This document shows positions 1 through 64,000 of a DNA stretch of 64,000 bases, in pieces. This stretch comes from Octopus bimaculoides. Its lineage: Eukaryota. The position numbers and the translations under genes were made by a program. Position 1 is the first letter of the stretch. Each line of letters begins with the position of its first letter. The notes beneath the pieces are model-generated. The model had not been told where the DNA came from. It searched no databases and saw only the letters and a program-made list of their open reading frames with translations. The stretch is taken from contig NC_069005.1 of assembly GCF_001194135.2 (NCBI RefSeq), positions 22,565,699 through 22,629,698 on the forward strand. The letters are read 5' to 3'.

Positions 1-149
1 CCTCTTTTGTACAACATATTTTGTACTAGATGCACCCTTCTAACTAATTAAAAAAAAAAAATGGTGGCCATAGCAATGGTAGCGACGAATGTGGTAGTAG
101 TGGTGGTAGCAGTGATAGTGGCAAATTAACAGGATCAGCATGTCAGACA

Positions 150-510
150 AAATACTTTGAAGCATTTGCTCCAGCTCTTTATGTTCTAAGATCAAACCCC
201 ATCAAGGTCAACTTTACCTTCCACTCCTCTAGGGTTGACAAAACAAAGTAGCAGCCAAGTATTTGTGCGGGGTCAATGTAACTGACTGACTAACTCCCTT
301 CACACTTAAATAGCGGTTTTGCACATAAATTACAAACACCGCAGCAGATTAATTAGTAATGCGGAAACTCTTGCATTTAATGATTTAGCTTTTTACATTT
401 TGAGCTCAAACGTAACCAGGGTCAACTTTGAACGGGTCGTCCTCCAGTGAGTCAATAAATTAAATGCCAGTCAAGCACAGGGATTACATATAATCAAATG
501 ATCCCATCCT
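150..510 (+). mobile_element. Two degraded SINE-B copies (tRNA-derived, Meta-like central domain)
   Basis: Both carry aaggtcaactttacc/ggtcaactttg and ggggtcaatgtaactgact-type motifs that match the young copy at 63694-63926. Confidence 0.6.
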
Positions 511-924
511 TACAATTTGTGGCTCTGTGCCTATATTAAGAATCATCATCATCATCATCCTCACCATTCTAATCATCATCATAGCAGTCACCATAAACAT
601 CGCCGTCGTCATTATACATCCATTACACCATATTGGCATCAGTTAGTGTCACTACCTAGTGTAGTTTATTATCAGAACAGAGAAAACTGCTCGTCTTTAG
701 CATGAACGTTACAGTTGCATACCCTCCCTATCAGCAACTACTTTTAAGCATGGATTAGGTGGATTGTATCATGGCACCAGCACTAGGGTGGTTGCCAGTG
801 AGCAAAACTCATTATTAAAGGCCTCAGATTTGATCCTCTGCAACCCCAGGACTTTTTGTTAAAAATTACGGTGGCTTGCCGATATTAATAGAGCAACATT
901 TATTATGCCTTGCATTATTTAGTC

Positions 925-1085
925 ACAGCCCTTTCAGTTCCAAGTTCAGGCTCAATCCAGGTCAACTTTGCCTTTCATCTTTCCAGGACCAACCAAATAA
1001 AATACCAGTTAAGCATCAGGGTCAATAAAATCAACTGCTCCTCTTCCCTCAATTTCTGACTTTGTTCCTATGTTAGAAATTATTA
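925..1085 (+). mobile_element. SINE-B fragment ending in an (ATT)n tail
   Basis: ggtcaactttgcctttcatc...ataccagtt...gggtcaataaaatcaact...cctatgttagaaattattat. Confidence 0.7.
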
Positions 1086-1199
1086 TGGTTATTATTATAA
1101 TTATTATTATTATTATTATTATTGATGAAAGACTGAGATATGTGGTGCATTGCTGTACACAAGTAGATACACTCACCACAACAGAATTGATATCCTAAA

Positions 1200-1530
1200 A
1201 CCAAGGTGTAACGTAAAAAGCACTGGTGTTGGTACCACATAAAAAAACACTAGTGATGGTGGTATGCAAAAAGCCCTGGTGCTTGTTCCACATAAAAATC
1301 CCTAAGGTTGGTGGGTTCCACATAAAAAGTACTGGTGCTAGTCCCACGTAAAAAGCACTGGTCATGGTGCCATGTAAAAAGCAGCCTGTACACTTTGCAA
1401 AAAAAGGGCATCCAGCTGTAGAAAGCAAGCCAAAACACTATGAAACCTGATGCAGCCCCTGGCCTTGCTATCAAGCTGTCCAACCCATACCAGCATGGGA
1501 AACAGACATTTTATCATCATCATCATCATT
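1200..1530 (+). mobile_element. RTE LINE 3' UTR with ~27-31 bp tandem units
   Basis: About six units like aaaagcactggtgctggtgccacgtaa, then aagggcatccagctgtagaa...ccaacccataccagcatgg, the same terminus as the RTE at 4205-4977. Confidence 0.75.
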
Positions 1531-2843
1531 AGCAATAGTGTTCAAATCTTGCATGCTGAGGGTCACTCTATAATCAACTGTACCCTCCCTCCAAAAACAG
1601 TAGCCTAGTTCTGATGTTAAATAACAATTATTACTCATTTAGTTCATTTCATTTCTCTGAAAGAATATTGATTGACTGCCAGAGATTCATACAAGGCAAA
1701 GAGGAAACTGATAGATTCACACCTTTCCCTCCATGGCATGGCAGCATCGACAGAGGTGGGGTACAGAAGTAGCTCCTTATCATTTGGAATGCTTCCTCAA
1801 AGAAGTCAGTTAGATATGAAAACTTTCTATTCTGTATGGCTATTGGCTATTACAGCACTATGCGTGGCGTTATGCTATTACGTAAATGTATGCTTGGATG
1901 AATAAATAAAATGTGATCATATGACACACCAGTTGAATGTAAGTAAACTCTACCCTCGTCCTCTAACCCCATCCTCATCTCATACACACTGCTGTATTTA
2001 TGTAGTAGTAAGATACAAGCCAAGGTTTATTCCATGTCTGCAACAAGAGAAACTATCACAAACATAGAAGATAGACCAATAGATTAAAAAGAGATGGTTA
2101 AATTCTGAGATAGATAGACAAGCAGAGAGATAAATAGAGAAAGAAATCGATAGACAGTTATATACACAGAACAATTATATATATGTATGTATGTATGTTT
2201 GTGTGAATTATATATATACACACACATATACATAGACACGCACAGATATATTGACATTCATTTACATCAGAAATATACATATGAAATACATCATATATAC
2301 ACAATGTATATATGATGTGTGTATGTGTGTGTGATTATTCTAAATATATACACACGCGCACACACACACACACACACACNNNNNNNNNNNNNNNNNNNNN
2401 NNNNNNNNNNNNNNNNNNNNNNNNNNNNNNNNNNNNNNNNNNNNNNNNNNNNNNNNNNNNNNNNNNNNNNNNNNNNNNNATATACACATATGAGAGATTT
2501 TAGAGATTTCTCCGATTTGATTGAGGCCATGCTAGGGCACAACCTTCAAGCATTTAGTTGATCATATTGACTCCAGCACTAATTTTGAGTCTGGTACATA
2601 TTTTATCATTCTCTACCTGTCAAATCGCTAATGCCCATCCATAGAGGGACACTGGCATAAACGAAACTGGGTTTCTATTTTTTTTCTTTTTAATGAAAAC
2701 TGACACAGACTTTAAAGAAAGGTTTGGTGTAAATACAAGAAATAGAACTCAATATGCAAGAGTGTGTGTATGTGTGTGTGTGTGTGTTATAGATTGATAG
2801 ATACATAGCTAGATACATACAGAGACAGACATAGATATTACAA

Positions 2844-3263
2844 GTGCAGGCATGACAGTATGGTTAAAAAGCTAACTTCCCAGCCATGTGGTCTTGGGTT
2901 CAGTCCTGCTGTGCAGCACTTAGGGCAAGTGTCTTCTACAAGAATTCTGGGCCAACCAAAGTTGTGAGAGGATTTGATAGGTGGAAACTGAAAGATGCTC
3001 CTCATGTGTGTGTGTGTGGGGGGGGGTACTCTTGGCTTGACACTACATGGTGGTCATAAATGAGCATTACTGTCATACAAAGCAATGCTGTCTGTTTCTA
3101 GGCTTCCTTGGGAAACATGTCTGGCCATAGGGAAATGTTCCCTTGTTTGGAAACTGGTGAGGGTTGGCAAAAGGAAGGGCATCCAGCCATAGAATATCTG
3201 CCTTAACGAGGTGAAAACCTGAGCCATACAAGCAAAGAAAAGTGGACATTAATGACGATAATG
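2844..3263 (+). mobile_element. SINE-A (tRNA head plus CORE-like domain), long variant with RTE-like 3' tail
   Basis: Head gcaggcatgacagtatggtt...ggttcagtcc; CORE-like cacttagggcaagtgtcttcta; (GT)n; tail ggaagggcatccagccatagaa...ggacattaatgacgataatga. Confidence 0.75.
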
Positions 3264-3269
3264 ATTTCG

Positions 3270-3351
<82 letters not shown>

Positions 3352-3390
3352 CATACACACACACACACACACACGTACGTGTGTGTGTGC

Positions 3391-3639
3391 TGGGACGCTG
3401 CCTTAAAAACTTTTTAGTCAAACAAATTGACCCCGGTACATATTTTTTTTTATTTAAGCCTGGTACTTATTCTATTGGTCTCTTTTTGCCAAACCACTAA
3501 GTCATGAGGATGTAAATACATTAACACTGGTTGTCAAGTGGTGGTGGTGGGGATAAACACAGACACAGAGACACACACACACATACACATCACCATAACT
3601 TTCATTTAATGTCCATTTTCTATACTGGCATGGGTTGGA

Positions 3640-3676
<37 letters not shown>

Positions 3677-3838
3677 TACGAACAAGCTTCTTTCAGTTTC
3701 TCTCTACCAAATCCACTCACAAGGAGTTGATTGACTCAGAGCTATATTAGAAGACACTTGCTCATGAGGCCACAGAGTGGCAGTCAACCCAAATATGTTG
3801 ATTGGGAAGCAAAGGTCTTAACCACACAGCTATGCCTG
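3391..3838 (-). mobile_element. SINE-A, near full length
   Basis: Reverse complement of head (ccacacagctatgcctg; gaagacacttgctcatg) and tail (cctggtacttattctattggtctcttttgcc). Confidence 0.75.
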
Positions 3839-4204
3839 AGCAAATACATATATAGATGGTTCTTCATTGCTCTTTGATGACAAGAATTCAGGTGTTTGAT
3901 CAACTGAGTTACCTGCTCAATGAATTAGCAATAAATTTGCATTCTGCAAACACATGCAGTAAGTCTCAAACATAATCAGTATCACATGGTATGTGACAAG
4001 GAAGACTGTGATTTGTCACAAGCATAATATGGGTGAATAATTAAACAGTTTTATTCACAAGCACAAGGAATCTTAAGCATATAATCATTTTCTATTATCT
4101 CAGGTTGACCCATTTTTTGTGAGTGAAATTGCGTTAGCAGAAAATGAAAAGAAGCCCATCAAATCATATGTGCAATTTCTTATATGTTTCTGTGTCTGTC
4201 TGTA

Positions 4205-4944
4205 CCAGCGCAAGAGAGACGATTGCGCTGGTATGGACATGTGGTGAGAATGGATGAGGATAGCTGCGTGAAAAAGTGCCACACCCTAACAGTTGAGGGA
4301 ACCCATGGAAGAGGTAGGCCCAGGAAGACCTGGGCTGAGGTGGTGAGGCAAGACCTTCGTACATTGGGCCTCACCGAGGCGATGACTACTGACCGGCACC
4401 TTTGGAAATGTGCTGTGCGTGAGAAGACCCGGCAAGCCAAGTAAGATCGTTGCCAGTGCCCCTGGACTGGCTCTTGTGCGGGTGGCACATAAGATGCACC
4501 ATTTTGAGCGTGGCCGTTGCCAGTACCGCCTGACTGGCTTCCGTAGGATTTTCGAGCGAGATCGTTGCCAGTGCCCCTGGACTGGCTTNNNNNNNNNNNN
4601 NNNNNNNNNNNNNNNNNNNNNNNNNNNNNNNNNNNNNNNNNNNNNNNNNNNNNNNNNNNNNNNNNNNNNNNNNNNNNNNNNNNNNNNNNNNNNNNNNNNN
4701 NNNNNNNNNNNNNNNNNNNNNNNNNNNNNNNNNNGCGTGGCCGTTGCCAGTATCGCCTGACTGGCCTTCGTGCAGGTGACACGTAAAAGTACCTACTACA
4801 CTCTCTGAGTGGTTGACGTTAGGAAGGGCATCCAGTTGTAGAAACTCTGCCAAATTTAGATTGGAGCCTGGTTTTGCTATCCGGTTTCACCAGTCCTCAG
4901 TCAAGTCGTCCAACCCATGCTAGCATGGAAAGCGGACGTTAAAC

Positions 4945-4977
<33 letters not shown>
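4205..4977 (+). mobile_element. 5'-truncated RTE-clade LINE: reverse transcriptase C-terminus plus 3' UTR and (ATG)n tail
   Basis: Translation ERRLRWYGHVVRMDEDSCVKKCHTLTVEGTHGRGRPRKTWAEVV...DRHLWK matches the RTE C-terminal LRWxGHVxRM...GxRxRGRPxxxW pattern. Stop at 4442-4444, tandem 3' UTR, gap 4589-4734, tail (gat)n to 4977. CpG-rich, so relatively young. Confidence 0.9.
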
Positions 4978-4988
4978 ATATATTTTAG

Positions 4989-5320
4989 ATGCAGACATGA
5001 CTGTGTGGTAAGGAGTTTGCTTCCCAACCACATGGTTCCGGGTTCAGTCCTGCTGTGAGGCACTTTGGGCAAGTGTCTTCTACAATAGCTCTGGGCTGAC
5101 CAAAGCCATGCGAGTGGATTTGGTAAATGGAAACTGAAAGAATCTCGTGTGTATGTGTTTGTCCACCACCACTGCTTAGCAACTGGTGTTGGTTAATTTA
5201 CATCCCTATGGCTTAGCAGTTTGGCAAGAGACTGACAGAATAAGTATCAGGCTTAAAAGAAAATATGTACTGGGGGAGGGGGGGGGTTCTTTTGACTACA
5301 ATTCTTCAAGGCAGTGACCC
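4989..5320 (+). mobile_element. SINE-A, full length
   Basis: gcagacatgactgtgtggtaagg...ttccgggttcagtcc...ctttgggcaagtgtcttctac...gactgacagaataagtatcagg. Confidence 0.85.
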
Positions 5321-5344
5321 AAAGATGGGACTCTAGCAAGCACT

Positions 5345-5836
5345 TTGCATGGACTGAACGATTCCCTTATCACATCCGACACAAACTGACCCCTCCACAT
5401 TATGTATGACTTGTACCAGACAACCTCATGCACAAGTCTTTTGACGATGCATTCTGAAACTTTGAGATCCTTTGCAATGACTGACTTTCTCGAGTTTTCA
5501 TCAATTATTTCTTGGCCTTTTTGTACAAAGTTGTGTGGTCTGATGATATTAAGACCCTCTGCATGTGTTTTGCATTTAGCTACTGATGTTGGAGCCTTGT
5601 TAGCAGCTTCCAGCTATTTTTGAACTTTGACAACTGAAGGATCAGGCAACTTTCAGGAAGTGAGTTATTTCTGTGTCATTATGCTGCTCTTTTAAGGTAA
5701 TGATTACAGGGCACCTTTTCATTTGCAACGTTAACCTGAGACATTATTTATCCGAAGAGGTAAAAAAAAAAAAAAAGAAAAGAAAGTTAAAGCTCTTGAA
5801 AGAGGTATCCTCAAAAAAACTGACACACCCTGTGTA
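5345..5836 (-). mobile_element. maT (DD37D-type) Tc1/mariner transposon, 5' fragment
   Basis: Minus frame reads MKRCPVIITLKEQHNDTEITHFLKVA...IIRPHNFVQKGQEIIDENSRKSVIAKDLKVSECIVKRLVHEVVWYKSYIMWRGQF (HTH region, with stops). Terminal cagggtgtgtca at 5832. The catalytic domain is absent, so family assignment rests on the recalled N-terminus and TIR. Confidence 0.7.
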
Positions 5837-5839
5837 TTC

Positions 5840-6208
5840 TCTCTCTTTTAGTCATTGGACTGTGGCCATGCTGGGGTACCACCATGAAAGGTTTAATCAA
5901 ACAAATCAACCCCAGTACTTATTCTTTAAAGTCTAACACTTCTATCTGTCTCTTTAGCCAAACTACTAAGTTATGAGGATATAAACAAATCAACACTTGT
6001 CTACCAATGGCACAAATAAATATATGCACACAGACAAATATATATAAATTGGGCTTCTTTCAATATCTGTTTACTAAATCCACTCCAAGGCCTTGACTGG
6101 CCCAGGGCTATAGTAGAAGACACTTCCCCAAGGTGCCACACGCTAAGACCGAACCAGAACCATGTGATTAGGAATCAATCTTCTTAACACACAACAATAC
6201 CTGTGCCT
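5840..6208 (-). mobile_element. SINE-A, full length
   Basis: cattggactgtggccatgctgggg...ccagtacttattct...gtagaagacacttccccaaggtgccac...ccatgtgattaggaatc. Confidence 0.85.
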
Positions 6209-6777
6209 CTGTGTGGGGGTGTGTGGTGGGGGACACAGACACACCTGAAACTAGTATCATATTTAAAATGACATTAATTCTCCTTTACAAAAAAAAAAAA
6301 GCACCAAAAGTTACCGTTTTGTTTCTGATTTTTTTTTTGGGGGGGGGGTATTCTTTTTGTGTATGTTTGTGTTATTGTTTTTTTGCTGCCAGTTAATTTT
6401 CTTCCCTTTGTTTTCTCCTGATTGTTTTATAAAACAGAGGGGAAATAAAAGATATGATCGCTATGGAAACAGGAGAGTTACTTATCAGAAGTGGAAGAGA
6501 GAGAGAGAGCAGTATCTACAGTAGCTGACTGATGCAAATAATGATGTTAAGATGATATTGGATATTGTGATGGATTTACTGTCATACAGAATAGTGTGGC
6601 GTCATACAGAGTAGTGTGATAAAGTACAGAGCAGTAGAATATAACACCATTTTTGTATATACTCTACGTTATATAACTATTTTATGATAACAAACAGACT
6701 CAAGGGACAAGGGCTGAGAGTTCCATGCATTGGCACTTATCGAACTAGTTACAGATTGAAGAGCTTTGGATTTATGC

Positions 6778-6843
<66 letters not shown>

Positions 6844-7319
6844 NNNNNNNNNNATATATATATACATAGATACATACACACACTGACTAATATTTAGTTA
6901 GCAGATGTAGATAAAGAGTAAATTATTTATATATATATATATATAAATCATTCTCTTTTTCTCTCTCTCTCTCTCTCTACCAAAGTTTAAATAAAACAAC
7001 ATCTAATGATATTTAAGTTTCTATAGCCTCTCCCTCAAAGTGATACACATGCCCCACCAATAGGGTGGGCTTTGCTTCAGAAATGAGGCATAAGTAGGTA
7101 ACAAGTGAATAAAAATTGCAATAAAATATAATTAAGACTTCCTTTGGCTATGTGAGTGCATGTGTGTGCATGCTTCTATGCTTACTTTGTCCATTCATAG
7201 TGGGATGCATATATTTTTTTTTTTTAATTAAAAAATGAAGCAGACATTGAGACACAAAAAAAGGGGGGATGTGAAACACAGGTCTATATTGTTGTTCCAC
7301 CAGCCAAATCTCTCTATTA

Positions 7320-7500
7320 TCACACACCTTACTGTCTTAAAACAGGAGTTTACATTCCAGTATTCAACTGATAATTATTTTATCGACGCTGAATGGATTA
7401 AAGGCAAAGTCAACCTCAGAGGAATTTGAACTCAGAATGTGAAGATGGACAAAATGCCACTTAAGTGGTACTTTGCCCAGCTTGCCACCTTCACTCTACT
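7320..7500 (-). mobile_element. SINE-B
   Basis: aaaggcaaagtcaacctcagaggaatttgaactcagaatgtgaagatggacaaaatgcc. Confidence 0.8.
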
Positions 7501-9261
7501 CAATATCCATACTACATTATACTATATTGTACCAATCTACACTAAATCACACCAATCTATACTGTACCTCAACATTCCAATAATACCATTTTTTAAAGAC
7601 AGTAAGGTGTGTGATTCGAGAACTATGAGGCAGGTGAAACAACTGTGTACAGAGACTGCAATGACTTCCTCATGGGATATCACTTATGCTTTGGTGGAAA
7701 GAGAGAGCGGATGTGTGTGTGTGTGTAAAAGAAAAGTAGAAAAATGCAATTGGCATTTTTAAGCATGTGTGTGTAAATTTGTATATGCATATATTAAATG
7801 CACACACACACACACACACACAAAGGTTGGCAGTAGGTAACTAACCTGATAAAAGAGATTCTAAACATTAAGAAAAAGTAAAGAATCTGGGCCGACGCTC
7901 CCCATTACCACCCACAGAAATACTAATACACATTCATTCAAACCCAGTTATTAACATCCAATATGGCACTGGACAGTGTAAAAAGTGGGTCAGCAGAATA
8001 TGGAGAGAATATGTGGTGGTAGCTGTGATGGTAGTGGAGGTGGTAGTAACAGCAGCAGTAGCAACAGTCCAAACATTTCCTGTCAGTTGTCCACTTAATT
8101 CCTATAATATATAACAGACAAACACAACACTGTAGCAAACTCCTTTAATTAATATAAATATTCCACCTCACCCCTACCTGCCGGGTCACATTTTTTACAG
8201 TTTCCTTCAACAGCTGCACCCCCACCCACTCATTCATACAGTGTGACTGTTAGGAAATTCTTTACTTGGGTTGCTTCATCTACCAGAAAATAGAAACCAA
8301 ATCTCCCTTGAATCACATCCTGTTAACTTAAAAAAGAAAGGACACAAGATGGTTATGGTTGGAGAGGCCATAGGCTATACATACCTAATAAATAAGTGAG
8401 TACTATGTTATCAAAAGATGATGGAATGTCATATCACAGGCCTGCTATATCAGGCTTGGCCCAGGGTTTTATATCAAACCATATTATGTATCTGATCTCT
8501 AACATATGGTCCCAATCTGTATCCTGATTTATGTAAATCCTCTCACTTTTTACCAGGAAGTAATTGTTATTACAGCTGGGAGAGGGCATCTTACCCTTTG
8601 TGGCTTGGGTAATCCTTGATTTGTGTGTCTGTTGAGGATGGATTCTTGTATTCTTGAACCCCACCACCACCACCACAATAGCGGACATTTTATTTTATTG
8701 CTGTGTTTTGGAGGGTTTTTTTCTACAATATGTAATCTCTCCCCTTTCTGTTTTGTATCCCATTCCTTTGGGCTGCATACAACATCTTCAGCCCTTGTAG
8801 CCAATAAAGAAATTATTAATATGATGATAGAGTGCTGCTGATAAAAAAATCTTGTAGTATTTAACTATATCCCTTTTCAATTATATCCTTGCCAAGGTCA
8901 ACTTTGTGTTTCACTCTTTCTGGGTTATAATACTGACACCAGTCAATTACTGGAGTCTATATATTCAACTGTATTCTCCTGCAAAATCTGGATTCACTAT
9001 TATTAAATAATGTCTTGAAAATAAATTCTCTCCTCATTGGGTTTTTCCGTAATTGTTATTAAAGCTCGTAGAGGTAAGAAGCAGGGTCTCTTCTGCCTGA
9101 CATTGTGAAACAGGTATCAACTATCTTATCTCCATTAATCAATATGTTAATTATAAAACAATGCTCTAGACTAAAACAAAAACTGAAAGAAAAAAAAATC
9201 TATTGTTCCATGTAATTCTGGTCTGTGCTACTTTCAATATTTGCTGAACCATTTTTCATTG

Positions 9262-9649
9262 TTACCTGTGGAAGGGGTAGACCCAGGAAGACTTAGGATG
9301 AAGTGGAGAGAAAAGATCTTCAAACACCGGACCTCACTGAGGAAATGACACAGGACCAGGAGATGTGACGATTGGCTGTACTTGATAAACGTCAAGCGAA
9401 GTAAAATCCCTGTCTTCCACACATAAAGGCTTATCCTTTCAGGTGCTGCTACCACTTGAAAAGCTCCTGTGACAGTCACATGAAAAGAGCATCCAGCACA
9501 CTCTTAAGTGGTTGGCATTAGGAAGGGCATCCAGCCATAGAAACCATACCACAACAAACAGTTTGAGTCCAGACAGCTCCATGTCAAGCCATCCGACCCA
9601 TGCCAGCATGGAGACCGGGCATTAAATGATGATGATGATAATGATGATG
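9262..9649 (+). mobile_element. RTE LINE 3' fragment
   Basis: GRGRPRKT*DEVERKDLQTPDLTEEMTQDQEM remnant, then aagggcatccagccatagaa and an (atg)n tail. Confidence 0.85.
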
Positions 9650-9823
9650 TTTCCATGTACAAAAAAAAGACAAAAACACTCATTACATGTGGTAGAGTTC
9701 ATTAATTCAAATTCTTCAATTAGTTATTCAGTCAAAGTCAGGTGACATTCCTATTCCTATTCAGTCTCTTGAGTATGCAAACAAGAAACTAAGAGTAGCA
9801 GCCCAGTCAAGCATCAGCATTAA

Positions 9824-10019
9824 CCCTTTCACTGAAAAATTGAATTTCATGCTTATTCCTGTAATGACGTTAAGTGTCTATCAAAAATAGAATCAGTGTT
9901 TTCTGCAAGTCACGTTGCCTCACAAACCTTGACATAACTCAACAGAAGAAAGTTTCAAGTATGACATTCTTCAACAAAAGATAGATTGGAATATAAAACT
10001 GCTTTCCACAGTAAAAGGG
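9824..10019. mobile_element. TTAA-type (piggyBac-like) MITE, family P2
   Basis: TTAA at 9820-9823; TIR ccctttcactg / cagtaaaaggg; right flank tgaa. Confidence 0.65.
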
Positions 10020-11464
10020 TGAAACACACACATCATCATCATCATCGTTTAACGTTCGCCTTCCATGCTAATATGGGTGGGATATATATACGTATACTTA
10101 CAAAACATGAGTTAAGCAACAATAACTTGAATGGGCTAATGGTATGAATTTGGCTAAATTAAGTTAGAAGGTGATGTACTAAATGTATATATAATTTTTT
10201 TTTTTTTTTTTTGAAACCTCTCTTAGTTGGCAAAAGCAAACCAAAATTGAGTGATAATTATTTTATTGATTCTCAAAGAAAAGGAGAAAGAATTTTAAGA
10301 AATTACAAATTAATTTACATACTTAAGGGAAGGAAAGAAAACCCCACTTGATCTTTATTTGCAGACAAGGAGTAACAATAGATATATATCAATTTGTTAG
10401 ACTTCAACACCAACTAGATTGATAGGCCTAGCTAAGCTATATTATGCTAATGAAGTCTAACAGACAGAAACACGTCCACTGTTGTCCCTTGCTTGCAAAC
10501 AAGGATCAAACGTTTCTTCTCTTAAGCAAGTAAATTAAATTAATTTCTTGAAATTTATCACTCTTTTTTCTTTGAAAGTTACTAACAACTGCCACTAGGT
10601 TTTTGTTTTCTTTCTAAATATCAAATGTAAGTTTCAGTTAAGATTTTTTTTTGTCGCATATAATACATCATCCTTTAATTTTATACATATATACATAAAC
10701 AAATTAGCAAATTAACATCCAAGTGCTAAAGAAAAGAAAAAACAAGATTACATGAAGAGTCATGATACTATTATCAAAACTTCCCTGCATTATTATTATT
10801 ATTATTTATGATAATGACTATATTAAATAGACATCAAAACCAATAAGGCAGCTTTAAGTAATCAAAGGAAGGTTAATACCTCATCATTCGATAATCTTCT
10901 TAAAGTGATTAATAATCCTTTCCAATAACAAACACTATACACATTTCTGATCTTAACCAAGAGAGAAGATTTACATATTTTGTTCATTACCCAAATGCCT
11001 ACAACAAGGAAGAAAATTAACTGTGAAAGGAAGGAAGGAAGGAAGAAAAAAGGAAAAAAATAGACAGACAGACAGACAGAGACAGCAGAGTGATGACAGT
11101 CAGTCATTTTCTAAAGCAAACCAGCTTCTGACTGGCAACAAGATCGATGGTAGTTATTAACATTCGTGAATCTATTGTGAAGAAGAACCAATACCGAAAG
11201 CGACACAAAAACCTCAGCTCTGCTAGTGTAAAGGAATTGTTGACACAAAGGAATTATCTAAATATTGGCGCTACCTTGCATTGCGACAGCCGAGATAATA
11301 GATTTGTTTAGTATTTTTAAATGCAGCCAGGCTATAAAACAGTGGTTGGTATATTAGGTGCAGTCATGCTAGTCTAAATCAGCTTATTTATGCCATTCAT
11401 CACCAGCACCAGCAGCAGACTTGGCTCTTAATTGTAATCAACTTTCAGACACAATCTAACAAGA

Positions 11465-11610
11465 GAACCTCTCTATGGTTATTCAACCAGCTAGAAATAA
11501 CTGCCAAACCTTTCTCAAATCAATCTTTAAGAGATATACACAGGATCATGTTCTTCTAGACATGTTTATTTACATTATATCAGGAATAGTTGGATTGATA
11601 TGGTTTATAG
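11465..11610 (+). repeat. Unclassified interspersed repeat family G, fragment
   Basis: gaacctctctatggttattcaaccagctagaaataactgccaaacc recurs in more than 15 degraded copies across the window. Confidence 0.65.
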
Positions 11611-11821
11611 TCCTGTAGCATTTAAACTGGCCACATCCATCCAAAATATTCTACCTGTTTAGGTTCAAATCAGCTAGATCTGGCCTCTTACACCACCTCT
11701 ACAATCCCAAAAATAAACAATCACATCATCAAAATCTCAAAGCTATGAGATAATCCATGATTAATTCAAAACATGAATAGACAAGCATTACATTTGATAG
11801 AGTAATCTGAATGCTAAAGGG
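11611..11821 (+). mobile_element. piggyBac-like MITE, family P1
   Basis: (c)ctgtagcatttaaactggcc...gagtaatctgaatgctaaaggg followed by ttag. Confidence 0.8.
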
Positions 11822-12104
11822 TTAGTGTTTACATTTGAAACTACTTGCGATGCTCTCAGTTCTTTCACCTGTAGTAGCCATGGCTAAAGGTAACTCAAGC
11901 CTACATAAGTAAAGGAAACCAGAACAAAAATGTTGGTGTCACTATTAACAAGTGCTATGTAAATAATGCATGTAAACACACAGTACACACAATGCCACCT
12001 GTGGTCACACAGTGAACTAGACTGGAATTTTAAGTTCCCCCTTGAGTAACTTATCTGGATTAAAGGAGGTGCCATCAGTCGCCAGAAAAATCAGTGATGT
12101 ACAG

Positions 12105-12139
<35 letters not shown>

Positions 12140-12149
12140 AGTTGTGGCT

Positions 12150-12373
12150 GTTGCCAATCTCATGTAAATGGTACCCATTATACTCTTGGAGTGTTTAGCT
12201 TAAGGAAGAGCATCCAGCCATAGAAACCATGCCAGTTCCAGTCAAACCATCTAGCCTATGCCATCATGGAAAGCAGACATATGATGGTGATGATGTGTGT
12301 GTGTGTGTGTACCCTATATATACACCGTTCTACCCACGCATGCATGGACGACAGACATTAAACGATGATGATG

Positions 12374-12375
<2 letters not shown>
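12150..12375 (+). mobile_element. RTE 3' UTR fragment with duplicated terminal segment
   Basis: aaggaagagcatccagccatagaaacc...catggaaagcagacatatgatg, then again catggacgacagacattaaacgatgatg. Confidence 0.6.
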
Positions 12376-12422
<47 letters not shown>

Positions 12423-12722
12423 GTATATATGTATGTATGTATGTATGTATGGAAAAGAAATAATCTTTGGCATTAATACTTTTACTTTGGTTATTTACAA
12501 TATAAACAGAATCAAAAACTAGCCAGTTGGCTCGTCACACCCAGTGCTCCATAAACCACTGCAATTCTTACAATGTTATAACACCACCAAACTGTAAAGG
12601 AAAAAGTGAGGCAATCCCAGCTCATGCCTCAATACCGTCAGTTAATGACAGTGTGTGTGAGATACAACTACCAATAAGATTGGTTACAAGAGTTTTACTA
12701 AACAAGGTGACAAGCACTACTT

Positions 12723-12977
12723 CAGTGGTTCTCAACCAGGGTCCATATGGCCCTCAGGAGTCTATGCAAGATTTTGTTGTTTAAATTTGTGCAATAAACT
12801 GGTTAACCTTCTACACTACACAAAATATTTTAGCAAGTGTTTCATACAATTCCTAATAATATTTAATCATACAAATATAACAGGAGTTTTTAGATACTGA
12901 ATGGCTATGATTCTCCACTCAGAGTAAAATGTGAAACAAAGGGGTCCACTGGTAAAAAAAATGGTTGAGAATCACTG
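12723..12977. mobile_element. hAT MITE, family H1
   Basis: TIR cagtggttctcaacc / ggttgagaatcactg; degenerate 8-bp TSD cactactt / ctctaact. Confidence 0.8.
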
Positions 12978-13289
12978 CTCTAACTGAACAGTTTCCTTCA
13001 ACCTTGATGCAAGCTCACAATCTGACTACAGTGACATAATCCAGCCTAGTATAGAGTGATACAGTGAAACACATTGGAGAATACAGTTGAAGAGATGAGA
13101 TGTCTACACAAGCAACAATGGTCAAAACTGGACAGTCTTTTATGTGGATATTCCTGGATAATGCTAAAAAATACATGGACATGGTTGGATTGTCTTTTAT
13201 CAGAAGTCTGCTGAGAAAGGTCTGAGCTGGGAGATGCTATAGTAAGTTTTTGAGAAAGTATATTTTGTCTAAAATATTACAAGAGACTA

Positions 13290-13805
13290 TAATGTTATGG
13301 TTGAGTGATTTTTAAAAAAATATCAGCCATGGTTTATTTATTTAAAAAAAGGTAGTGATGATTGATTTAACTCTACAGCATTCAAACCAACTGTATCTAA
13401 ACCAAATATTCTACTTGTTTTATACTCAAACCAACCAGATCTCGCCTCTCACATCTACTCTACAATGTCCTTCTAAAAATAAATAATCACATCATTAAAA
13501 TTTTGAAGCTATCAGATGATTAATTCGAAATGATATTGAGTAAATAAACACTAAATTTGACAGAGTAATCTGAATGCTAAAGGGTTAATAAAAAAAATAG
13601 TAATAGTTGATGTACTTAAAACAAATAGTTATTACAAACTTGTTTTAAAAAATAGCTATGGTCAATTTACTTAAAAAAATAGTTATCGCTGACTTATTAA
13701 AACTTTCTACGGTTGATTTATTTTTTAAAAAAAGTGATGACTGATTTATTAAAATAAAAAAAAAAGTTATTGTTGATTCATTAAAAATAGCTTTGGTTGA
13801 TATCT
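13290..13805. repeat. Degenerate AT-rich minisatellite (~26-30 bp unit), split by a MITE and running into a gap
   Basis: Units like aaaaaatagctatggttgatttatt lie on both sides of the 13371-13584 MITE. Confidence 0.6.
13371..13584 (+). mobile_element. piggyBac-like MITE, family P1
   Basis: TTAA at 13367-13370 and 13585-13588; ends ctctacagcatt / aatgctaaaggg. Confidence 0.85.
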
Positions 13806-14091
13806 NNNNNNNNNNNNNNNNNNNNNNNNNNNNNNNNNNNNNNNNNNNNNNNNNNNNNNNNNNNNNNNNNNNNNNNNNNNNNNNNNNNNNNNNNNNNNNN
13901 NNNNNNNNNNNNNNNNNNNNNNNNNNNNNNNNNNNNNNNNNNNNNNNNNNNNNNNNNNNNNNNNNNNNNNNNNNNNNNNNNNNNNNNNNNNNNNNNNNNN
14001 NNNNNNNNNNNNNNNNNNNNNNNNNNNNNNNNTTTTTTGAAGTGTGGAGGAGAATTAGGAAATATTTAAAAAATGGTAAAACCTCTCTTAC

Positions 14092-14165
14092 CAAAGTGGG
14101 TTACTAGAAAATATTCGAAAAGATATGCTTACCTGCAAAATAAGGAAAAAGCATAACATTAGATA
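14092..14165 (-). other. Candidate recursive splice site (3'SS abutting 5'SS) with possible 41-nt RS-exon
   Basis: Minus strand reads tatctaat-gttatgctttttccttattttgcag|GTAAGC (junction 14133/14132), with a second donor ttg|GTAAGA after 14092. Confidence 0.4.
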
Positions 14166-14228
14166 CAGAAGAACGAAAAATGACATTTCGTAATGAAAAC
14201 ATCAAATATTTAAAACAACAACAACAAC

Positions 14229-14274
<46 letters not shown>

Positions 14275-15024
14275 TATACATATATGGTTTGTGAGCAACA
14301 CATTCCAATAGTGTGTGTGTGTGTGTGTATTGAATAGGTACCAGACTGAACAGATCAAAAATAAGAACAAGAGTTGATATGACAGACTAAAACCCTGAAA
14401 AGTGATGCCCCATCAGTTTGTAGTTCAATGACCAAAACCCATAAAAGAATAAATTAACTTAGACATTGTGCGTAAAGAGAGATTAGCTTGTCTTTCAAAT
14501 ATGCTAGATTGAAATCATGACTATGTTCAAATTTAATCTTTTTAATTTTTCATATTTCTCCATTAGTCCTTTAAGTTGGAACAATAACAGTGTGTGTGTT
14601 TGTGTGTCAGTGAGATCAAGGAGATTCACTGGTTGTTGTCTCCTCTGTATACTGCACTCAACTGTGTGATCCATCTCGAATAATTATATATAATGATGGC
14701 TAATGTTCTACAATGTCACAGAGAAAAAAAGGTAAAGACTTGGAATAGACTGATGAGAAGGACAAAGAAAGAAGGCAGGACAAGGTAGGAATGAGTGAAT
14801 GAAAGAAAGAAAGAAATGGTAATGAAGAACAAAGGAAAGAATGAATGAAGGAGGATAACAACAGAATGAATGAAGACAACAAAGGGACATAGAAATAAAA
14901 TGAAGAATAATAAAAATGGAAAAGCAAAAACTGAAGATCAAAAACAAGAGAATAAAAGAACAAAGAAATAGGGTATTTAAAAAAACAAAAGAAAGAAGGA
15001 ATGAGTAAGCAAACAAAATAAAGA

Positions 15025-15380
15025 AAACTCGCTGTGCAACCAGATGGTTTTGGGTTCAATCTCACAGTACAACACCTTGGGCAAGTGCCTTCTACTATAG
15101 ACATTGGCTGACCAAAGCCTTGTGATTGAATTTGGTAGATACAAACTGTGTGGAATCTTGTCATGCATGCCTTTTTGTGTCTGTGTTTGCTGATTCCATC
15201 ACTTGACAACTGGTGTTGGTTTGTTTACATATTTATGACTTAGCAGTTCAGCAAAAAAGACCAATAGAATAAGTACCAGACTTTTACAACAAAAAAAATA
15301 TGTATTGAGGTCAATTAAAACCCTTCAAAGCAATGCTCTAGCATGGCCACATTCTAATGACTGAAGCAAGTAAATGATAA
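15025..15380 (+). mobile_element. SINE-A
   Basis: ggttcaatctcacagtacaacaccttgggcaagtgcc...gaataagtaccag...gcatggccacattctaatgactgaagcaag. Confidence 0.8.
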
Positions 15381-15931
15381 GAACAACAAAAGACAATATA
15401 CGTAAATAATACCAAAAAATAAACTGTCCTGAATAAGTTGCAAAAACAGGAAGAAAACCTCAATCAAACTTCACTCTATTGTTGTAAAACAAATCACACT
15501 GGACAATACAGTCAGGGGTTCAATACAACAGCATGATCCTGACTGGAATACCTTTGAACATAGGTATTCTGCTTGGTCAGGGCTGACCTGGGGCTAAACA
15601 ACAGTGACCAAAATAGGAATGGGATGGGGGGATACTGATTTTAGAAATCATGCATTGTTGATGTTATTTAGTGACAGACCAGCTGTGACTATCCAATGTA
15701 GGTGTATCTAGGAATACATTGTCTAATGTGTTATTTGTTGCTGTTAATAAGTCCCCAGTTCAGCCCCAACCCAAAATTACACATGTTTCAAGGTAAAAAA
15801 AAGTAGAGTAAATGATAGAATACGAAGTAAATTTTTCCCTAAGTATTTCAATTAATTTTTATTTTAATAAAAATTTTGAAATATCTCTAACTGTATATAT
15901 TACAGGTAGAAGGCAAAAAAGAAACAACCAG

Positions 15932-16062
15932 TCCTGATATATATACACAACAGGTTTATCCCAGTTTGCATCTACGAAATCCACTTACAAAGCTTTGGTC
16001 AGCCTGGAGCTGGAGTAAAAGACACCAGCCCAAGGTGCCACAAGGTAGGGCTGAACTCAAAA

Positions 16063-16107
<45 letters not shown>

Positions 16108-16285
16108 TTTGTATTTGTCCCCTACAGCCACTTAACAATCAGTGTTTATGTGTTTATATTCCCATAACTTAGTGATTCAGCAAAAGAGTTTGATTAAGTA
16201 CCAAACTTAAAAAGGAACTAAGTACTGAGGTCAATTAGTTGACTAAAATGCCTCAAGATGGTGCTCCAGCATGGCCACAGTCTAA
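15932..16285. mobile_element. SINE-A with inverted 5' half
   Basis: 15932-16064 is the head/CORE in minus orientation; 16065-16285 is (GT)n plus tail in plus orientation. Confidence 0.7.
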
Positions 16286-17110
16286 AAACAAAGCTAATTA
16301 TACCAGTTAACTACTGCTTCTATACAGACACTGACCTGCTACATAACAACAGATAACTTGCAGTGAATTGCTACCCAGCAAATAGATAAGCTCTGCAAAG
16401 CAAAGCAGTAAGATATGAGACTCAGAGAACATGACTGATGAATCACCAATCACATTGGTTCATTACAGCCAACCACTGAATTATTAACTGACCCAAACGA
16501 TACAAGAAACTTAATGGTACTTTCAGTATCAGTTGTCATGATGCAAATATCCGGTAAGAAATAATTCCTTTCAATCAGATTATAAATATTAATTAATCAT
16601 GTCCACTAAGAGTCTCAGGGGTACTTGCCATCTGAAAGGTTTGACCATTTCCCCAACACATAATTTTGAAATAAACTTTCAGTTTCAAAGAAAATATTCT
16701 TTCAGTCTCATTTTATTGCCAACTTTTTGTCAGCAGCTAATGCCAACTTTTGGTGAGTTACATTCTTTTGCTTTCTGAATAGTTAAACCAAAAGATTACT
16801 GTATTTGAGCACATAGTCATATATCACATCTGTTCACACAGAGAATGTCTTTAATTTAATCCTTGTCAGAACCAGCAGGGTAGATTTTATTGTCAATTCT
16901 GTAGTGTAATGTTGGCATGTCAGTTTACACAAAGAATGTGAATCCAATCCTAACTGGAATCTGTTGGATAAATTTTGCCAAGTGCAGGTATGGTTGCATG
17001 ATGAAGAAGATTGCTTCTCAACAATGTGGTTCCAAGTCCAGTTCTGATTGAAGCCTTGTGAGTGAATTTGATAGATGGAAACTGAAAGAAGCGTCCTGTA
17101 CCCATATAAG

Positions 17111-17152
<42 letters not shown>

Positions 17153-17229
17153 AGGCCATGCTACTCAGAAGGTGCAATGTTAGAATGCCAAACCACAGCA
17201 AAAAAAAAAAAAAAGAGCTAAAAAGAAAA

Positions 17230-17455
17230 AAACTGGGTAAGAAAGAATCAGATGTAACATGCAAGAGAGGCATATGGACATGTGACATATTTGAAAAATG
17301 AGAGTTGAATAAAGAAGTGCTAAATTATTGAAGTGGATGAAAACTTCAAGAGAGAATAACTGAAAAAGATATGAGAAGTCATGAAAGTTTATTTCAGGAT
17401 GTTGAACATCACAAAGAAAATGATTAAAGACTGCAACAAGTAGTAAACTGGTATA
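17230..17455 (+). mobile_element. Old, degraded RTE reverse transcriptase C-terminal fragment
   Basis: gaatcagatgtaacatgcaagagaggcatatggacatgtg aligns by eye with the ERRLRWYGHV region at 4215-4250; remnants ...EVMKV.FRMLNITKKMIKDCNK. Confidence 0.5.
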
Positions 17456-17483
17456 CAAGTGTGTGTGTGTGTGTGTGTGTGTG

Positions 17484-17529
<46 letters not shown>

Positions 17530-17924
17530 ATGTCTAAATCTGCAATAATCAACACACACACATAATGGAAGTGTACAGAATTTGGAAAAGTATGTATGGA
17601 GGATTAAAGTTTCCTATTACTATTAACATACTTAATCTATGCTGAACCAGATAAAACCAGGTTATTAAGTATATAAGTGTAATCTGTATACATACTTAAC
17701 CTTGAAACTTGAAAATCCTAGTCATGATACAAGTGGTATTTTTTTTGTTGCACATGTATGCATGTGTGTGCTTACTTGTTTGAAGCTCAGGTTTCAAATA
17801 CTCCTTTGCTACTCCAAATGTCCTGTTATTGTCACATTTCTAAGACTGTGACCCTATCTGAGAAGCATTGAAGAACTAACAGGAAACTCGGAGCAATAAC
17901 AGTGAAGCCTTAACTCAAATACAC

Positions 17925-18632
17925 TCAACATTTCCCAACTGAGGTTCCACGAGAAGTCACTAGGGGTTCTGTGAGAAATAGTGATGAATAAGCTAATCAT
18001 ATACTAATATATTCTGGAGTCATATTTTGTGTTTAATTTTATTTATGCACATGGCATATTCCCTAAGATAAGAAAATTCCAGCATCTGTAGATAGCAAGG
18101 TAACCTTACAGAGAAGTGACTTCTTAACAGGGTGTAGGGGAATTTGGCCCAATCAAGGTCTAGATTAATGCAAATCTTCTTTGTGTCATCTAATGAATTT
18201 AGTGCTGCCAAACTTTTTGAAGACAGTTTTAAGATTTGTTTCATCGCTTGCAAAAATTGACTTTATGAAAAGTAAAGGAAAAAATTAAAGAAGGTAGATG
18301 GTGCCTTAGCATAGCCACAGTTTATAGCCACAGTCTATAGCCACAGTCTATAGCCACAGTCTATAGCCACAGTCTATAGCCACAGTCTAATGACTGAAGC
18401 AAGTAAAACAAAAAATATGGCTGTAAAAACCATACCCCAAAAAAAAAAAAAAAAAGACACTGGAACACAATGCAATCCTTGGACTCATTGGATTCTTATT
18501 AAATCAACCAACTTATGACAGTATAGAATACAGATGCTAAATGATGATGATGATAGCCAATAACTATGCAGGTGTTCCCCGGAACATAGTGTTTCAAAGT
18601 TTCCCCACAAGTGAAAAGGTTGAAAAATACTA
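17925..18632. mobile_element. Probable degraded hAT non-autonomous element with nested SINE-A and RTE tails
   Basis: Left end caacatttcccaactgaggttcc; right end ggttgaaaaatact. No clean TSD. Confidence 0.35.
18311..18388 (+). repeat. 13-bp minisatellite (atagccacagtct) x6 inside a SINE-A tail
   Basis: Five identical units plus one with a single mismatch, flanked by gatggtgccttagc and aatgactgaagcaagtaaaac. Confidence 0.95.
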
Positions 18633-18944
18633 ATGTAGAGGATATCTTGTTGGCTCAAGCAGAATTATTTGTTTATAAAATTATTAGAGTAGTATTAATT
18701 ATTTAGTATAGTGAAATAAGAGTATTTGGATCTAGACATTTGGTTAAGTAGCTTAACATCCGAAGTATTGTGTCATTTCAGAGATTTTTTTAATCATTAT
18801 TATCTTTTAGTTTTGATTTTAGCTTTGATTTAAAACCCTTCAAAACATATCACTTTAGGGACACAGTAGCATATCACTTAGAGCAAACTGTAGTACAACT
18901 ATTAACATTAAATGATTTTAGAAAAGGATCAAGCTACCGTTTAA

Positions 18945-19163
18945 CCCTTTAGCATTTAAACCAGCCATATTCAGTTAAAATATTCTAACTGCTTTTCGTT
19001 CAAACTGGCCAGATTTGGTTTCTCATACCTTACTCTACAGTGTTATTCTAGAACTAAACAATCGCATCATCAGAATCTTATAGCTATGAGATATTGTATG
19101 ATAAATGCAAAACAATAAATAAACAAGCATTGCTTTTCACAGAGTGATCTAAATGCTAAAGGG
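18945..19163 (+). mobile_element. piggyBac-like MITE, family P1
   Basis: TTAA|ccctttagcattt ... aaatgctaaaggg|TTAA; TSDs at 18941-18944 and 19164-19167. Confidence 0.92.
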
Positions 19164-19214
19164 TTAAACAGCTGTAAAATTATATAGTTTTTTCTTCTTT
19201 CTTTTTTTTTTAAG

Positions 19215-19436
19215 TTCTTTAGCATTTAAACTGACCATATCCGGCCAAAATATTCTGCCTCTTTTATGTTCAAACTGGCCAAGTCCACCAACATCTCACA
19301 TTTGCCCTGCTATGTCATTCTAAAAATTAAAAATCACATCATCGAAATCTTGAAACCACAAGATATTGCATGATCAGTTCAAAACACTGAATAAAATAAG
19401 CATTACATGTGATGGAGTAATATGAATGTTGAAGGG
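19215..19436 (+). mobile_element. piggyBac-like MITE, family P1, ~50 bp after the previous copy
   Basis: ttctttagcatttaaactgacc ... gaatgttgaaggg|TTAA. Confidence 0.85.
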
Positions 19437-19959
19437 TTAATTAGAATTACTACCAACATCTTCAACAAAATACTGCTTAGTTCCATTAATTCAAACAAGG
19501 AAGACTACTCAACAAACACTCTTATTCTGTGTATTTGAATACTCAGTATAAACCAAAAATGGGAGATGTTGCTAAGACATGCAACACTAGCAAAACAGTG
19601 GTGCATTCTCGGGGCACATTTATCAGTCATCTTAGCAAACTAGCTGAGTAGGTTTACATAACGGCATCACACACAACACTACACACTGCTCAAAAGAGGT
19701 GCTCAATAACACCTATATATTGTCTGTTATTACATGTGTTAGTAAACTGAATCACATCCTCATAGGTAAAATGCTTTGTATGATTGTCTAATGTCAGTTA
19801 CATAAAACATTTTGCCTAAGAGAAAATAATCAGGTTTACCAACAAAGAATTATACAAGTATGCATAATAAACCACTGACTTTTATATTACATAACACCAA
19901 CATATTTATGGATTAACTATTTTAGGTTGTGTGTGTGTGAGGGAGAGAGAGAGTGAAGA

Positions 19960-20250
19960 CACATGGCTTAGTGGTTAGGTTATTTGGCTTATGATCATAT
20001 GGTTGTGAGTTTGATTCCTGGCGGCATGTTGTGTCCTTGAGCAAGGCACTTTATTTCACATTGCTCCTGTACATTCAGCAGGCAAAAGTGAGTAATGACT
20101 GTAATTCAAAAGGCCAGCCCTGTTACATTCTGTGTCACGCTGAGTCTGAGAACTACATTAAGGGTACACATGTCTGTGGAGTGCTCAGCCACTTGCACAT
20201 TAATTTCACAAGCAGGCTGTTTCATTGAACAGATCAACTGGAACCCTTGT
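19960..20250 (+). mobile_element. SINE-C (tRNA head, CORE-like block, conserved 3' body)
   Basis: A-box tggcttagtgg; B-box gagtttgattcc; gttgtgtccttgagcaaggcac; 3' body aagggtacacatgtctgtggagtgctcagcc...gatcaactggaaccc. Confidence 0.85.
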
Positions 20251-20376
20251 CGTAACTGACAGAGACTCAGTGTGTGTGTGTGTGTATGCGTGTGCATGTA
20301 CACACATAGAAATGTGGAATTAATTGCTGTAGATATGGCATTAAGTGCAAGAGAAAGGTTATGCATTACACAACAA

Positions 20377-20423
<47 letters not shown>

Positions 20424-20694
20424 TGTATCACCACCATCATAGTTTTAGTGTCTACTTTTCTGTGCTTATACAGGTCAGATGGGAATGTATTAGGGCAGAA
20501 TTTTCTAGGGCTGATGCCCTTTCGGTCATCAACCTCCACTTGTTTCCAAAGTAATAACCCCGTTAGTCGATTGATCAACAAACAGCTGAGACATGTTCAC
20601 ATAGAGAACTAGAATGAGCCTTTTGTTTATAAAGACTGCAGAAGAAGGAAACACGTACTCAAATACACACATATGTACATATATGTATATACAT

Positions 20695-20852
20695 GACAGG
20701 CTCCTTTCAATTTCCATCTAGCAAATCCAGTGAAAGGCTTTGATCAGCCTGGGGCAATAGTAGAAGACACTTGACCAAAGTGCCACACAGTGGGACTGAA
20801 CCCAAAACCATGTGGTAGGGAAATGAACTTCTTACCACACAGCCATTCCTGC
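20695..20852 (-). mobile_element. SINE-A head
   Basis: gtagaagacacttgaccaaagtgccacacagtgggactgaacccaaaaccatgtgg. Confidence 0.8.
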
Positions 20853-21044
20853 ATCAATATAATCTAAAGTCTCTGAAATAATGGAGAGGAGAAGTAATAT
20901 CACCACTGGACTGTTAATCCTTATGCTCAAGCTCTGTGGTGTGCTACATAACCATTTCCATTTACCACCAAATCTACAAACATATACATTTATATACACA
21001 TACTTACTGGCACCTTGCTGTACTCAAGAAGACCCCTCCACCAC

Positions 21045-21237
21045 AGTAGAAGTGATACCAATACTGATGCCACATAAAAAAGCACCCAGTACATTCTGTG
21101 GAGTGGTTAGCATTAGGAAGGGCATCCAGCCATAGAAACCATCTCAGAACAGACAATGGAGCCTGGTGCAGCCCCTGGCTTTACTAGCACTGTCAAACCA
21201 TCCAACCCATACCAGCATGGAAAATGGACATTAAATG

Positions 21238-21240
<3 letters not shown>
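21045..21240 (+). mobile_element. RTE 3' UTR
   Basis: gccacataaaaaagcacccagtac...ggaagggcatccagccatagaa...ggacattaaatga. Confidence 0.8.
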
Positions 21241-21275
<35 letters not shown>

Positions 21276-21964
21276 CTCCACATACACAGCATGCAGTGCT
21301 CTGACTGTAACAAAACTAGGTCAAAATTACCATCCTATGTTGTGAGATCCCCACATGTTCACCTTCTATGATGTTATTAACAGCAGTAATTATTATTTCA
21401 GATCAAGGTTAAATATATACATTGTGATATAGAATTCATTCAAAATCAAGAGATTGTTACTAAACAAGTCTAATGATATGTTCCCGTCTTGTTTAGTCAC
21501 AAGGCAATGACCCTGATTGATTAGACCTATGATTAAAGATATTTTCAGTCATGACCAACCCATTTTTTTTTTCTTACCAGCCTACTTCATATAAGTCTTA
21601 CACAGACTACCTTATCCAATGTACTCCTTTTTCATTAAGATACTTGGGTGCATATTTAAGAGTAATTTGACAGCTATTTCTAGCAGACTGAACAACCATA
21701 TAGATTAAGGGTTGACAAACTAGGTAAAATTTACTCCTTTGGAGACAAAGCAGGCCCACAGAAAACACCTATTGTGTGCCTTTTGTTGACACCGGTGCCT
21801 TCTACTTCCCAACCGCATGGTTTTAAGTTCAGTCCACTGTGATACCATGAGTGTCACACAAAGTCTTGTAAGTAGATTTGGCAGACGNNNNNNNNNNTGA
21901 ATAAATGAATGTAAACATAAGGTCAAGAGAAATGTTAAATCTTATCTTAGCAAGGACATGACCA

Positions 21965-22190
21965 CCTCTCCAATGTTGGTACCAGGCACCAATACTGGGG
22001 AGGTGCATGCAGTACATTCTGTAAAATGCATCCAGTGCATGGTGTAAAGCAGTTGGTGTGAAGAAAGGCATCCAGCCACAGAAACCGCATCAAATGAAAA
22101 TAGATGAAAGTGGAATGATCCCCTAACCATGACTAGTAATTCATACAACCCATGCCAGCATGGAAAAATGATTTATGATCATGATGATGT
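21965..22190 (+). mobile_element. RTE 3' UTR
   Basis: gaaaggcatccagccacagaaacc...caacccatgccagcatggaaaa...atgatgatg. Confidence 0.7.
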
Positions 22191-23154
22191 TGGTGTGCGT
22201 GTACATACACAAAGTACAGAGAGAGAGAGAGAATTATAGAAGAGTAGATATAGGAAGAGGAGGAAATAAATCTAAGGAGTAGAAGATAAAAGCTTTACAG
22301 CTTTATAACAAATGATTTCACCTTAAGCAGATGGATTAAAGCATCAAAGCTGACATGTCATAATTAGCACTAAAGCCACTGTTCAGCAACACATCTTTTA
22401 TATCACCAATGCACTTCCTCACATGAATATTACAATGACATTTTTATTTTCACCTTGTTTCGTAAAGTCCTCCAGTTATTTGTTTAACCACAGGACATTC
22501 CTGTTCCAACAAACTTATGATTAAAGACATTCATGCCATCACCATCCAGTTTTTTTAAATGGTAGGGTGCAGTTTGAGAGAGATATGGTTGCTATTTTTA
22601 ACAGGTCAAATGACCATACAGAGGATTCTTTATAAAACAAGATCATAAAACAACCAGTTTTTGTGAGATGTTAATACTAGATATTTGTAAATCAGGATAT
22701 TTCATGACTAAGATCACACAGCCAAGAAAACATCGGGTCTTTATATCCCCAGGCATTAACCTTGCTCTGTTAAAAATACCTCCAGTCTGAGTGAGATGTA
22801 AACACCAAGTATTTTATAAATCATGTCCTTCAGAGAAAAGGTCACAGCCTAGAAAACTTTACTACTAACTATTGATCTCAAGTTAGTACAGTAAAGGGCA
22901 AGAGGCGTCTGATAGCGGAAATTGGTAGTGTCACAAGGATGGGAAGAATTGAGAAAATCCGAGAGCAATGTTCAGGGGAGGGAGGAAAGAGAATAGCAGA
23001 AAATGTTTTGTGATTTTAGTCTTTAGTTATTAAGTATCAGGATATTGACAGTAATTCAACTGTCATCCTTCTCTGATGTAAAACTTCACTCTGAGTCACG
23101 GTCAGCTGAAACCAAGATAGTCGTTTCTCATTTGGTGATGCAATATCTATGTTT

Positions 23155-23372
23155 TAAATTTTGGTACAGGGCCAGTGAGTTTGTGGGAGGGGGCAAGTTG
23201 ATTACATTGACCGCAGTGTCCAGCGGACACTTATTTTATCAACCCTGAAGTGATGAAAGGCAAAGTTGACCTTGGTGGAATTTGAACTCAGAATATGAAG
23301 ACAGACAAAATGCCGCTAAGGCATTTTGCCCAACATGCTAACTATTCCACCAGCTCAACACCTTAGATGCAT
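23155..23372 (-). mobile_element. SINE-B
   Basis: ggtacagggcc...gaaaggcaaagttgaccttggtggaatttgaactcagaa...ccagctcaacacc. Confidence 0.85.
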
Positions 23373-23818
23373 TATTACATTAACAACAATCTTGACCAGG
23401 AATCTATGAAGCAGTTTCAGTTATATTTAAACACATAACCAGAAATATTTCCAGTATTTAGCCAAACTGAACAGGGTGCCATAGAACAAAAGGAAGCTAT
23501 TCAGAGCTGACAGTTTGGAATCTTACTTGAAGTCAGTCTAATTCACTTACTCCACCAATTACTCTTGGAAAAACAATGTGAATGAACACCAGTTGGACAT
23601 AGTGCTTTGGTGAGTCTCAAAGTCACAACTACATGTCATCAAAACCGTTTTTGACAGTCAATCCAATGATTTAAATGAAATCTATAATCTAGGAGATCAA
23701 CTTCAAATTATGTGACTTGATAAGTTATACTTGGTAAGTTGGTTCATAAAGCAAATACTGATACAAGTACAATACATCTGCCTGTTTCACTTGCCCTTTT
23801 CTCTTCTTGTAACTAGAT

Positions 23819-24070
23819 CAGTGGTTCTCAACCAGGGTCCATATGATCTTTGGGGGGTCTGTATAATAATTTTGTTGTTAAAGTTTATGAGTAATAAATT
23901 GATTACACTTCTACAATACCCAACATGTTTTAATGTTTGTTTAATACAATTCCTAACAATTTTTATTTATAAAAATATAATAGGATTATGTTTTTTTAAC
24001 ATGGAAGTCCAGTAGAGCAAAATAGGAATCAAAGGGATTCATAGGTAAAAAAGATGGTTGAGAACCATTG
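23819..24070. mobile_element. hAT MITE, family H1
   Basis: TIR cagtggttctcaacc / ggttgagaaccattg; TSD aactagat / aatgagat (6 of 8); same internal sequence as 12723-12977. Confidence 0.85.
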
Positions 24071-37392: not shown

Positions 37393-37751
37393 CCATACAC
37401 ACATGCTGACTTCTGATCTGGATGACTATGAATGTTTCAGTTGCCATCAAGTCATAAGCATCAAAGATCTTCCCTGATTTACTACACTTGGCCTAATTAC
37501 TTACCTTACAATTGCATATGATTTATGAAAGGAATTCTCATAGTTGTCAACCATATTGCAAACTGTAGAACTTGAAGAACTTTAATTCAACTAATCAATC
37601 CCAGTAATTATTTTCTTTTTAAACCTGGTACTTATTCTATCAGTTTCTTTTGCTGAATTGCTAAGTTACAGGGATATAAACACATCAACACTAGTTGTCA
37701 AACACACGTAAAAAACACACACATATATATGTACATACACATATATATATA

Positions 37752-37827
<76 letters not shown>

Positions 37828-38784
37828 TATACATACAGTAATGCCTCAATATAAGAGCTAAGAAAGAACATGGTTGATAACTTTTACACAGAAGAAAAGG
37901 GGTGTGTTAGATTTGGTTCAGTTTCAATGTAAAAAAATGAATAAAATTAAGTATATTTCAAGCTCTGAAGGATTTTTATGGGCCTGCATGTCTTGACAAG
38001 TACTGGGGTCAATTTATTCGACTAAATCCTTGAAGATGGCACCATCCTTGTTACAGTTCATTGACTGAAACCAGTAATAGACAAAGATATAACTCCACTT
38101 ATCAGTTCAGTGTAAATTCCCCCAGTCAACCATACTGTTAAATGAAGAGTAACTAAAGCATTGTCGATTATATAATGTTGTATACATTGTTATGTACTTC
38201 TCATCTTATTGAGTGTAAAAATAAAACCTAAACTCTAAATGTCAGCTCTATATAAATCCTGAGACCGAATCAACAACAACAAAACAGATTAGTATCTGAA
38301 GAAGGCTGAAGCCAAAATACTTTTAATCAGAGGCTTTATTGTCTGCCATGACCTTTACCAGCCACTAAGTATAGCTGGCTATATGAGATGGTGGTGGTGA
38401 GAGTGCCTCCATCAAGTATGTCAGTGAGGTAGTTGTGATATATACATATACACACATACACACACACACAGCATTAAGAGTTCAAACGAAAACAAATCAA
38501 GCCAAACCTCCTCACTTACAGAATCAGAGTCAATGATGCAAAGTTTACAAAAAAAAAAAAAAAAACCTGAAGTGGAGTGTAACGAAAACTAAGCACATTA
38601 TATATAAGGAGAGCTTGCAGAATATTGATAAATTTGATTACTGTGCAAAATAAAATAACTTTTAGCTACATTTTTTTTTTCACCTTTTATATGTTTCATT
38701 CATTGGACTGCAGCCATGCTGGGGCACACTTTGAACAAAATCAACAACTCAACCCTAGGACTTAGAAGATTTGATCAAAAAGTA

Positions 38785-39075
38785 TCAGGGCTGGTGCAAT
38801 AAAAGGAAAGCTACAACACATCAATTTGGCATTTAATCTCCTTCAAAGTAGTCCTTTTCCAAAGCCACACACTTTATACAATGTTGCTTCTATTAAATGG
38901 AAGTATACCTGGAACTCCTTTTTCAGGATAGCAAGCTGCTGCTTCGTTACATTCGCTTTAATTTCCTCGACATCTTGAAATCGCGTTCCTTTCAAGTGGG
39001 ATTTGATTTATGGAAAAAGGGAAAGTCACAAGCTGTGAGATCTGAGGAACGTTGTGTTTGGTCAAGAAGGTGTAA
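38785..39075 (-). mobile_element. Mariner transposase C-terminal fragment with terminal region
   Basis: Frameshifted SDLTACDFPFF-IKSHLKGTRFQDVEEIKANVTKQ...KCVALEKDYFEGD* matches the mariner SPDLAPCDF...KGxRF...YFEGD pattern. Confidence 0.75.
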
Positions 39076-39104
39076 GACATTCTGATTTATAATAGGAGTA
39101 AGCA

Positions 39105-39438
39105 TGGCTTACAGGCATGGCTGCTCTATCATGTGGTTTCAAGGTGGCGAGCTGGCAGAAACGTTAGCTTAGCAGTATTTCATCTGTCTTTACATTCTGA
39201 GTTCAAATTCCGCCAAGGTCGACTTTGCCTTTCATTCTTTTGGGGGGTCAATAAATTAAGTACCAGTTGCGTACTGGGGTCAATCTAATCGACTGGCCCC
39301 CTCCTCAAAAATTTCAGGCCTTGTGCCTAGAGTAGAAAAGAATATATCATGTGGTTTCAGGTTCTATCCCAAAGTATAGCACCTTGAGCCAATGCTCTGT
39401 GAGTGCATTTCGAAGACAGAAACTGTGTGGAAGCCCAT

Positions 39439-39481
<43 letters not shown>

Positions 39482-39690
39482 ATGCATGCAATTATTTATC
39501 TAAATGTATGTGTGCATGTGCCTTCTTAATGGTCCCCCAATACCATTTAACAACTGGTGCTGATTTATTTACATCCCTGTAATTTAGAAGTTTGGCAAAA
39601 GAGACTAACAGAATAAATACTAAACTTTAAAAAAAATTAGTACTGAGGTTGATTTGTTCGTAGCAAGGCTACAATTCAATGACTGAAACA
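39105..39690 (+). mobile_element. SINE-A interrupted by a SINE-B
   Basis: SINE-A head starts acaggcatggctg, resumes at 39345 and continues through (GT)n and the tail. Confidence 0.75.
39142..39344 (+). mobile_element. SINE-B with 15-bp TSD
   Basis: TSD tatcatgtggtttca at 39127-39141 and 39345-39359. Confidence 0.92.
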
Positions 39691-40217
39691 AGTAAAAAAA
39701 TGAAAGGACTACAAAAATCAGTGTCCAGAAAGAGAACTACTTATTGATATTCTTCAATAAAATACCTGGACTAAAAAGAAAAAGACCTCTGTTGTGGAGC
39801 ACCATTAAGAACATTAAATAATGAGACAATGAAAGACCACTCAACCAGCTAGAAACAGCAACCAAATCTCCTTCAAATCACACCTTATCATCTTGAAGAA
39901 AAATACACATGGCAAAATGTAATCCTAGATACATTAATTTGTATAAAAGATGGAATGTCTAAGCACAAGCTTGCTCAATCAGAATAGATCGGAGAGCAAC
40001 TCAACACTGGAACAGATCAGTATTTCTCATGGGGTGGTGATCTATATGAGGATTGAGAACAAGGCAGGCAAATTGCTGTATTTAATAAAATTAAGATGAT
40101 GTTAAACTTTTGAAGTTTGTTTGACACAATGGTGACGAATTATATGGACGCCAACTATTTTTGTCTTCCAGTTTATAAAGGGGTAGAGGGGCTAAGATTT
40201 CCCTTAATGCTTTAGAG

Positions 40218-40479
40218 CAGAGGTTCCCAAAGCAGGCATTTCAAAATAACTGTGTTTCATAAATAAAACTTAACCTAATTAACTGACTATTTAGTTGTTT
40301 CTACATCGCCCCCTTTTGGCCACCCCATTATCGTCCCACTTTTCTTCACCCACCCCACCCCGATCTTTCCACAGCCCCCAGAAAGTGGTCTATGTTTGTG
40401 GTAGTGAACAGAGGTGGGCAGTAGGAATGTGGCCTGGATGCCAAGGGGGCAGCAGCCCTAGAAAGTTTGGGAACCACTG
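40218..40479. mobile_element. hAT MITE, family H3, with perfect TSD
   Basis: TIR cagaggttcccaaa / tttgggaaccactg; TSD ctttagag at 40210-40217 and 40480-40487. Confidence 0.92.
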
Positions 40480-41460
40480 CTTTAGAGGAAAGTTCTGGTA
40501 TTTAAGGTTTTGAGAACTGCTAAATTAGACACAACTTACTTTGACCAAACTAACAAGAAGTGACTACATGACTGCACAACCTGCTAGACATAGCAGCCAA
40601 ATGTCCCTCAAATCTCACTTTACTTTCTTAAAAAAAAAAATACTGTAAATCTACAGAAAGTCAGGATGGTTATATTGAGATGGTTAGAACACCTTTTGAT
40701 CATAGATCTGCTTGATCATGTGGCAAAGACTGATACAACAACTGTCAGAATGTGCTGCGTCTTACATATTCTGCAGAACAATGTACAAAATTACCCCGGA
40801 ACAAACTGGAAGTTCAGCACATCTGAAGGTACAAGACTTGCATGCGTTACTTCTAACCGTCGCTCAGCTACCTGCCCCCAAGCTTTAGGTGTACTAATGC
40901 AGATATGACAGCATTGTCACTGTTATACGGGTAAACCAAACATCAGTTCAACCAACAAAAGTAAGCTGCTACAACTTAAAGTACTTTGACGTACAGGCGG
41001 AAACAGCAATGGAGATTACATACACACCTATACAGAATTCAATTTTAAAAGTGACTGCTGGCCAACACCCAACAACCAGTAATAACATCAACAGCAACAA
41101 CATACTTAGGGCAAAAACAAATACATCCAGCAACTTATTTCCAGGCTAATTTAGGATGTTATAGTAGAGACTAGGTAGTTTGACCTTTAAACCTATAATT
41201 ATAGAACTGTCACGACCTCCAACAGGATGACATCCCAAATACGTAAGGGACTCCCCAGTCATTTAAAACAAAAAGTTGGCTAAGCTAAAAGGAGTTGAAG
41301 TATATAATAATTTCCAGCATAAGCTGGCACAAAGCTAGAAATTTTGTGGAGAGAGAATAGTTGATTATACACATAACCCACTAATTTGACTGGTACTTTT
41401 ATTTCATCAAACCTGGAACAATGAAAGGTAAAGCTGACCTCAGTGGCAGTGAACACAGAA

Positions 41461-41640
41461 GTAGGCGCGGGCATGGCTGTGTGGTTAGGAAGCTTGCTTC
41501 CCAGCTACATGGTTTCGGGTTCAGTCCCACCGCGTGGCTGGCACCTTGGGCAAGTGTCTTCTGCTATAGCCCCGGGCCGACCGAAGCTTTGTGAGTAGAT
41601 TTGGTAGGCGGAAGTTACTGCCGCGTGTGTATATGTCTGT
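41461..41640 (+). mobile_element. Young SINE-A head (CpGs retained)
   Basis: gcgcgggcatggctgtgtggttagg...ttcgggttcagtcccaccgcgtgg...gccccgggccgaccgaagc. Confidence 0.88.
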
Positions 41641-42339
41641 GTATGTACTTGTGCCTCTCTCCGAAAGAGAGAGAGAGAGGGGGGAAAATATTTTTGTCCC
41701 CTACTCTACTGATTCTGCCAACCAAAAGTCCAAAGTGGTTTAACATTTGAAATATGTAATTGGAAATTTGTCTCTTTGGGAGAGCTTTTGTGGACAATAA
41801 ATAGTACAGATAATACATTTCCAAAAGTATTTTCTCAGTCTTCTCATTTCTTAAAAATAAATGAGCGTGTGATTAAGAAATTCACTTGAAAATTATGTGG
41901 TTCCATGTTTGACTTCACTAAGCACCACTTTGAGCAAGTGATTTTCTTCTATCTTAGCCTCAGGTGGACAAATGCCTTGAATAGAATTTCCTTTCACACG
42001 CACATATGAGTGAATGCATATGGATATTTTACTATTGTATAAGAGTGAAAGATGTAAATGTTATTAAGAAAAACCAATAATGTGGTGCTTTCGAATAGAT
42101 ACACCTTGTATGGTATGTCTGCCCGAGTTGTACAGACACTCTCTTGCCACTCTTTAACCAGTGATTGGCCTATCAAACACCTGTAACCAACAACATTATT
42201 CTTTAGAGCTAGGAGATATTTAACAGCTACCCTCCCCATGACAATTATTCACACCTTACAAAAGCCCATATGAGGCCCACAATAGATTATTGCTCCCACA
42301 TCTAACACAATACTGCTACTACCCACACACAAAGACATC

Positions 42340-42660
42340 CTAGATTACATTCAGAAAAGGGTCACCCAAGTGACTGGCATAAAGTCACTCACAGATATGC
42401 TCCAGCTTCTCACCTCACAGGTGCACTTTCAACTCTTTTTTGCCTTTTCCACCATCATTTATATTATAAGGGCCTTCACACCTCAGAAATGGCTTGGTTC
42501 ACAATCACTTTCATTTAGGTATTCCTGACTCACTTGCCTCCTCCTTTTATCATCCTTGTTGTGTCCAACCCTACAAGCACCTGCACTAATCACTACATGT
42601 AGCCATTCCCTCCCAGAACATCAACTCTCTGGAATTCCATCTCAGCTCATGTCTTACCTC
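42340..42660 (+). mobile_element. Degraded CR1/L2/Jockey-type LINE, reverse transcriptase C-terminal fragment
   Basis: Frame reads TNHYM*PFPPRTSTLWNSISAHVLP, matching the RTxxxxxSFFPRTxxLWNxLP C-terminal pattern. Confidence 0.5.
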
Positions 42661-42689
42661 TATATGGTTACTATTGTTTTGAATACACA

Positions 42690-43929
42690 TCGCCATACGT
42701 TTACACCACTCATTTTTTTAATTTGTTATTTTTTTCATTTTCAGATACCCAAAAGATGCCATTGACAAAAGAACAATGAACTGAGATCATATTGATGGCC
42801 ATGTCTGGAAGTAGTCGCAAGATTGCAGCAGAATTTAATAGAAAACATGGAACCAACATAACACACGATACCGTTGCAAAACTTATGTTAAAGTTTAAAA
42901 AAACTGGATCTGTTAAAGATCAAAGAAGAAGTGGTAGACCACATACAGCAATCGATGAAAACACAACAGTTAGAGTTTTTGCATCAATAACATGGAGCCC
43001 CTGTAGAAGTACACGAAGGCATCTGGAAATGTCTGATCCAACCACTGATGCACTTGAATAACATAATGAGGTGGGGCTCCATCTTGCGGGAAGTAAACCA
43101 GAAAGTTACCGTTTAACAGTGATGGGAAAATTTCTTGCAACATGTTGAGATACTTTTTGGCATTAAGATTTCCATTAACAAAAATTGGGCCAATGACTTT
43201 TGTCACCCCATATCCCAACCCAAGCCATCACTTTATCAGCACCTTGCATCTTTGTTGCAATCATCCAGTGAGAGTTAGCATTGCTCCAATAACGCATGTT
43301 TTGGCTATTAACCTCTCCATTGACGTAAAAGTTAGCTTTGTCAGTAAACAAGATCTTAGTTGAAAAGTTTGCGTCATCATTCAATTTACTTGATGCCCAT
43401 TCACAAAATTCCAGTTGTCTATCTGGGTCATCTTCACTTATATGCTGCAGCGTCTGCGGTTTGTACGGATGCCACTTATTTGATTTTAAAATGCGTGTGA
43501 TACTCTGTTTACTGACTCCAATTTCAGCAGCACGGAATCATGATATTGCCAGAAAGATGGCAAAAGGTCATCGAACAAAATGGAAAACATATAATATTGG
43601 TAGGCATGGTCCAATTGAGTGGCCTCCTCAATCTCCTGATCTTACCCCTCTTGATTTCTATCTTTGGGGGCATTTGAAAGGCATGGTGTATCACGAAAAG
43701 ATAAAAGATATAAATCATTTGAAGGAACGCATTACGAAATCATTTGCACAAGTATCACCAGATGTGCTATTATGAGTTCACAATGAATGGGGTAAACGTA
43801 TAGCAATGTGTATTCAAAACAATGGTGACCATATAGAGCCGGTTAAATAAAAAAAACTGTTCTTATAAGCTGTTTCTTATTAAAAAAATAAACTGTTTCT
43901 ATGTATGGTGACTTTAGAATCACCGTGTA
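42690..43929 (+). mobile_element. DD41D (rosa-type) Tc1/mariner transposon with internal inversion
   Basis: Plus strand N-terminus MPLTKEQ*TEII...KFKKTGSVKDQRRSGRP...SPCRSTRR (42756-43020). Minus strand middle ...ILFTDKANFYVNGEVNSQN...QDGAPPHY...LDQTFPD (43533 to 43021). Plus strand C-terminus IGRHGPIEWPPQSPDLTPLDFYLWG...GDHIEPVK* (43596-43850). Restored D-to-D spacing is ~41. 3' TIR ...ttagaatcaccgtg|TA; 5' TIR not found. Confidence 0.9.
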
Positions 43930-43945
43930 TATATATGTATGTGTA

Positions 43946-43997
<52 letters not shown>

Positions 43998-44511
43998 GAT
44001 AATAAAAATTAGTCAATACTACATGTTTTCTTTTTGTTTAGGTTAAAGTAACATAGGTCTAAAACAGATTATATAAACTAAAACAATAGATTCCATCAAT
44101 TTTGTGACCTTGTCACCATATCTCCTAATGCTTTCTGCCAGTTGTTCCCAACCTTTTGTAGCACAAAGCCCCTTTCATTGAATGCTGTTTTACAAAGGCC
44201 CTTCTACCTCATCCACCCTTTACGTCTTTTGAAAAAAAAGTAACAGCAATTATTTAAGCAAACAGAAGTTAATTTTACACAGTAGTTTATTATCACTCTA
44301 TCCTTATTTTCCCTTCTATCATGTACCACTGTTTAGACACTTGTTAAATTTTCAAGGAAATTACAAAAGGAGGCAAAGGCTTATATCATGAAATTACATT
44401 GGACCTTGGTGCATTATCGTAAGTTCTGTGTCTACTCACTGATAAACACAATACCCTACTCATATTTTCATCCAGACAAAATATTAACATGCATATTATA
44501 CAAGGTTTTGA

Positions 44512-44730
44512 TATTTTTGGCAAACTGGTAGAATCGTTAGCACACCAAGCAAAATGCTTAACAGTATTGCACTAGTCTTTACGTTCTGAGTTCAAATTCT
44601 GCCAAAGTCAACTTTACCTTTCATCCTTTAGGGGTTGATAAAATAAGTACCAGTTGAGGACTGGGTTGATGTTATCAACTTATCCCCTCCCACAAACTTA
44701 CCTGCATTGCACCAAAATTTGAAACCAATA
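44512..44730 (+). mobile_element. SINE-B
   Basis: ggcaaactggtagaatcgttagc...gttctgagttcaaattctgcc...aaaatttgaaaccaatat. Confidence 0.85.
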
Positions 44731-45280
44731 TTTTTTGTCTAAGAAAATACATGGCTCCTCTAAGCACCCTGTATCTCTATAGTACCTTCTTGACTTTTGC
44801 AACTGACTTATAAAACTCATGATGCCTCTAAGTAGAGGCTACTGCCCAGATCAATTACCAATGCCTTACGGTATGTGACATCCTTACTGGTATTTTTGTC
44901 ATTTGTGTTATTTAAATTTAAACCCTCACAACACCCTTAACACATAAAATCCTCAACCACAATTAAGTAATTGTTGGCAAATCCTGATTCACATGTAATC
45001 GCAATTCAAATAATGTTGTTTGGGGCTAAAAAACAGGAACTAAGAAACAAAGTTTAGCTTTATTTCAGAAAGAACTTCCTGTCAGAAGACTTCCTGTTTA
45101 CATTATGTTCAAGCATCATGACAGTTAGAATTTGGTGATATTATTTATTGATGATTTATTCATTATTATCAAAATATTAATGCAATTGAACCTTCCTTCC
45201 TGCCTTTTGTGTCATGCTCCAGAAATATTATTCAAGTGAAAAATCTTTTTACTCACAAAATATATACATATATATACACG

Positions 45281-45350
<70 letters not shown>

Positions 45351-45360
45351 NNNNNNNNNN

Positions 45361-45915
45361 GTAATTTCAGTTTTTTAGTGTGAAATAAAAGTCGTTTTTT
45401 TTTTTTTTCATACAAAGAATGAATGTTAATCAATTATATGCTTTCCATTTTGTTCGATGACCTTTTGCCATCTTTCTGGCAACGTCATGATTCCTTGCTC
45501 ATAGAACTTCTGGTCCTTATCAGCCAAAAACTGAAACAAGTGCAATTTCAGGTCATCATCATTATTGTCAGTTTTACCATTCAAAGAATTTTGCAAACTT
45601 TGAAATAAATGGTAATCTGATGCTGCAAGGTCAGGGCTATATGGTGGATGTGACATCACTTCCAACCAAGTTCCAATAATTTTTCACAAATTAGCAAAGA
45701 CATGTGTGGTCTAGTGTTGTCATGATGGAACATGATGACTTTACAGTTTGCTGATTCTGGACGTTTTTCTTTGATTGCTTCCTCCAGTTTCATTAGTTGT
45801 TGACAGTAAACATCTGAATTGACCATTTGGTTCCTTGGAAGCAACTTAAAACACACAACATTTTTGTAATCCCACCAAATTGACAACAGGACCTTTTTTT
45901 GATGCAATTCAACTG
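45361..45915 (-). mobile_element. D,D34D mariner transposase, C-terminal half (decayed)
   Basis: LLSIWWDYKNVV...FHHDNTRPH...LELGW / EVMSHPPYSPDLAASDYHLFQSLQNSL...LPERWQKVIEQNGKHIID; TIR remnant gtaatttcagtttt beside a gap. Confidence 0.92.
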
Positions 45916-46419
45916 GTCTGAACATAAAACAAGTAGAATATTCAGGCCAGATATGACTGGTTTAAATGCTAATGGTGATATTTCATACATAAGATAGCAT
46001 GAAATTTTGATGGAAGATTTTAATTTTGATAATTTTAAAACATAGACTCACAGGCAGTCTCAGTCATGTTGGTATCAGAAAGTTAGTTAATGGGAAAAAT
46101 TCACCGAGTTGTTTTTTTTTTCATATGTGTATTTTAATTTAAAAGATAGTTATTGGAGAAGAAAATACATACTGAGCCTATTTAACCAACAGGCCTCATA
46201 TGCTAAAAGAAATATATTTTTTTGGAAGGAATGGTATTAAATAAGTAAGTCATTGTGTAGTAATATTCACTTGTGAAAGCCATGGAATTGCTAGTTTATT
46301 AATGAGAAAATCACAGAAATATTCCACTGTCATCTGTGCACACCTGAATACTGGCCAACATTGCTCATCGATTTAAGGCAATACAGAATAATTTAGATTA
46401 TAAATATAACAAATCTTTA

Positions 46420-47000
46420 ACACTGATTCCTTGAACTGGTACTTATTTTACAAACCTACCCCTGTAGAAATGAAAGATATAGTTAACCTTGCCAGGATTT
46501 GAATTCGAAACACTTTTCATCTACTCTTCTACATTTTTCTACTACTTCATTAACTCTGAAAAGTTTTGATATTAATTTCTAACATAGGAACAGACCATAA
46601 ACTTAGCTGGAGGGTATAATCAAACAAATCAATCAGCAGTAATTTACAGGTACTTATTTTGATCAACCCCTAAAGGATGAAACTCCTAGTCAGTCTCACC
46701 AGGATTTGAATTCAGAATGTACGAGAAATGTAATGAAATTCTGAAAGGCTTTTAATTCATTATTTCATCAATTATGCAACACACAATTAATAGTGGTTTC
46801 TAACTTGGCACACAAGGCAACATATCTTGGAGGGAGAGTACAGGCAATTAAACTGAACCCCACCCCAGTACAAGACTGGTACTTTCTTTCACCCCNNNNN
46901 NNNNNCATCTCAGAGTCATGAAAGGGAATATAAACTATGGCAGGATTAGAGTACAGTGCACAAGGACATAACAAAGTCCCACAAAGTATTTAGTACCATG
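46420..47000 (-). mobile_element. Cluster of three degraded SINE-B copies
   Basis: actggtacttatttt...gaaag...aacc...ggatttgaattc(a/g)gaa repeated at ~46430, 46640 and 46870. Confidence 0.65.
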
Positions 47001-47044
47001 CCCTACCATTTCTGCTAATCCATCACAGTCATGATCAATGTTAA

Positions 47045-47271
47045 CCGTTTTGATACCAGCCCACCCATGACTACACTGCTTCAATAATACAAGCTTTTAA
47101 AATAAAGTGATGTGGTCTAAATTAAAATTTAGCCATTAAAATTCCTTGTTAATTTATGTTCCAGTTACCAGCTTAGAAATGTTTTGAGATATTTTACCAA
47201 ATTTTTAATTATTTTCAAAATTAATTGAAACAAATGCAATGTAGTTCAACAGAAATATGGTAACAAAATGG
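47045..47271 (+). mobile_element. TTAA-type MITE, family P3
   Basis: TTAA|ccgttttgatacc ... ggtaacaaaatgg; internal similarity to 60621-60838. Confidence 0.7.
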
Positions 47272-47739
47272 TTTTAAAAAACTTAGAGATCACCAAAGGA
47301 AAACCCCATAGCAACTCATCAATGCTACCAAATATCTAGAAAGCAAGAAATAAGTTATCCTCTAGTTTTGTCTAGTGAATGCTACACAACCAGAATGATC
47401 ACATGATTGATAGTAACAATGGGAAAAGAAAAGGCTGGAGTCTATTGTCTATTGATTCATCATTGACTCTGACCAATACCAAATCAGACAACTGCTAAAC
47501 AAAGAGAGAAAACTGATACTTCCAATGTTTATAGCGATGAAAATAAAATCAATTTAAGAATAATTTCACCATCCATTCTGGATTTAGCTTTTTCTCTGCT
47601 CCACTGATGAAGATTTCTTATTGTTGAGAATAACAAGAAACAACAGAGCCAGAGGGGGCAAGCGTGTGTGTGTGTGTCAGTGTGTAAATATCTTACTGGA
47701 AAGTGTTAATAATTCTAAACTAATACTAGTGCAATAGCA

Positions 47740-47810
47740 GCAAGTTAGGTAAAAAGGAAGCTGGTTGTATCAGAGAAATAAATGATTACCACATCTCACT
47801 ATTCACTCAG

Positions 47811-47874
<64 letters not shown>

Positions 47875-48229
47875 CAATGTTAGCAAGTGCTGATATCACC
47901 AACCAGTTATGCACACCAAAGCTACATACCAATAGGCACCAACAAGTGAACCTCTACATAGTCACTCACCCAGCTAGAAATAGCAGTGAAATCTTATTCA
48001 AATTACACTTAACAAGACCGGACGAGGCATTAGTAATGCAGTCCTAGATAAACTAATCCTATCCCTGCCCCCCACAAAAAAAAAAAAAAAAATGATTACG
48101 GCTGGACTGATTTTATAAGCCTGCTTGACTAGGACTGCAAGTTAGGTTAAAAGGAAGCTGGTTGTACCAGAGAAATAAATGATTATCACATCTTACCATT
48201 CACTCAGCTGTGTGTGTGTGTGTCAATGT
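47740..48229 (+). repeat. ~90-bp direct duplication (plus GT tract) flanking a family G copy
   Basis: gcaagttaggt.aaaaggaagctggttgta.cagagaaataaatgatta...cactcagct(gt)n.gtcaatgt at 47740-47880 and 48137-48229. Confidence 0.85.
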
Positions 48230-48285
48230 ATGTATGTATGTATGTAGTGAACTGTCAATACCCATTCATCTTCATTTATTTTCTA

Positions 48286-48698
48286 GCTGTGTGGGGAGAA
48301 GCTTGCTTCCCAATCACATGATTTCCAGTTCAGTCCAACTGTGCGACACCCTGGGCAAGTGTCTTCTACTATAGCCTCAGGCCAACCAAAGCCTTGTGAG
48401 TGGATTTAGTAAATGGAAACTGAAAGAAGCTCATCATGTATGTATGTGTACACATACACACACATACGTGTGCACACACACATGTGTGTGTGTATCTGTG
48501 CCACCACCTCTGCTTGACAACTGGTGTTTGTTTACATCCCTGTAACTTAGCAGTTCAGCAAAAGAAACCAACAAAATAACTACTGGGCTTGAAGAGAAAA
48601 TAAGTACTGGGGTCGAATCATTCAACTAGAAATACTCCAATACAGTGCCCCTACATGGCCATAGTCTAATGACTGAAATAAGTAAAAGATAGAAGATA
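48286..48698 (+). mobile_element. SINE-A, full length
   Basis: gctgtgtggggagaagcttgcttccc...ccctgggcaagtgtcttctactatagcc...catggccatagtctaatgactgaaataagtaaaag. Confidence 0.88.
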
Positions 48699-49169
48699 CC
48701 CATGTAACATTAAATACCCAAGACAAAATTCTACACTTGGAATTTGCTAGCCCAATGAGAATATAGAAAAGAGAATACAAAAAAAAAACATGTTGATAAA
48801 CTACTGGACAACTAACTGAGATTTTGAGATTTCCTATACTATTATTGGCACTGAATTGTGTCACTGACCAGCACGCTTAACTTTCAAATGGCCAAATCCA
48901 CTTAGCTTATAAACAGACGTCTAGACTAGAAAAAAAAATAATGATGTAAGTAGTAAGATTGCTGTATAATTTAAGTACAACTCTCCCTGTTAAGGGAGAT
49001 AGCTTGCCTTAAAGATCTTAAGTGGTTAGTAGACCTAAAAATCTAATATTTTGAGGCTCTTCTGCCACTATTTCTACAAATAGTCACCCACACTGATGGA
49101 AATGTGATGGACTGTCAGGGCAGACAACTGATTAGAAACAAATAAAACATGTATATTGTTGTTGTTATT

Positions 49170-49370
49170 CAGACTAGACCAACCCTGATCTAGCAGCTTT
49201 ATGAAGACAATTCAAACATAACCAACACCATTTGTTTTTCAAGTAATGCATCTAAAACTACATTATCCAATTTGTCATATCTTTTTTAAATGGTAGGGGC
49301 ATGAATTGAGAGAGATTTAACCACTATTTCTAGCAGGTCAAGTAAGAAAATGGAGGCTACTTCATTGGCA
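49170..49370 (-). repeat. Family G repeat
   Basis: ttgttgttgttattcagactagaccaaccctgatc...gagagatttaaccactatttctagcaggtc. Confidence 0.7.
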
Positions 49371-50359
49371 TTTGATGTGTACTGTTGGGTTGAAATACAG
49401 ACCAATGAATTAAGCAGAACCTTTCAGTGGAAAGGAAAAAAATCTTCTCTGGGAAAAGGTCTAGCCTGTAACCTTAAGTCTTTGTTTCACTTCATCAGTT
49501 TTTCCTGAGATAGCTGGAAAATAAGTTAACAGCTATGAGTGAAACAGAGTGACTAGTTCAATACTGTGTCCTACTTTCAACTGCAATACATAAAGCAGAA
49601 ACAATAAAAATACTGTATCCAGTTAGTAATCCATTTACTAAATTAGTATTAGCCTACTGCGGATATCTAACTCCCACAAACACTAGTACACAGCTAACAG
49701 ATTAATAGGCCAAAGAAGGTTGAGTTTTTTAAATAATTTATCAGTTATACGGTTTGATAGAAATGCACTAGTGCACATACACACACACACACACTCGTTT
49801 CTGATAGGATCAAAAATATTCTTGAACAAATTCTTTCCCCACCACCTCACACTTAAAATACCCAATGATATGTTTATTTTGAGATAAAAGAATCTGAGTG
49901 ACATACAGACAGATGAGTCACTCTATATATAGGTTAGTCTCTTACCAAATGCTGTGCAGATGTGATGACTTCCAACTACTTTCTCTAATGGACATCTAAG
50001 TATCAATAATTTCTAAAGCAGGCCACCAATTTTGCATAATATAACATTTATTTCAAACCTGCAAGGCCCCTTTTTTTTCTTTACGTTTTAAAAAGTGACG
50101 GTGTAGGTTAAAATCTCATTGAAACTACCCAATTAAATTACTGATATCTATTTTATTAACCCACTTCCACCTCACACACCAAGATAAAAATAGCAGTGTC
50201 AACTTCAAATAAAGCAACATCTATCACAATTCCCTGCTGCCTGCATCAAATTAGGTGCTTCGGGTTGTCTTTTTTTGACATACAAACATACATCTATTCA
50301 CACTGTCAATCATGCAAGTCAACTAGTCCTCATGACACAAGACACATACATACAATTAA

Positions 50360-50583
50360 GCCTTTAGCATTCAGGTTAATCTGTCAAATGTAATGTTTAT
50401 TTATCCACATTGTTTTGAATTAATAATGCATTATGTTGTAGCTTTTTGAGATTTCAGTGATGTGATTGATTATGTTTTGAATGACATTGTCAGATAGGTG
50501 TAAAAGGCTAGATGTGGCTATGTTTAAACATGGAACAGGTAGAATATTTTGGGCTAGGTATGGCTGATTAAAACACTGAAGGG
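50360..50583 (-). mobile_element. piggyBac-like MITE, family P1 (reverse)
   Basis: TTAA|gcctttagcattcag ... aacactgaaggg|TTAA. Confidence 0.88.
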
Positions 50584-51604
50584 TTAAGGGTAGCCAAAAG
50601 TTCATCAGCTCATTCCCCTTTATCACTGATATGCTATGCCTCCCCCCCAAAATGGCCATGGCTCAGCCTATTTGATATGTACATAGGTACTAGGAAGATG
50701 TAGAGTGTGTGTACTATATAAATGAGGAAACAATTGATTATCAGCTAGCAATAGTGAACTCAGACCTTCATGTGTGTATGCAGGTAACGACCAGAGGCTA
50801 TGTGAGGCCAGATGTACTTAATTTCTACTTGAAAACAGTCTTTGTAAGGCAACCTCTAGTAAGCCAGTGTCAATTACTGCTTCTACAATACCATCATGAT
50901 TTTAACATCATCAATATGGCTATCATCATCACTACCACTGCTAAAAAAAAAAAAAAAAAATCGTCAATATTGCTAAAACCACCACCATCACCAACATTGG
51001 TAACACACCACCACATAACACCTGCCACCCCCATCACCATCATAAATGCCCTCCTACCAATACCAGAACAAGCACCATAATGATTATTGCAAAGAAATGG
51101 CAGAATCAATGAGATGATTATTACCATCACCACCACCACCAACAACAACAATTCATTTGTCACTGGAATTAAGACAAGAAGAAAGAGAAAAAGTACTATC
51201 TTTAGCCTTCCCTCCACCCTTCATACAGACTCACTCAATGATTTTATTTCATCAAGTTTCAAATAAATAACTAATAAAGTGATCTGAGTAAAAGATCGAG
51301 CACTCTACATGTAATTCTTCCATAAGGACAGAAGGCCTGGCATGCACATTTCCAAGTATCATTAGCCATTCATCAGTGACCTAATTAGATTCACTTCTTA
51401 AAAAAGAAATGAAAAAAAAAAAAAAAATTCTTTAAAAAAAAAAATCAAAAAAATCCAAGATTACATTTTAGTACAGCAGATTTCAGGTTTTGCCAAACCC
51501 GACTCTGACAAACAAGCTACACTGAAGCTATCTATAAATCTCACATAGATAGCAACAGTGGAGTGTTTCTAAGGAATGTTTCATTTCTCTGCTAACATTT
51601 TCAG

Positions 51605-51759
51605 TAATCACCAGAAACAATCAGTTCGAAAGGATCAAATAACCATCAGTTAAAGATTTCAAGATCTTCTAATGTAAGTTTTTTACCATTTTTTTTTTCT
51701 TATTTTCTTTTTTTTTTCCTACTAATTCATAAATACTTTTTCTTTCTTTTTCCCTCCAG
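51605..51759 (+). other. Candidate 69-nt non-coding exon followed by an 86-nt GT-AG intron
   Basis: gctaacattttcag|exon 51605-51673|GTAAGT ... tactaat ... tttttctttctttttccctccAG (51759). The exon has stops in all three frames. Confidence 0.5.
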
Positions 51760-51992
51760 GATACAGTTGAATGAATCAGATTCTTAAGAAGCACTCAACC
51801 ACATGAAGAAGGAGAGTGTCAATTTATAATCTAAATTATTCCTATTGTAGGGGGGGAATAATACTATAATTATTTTGTTAACATATATTTTAGGCACAAA
51901 TAAATTACTCAAAATCTAGGATAATTGGAATTCGTGTTTGTTTCAATGATTTTAGTCAAGAAATAGAATTACCAATTTAGTGAGCAAGCAAG

Positions 51993-52106
<114 letters not shown>

Positions 52107-52492
52107 TAGGGGAAAAAAAAAGAGAGGAAGACAGAGTAAAACTATTTTTTGATGGCAAAAATCTTATGAATTCACTACTAAAATTACAAGATATATGGTT
52201 TTGATACAGAATAGTATGAAAAAGTCATTTGTGTAACTTGAATTACATATCGATGGCATGCTGTGTGACTTTGGTACTGATTACACAACTGACAATTATC
52301 TCTTCAACTTCTCTAATTAGACGCTCACTCCGTAGTAGTGTAATCAGATAATGTGGTCACCAGTTAAGAGATAGATACATGTTAGTTATGGCCGATTGCT
52401 CTTTTATGACCAAAATAGGTGTTAAAGAAAAAAATCTTTCTGAAACGTTTACTTTTCAAATACAACTGTTTCAAAATGACGGAATAATGCTT

Positions 52493-52875
52493 TTTGTTGG
52501 CACTCCATCGCTTACGACGTCGAGGGTTCCAGTTGATCTGATCAACGGAACAGCCTGCTCGTGAAATTAACGTGCAAATGGCCGAGCACTCCACAGACAC
52601 GTGTACCCTTAACGTAGTTCTCGGGGATATTCAGCATGACACAGTGTGACAAGGCTGACCCTTTGAATTACAGGCACAACAGAAACAGGAAGTAAGAGTG
52701 AGAGAAAGTTGTGATGAAAGAGTACAGCAGTGTTCGCCACCATCCCCTGCCGGATGCCTCGCGGAGCTTTAGGTGTTTTTGCTCAATAAACACTCACAAC
52801 GCCCAGTCTGGGAATCGAAACCGCGATCCTATGACTGCAAGTCCGCTGCCCTAATCACTGGACCATTGCACCTCC
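52493..52875 (-). mobile_element. Young SINE-C variant with 14-bp TSD
   Basis: TSD acggaataatgctt at 52479-52492 and 52876-52889; tRNA-like head with A-box tggtccagtg and B-box ggtttcgattcc; CpG-rich. Confidence 0.92.
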
Positions 52876-52891
52876 ACGGAATAATGCTTAA

Positions 52892-52990
52892 CCCTTTAGC
52901 ATTTAAACTGGCCATATCTAGTCAAACTATTCTGTTTTAGCTTCAAACAGGTCAGATGCAGTCTCTCACACCTACCCTATTATGTCATGG
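52892..52990 (+). mobile_element. piggyBac-like MITE P1, 5' half
   Basis: TTAA|ccctttagcatttaaactggcc..., truncated. Confidence 0.8.
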
Positions 52991-53221
52991 TTAAACACTC
53001 TGGCAAGGGTCACAGGCACTGCTTTTCTTCCTCTAAATCACAGAAAAAAACAAAACTGTCAAAATCAGAATACAGAGACAGGCAACAGCTCAACCATTTA
53101 TGGAAATTACTTTTGAATACCAAGAAATAAAGAAATGTATTTATGCAACAGGAAAACACTTAGACAATTTATAAAATGGACATGACTGCCTGAAGAAAGG
53201 GAAAAAGTTACTTAACTTAAA

Positions 53222-53256
<35 letters not shown>

Positions 53257-53724
53257 TGTGTGGGGGGGGGAGATGGGGAGAGAGAGAGAAATTTCCATCA
53301 TTTTTGACAATGAGTATTCAGTTGTTCAGTAGGTCCACTAAACTAAGCACTTATTGTATTAAGTGGCTGAGTATTTCAGAGGCGTGTACTTTAATCTAAT
53401 TCTCAGAATATGGCACTCTTTGGCAAGGCCGGGCCCCTGGGTTACAGGTTCAGTCTATACAAGGGACTTCCAAAAAGTTTCTCTCTACCCAGTTTTTCTT
53501 ACAAGGCTTCTGTCCACCCAAGAGCATGGTGCATGACACTTACCCAAGATGCCACCATGTAGGGTCAAACCAAACCTTGTGATTGGAAAGTTTGGGTAAC
53601 AGCTAAGGGTTGATAACAAGAAGAGCAGCCAGCGATAAAATCCTGCCACAAATAAGTCCTCATCCAGTTCATGTCAGCATAAAAAAAAAAAAAAGGATTT
53701 TAAATGAATGAACAGGCAATATAT

Positions 53725-53880
53725 CACCATCATCATCAAAGTCCTTTTTTCAAGATGGTATGGGTTGCTTGGTTTGACAGGAGCTGGTAAGGCCAGGGGC
53801 CACACCAGGTTCCATTGTCTGTTCTGGCATGGTTCATATGGCTGGATGCCCTTCCTGATGCCAACCACTCCACAGGGTGT
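53725..53880 (-). mobile_element. RTE 3' UTR
   Basis: catcatcatc...tatggctggatgcccttcctgatgccaaccactccac. Confidence 0.8.
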
Positions 53881-54034
53881 ACTTTTCTCCAATGGCATAA
53901 ACTTATTTTAATTCATTCTCAGGAAGACATGGGACAGAGTGTTGAAGGCCAATCTCTAGACAGTGAACCTTATGAAGGAGATAATTAAGGAGCAAGATAT
54001 CTGGTACCTTGCTAAACACAAGAAGACCTGTCTG

Positions 54035-54248
54035 CCACAGCAGAATTGATACCAGAGCTGGTGCCACATAAAAAGTACTGTTGCTAGTGCCATGTTAAAA
54101 AGCATCCAGTACACTCTATGGAGTGGTTGGCATTAGGAAGGTTATCCAGCCATAGAAACCATACCAAAGCAAACAATTACCAGTTCTAATCAAACCATCC
54201 AAACCATGTCAGCATGGAAAACAGATGTTTAATGATGATGATGATGAT
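54035..54248 (+). mobile_element. RTE 3' UTR
   Basis: gctggtgccacataaaaagtac...ggaaggttatccagccatagaa...ttaatgatgatgatg. Confidence 0.8.
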
Positions 54249-54265
54249 AATACACACACACACAT

Positions 54266-54363
<98 letters not shown>

Positions 54364-54463
54364 ATAATGGTTGACTAATACCCTCAAAAGTGGTGTCTCA
54401 GGATGGCGTAAATTATAGATGGCTCTAGTCATCGGACAGTAAAAGGTTGTGAAATGGAATTAG

Positions 54464-54496
<33 letters not shown>

Positions 54497-55061
54497 ACAA
54501 ACAGACATACAAAGTACTTTTTTGGTGATGTTTTAAGACTTAGAACCTAAAGGGAATTTCCTCTTTAGCCCATTACAGATACAATAAATATAGTAATAAT
54601 CTACAGGAAATAGTCAATTTATCTCTTGCACACGCACACACTCTCTTAGTCTTTCTACCTACTTTTCTTCTATCATCCTCCTCTTCCTTTCCATTCCCTC
54701 ACCTCTTCTTCTAGCCAAGGAATATTTTAGTCTTCCAAATAAATTGCCTACCACCACCACCAATACAAGAACTAAAGTATGTGCATGTAAGAAGGAGGTA
54801 GTTCTATTTTTAACCCACTAAAATGCTAATTTAACTAATAAAAGGTCAAATCACTACTCGGAAGGAATTTTAGTGGACTAGAATATATATTGTTGTTTTC
54901 ATTTTATTTTGTTTATTTTACTAAGGGCAAAACTCTTGTCTTCATAGCCCTGCCGTCTCCTAGATGACCCTAGAAGAGTAGGATGTCTGAGTAAAGTTCA
55001 GCAGAATTATGATCAAAGATATTCCTATAGTGGCCATCCTATCTGTTTTTCAGATGTAGAA

Positions 55062-55475
55062 TATACATGTTTGCTTCCCAACTACATGGTTTCCAATTCA
55101 TTCCCATGGCATGGCACCATGGGCAAGTGTCTTCTACCAGAGTCCCAGGTTGACCAAAGCCTTGTGATTGGAGTTGAGAAACAGAAACTGAAAGAAGCTT
55201 GCTGTGTGCGTGAGTGTGTGTTTAGGCATGCATGTATGTATATATGTGTATTTGAGTGTACGTTTGTGTCTCCTTTTCTTGATACTGCATGACGGTTAGA
55301 AACACCTATCTGTCATACATACAAGCAGTATCATTCATTTCCAATATCTGTGTGAAATATTAGCTTGCTCGGAAACTGGTAAAGGATTGCTAACAGGAAG
55401 GGCATTCAACCATAAGGATCTTCCTTAAAAAAAACTTAATTTGACCCAGGCATGGAAAATTGGACATTACAATGA
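55062..55475 (+). mobile_element. SINE-A, long variant with RTE-like tail
   Basis: ttgcttcccaactacatgg...gggcaagtgtcttctac...ctgtcatacatacaagcag...ggaagggcattcaacc...ggacattacaatgatga; same layout as 2844-3263. Confidence 0.7.
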
Positions 55476-55901
55476 TGAGAGTAGGGTGTATGATTAGAGA
55501 GAATTGTGGGGTTGATATAACCACTAAAACAAGAGAAAATGCAGCATGACCACAGCCAAATGACAAAACAGTAAAAATGTAAAAAAAATATATATTATCT
55601 TTAGTTACTTAGTTTGTTTTACTAACACTATGCTATGGAATTGATATTTCACATACACATATAGGCATATGAATTCATTGACTTCTGTGTTGACACATTA
55701 TGTTTCACTCTTTAGGGAGATTCTGAAAATACTAGTTAAAAGTTTGACCTTTACAGAAGTGTTTTAAGAGCCTCTCTAAGGACTGAAACACACCTACACA
55801 AGTAACAACATAGAAGTCAATAAATTTACTTCACTCTATTTAAGCTGGTGTTGAGTTCTTTTATATAGTTTTTAGTCTCTTGTTCTAACAGTAACATACT
55901 A

Positions 55902-56010
<109 letters not shown>

Positions 56011-56370
56011 AGACCTGCCCACCTCAGTGAAACTAGTTTTGACTGTACATATATATATGCACAACTGGAGCATTCATCCAATTTGTTTCCTCATCAAAAT
56101 ACCCCTATCACCTCCCTAACTAGAGCTCTTCCTTGATACCACTTATTCTTCTTACAACACAAAACCATTTCACTGGTTATCCACTCTTCATCCATTAATG
56201 CTGTTCTCTCCAGCAACACTTTCATTGATCACTCGCTTCCGCCACTGACTCATCAAGTATCCTCATTCTATGTAATATTATTCATATACAGACAGTTCAT
56301 GTAAAGCAATGGTTCTTAATCTTTTATGGCTCAATACCCACTTTCATGGAATAGCAAGCATTTTATAAAT

Positions 56371-56752
56371 ATTGTTATATTTGGGGATGGTCATATTTTT
56401 GCCAATTAAACACACACACACTATATACTTGGTCTTCACTTCAGCTTTATTATTATAATTTATAATAATAAAGCTGAAATGAAGACCAAATATATAGTGC
56501 ACATGTTTAACCCTTTAGCATTCAAACTGGCCATATCTGGCCAAAATATTCAATTTGTTTATGTTGAAACTGGCCAGATTCGGCCTTTCACTTCATCCGT
56601 TTTAAAACTAAACAATCCTATCAAAGTCTTTCAACTACAAGATAATGCCTAATTAATTCAAAACAATATAAATAAACAAACATTACATTTGACAGAATTT
56701 GAATACTAAAGGGTTAATTGGTAAAAATATGACCATCCCCAAATATAACAAT
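56371..56752. repeat. Long palindrome (~88-bp arms, 1-nt spacer at 56459) with the right arm split by a MITE
   Basis: attgttatatttggggatggtcatattttt...ttattattataa-t-ttataataataa...[MITE]...aaaaatatgaccatccccaaatataacaat. Confidence 0.92.
56511..56713 (+). mobile_element. piggyBac-like MITE, family P1
   Basis: TTAA at 56507-56510 and 56714-56717; the mirror arm has a single TTAA. Confidence 0.93.
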
Positions 56753-57155
56753 ATCTGTTTCAACACATGACTTCACATCAGAAATCTTGCAAAACTAATA
56801 CATAAATGAAACATTTTATAAATGCTCCCTCGTTATGTTTTGAAGAAAATAAAACATTTTTTTAATCAAAAGTATCCAGCTCATATATTAATATAATATC
56901 CCATCCAGTCTCTTCCACTTTTTTATTTTAGATATTTGCATGGTCTACTGCCTTGTATGTTAAATATTTACTAAAGAATGTGAATACTTGTATAACAAGA
57001 CTGTAATAAACCTTGGCACAGCTCACTGGTAACACTCCTGTTCATATTTTCATCTTGAAAAAGATTTTTTTTTTTCTCTTAACATGATTAAAATGTAAGT
57101 ATTGTATCTGAGTTAAAATTTTTATTTCTAAGAAAAATCATAACTGCTTTAAACA

Positions 57156-57346
57156 TACAGAGTGTCCAGAAAATCATTACAAAAGAGGTGACAACAAAAT
57201 TTTTCTTGCATACTAATATATCATAATTAAAGTGTTTTTGAATGATATTAATAGTTTTATTGTTATTTTAATGTTATGTTATTCAGTTTCCATTGCAATT
57301 TTAATAAAATTTTCTATTTGTCAAATGACTTTGGGAACGCCCTATA
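57156..57346. mobile_element. Tc1/mariner-type MITE
   Basis: Imperfect TIRs tacagagtgtccagaaaatcatt / aatgactttgggaacgccctata with TA ends. Confidence 0.6.
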
Positions 57347-58944
57347 TCATAGTGCATCAAATCATTTAATGCCTCTTTATAAACTCAACAAATTTTTCAA
57401 GAGGGTACCACTGCCTAGCTTAAGAAGCAATGATGTAAGACAACAGTAGTATTATAAACAGACAGCATATGGTATCATAGACATCATTTCAAAGTGCAGA
57501 GTTTATTGAGGATCACTGGTTCTACTCCAATATAACTCTATTGACTTGGGGATAATTGAAAACGTATTTATTCATTAATGGAGTATTATAAGCATCAAAC
57601 CTGCAGTAAGTATCAAAATATAAAATATTTCTATAAAGAGTAACATAAAACCATCACCTCTTTAAGCTGCCTGGTATAAAACCTATTTATTTTGTTCATT
57701 TCGATTTGTTTTGTTTTTTTATCTATAAATAATTCTAAATAGATTATTTAGTTGAAAACAAGAATTAGGAGAAAATAGCTAAGTTTGAAGGAGGAAAATA
57801 AATGTGTTTCAAGAAATGAAAATTACCCAGACTGAAGGAATCAAGATGGCCAAAATTGAAGGAATCAAAATGACTGAGTTTGAACGATGAAAACAGAAGA
57901 AAATAAGTAAGTTTCAAGATAAAATAGAAATAAATATCTAAGTCTAAAGGAATAAAATGTCTTGATATAAATAAAAGAATAAGAAATTTGTTAATAGTAT
58001 CTGATATCAGGAAATGTTGATGCCACACCACAAGACTGGTTGAGATTACTTGTCTATGAATCAACTATTTGCTGCTGCTGTTGCTGCTGCTACTACTACT
58101 ACTTTTGTTACTACCACTAATACTATTACTGATATTATCAGCAGCAGGTTTCCATGGTAGAAACACTAGTTCCTCAACAATTTATGCCAACACCATAACA
58201 GCAGTCTGCCAACCATATTAGATTAAATTAGATTAGATGAACCAGAGAAATGTGAGTGAAAAGAGATAACAACATGAAGCAAACACACATGCACACAGCT
58301 GAAAGGAAGCGACAGGTAAAACTTGCACTATTACATGGTGGTGACATTTCTGATAGCAGAAGAAAAAAAAAAACCATACAACCATAACAAATAGAAACAG
58401 AAGCTAGATCTCCTTCAAATCACACACTACCATGTGTAAGCCAGGATAGTGTGACTCTGACATATCTTTAAAATGGATTGGTCCTGTTTGAACATCTTTT
58501 ATCATACATCTTCCCTGACTGGAAGTGGGCAGATGTGATCTAGGTCTAAATACTACCACCATCACAACAGCTCAGTTTATGTACCTGAGTAATCTTCATT
58601 CTCTATTGAGGAGTTGAAATCTCCAAAAGATAACACCCAGTATGGTCTAGTGTTCAACACAATAGCAGGCTAAGCCTACCTCGCATTGAGCAACTATAGA
58701 GATGGGTGGACTACATCCATAAATCTATTAAAAATCACTATTAATGATGTACCTTATACTAATGCAAAGTGGTTAAAATTGACAACCAAAGATGGAACTT
58801 CAGAGTGAAAGGGCACTTCTTTGCTTTTTCAGACTGAAGGAAATGGAATATTTTGAAACAGAAGTTAGAAGGATGAAGGACTCTACCGATGACTTTGATG
58901 GATCAGTGGCAATCTATTTAAAAATCACCATATTTCAGTAGTCA

Positions 58945-59145
58945 GCTCCCTGTTGTTCAGATCTAGGATAGCACTAATCAAGCAGACCTATAACCAAAGG
59001 CATTCTAGCTGTGATGATCTCTTTATACATAGTATATCTAGGGTTACACTATCCAACAAGTCATTCCTTTTTGAAGATGGTATAAAGTATCATTTAACTA
59101 AGATTTGGCTGCTATTTTAAGCTGGTTAAGAAACCACATAAAGGC
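58945..59145 (-). repeat. Family G repeat
   Basis: tgttgttcagatctagg...taatcaagcagacctataaccaaaggcattc...gatttggctgctatttt. Confidence 0.7.
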
Positions 59146-59269
59146 ACTTACATTGCCTCACACTCTTCTTGAATGGCCAATCACACAAGTGTAGACTTTC
59201 TCAGTTGACTGCATTTTACATTCAAAGAGACTGAATTTTAATTGGACAAGCTTTGGGAAGACGAAATAA

Positions 59270-59950
59270 ACCACCAATCACATCAATCACAGAGGTGACA
59301 GAGCCTAATTTATTAGCAGGAACTTTGCAAAAGACATACATTTTAAAATAAATGCAGATCTAACCGGATGCAATATTACTTTATACAAAGCTGGAAACCT
59401 CGTCACTAGACAGAGATTGGCTAGTCAACTGACGGAGAAAGTGAACCAACCAATGGTGAGTGCACAGCATCTTTTCCATTGTGGGACTACCCTTTATGGA
59501 AGCGGAAGAGGATGCCAAAGAAGATCTGTTGTAGGTTAGGTAACCAAGTGTATAGAGAAAAGCTGAAGAATGTGTGTCACTGAGTCATGTCATTTTATCA
59601 AAGCGGACAGAAACGGATGGTGTTGGGACAGAGGGAACGCAGTTATAGAAGTGAAGAGGGGGTATTTACATTCTCAGGCAGTCTAGTACAAATCAATTAA
59701 CTGCTTCTTAACTGGGGGGGAGGGGAAAGGGGTAGAACAAGCAGGTGGCTGCGGAGGAGTACAGAGGATTTGCAAACAGCAATTATCATCATTATGTTTA
59801 ACTGTCGCATTGCCAAAGACAGGTTCACAGGATTCACGTGTGCCACATTCCTAGCAAAAAAATGTCAGTTAATTCCCCCACCTCCTTAGCCACACAGACA
59901 GACTCCTTGACTCGCTCGTTCTCAGTGGAGTAATGACAGAGAGTCAAAAC
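59270..59950. promoter_or_regulatory. Unique, repeat-free block; candidate cis-regulatory region or first exon
   Basis: CpGs retained; CCAAT at 59274 and 59450; ATTGG at 59416; TGAGTCA at 59581; CACGTG at 59835; ATG|GTGAGT at 59453-59461. Motif-level evidence only. Confidence 0.3.
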
Positions 59951-60620
59951 AAAAATGTAGACAATTTTTTTAATCATTTCTCTTTTACCTGTTTTCTGAA
60001 TATGTAGAAATATGAAAAGATAAAAAAAAGTAATGCAGGCGAGAGGTGCCAACTATCTCAATGAAACCGAATGACACAGCAGTAGAGAAAGATAATAAGT
60101 GGTAGCTAGACTTGCCAGAAAAAAGTGACCAAATCTGTCAAATCAAATCCTACCATTTCAAAAGAAAACACATCAAAACATTCTATGATATTGTCAGAGA
60201 TGTATAATGTCTGCAATATATATATATAAGAAACGAGAAGACACTTGCCCAAGATGCCACGCATTGGGACTGAACCTAGAACCATGTGGTTGGGAAGCAA
60301 GCTTCTTACCACATAGATAAGGCCATGCCTATAAGAAAGAAAAAAGATAGCATAGGGCACCAGCTAGAGCAAATGAAGTCTGCTAGATGAAGACTAACCT
60401 GAGACTCAACAACAAGGAACAGTACATTGTATACAACAGAGGACACTCACAACTGGATCATCTTTAATGAAGAATGACCTTGGGGTTCAACAACAACAGC
60501 CACAGATGAAATTAATTAGTACTGGAAATGTTTATCCAGGAACATTGGATAGTTTTCAACATAATATTGATTAACTCTAAGTCAGCCCTAATCAGCCAGT
60601 CCTGTGATCAAAAGCATTAA

Positions 60621-60838
60621 CCTCTTTTGATACCAACCCAAGACTGCCTGTGGATCTCTGATACAAACTTACGATTTCAAAGTGAACTAAATTAAAACAT
60701 TCCATAAACATTTCATATTAATTTATGTCCCAAGCTCCAGTTTAACAATGACAAAGTCATTTCATTAAATTCTTCGTTATTATCAACTTAATTAAAACAA
60801 AAGCAGTGTATTTTAAGAGAAATTCAGTGACAAAAGGG
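60621..60838 (+). mobile_element. TTAA-type MITE, family P3
   Basis: TTAA|cctcttttgatacc ... gtgacaaaaggg|TTAA. Confidence 0.8.
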
Positions 60839-61046
60839 TTAAATCATGACCACCCCCACTTTTTTCCCCTTGAACTCTGTACCTCAGACATATTATCCAA
60901 AAGGTCCTTTTCCCATTAATTTAGGGTATGGCTTGACGTTGATTTGTCTGCTGTGACTAGCAAATCTAATAACCACATAAAAATTCATGGTTTTCAGCAT
61001 AGCTTTAAAGAATGATGGTAATTTCTAGCAAAACAGTTGATTTTTG

Positions 61047-61265
61047 AAGAATGGGTGCTGAAAAGTTCCCGGCTTAATGAGTATCGTTAAAGGCCTGATT
61101 GGAGGTCCAATCTTTCAAGTTCTTTTATAGGGCTTAGAAAAACTGAAGGGCCACAGCAATATGTCTGTGGATCTGAGAGGGGAATATGTTGAATAAAATC
61201 ATAATTAACTGATCTTCCTGTATTTTCTTTTACCCAAACCCAGGAACTTTTCAGCACTCACTTAT
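61047..61265 (+). mobile_element. Mariner deletion derivative (MITE) keeping the transposase C-terminus
   Basis: TIRs gggtgctgaaaagttcccggctt / aaacccaggaacttttcagcactc; remnant GLEKLKGHSNMSVDLRGEYVE*. Confidence 0.8.
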
Positions 61266-61740
61266 ACATAAAAATTAACTGACAAAAAGTAAATAGCAAA
61301 AGCTAATTTGTTTCTTTACTGTCATCTATTTTTATTTTTTTATTTTTTTTTTTTGCTGCCTATATAGTTTTTATTGACTAAAGGTTGTAACCATGCCATT
61401 ATTTGGTTCTATAGAAATGGAACACATTCGGTTTGTTTTTCTTTCTTATAAAGCACTCTGGAAGAGTGACTAAAAATCCAAAGAGAGAGAGACAGAGAGA
61501 GATGTCAATGCAAGCGTACCCTATAAAAAGGTGGCTAACTTGTTTGACAAGCAAGCAAAACAGGTTCAACTCCATGTTATGAGCTAAATATTTTTTTGTT
61601 TGCTTGTATACATGCTTTACCTGGAGGGGAGGAAGGATTTTTCCTTTTTTCTTTTCTTTCTCACAATTTGGCAATCCGCCCATATTTATCGTCTAAAACA
61701 GCAATAACAGTAATGATATTAACAGTAATAATGTTAATAA

Positions 61741-62107
61741 TAACAGGAGCACTCAGAGAGCGCAAACCTCTGCCAAGGCAACACCAACATCCTCTCAACG
61801 ATTAGCTGGAGATGATTTTTAAAATGAGAATTTCTGAAATAAACTCAACTGCTCTCACAAATGAGAATACTAAAAATGAACCTGACCACTCTCAAAAATT
61901 AAGCAAAAAAAAAGGAAAAATAATCCAGAATCCTTGTCCAGTACCGGATTCATCCCAAAATCTAATCAGTCCATGCCAGTCATGAGGCCAAACATCCCTG
62001 AAAGTTTCATCCAAATCCATCCAGCAGTTCCTGAGATATCTTGTCCACGGACAAACAAATAAATGCGATTGAAAACAATACCTCCACCTTCACTAAGGCG
62101 GAGGTAA
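61741..62107 (+). mobile_element. Non-autonomous Helentron-type element (HINE/DINE-1-like)
   Basis: 5' subterminal acctctgcc (61766-61774); internal (acaa) short repeat; 3' hairpin acctccacctt-cact-aaggcggaggt (62080-62105) containing the inverse of the subterminal repeat; AT-rich flanks with no TSD. Confidence 0.65.
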
Positions 62108-62673
62108 TAATAATAATCCTTTCAACTAAAGACACAAGGCCTGTAATTTGGTGGGCGGGGAATAGCACTGAAATGGAACTTATCTTATCAACTTTGAAAG
62201 GATGAAAAGCAAAGTCAATTTTGGCAAAATTTGAGCTCAGAATATGAAGGCAGATGAAATGCCAGCATTTTGCCTGTCATACTAACAGGTCTACCAGCTC
62301 ACCACCTTAATGATAATAATAATAATCCTTTCTACTATAGGCACAAGGCCTAGAATTTGGGGGGAAGGGTTAAGGCAATTACATCAACCCCAGTACTCAA
62401 CTAGTACTTAATTTATCAACCCCGAAAGGACAAGAGGCAAAGTCGACCTCAGCTGAACTTGAACTCAGTACCTAAGTGATCAGCAAAATACCGCTAAGCA
62501 TTTTGCCCGGCATGCTAATGATTCTACCAGTTTGACTAGTACTTAATTTATCAACCCTGAAAGGATTGAAAGGCAAAGTCAACCTCAGTGGAATTTGAAC
62601 TCAGAATGTAGCAGCAGATGGAATACCACTAAGCATTTCGCCCAGGATGCTAACAATTTTGCTAGCTCACCAC

Positions 62674-62715
<42 letters not shown>

Positions 62716-62900
62716 CATATTAATAATTGCTTTAAATTTTGACACAAAGCCAGTAATTTTAGAGGGAGAAGGTAGTCAATTACCCCGCCCCCGTATTTGA
62801 CAGATACTTTATCTTATTAACCCTAAAAAGATGGAAGGCCATGTTGACCTCAACAAGACTTGAACTCAGAACATAAAAGAGCCAGAAGAAATGTTCAGTA
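62108..62900 (-). mobile_element. Array of four SINE-B copies separated by (TAA)n
   Basis: Copies at ~62110-62290, 62310-62530, 62530-62672 and 62715-62900. Confidence 0.9.
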
Positions 62901-63316
62901 TGTTAAAGATTTTGAATGTGTCTTCAGTTTCACTCCACAAGTTAAAATGGTTTAAAGCATAACACTCCAATGACAAGACATGTCATGGCTAACAGAACAA
63001 TATAATTATATAGATGACCGTTCATCGAACAAGTTGAAACTGAAAATTAATCACATCAACTTTACACCTTCAGTTATCCTCACATCTCCCCAACCCAGGA
63101 ATGGGAGCTGTTCCTCTTCATTTGTCAAACGAAAAGAACTTAATACTTGTAGGAGTTTATACCATTTTATCTTTATCCAATTAACCTGAACAGCTAATGA
63201 AGAACTAATAAATACCCCAAGAGACAATCTCAGCTTATGACAACCTACCTCTAAATGTGGAGATAGTAATTAAGTAATCTAGAACTTTTGCTCCCTAAAT
63301 GTGTAAAGGTCTTTAA

Positions 63317-63536
63317 CCCTTTAGCATTTAAACCAGCCACATCTGGCTAAGATATTCTACCTGTTCTATGTTCAACTGGCCAGATCTGGCCTCTCACACA
63401 TCTACAATAGTATTCTGAAAATAAACAATCACATCATTGAAATCTCAAAGCTGCGAGGTAATGCATGACTGACTAATTCAAATCAACGTAAATAAATAAG
63501 CAATGCATTTGACAAAGAAAACTGAATGCTAAAGGG
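63317..63536 (+). mobile_element. piggyBac-like MITE, family P1
   Basis: TTAA|ccctttagcatttaaacc ... gaatgctaaaggg|ctaa. Confidence 0.9.
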
Positions 63537-63693
63537 CTAAGAACTCGTGTTTATAATTAGCAGATGCTTCTCAAGCCCCCTGTGAATTTCAAAGTGTTAA
63601 GCAGATGAGGTAGAATATGGTTCTAGAAATTTGGCTGCTTTTTCTAGCAAGTAAAATAACTACTGAGGAATGTGCCATTGGCTTGTATAGTGT

Positions 63694-63926
63694 TATTTCT
63701 TTACTACCCACAAGGGGCTACACACATAGGGGACAAACAAAGACAGACAAACGGATTAAGTCGATTATATCGACCCCAGTGCGTAACTTGTACTTATTTA
63801 ATCGACCCCGAAAGGATGAAAGGCAAAGTCGACCTCGGCGGAATTTGAACTCAGAACGTAGCGGCAGACGAAATACCGCCAAGCATTTCGCCTGGTATGC
63901 TAACGATTCTGCCAGCTCGCCGCCTT
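63694..63926 (-). mobile_element. Youngest SINE-B, with 15-bp TSD and an alternative 3' tail
   Basis: CpG-rich ggcggcgagctggcagaatcgttagc...gaggtcgactttgcctttcatcctttcggggtcg; TSD tggcttgtatagtgt at 63679-63693 and 63933-63947. Confidence 0.95.
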
Positions 63927-64000
63927 CTATACTGGCTTGTATAGTGTGAGTAGCATCAGCCTCACTGACCTGTGATATTTAGCTGAAGGAATGATGATAA

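What the first reader, a model, noticed from the sequence alone, without database searches (positions are those of the whole stretch)
14092..14165. Candidate recursive splice site (ratchet point) with RS-exon in a putative giant intron
Seen on the minus strand: branch-like tctaat about 26 nt upstream, tract gctttttccttattttg, CAG, then immediately GTAAGC (junction 14133/14132). A second donor TTG|GTAAGA lies 41 nt later. The site is in non-TE sequence. Established: Drosophila ratchet points are 3'SS-AG|GT-5'SS, and vertebrate recursive sites are followed by short RS-exons with a competing donor. Inference: a minus-strand gene with a very long intron may be spliced recursively here. I do not know of this being described in cephalopods.
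Basis: partly seen in the sequence, partly recalled or inferred. Interest (0 to 1): 0.7.

Follow-up and report, generated by a model that had tools for sequence, protein, structure and literature searches.

The report
Unverified recursive-splice-like motif in octopus DNA
The splice-acceptor/splice-donor motif is really there and is the best of its kind in the window. A genome this size should hold hundreds to thousands of such motifs by chance, and nothing available here shows that it is transcribed, conserved or used, so it remains an untested candidate.

Summary
On the minus strand there is a CTAAT branch-like site 26 nt upstream, a T-rich tract, then CAG|GTAAGC (junction 14133/14132). A second donor, TTG|GTAAGA, lies 41 nt later.

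It is the top-scoring of 392 AGGT sites in the window. About 0.02-0.1 such sites are expected per 64 kb, and about 0.002-0.013 when the downstream donor is also required. In a genome of about 2.7 Gb that is roughly 700-4,000 chance sites, or 90-550 with the donor.

The anatomy fits published ratchet point and cryptic RS-exon features: a tandem acceptor|donor, a short out-of-frame exon and a competing donor. The defining evidence could not be obtained: sense-strand position in a long intron, a conserved core, and splicing intermediates.

The window looks like Octopus DNA. It is rich in transposon remnants, has 11 assembly gaps and shows no detectable coding exon. A T>A excess on the minus strand in 16 of 16 bins is compatible with minus-strand transcription but does not prove it. 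The site lies in a 1-kb pyrimidine-rich block beside microsatellites, 58 nt from an assembly gap.

Verdict: a plausible but unverified candidate, most likely a chance decoy motif. P(real recursive site) is about 0.2. Interest is low to moderate.

The parts
14158..14163 (-). Branch-point-like tctaat. CTAAT fits yUnAy, with the candidate branch A at 14159, 26 nt upstream of the acceptor G.
   Evidence: Sequence read. No AG lies between it and the acceptor.
14136..14152 (-). Polypyrimidine tract gctttttccttattttg. Of the 20 nt before the AG, 16 are pyrimidines.
   Evidence: Acceptor score 8.12, rank 20 of 7465 AG sites.
14133..14135 (-). Acceptor CAG. The junction falls after 14133.
14127..14132 (-). 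Juxtaposed donor GTAAGC. Positions +1 to +5 match the donor consensus and +6 is C. This would be the regenerated 5' splice site of a ratchet point.
   Evidence: The intron-side donor score is 4.07, rank 126 of 7318 GT sites. With an upstream exon ending CAG or AAG the full score would be 8.3 or 7.4.
14092..14132 (-). Putative cryptic RS-exon or pseudo-exon of 41 nt. Its length is not a multiple of 3, and two of three frames have stops.
   Evidence: It has no protein homology.
14086..14091 (-). Second donor, TTG|GTAAGA.
   Evidence: Full donor score 2.75, rank 193 of 7318.
14033..15036 (-). Context: a 1-kb pyrimidine-rich block (T 44.7%, C 18.8% on the minus strand). In it, 27% of 20-mers have >=16 pyrimidines, against 3.8% for this strand window-wide. 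It is unique within the window.
14205..14330 (.). Context: compound microsatellite just upstream of the site in minus sense, reading (ATT)n(GTT)n ... (CA)n.
   Evidence: The AAT x15 array is at 14229-14274.
13806..14032 (.). Context: assembly gap of 227 N, starting 58 nt downstream (minus sense) of the GT of the second donor.

Best explanation
This is most likely a fortuitous juxtaposition of an acceptor-like and a donor-like sequence, that is, a decoy splice site or pseudo-exon. It sits in a T-rich, microsatellite-flanked, exon-free and transposon-rich stretch of Octopus non-coding DNA.

Shown: the motif exists and is strong. It lies in a pyrimidine-rich kilobase. No coding exon is detectable in the 64 kb.

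Inferred: the pyrimidine tract reflects regional composition, and the GTAAG after the AG is a coincidence of about 1 in 1,000. Given about 20 equally strong acceptor-like AG sites per window, spread evenly over both strands, that coincidence will occur many hundreds of times in a genome of this size. If the region is transcribed in minus sense, U2AF/U2 and U1 could bind the site. It would then act at most as an occasional cryptic site with no dedicated role.
For: AGGTAAG is not enriched: 5 copies were found against my hand estimate of about 7 from base composition. Twenty AG sites score at least as well as this acceptor, 10 on each strand. Pseudo-exon-like acceptor/donor pairs are equally common on the two strands, 15 and 15. 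The expectation of 0.016-0.135 composite sites per 64 kb extrapolates to about 700-4,000 per ~2.7 Gb, or about 90-550 with a downstream donor. The site lies in a 1-kb block where 27% of 20-mers are >=80% pyrimidine, next to microsatellites. No exon, gene model or homologue was detected in the window, and there was no Rfam or tRNA hit.
Against: Within this window the site is a clear outlier: joint score 12.19 against 8.78 for the next, z about 3.7, p about 0.02-0.1. Every accessory feature of a ratchet point is present together: a branch site at -26, an AG-free zone, a 41-nt out-of-frame interval and a competing GTAAG donor (PMC8605326). The minus strand carries the T>A excess seen on the coding strand of introns in mammals and Drosophila. 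The site is therefore plausibly on a sense strand.
Confidence: 0.62

Rival explanations
1. This is a genuine recursive splice site (ratchet point) with a cryptic 41-nt RS-exon, inside a very long intron of a minus-strand gene. The upstream exon is first spliced to 14132 by exon definition of the 41-nt interval, which uses the acceptor at 14133 and the donor at 14091. The regenerated donor (exon end + GTAAGC) then outcompetes TTG|GTAAGA, so the RS-exon is removed together with the rest of the intron.
For: The anatomy is complete and strong. It fits the published description: a tandem acceptor|donor, a cryptic exon of about 50 nt, an out-of-frame length and a downstream donor (PMC8605326). With a typical exon end (CAG or AAG) the regenerated donor would score 8.3 or 7.4, against 2.75 for the RS-exon donor. 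That is the relationship expected for skipping. The 64-kb window has no detectable exon. It also shows T>A on the minus strand in 16 of 16 bins, which is compatible with a giant minus-strand intron.
Against: There is no evidence of transcription, of a host gene, of conservation or of intermediates. The chance background genome-wide is in the hundreds to thousands. The T>A skew could come from replication or transposon content, and it is not calibrated for octopus. Recursive splicing has not been reported in any cephalopod in the searched literature, so the number of true sites is unknown.
Confidence: 0.2
2. This is an ordinary exon start. The acceptor at 14133 and the donor at 14091 bound a real 41-nt exon that happens to begin with GTAAGC. 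It could be constitutive, an alternative or poison cassette, a UTR exon or a lncRNA exon.
For: Both splice sites are strong and correctly spaced for exon definition, and one reading frame is open.
Against: Six-frame pieces of the locus have no homologue in 5.8 billion proteins and no Pfam match. The 41-nt length shifts the reading frame. An exon starting with a near-consensus donor would be prone to self-removal. No neighbouring exons were detectable.
Confidence: 0.12
3. The motif belongs to a low-copy transposable element or another repeat family, so it is an inherited feature of a repeat consensus.
For: The window is full of repeats. One SINE-like unit 900 nt away (15037-15390) has about 19 partial copies in the window. 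Mariner remnants are present (Pfam PF01359), and other reverse-transcriptase-related and transposase-like fragments.
Against: There is no second copy of 14033-15036 in the window at blastn word size 9, E 1e-3, and no similarity to transposon proteins.
Confidence: 0.05

Closest known systems
Drosophila intronic ratchet points with cryptic RS-exons (Hatton 1998; Burnette 2005; Duff 2015; Joseph 2018; Joseph and Lai 2021, PMC8605326; Pai 2018, PMC6110457)
   Same: A long pyrimidine tract followed by CAG|GTAAG. A short downstream interval (41 nt here, about 50 nt typical) that is out of frame and ends in a second donor. The regenerated donor is potentially stronger than the RS-exon donor.
   Different: Fly ratchet points are defined by ultraconservation of the acceptor|donor core, by residence in the longest ~3% of introns, and by saw-tooth, junction and lariat evidence. 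None of these could be tested here. Donor position +6 is C rather than the consensus T. The fly genome is about 20 times smaller, so motif-only prediction is far more specific there.
Vertebrate recursive splicing via RS-exons in long neuronal genes (Sibley 2015; Blazquez 2018, as summarised in PMC8605326)
   Same: An AG|GT site followed by a short exon whose donor competes with the regenerated donor. A large, repeat-rich genome with long introns.
   Different: This illustrates the low predictive value of the motif alone in a genome of this size.
Intronic pseudo-exons / decoy splice-site pairs
   Same: A good acceptor and a good donor at exon-like spacing in non-coding DNA, with no coding potential. 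This window has 15 such pairs on each strand.
   Different: This one additionally has a donor placed directly at the acceptor, which is about 1,000-fold rarer.

Membership tests
Recursive splice site / ratchet point | Juxtaposed strong 3' splice site and 5' splice site around AG|GT | tested here: met
   (sequence); best of 392 AGGT sites, with the acceptor in the top 0.27% of AG sites and the donor in the top 1.7% of GT sites.
Recursive splice site / ratchet point | Lies on the sense strand inside a very long intron of a transcribed gene | tested here: inconclusive
   No exon or gene was found in the 64 kb and no annotation was reachable. The minus strand shows T>A in 16 of 16 bins, which agrees with a coding-strand skew but is not specific to it.
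Recursive splice site / ratchet point | Short cryptic RS-exon with its own downstream donor (exon definition) | tested here: met
   The interval is 41 nt and ends TTG|GTAAGA. The donor ranks 193 of 7318. About 13% of minus-strand positions have such a donor 25-100 nt downstream by chance.
Recursive splice site / ratchet point | RS-exon is non-coding or out of frame, so that inclusion would be deleterious | tested here: met
   41 nt is not a multiple of 3 and two frames have stops. There is no homology.
Recursive splice site / ratchet point | The regenerated donor outcompetes the RS-exon donor | tested here: inconclusive
   This depends on the unknown last 3 nt of the upstream exon: 8.3 or 7.4 with CAG or AAG, against 2.75 for the second donor.
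Recursive splice site / ratchet point | Strong evolutionary conservation confined to the acceptor|donor core | not testable with these tools
   No cephalopod genomic DNA was reachable. The protein-based fishing, contig look-ups and a metagenome 23-mer scan all returned nothing.
Recursive splice site / ratchet point | Splicing intermediates: saw-tooth coverage, exon-to-site junction reads, lariats | not testable with these tools
   No RNA-seq data are available.
Ordinary coding cassette exon | Protein homology, or a frame-preserving length | tested here: not met
   The length is 41 nt. There are no homologues and no Pfam match.
Transposable-element-derived sequence | Multiple copies, or similarity to transposon proteins | tested here: inconclusive
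   There is no other copy in the window and no similarity to transposon proteins. A genome-wide copy number could not be obtained.

The most novel reading that the evidence does not exclude
The site is a functional ratchet point with a cryptic 41-nt RS-exon in a giant intron of an octopus gene. That would be the first recursive splice site described in a cephalopod, or in any lophotrochozoan. It would show that the exon-definition mechanism of recursive splicing shared by flies and vertebrates also operates in the long introns of cephalopod genes.
Probability: 0.2. Interest if true: 0.5.

Novelty: new member of a known kind. Interest (0 to 1): 0.25.

Why it matters
Recursive splicing is documented in insects and vertebrates and is thought to be mechanistically unified across them (PMC8605326). 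Cephalopods independently evolved large, repeat-rich genomes and complex nervous systems. Evidence that they also subdivide giant introns would extend the phylogenetic range of the mechanism and bear on how long neuronal genes are processed accurately. A single motif cannot show that. The value of this finding is as a concrete coordinate to check in total RNA-seq, and as a prompt for a genome-wide sense-versus-antisense motif test in octopus.

Tried and rejected
(1) I tried to fish orthologous or annotated DNA through the protein collection. A six-frame query of 14033-14785 gave 0 hits. Exact look-ups of the 169-aa ORF next to the site and of the Octopus UniRef hit P0001 found nothing on record.

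(2) I looked for exons. Thirteen transposon-like ORFs gave 5 hits, all transposon-related or gene-model chimeras. The 90 most protein-like non-repeat ORFs of >=40 aa gave 0 hits.

(3) A metagenome scan for a 23-mer spanning the junction gave 0 hits.

(4) Rfam (gathering thresholds) and ARAGORN over the whole window found nothing.

(5) Literature searches for recursive splicing in cephalopods or molluscs found no relevant report. One search call failed on a term-length rule.

(6) MaxEntScan could not be run because no model files were available. I used generic splice-site matrices entered from memory, and only for ranking sites within this window.

(7) I considered and set aside the idea that the pyrimidine tract is simply part of the adjacent microsatellite. 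The tract lies outside the repeat arrays, although it is inside a 1-kb pyrimidine-rich block.

Full report
OBSERVATION. On the minus strand the sequence reads ...ttctgtatctaatgttatgctttttccttattttgcag|GTAAGCATATCTTTTCGAATATTTTCTAGTAACCCACTTTG|GTAAGAGAGG. The tctaat is at 14163-14158, and its candidate branch A (14159) is 26 nt from the acceptor G. The pyrimidine tract is at 14152-14136 and CAG at 14135-14133. The junction is 14133/14132, followed by GTAAGC at 14132-14127. A second donor TTG|GTAAGA has its GT at 14091-14090, so the interval between the two donors is 41 nt. No AG occurs in the >=60 nt upstream of the acceptor. One frame of the 41 nt is open and the other two carry stops.

IS IT MORE THAN CHANCE? 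AGGTAAG occurs five times on the two strands. My hand estimate from base composition is about seven, so the heptamer itself is not enriched. Only this copy has a pyrimidine-rich upstream tract, 16 of 20, against at most 11 of 20 for the others.

I ranked all sites with generic acceptor and donor matrices. The frequencies were entered from memory, so I used them only for ranking within the window. The site is the best of 392 AGGT sites, with a joint score of 12.19 against 8.78 for the runner-up. Its acceptor ranks 20th of 7465 AG dinucleotides. Its intron-side donor ranks 126th of 7318 GT dinucleotides.

The expected number of sites this good per 64-kb window depends on the null model. It is 0.016 assuming independence, 0.044 from a normal-tail fit to the AGGT score distribution, and 0.035-0.135 in Markov-chain simulations of a simpler definition. 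About 13% of minus-strand positions have a donor at least as good as the second one 25-100 nt downstream. The full arrangement therefore has an expectation of about 0.002-0.013 per window.

Locally that is unusual. The genome size of about 2.7 Gb is my recollection for Octopus bimaculoides and was not a tool result. At that size there are about 42,000 such windows, so chance alone predicts roughly 700-4,000 composite sites and 90-550 with a downstream donor. Acceptor-like AG sites of this strength are common (20 in the window) and evenly split between strands, 10 and 10. Pseudo-exon-like acceptor/donor pairs are also evenly split, 15 and 15.

SURROUNDINGS. The window is a draft eukaryotic assembly of about 36% G+C with 11 N-gaps. 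One gap (13806-14032) starts only 58 nt past the second donor. Immediately upstream of the site, in minus sense, lies a compound microsatellite that includes (AAT)15 at 14229-14274.

The site sits in a 1-kb block (14033-15036) that is 63.5% pyrimidine on the minus strand. In that block 27% of 20-mers have at least 16 pyrimidines, against 3.8% for that strand window-wide. A good pyrimidine tract is therefore partly a regional property and not something specific to this AG. The block has no second copy in the window. A SINE-like unit at 15037-15390 has about 19 partial copies.

No ORF longer than about 170 aa exists outside the gaps. A mariner transposase remnant at 45429-45961 (minus strand) is confirmed by Pfam PF01359, E = 2.8e-19. 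Other transposase-like, hAT-like and LINE-tail ORFs are recognisable by eye. Of these, only the query containing the LINE tail found database relatives, which were reverse-transcriptase proteins.

The best hit of that search is an Octopus bimaculoides UniRef gene model. It contains a 44-residue LINE-tail segment that differs at one residue from the window ORF at 4148-4441.

IS THERE A HOST GENE? I could not find one. Six-frame pieces around the site have no relative among 5.8 billion proteins. The 90 most protein-like, non-repetitive ORFs of >=40 aa from both strands also have none. Look-ups of encoding contigs returned nothing, so no annotation or orthologous DNA could be reached. Rfam and ARAGORN found nothing. 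The window is therefore either one very long intron or intergenic DNA.

One indirect clue favours minus-strand transcription. In unique, non-low-complexity sequence the minus strand has more T than A in all 16 of 16 4-kb bins, with a mean skew of +6.6%. It also has slightly more G than C, +2.7% overall and positive in 10 of 16 bins. An excess of T over A on the coding strand of introns is reported for mammals (PMC2927911) and for Drosophila (PMC5786239). I could not calibrate this for octopus. Replication-associated skew and transposon-orientation bias are alternative causes.

COMPARISON WITH KNOWN RECURSIVE SITES. Joseph and Lai (PMC8605326) describe Drosophila ratchet points as tandem acceptor|donor pairs within long introns. 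Their acceptor|donor cores are ultraconserved. Each is followed by a short cryptic RS-exon of about 50 nt that is poorly conserved, generally out of frame, and ends in its own donor. The regenerated donor normally wins a competition with that donor. Pai et al. (PMC6110457) show that real sites have strong motifs and about twice the conservation of control AGGT motifs.

The present site meets every feature that can be read from sequence alone. The motif is strong. The 41-nt interval is out of frame and ends in a GTAAG donor. If the upstream exon ends in CAG or AAG, the regenerated donor would score 8.3 or 7.4, against 2.75 for the second donor. The defining features that need other data are untested: sense-strand position in a long intron, core conservation, and saw-tooth, junction or lariat evidence. 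I therefore do not file it as a member of the family. It only looks as though it could work like one.

WEIGHING. True recursive sites all lie on sense strands of long introns, whereas chance motifs are spread over the whole genome. The exon-free window and the T>A skew therefore raise the odds somewhat. The number of true sites in octopus is unknown. By analogy it could be about ten, as among the stringently accepted mammalian sites, or a few hundred, as in flies. The chance background for the full arrangement is about 90-550. That puts the probability of a real recursive site at roughly 5-40%, and I adopt 0.2.

I give an ordinary or poison 41-nt exon about 0.12. A repeat-derived motif gets about 0.05. 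A functionless chance decoy, possibly used occasionally as a cryptic site if transcribed, gets about 0.6.

NOVELTY AND INTEREST. No paper in the searched library links recursive splicing with cephalopods or molluscs. A validated site would be the first in that clade. It would also be an expected extension of a mechanism already regarded as shared across metazoans, so it would count as a new member of a known kind. As it stands, the finding is a well-formed but single, motif-only candidate, and I score its interest at 0.25.

Noticed in passing
window 1-64000, minus strand: T exceeds A on the minus strand in all 16 of 16 4-kb bins of unique, non-low-complexity DNA (mean +6.6%). G exceeds C by +2.7%. 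This is compatible with transcription of the whole window on the minus strand, or with a replication-associated skew.
   Followed up: partly
window 15037-15390, with about 19 partial copies elsewhere (e.g. 34025-34265, 5025-5275, 48311-48691, 3425-3544): An abundant SINE-like repeat family at 64-82% identity between copies. It has no tRNA-like head detectable by ARAGORN and no Rfam match.
   Followed up: partly
window 4148-4441 (+) and protein P0001: The LINE-tail ORF (…QERRLRWYGHVVRMDEDSCVKKCHTLTVEGTHGRGRPRKTWAEV…) recurs inside an Octopus bimaculoides UniRef model named 'Helicase C-terminal domain-containing protein', with one mismatch in 44 residues. That model probably contains an exonised or mis-annotated retrotransposon fragment.
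   Followed up: partly
window 42780-43772 (both strands) and 45429-45961 (-): Mariner/Tc1-like transposase remnants. The element at 45.4-46.0 kb matches Pfam PF01359 (E = 2.8e-19). At 42.8-43.8 kb, transposase-like ORFs occur on both strands and overlap, which suggests nested or inverted copies. Pfam gave only weak HTH hits there.
   Followed up: partly
window 44702/44701, minus strand: A second perfect CAG|GTAAGT juxtaposition, but with a weak pyrimidine tract (11 of 20), lying between the mariner remnants. It illustrates the chance background.
   Followed up: no
window 27053-27901 (+): Three consecutive ORF pieces that look by eye like a hAT-type or GTF2IRD2-like transposase. They had no Pfam hit at E <= 0.01 and no database hit.
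   Followed up: partly
window 13806-14032 and ten other N-runs (10-705 nt): Frequent assembly gaps. The one at 13806-14032 hides whatever follows the second donor beyond 58 nt.
   Followed up: no

What the first reader, a model, noticed from the sequence alone, without database searches (positions are those of the whole stretch)
42756..43850. DD41D transposon with an inverted core and a 62-bp patch matching a neighbouring mariner
Seen: the transposase reads plus (42756-43020), minus (43021-43533), then plus (43596-43850), and re-inverting the middle restores a continuous STRR-(R)AAEIG...FPD-(W)IGRHGP protein. The right breakpoint holds 43534-43595, which matches the reverse complement of the D,D34D mariner 3' end at ~45433-45494 (62 nt, 3 mismatches, two of them cg vs ta), ~1.9 kb away. 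Near-microhomology agca(c/a)gg sits at the junction. Established: templated insertions at inversion breakpoints mark MMBIR/FoSTeS or polymerase-theta end joining. Inference: one repair event switched templates between two unrelated transposons.
Basis: partly seen in the sequence, partly recalled or inferred. Interest (0 to 1): 0.75.

Follow-up and report, generated by a model that had tools for sequence, protein, structure and literature searches.

The report
Inverted dead transposon with mariner filler
A dead Visitor (DD41D) transposon copy had its middle 513 bp flipped in place, and one breakpoint was patched with about 62 bp copied from a mariner transposon; this is a real, old and neutral DNA-repair scar of a known kind, and the reads disagree about the inside of the patch.

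Summary
Segments A (42727-43020, +), B (43021-43533, -) and C (43596-43927, +), once B is re-inverted, are colinear with intact 348-aa DD41D/Visitor transposases and with an intact element. Nothing is lost at A/B and 5-6 nt are lost at B/C. The patch 43534-43595 matches the reverse complement of 45433-45494 with 3 mismatches.

It is neither a misassembled inversion nor a dispersed chimera. The A|B junction sits in single-copy contigs in every whole-genome run checked. The A|B and B|patch junctions also leave traces in a sister taxon.

- The patch is as far from the mariner family consensus (3 differences) as from the neighbour (3). It does share two rare states with the neighbour. One to three other copies match its last 36 nt perfectly.
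- In six whole-genome runs the B-side contig leaves the window sequence inside the patch (43546-43580) and continues into sequence absent from the window. One other run supports the window version. The insert may therefore be longer or polymorphic.
- A single event cannot be shown.

Interest is low.

The parts
42658..42714 (-). Inverted 57-nt copy of the Visitor 3' coding end (NEW.KR.AMCIQNN..HIE). It sits where the left TIR and 5' UTR should be.
   Evidence: 89.5% identical to the reverse complement of 43782-43838. It also matches L001 2235-2203 on the minus strand. The flank through this piece into segment A is contiguous in a 1215-nt single-copy contig (X5).
42727..43020 (+). Segment A: remnant of the 5' UTR (42727-42765) and codons 1-85 (ATG at 42766; ends ..STRR). 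There is one in-frame stop (Q8*).
   Evidence: The left TIR and about 100 nt of the element's 5' end are absent.
43021..43533 (-). Segment B: the inverted core, codons about 86-256 (RAAEIG...DQTFPD), holding the first two catalytic D residues. It carries one frameshift (WGDK|VIGP).
   Evidence: The A|B junction is spanned by a 283-nt contig (42906-43188, 0 differences) at single-copy depth in X1, X2, X3, X6 and X9. The junction words are held by 19 runs.
43529..43535 (.). Imperfect microhomology AGCA(C/A)GG shared by the B end and the mariner sequence.
   Evidence: the 67-nt match includes 43529-43533 with one mismatch.
43534..43595 (+). Mariner-derived filler (reads IMILPERWQKVIEQNGKHII). It corresponds to the last 20 codons of a D,D34D mariner ORF and stops just before the stop codon.
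   Evidence: Reads from other mariner copies leave the window at 43595 with TGATTAAAGTTCATTC.... B|patch is verified through 43545 in six whole-genome runs and through 43574 in X13. Patch|C is verified by exact 60-63-nt contigs in X1, X6 and X9.
43596..43927 (+). Segment C: codons about 259-348 (IGRHGP...HIEPVK*, stop at 43848-43850, one in-frame stop), the 3' UTR and the right TIR (43893-43927, ...GGTGACTTTAGAATCACCGTG), followed by TA.
   Evidence: The TIR is 88% identical to the right TIR of relative L002 and occurs only once in the window.
45361..45911 (-). Neighbouring 5'-truncated D,D34D mariner copy. The candidate template is 45433-45499. Its 3' end runs into the N gap at 45351-45360.
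   Evidence: Pfam Transposase_1, E = 2e-19. D34D spacing was counted from the ORFs. Family reads leave the copy at 45911.

Best explanation
A dead, 5'-truncated copy of a Visitor (DD41D) Tc1/mariner transposon carries the scar of an old germline complex rearrangement.

- Its central 513 bp were inverted in place.
- The left junction is a clean join with about 2-3 nt of microhomology.
- The right junction lost 5-6 nt and gained filler copied from the last 62-67 nt of a D,D34D mariner ORF.
- The filler lies in the opposite orientation to the truncated mariner copy 1.84 kb downstream. That copy, or one of its very few near-identical relatives, is the most likely template.

The mechanism is inferred, not shown: template-switching DNA synthesis during break repair or replication (MMBIR/FoSTeS-like, or synthesis-dependent alternative end joining), with the nascent strand priming on short or imperfect homology.

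The scar has no function. It is fixed in organism A and predates the split from sister taxon 'organism B'.
For: - Colinearity after re-inversion with intact proteins and an intact element, with loss of only 5-6 nt. This makes a true inversion far more likely than two independent copies.
- A|B junction: an exact 283-nt contig at single-copy depth (for example 10.6 against 11.4, and 56.7 against 51.7) in five runs. Junction words are held by 19 runs from at least 10 samples, and one of the two words by an organism B run.
- B|patch junction: one single-copy contig in six runs, exact through 43545, so it includes the private T43544/A43545. An organism B contig covers 43295-43563.
- Patch|C junction: exact 60-63-nt single-copy contigs and 9 runs holding the words.
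- The filler is an internal mariner fragment with no TIR, so it did not arrive by transposition.
- Link to the neighbour: both carry C at 43588, where 217/248 family reads have T. Both carry a pyrimidine at 43544, where 390/405 family reads have A.
- The local ACG against the patch ATA is a CpG site. All three differences between patch and neighbour are transitions.
- Microhomology of 2-5 bp and multiple switches are the stated MM-BIR signature (PMC7407515).
Against: - Raw distance does not favour the neighbour: there are 3 differences to it and 3 to the family consensus.
- The exact 36-mer 43560-43595 has 2.3-3.6 times single-copy depth. So 1-3 other copies carry A43587/C43588, where the neighbour has G43587.
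- The patch|C junction has no microhomology.
- In six whole-genome runs the B-side contig differs from the window at 4 positions within 43546-43580. It then runs into CTAATGAAAAAAAATTACTATTCGCACAAA, which is absent from the window.
- Those runs hold only 1 of 2 sampled words of 43516-43575. The ancestral insert may therefore be longer or multi-part, and the 62-bp form secondary.
- X2 and X5 lack the patch|C junction.
- A 62-nt insert copied from 1.8 kb away is larger and more distant than typical polymerase-theta inserts (my own knowledge).
- A single event cannot be demonstrated.
Confidence: 0.55

Rival explanations
1. The history had several steps, or the insert is longer. B and C were originally separated by a longer or multi-part insert: a mariner-like piece M1 attached to B, other sequence, then a mariner piece M2 attached to C. 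The window's 62-bp patch would then be a secondary deletion or recombinant between M1 and M2, either a real allele or an assembly collapse.
For: - Six whole-genome runs (X1, X2, X3, X5, X6, X9) have a full-depth contig that equals the window only to 43545. It has 4 mismatches by 43580 and then 62-186 nt unlike the window.
- X1, X3, X6 and X9 also hold the patch|C junction, at full depth.
- Whole-genome runs hold only 1 of 2 words of 43516-43575.
- The patch|C words are missing in X5 and are not found in X2 or X8.
Against: - X13 has an exact 370-nt contig over 43206-43574 and holds both words. The window version therefore exists in at least one independent data set.
- The organism B contig follows the window to 43563.
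- The sequence of the alternative contig beyond 30 nt could not be read. Its similarity to the mariner 3' UTR is not significant.
Confidence: 0.35
2. The filler came from a distant mariner copy or from a free mariner DNA or cDNA fragment captured by end joining at the break, not from the neighbour.
For: - About 200 family copies exist (reads at about 200 times single-copy coverage).
- The patch is no closer to the neighbour than to the consensus.
- One to three other copies match its last 36 nt exactly.
- The patch|C junction is blunt.
Against: Two rare states are shared with the copy only 1.84 kb away (C43588; pyrimidine at 43544). Fewer than about 6-11% and about 2.5-4% of family reads carry such states. 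The chance that the nearest copy has both is roughly 1% or less.
Confidence: 0.2
3. There was no inversion. Two Visitor copies inserted in opposite orientations, nested or adjacent, and were then trimmed by deletions.
For: The family is multi-copy. At least one intact-junction paralogue exists (X1 contig with TTTCCAGATACCTGG|ATTGG), and so does an abundant MITE (miniature, internally deleted) derivative.
Against: A ends exactly where B begins, and B ends 5-6 nt before C begins, in the coordinates of an intact element. There is no overlap or duplication. Independent copies would not be complementary to the nucleotide.
Confidence: 0.03
4. The inverted arrangement is an assembly artefact.
For: The window has an N gap at 45351-45360, and the interior of the patch is not reproduced by most whole-genome runs.
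Against: All three junctions occur in contigs from independent runs and studies, at single-copy depth.
Confidence: 0.03

Closest known systems
MMBIR / FoSTeS complex rearrangements (microhomology-mediated break-induced replication; fork stalling and template switching)
   Same: An inverted segment, a templated insertion from nearby sequence in inverted orientation, and junction microhomology of a few nucleotides. There may be more than two switches if the 57-nt inverted piece belongs to the same event (PMC7407515).
   Different: The scale is very small (0.5 kb inside one 1.2-kb element). One junction is blunt. A single event is not shown. This is a fixed germline scar in an invertebrate-type genome, not a disease or cancer allele.
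Polymerase-theta-mediated end joining / synthesis-dependent MMEJ with templated insertions
   Same: Filler copied from another DNA stretch after priming on short or imperfect homology. Germline scars of this kind, including after transposon breaks, are described (PMC7407515).
   Different: The filler is 62-67 nt long and its candidate template is 1.84 kb away. Typical inserts are shorter and copied from the immediate flanks (my own knowledge, not tested here).
Visitor (VS) / DD41D family of Tc1/mariner transposons
   Same: The transposase, once re-inverted, has the DD41D spacing of its intact relatives, an N-terminal HTH region, a TIR of the form CA(G/C)GGTG..., and a flanking TA (family name from PMC8472432 and bioRxiv 10.1101/2022.10.13.512200).
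   Different: This copy is dead: its core is inverted, its left TIR is missing, and it has two stops and one frameshift.
Filler DNA / capture of transposon fragments at double-strand breaks by end joining
   Same: An internal fragment of a repeat, without its ends, sits at a repair junction.
   Different: Two rare variants shared with the adjacent copy point to copying in cis rather than capture of a random fragment.

Membership tests
Tc1/mariner DD41D (Visitor/VS) | Catalytic triad D..D..D with 41 residues between the second and third D | tested here: met
   Intact relatives P0001-P0003 have 41 residues (QDG...PLD). The window copy has 39 plus the 2 residues (AW) lost at the B/C breakpoint.
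Tc1/mariner DD41D (Visitor/VS) | Full-length colinear similarity to family transposases (HTH + DDE) | tested here: met
   65-68% identity over 99-100% of the length to 348-aa proteins. Pfam gives only sub-threshold HTH_32, HTH_Tnp_Tc3_2 and DDE_3 matches.
Tc1/mariner DD41D (Visitor/VS) | Two terminal inverted repeats flanked by a TA duplication | tested here: not met
   The right TIR 43893-43927 followed by TA is present and resembles the TIR of L002. No left TIR is found anywhere in the window. The copy is truncated, so it is a remnant and not a complete element.
Tc1/mariner DD41D (Visitor/VS) | Placement in the VS clade in a phylogeny with reference DD41D, DD39D, DD37D and DD34D transposases | not tested
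   No reference set of named family members was at hand.
mariner D,D34D (the neighbour and the patch) | Pfam Transposase_1 domain and 34 residues between the second and third D | tested here: met
   PF01359, E = 2.2e-19. HHD-34-D(YHLF) was counted across the ORFs. Relatives end ..GIMKLPERWQKVIEQNGKYIID.
MMBIR/FoSTeS-type rearrangement | Microhomology (about 2-5 bp) at the breakpoint junctions | tested here: inconclusive
   A|B has 2-3 nt (GC or GGC), inferred from relatives' sequence. B|patch has 1 nt exact inside a 6-of-7 match. Patch|C has 0 nt.
MMBIR/FoSTeS-type rearrangement | Inserted segment templated from nearby sequence | tested here: inconclusive
   62/67-nt match to a copy 1.84 kb away, with two shared rare states. 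However, the distance to the family consensus is equal, and 1-3 other copies match the 3' 36 nt better.
MMBIR/FoSTeS-type rearrangement | All junctions created in one event | not testable with these tools
   This needs orthologous loci in outgroups. A|B and B|patch both leave traces in organism B, which is consistent with one event but does not prove it.
Polymerase-theta end joining | Short templated insert copied from the immediate flanks of the break | tested here: not met
   The insert is at least 62 nt. No matching sequence lies in the immediate flanks, and the nearest is 1.84 kb away.

The most novel reading that the evidence does not exclude
A single germline replication-repair event made four or more template switches within about 3 kb. 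It stitched together an inverted piece of the element's own 3' end (42658-42714), the 5' part, the inverted core and a piece of the neighbouring mariner. It may have been triggered by a transposase-induced break in the Visitor copy. It was then fixed and retained in two species, with later secondary change inside the filler. This would be a miniature, naturally fixed chromoanasynthesis-like scar.
Probability: 0.15. Interest if true: 0.4.

Novelty: new member of a known kind. Interest (0 to 1): 0.2.

Why it matters
This is a clean, base-resolved natural example of an inversion with templated filler inside a datable, neutral sequence. The dead transposon's original order is known from intact relatives, so the breakpoints, losses and microhomologies can be read directly. 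Scars like this could be used to survey which error-prone repair pathways act in the germline of this lineage. On its own it has no functional consequence and illustrates a known class of rearrangement. The practical lesson is about assembly and polymorphism: the interior of the filler is not the same in all data sets.

Tried and rejected
1. Misassembly of the inversion: rejected, because junction contigs occur at single-copy depth in many runs.

2. Dispersed chimeric family: rejected. A and B have about 1-8x read depth even at 80% likeness, and the junction contigs are single-copy.

3. The match 42658-42714 / 43782-43838 as the element's TIRs: rejected. Intact relatives have about 35-nt TIRs of the form CAGGGTG... 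outside the ORF. The true right TIR is 43893-43927. No left TIR exists in the window.

4. Patch plus C as one composite repeat: rejected. The stretch 43596-43630 is low-copy, and mariner reads leave the window at 43595.

5. Looking for contigs that encode the chimeric ORFs across B-patch-C: nothing on record.

6. Locating the extension of the alternative contig in the window: no match. Its likeness to the mariner 3' UTR is not significant, with 83 of 500 shuffles scoring as well.

7. Enumerating mariner copies through the protein database: this only confirmed the K...Y consensus and gave no census of this genome.

8. Raw reads: the three 2026 runs give only about 0.4-0.9x each and are linker-containing libraries, which is too thin to span B-patch-C.

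Full report
**What is in the sequence**

Translation of the region shows a Tc1/mariner-type transposase in three pieces:
- plus strand to 43020 (..SPCRSTRR);
- minus strand over 43533-43021 (RAAEIGVS...DQTFPD);
- plus strand from 43596 (IGRHGPIEWPP...HIEPVK*).

Joined in the order A + reverse-complement(B) + C, the 343-aa product aligns over 99-100% of its length, at 65-68% identity, to intact 348-aa proteins from other organisms. In those relatives 41 residues separate the second and third catalytic D. The window copy has 39 plus two residues ('AW') missing exactly at the B/C boundary. This is a DD41D element, the family called Visitor/VS (PMC8472432; bioRxiv 10.1101/2022.10.13.512200).

It gives three blocks, + / - / +:
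- 42727-42972 = 1170-1417;
- 43019-43530 = 1988-1469;
- 43596-43859 = 1993-2256.

A global alignment of the re-inverted element is colinear from the 5' UTR to the right terminal inverted repeat (TIR). No gap falls at A/B and 5-6 nt are missing at B/C. Two independent copies in opposite orientation would not be complementary to the nucleotide, so this is a real in-place inversion of about 513 bp.

The copy is dead: it has two in-frame stops and one frameshift.

**The patch**

The stretch 43534-43595 equals the reverse complement of 45433-45494 with 3 mismatches, at 43544, 43545 and 43587. BLAST extends the match to 67 nt (43529-43595, 94%, E = 1e-23 within the window).

The source type is the last 20 codons of a D,D34D mariner ORF (Pfam Transposase_1, E = 2e-19). 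The patch stops just before the stop codon. It has no mariner terminus, so it did not arrive by transposition. The neighbouring mariner (45361-45911, minus strand) is itself 5'-truncated, and its 3' end runs into an N gap.

**Junctions**

- A|B (43020/43021): a clean join. The bases GC (perhaps GGC) could come from either side, judging from the relatives' native sequence.
- B|patch: AGCA(C/A)GG is shared, which is 6 of 7 bases, with only 1 nt exact at the join.
- Patch|C: blunt, with 5-6 nt of the element lost. A conspecific intact paralogue reads TTTCCAGATACCTGG|ATTGG.

**Is it real, and is it single-copy?**

- A|B junction. A 283-nt assembled contig (42906-43188, no differences) spans it at single-copy depth in X1, X2, X3, X6 and X9, and a 162-nt contig does so in X5. 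Words across the junction are held by 19 runs from at least 10 samples and 5 studies. One of the two words is held by an organism B run.
- B|patch junction. It lies in one single-copy contig in six whole-genome runs, exact through 43545, so it includes the patch's private T43544 and A43545. An organism B contig covers 43295-43563, with all 8 of its differences inside B.
- Patch|C junction. It lies in exact 60-63-nt single-copy contigs in X1, X6 and X9, and in a 127-nt contig in X3. Nine runs hold its words.

The inversion is therefore not an assembly error. The chimera is not a dispersed family, and it is old, about 3% divergence from organism B.

**An unresolved discrepancy inside the patch**

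No contig spans B-patch-C, because 43546-43586 is identical to high-copy mariner words.

In all six whole-genome runs examined, the B-side contig (177 nt; 301 nt in X5) has full single-copy depth. It carries 4 mismatches to the window somewhere within 43546-43580. It then continues as CTAATGAAAAAAAATTACTATTCGCACAAA, which is not in the window.

The whole-genome runs listed in the word test hold at most one of the two sampled words of 43516-43575. Run X13, labelled 'RNA?', holds both, and it has an exact 370-nt contig over 43206-43574.

X1, X3, X6 and X9 carry both the divergent B-side contig and the exact patch|C contig, the latter at full depth. X2 and X5 lack the patch|C junction.

The simplest readings are these:
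- Most individuals have a longer or multi-part insert (M1 ... M2), and the window's 62-bp form is a deletion or recombinant between two mariner-like pieces.
- Alternatively, a later insertion or variation arose within the patch.

The raw reads available cover the locus only about 0.4-0.9x per run.

**Where did the filler come from?**

Reads from about 200 family copies give the family states. Protein relatives likewise end ..GIMKLPERWQKVIEQNGKYIID.

| Site | Family | Patch | Neighbour |
|---|---|---|---|
| 43544 | A (390/405 reads) | T | C |
| 43545 | G (350/405) | A | G |
| 43587 | A (251/264) | A | G |
| 43588 | T (217/248 and 234/264) | C | C |

The exact 36-mer 43560-43595 has 2.3-3.6 times single-copy depth. 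So 1-3 other copies carry A43587/C43588 and then continue as canonical mariner sequence.

In favour of the neighbour, it shares the rare C43588 and a rare pyrimidine at 43544. The local ACG is a CpG site whose decay gives T. The chance that the nearest of about 200 copies has both rare states is about 1% or less.

I therefore rate cis-templating from the 45.4-kb copy, or from a very close relative, as likely but not proven.

- The element lacks its first 100 nt or so, including the left TIR. The motif CACGGTGATTCTAAAGTCACC occurs only at the right end, 43907-43927.
- Where the missing end should be sits a 57-nt inverted copy of the element's own 3' coding end: 42658-42714 against 43782-43838, 89.5% identical. 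It is contiguous with both the flank and segment A in a single-copy contig.
- This may be one more template switch of the same event, or a fragment of the abundant derivative described next. The substitution pattern is star-like and does not decide between them.

**Mechanism and comparison with known systems**

The features are an inversion, inverted-orientation templated filler from nearby, short or imperfect microhomologies, and perhaps several switches. They fit MM-BIR/FoSTeS-type template switching, which uses 2-5 bp microhomologies and multiple switches (PMC7407515).

Synthesis-dependent alternative end joining is the main alternative. The insert length and the 1.84-kb template distance are atypical for polymerase theta (my own knowledge).

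The mechanism is inferred from the scar; nothing here shows it directly. Whether all junctions arose at once cannot be tested with the data at hand.

**Verdict**

This is a new instance of a known kind of rearrangement, in a dead transposon and without functional consequence. Interest is low (0.2). The one open point worth a follow-up is the true structure of the filler in different individuals.

Noticed in passing
window 43631-43927: The 3' 300 nt or so of the Visitor element is an abundant repeat in its own right, about 100-200x read depth per run against 1-8x for segments A and B. Reads show that its left flank is ...TTATAAGA(A/G)ACAGTTTATAAGATCCCCT(A)G joined near 43631. This is a subterminal 5' sequence resembling the reverse complement of 43862-43885. 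It looks like a MITE (miniature, internally deleted) derivative of the family.
   Followed up: partly
window 42658-42714 and 42640-42726: An inverted 57-nt copy of the element's own 3' coding end occupies the place of the missing left TIR and 5' UTR. It may be a further breakpoint of the same rearrangement.
   Followed up: partly
window 43546-43580 (reads): Six whole-genome runs carry a single-copy contig that equals the window from 43466 to 43545. It then has 4 mismatches and continues as CTAATGAAAAAAAATTACTATTCGCACAAA, which is not in the window. Only run X13 reproduces the window here.
   Followed up: partly
window 43596-43629 (reads): The patch|C junction words are present in 9 runs. They are absent from X5 and not found in X2 or X8. 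X2, at about 50x, has no contig over 43600-43629. The locus seems structurally polymorphic.
   Followed up: partly
elsewhere in the genome (X1 97-nt contig fitting 43596-43660): At least one paralogous Visitor copy has an intact B/C junction (..TTTCCAGATACCTGG|ATTGG..). It differs at 5 of 65 nt, including 43629A and 43630G. It shares 43599-43628 with the window copy and so confuses short-read contigs.
   Followed up: no
window 44519-44735 and at least 10 other places (e.g. 63757-63921, 62354-62534, 30321-30536, 23151-23353): A roughly 180-200-nt dispersed repeat that looks like a tRNA-derived SINE (my reading of the sequence; no tRNA or RNA-family search was run). It has many copies in the window at 72-80% identity and an enormous contig word depth (about 3e5 against about 22 for single-copy).
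   Followed up: no
window 45351-45360: A 10-N assembly gap lies between a long (CA)n tract and the 3' terminus of the neighbouring mariner copy, so that copy's end and its flank are not resolved.
   Followed up: no
window 45911-46045: The mariner copy is cut off at about 45911, where family reads continue GCTTTCGATGTGG.... It abuts other high-copy repeats, at 300-1300x read depth per run over 45911-46035.
   Followed up: no
window 42300-44000 (runs X13, X14, X20, X36): Small runs labelled 'RNA?' hold words and contigs of this transposon remnant, for example a 370-nt contig over 43206-43574. The region may be transcribed, for instance as part of an intron, or those libraries may contain DNA.
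   Followed up: no
window 43455-43495: A short stretch inside segment B has about 6 times single-copy contig depth at 96% likeness or more. Some other repeat shares about 40 nt with the element here, and this is why contigs break at 43466-43488.
   Followed up: no
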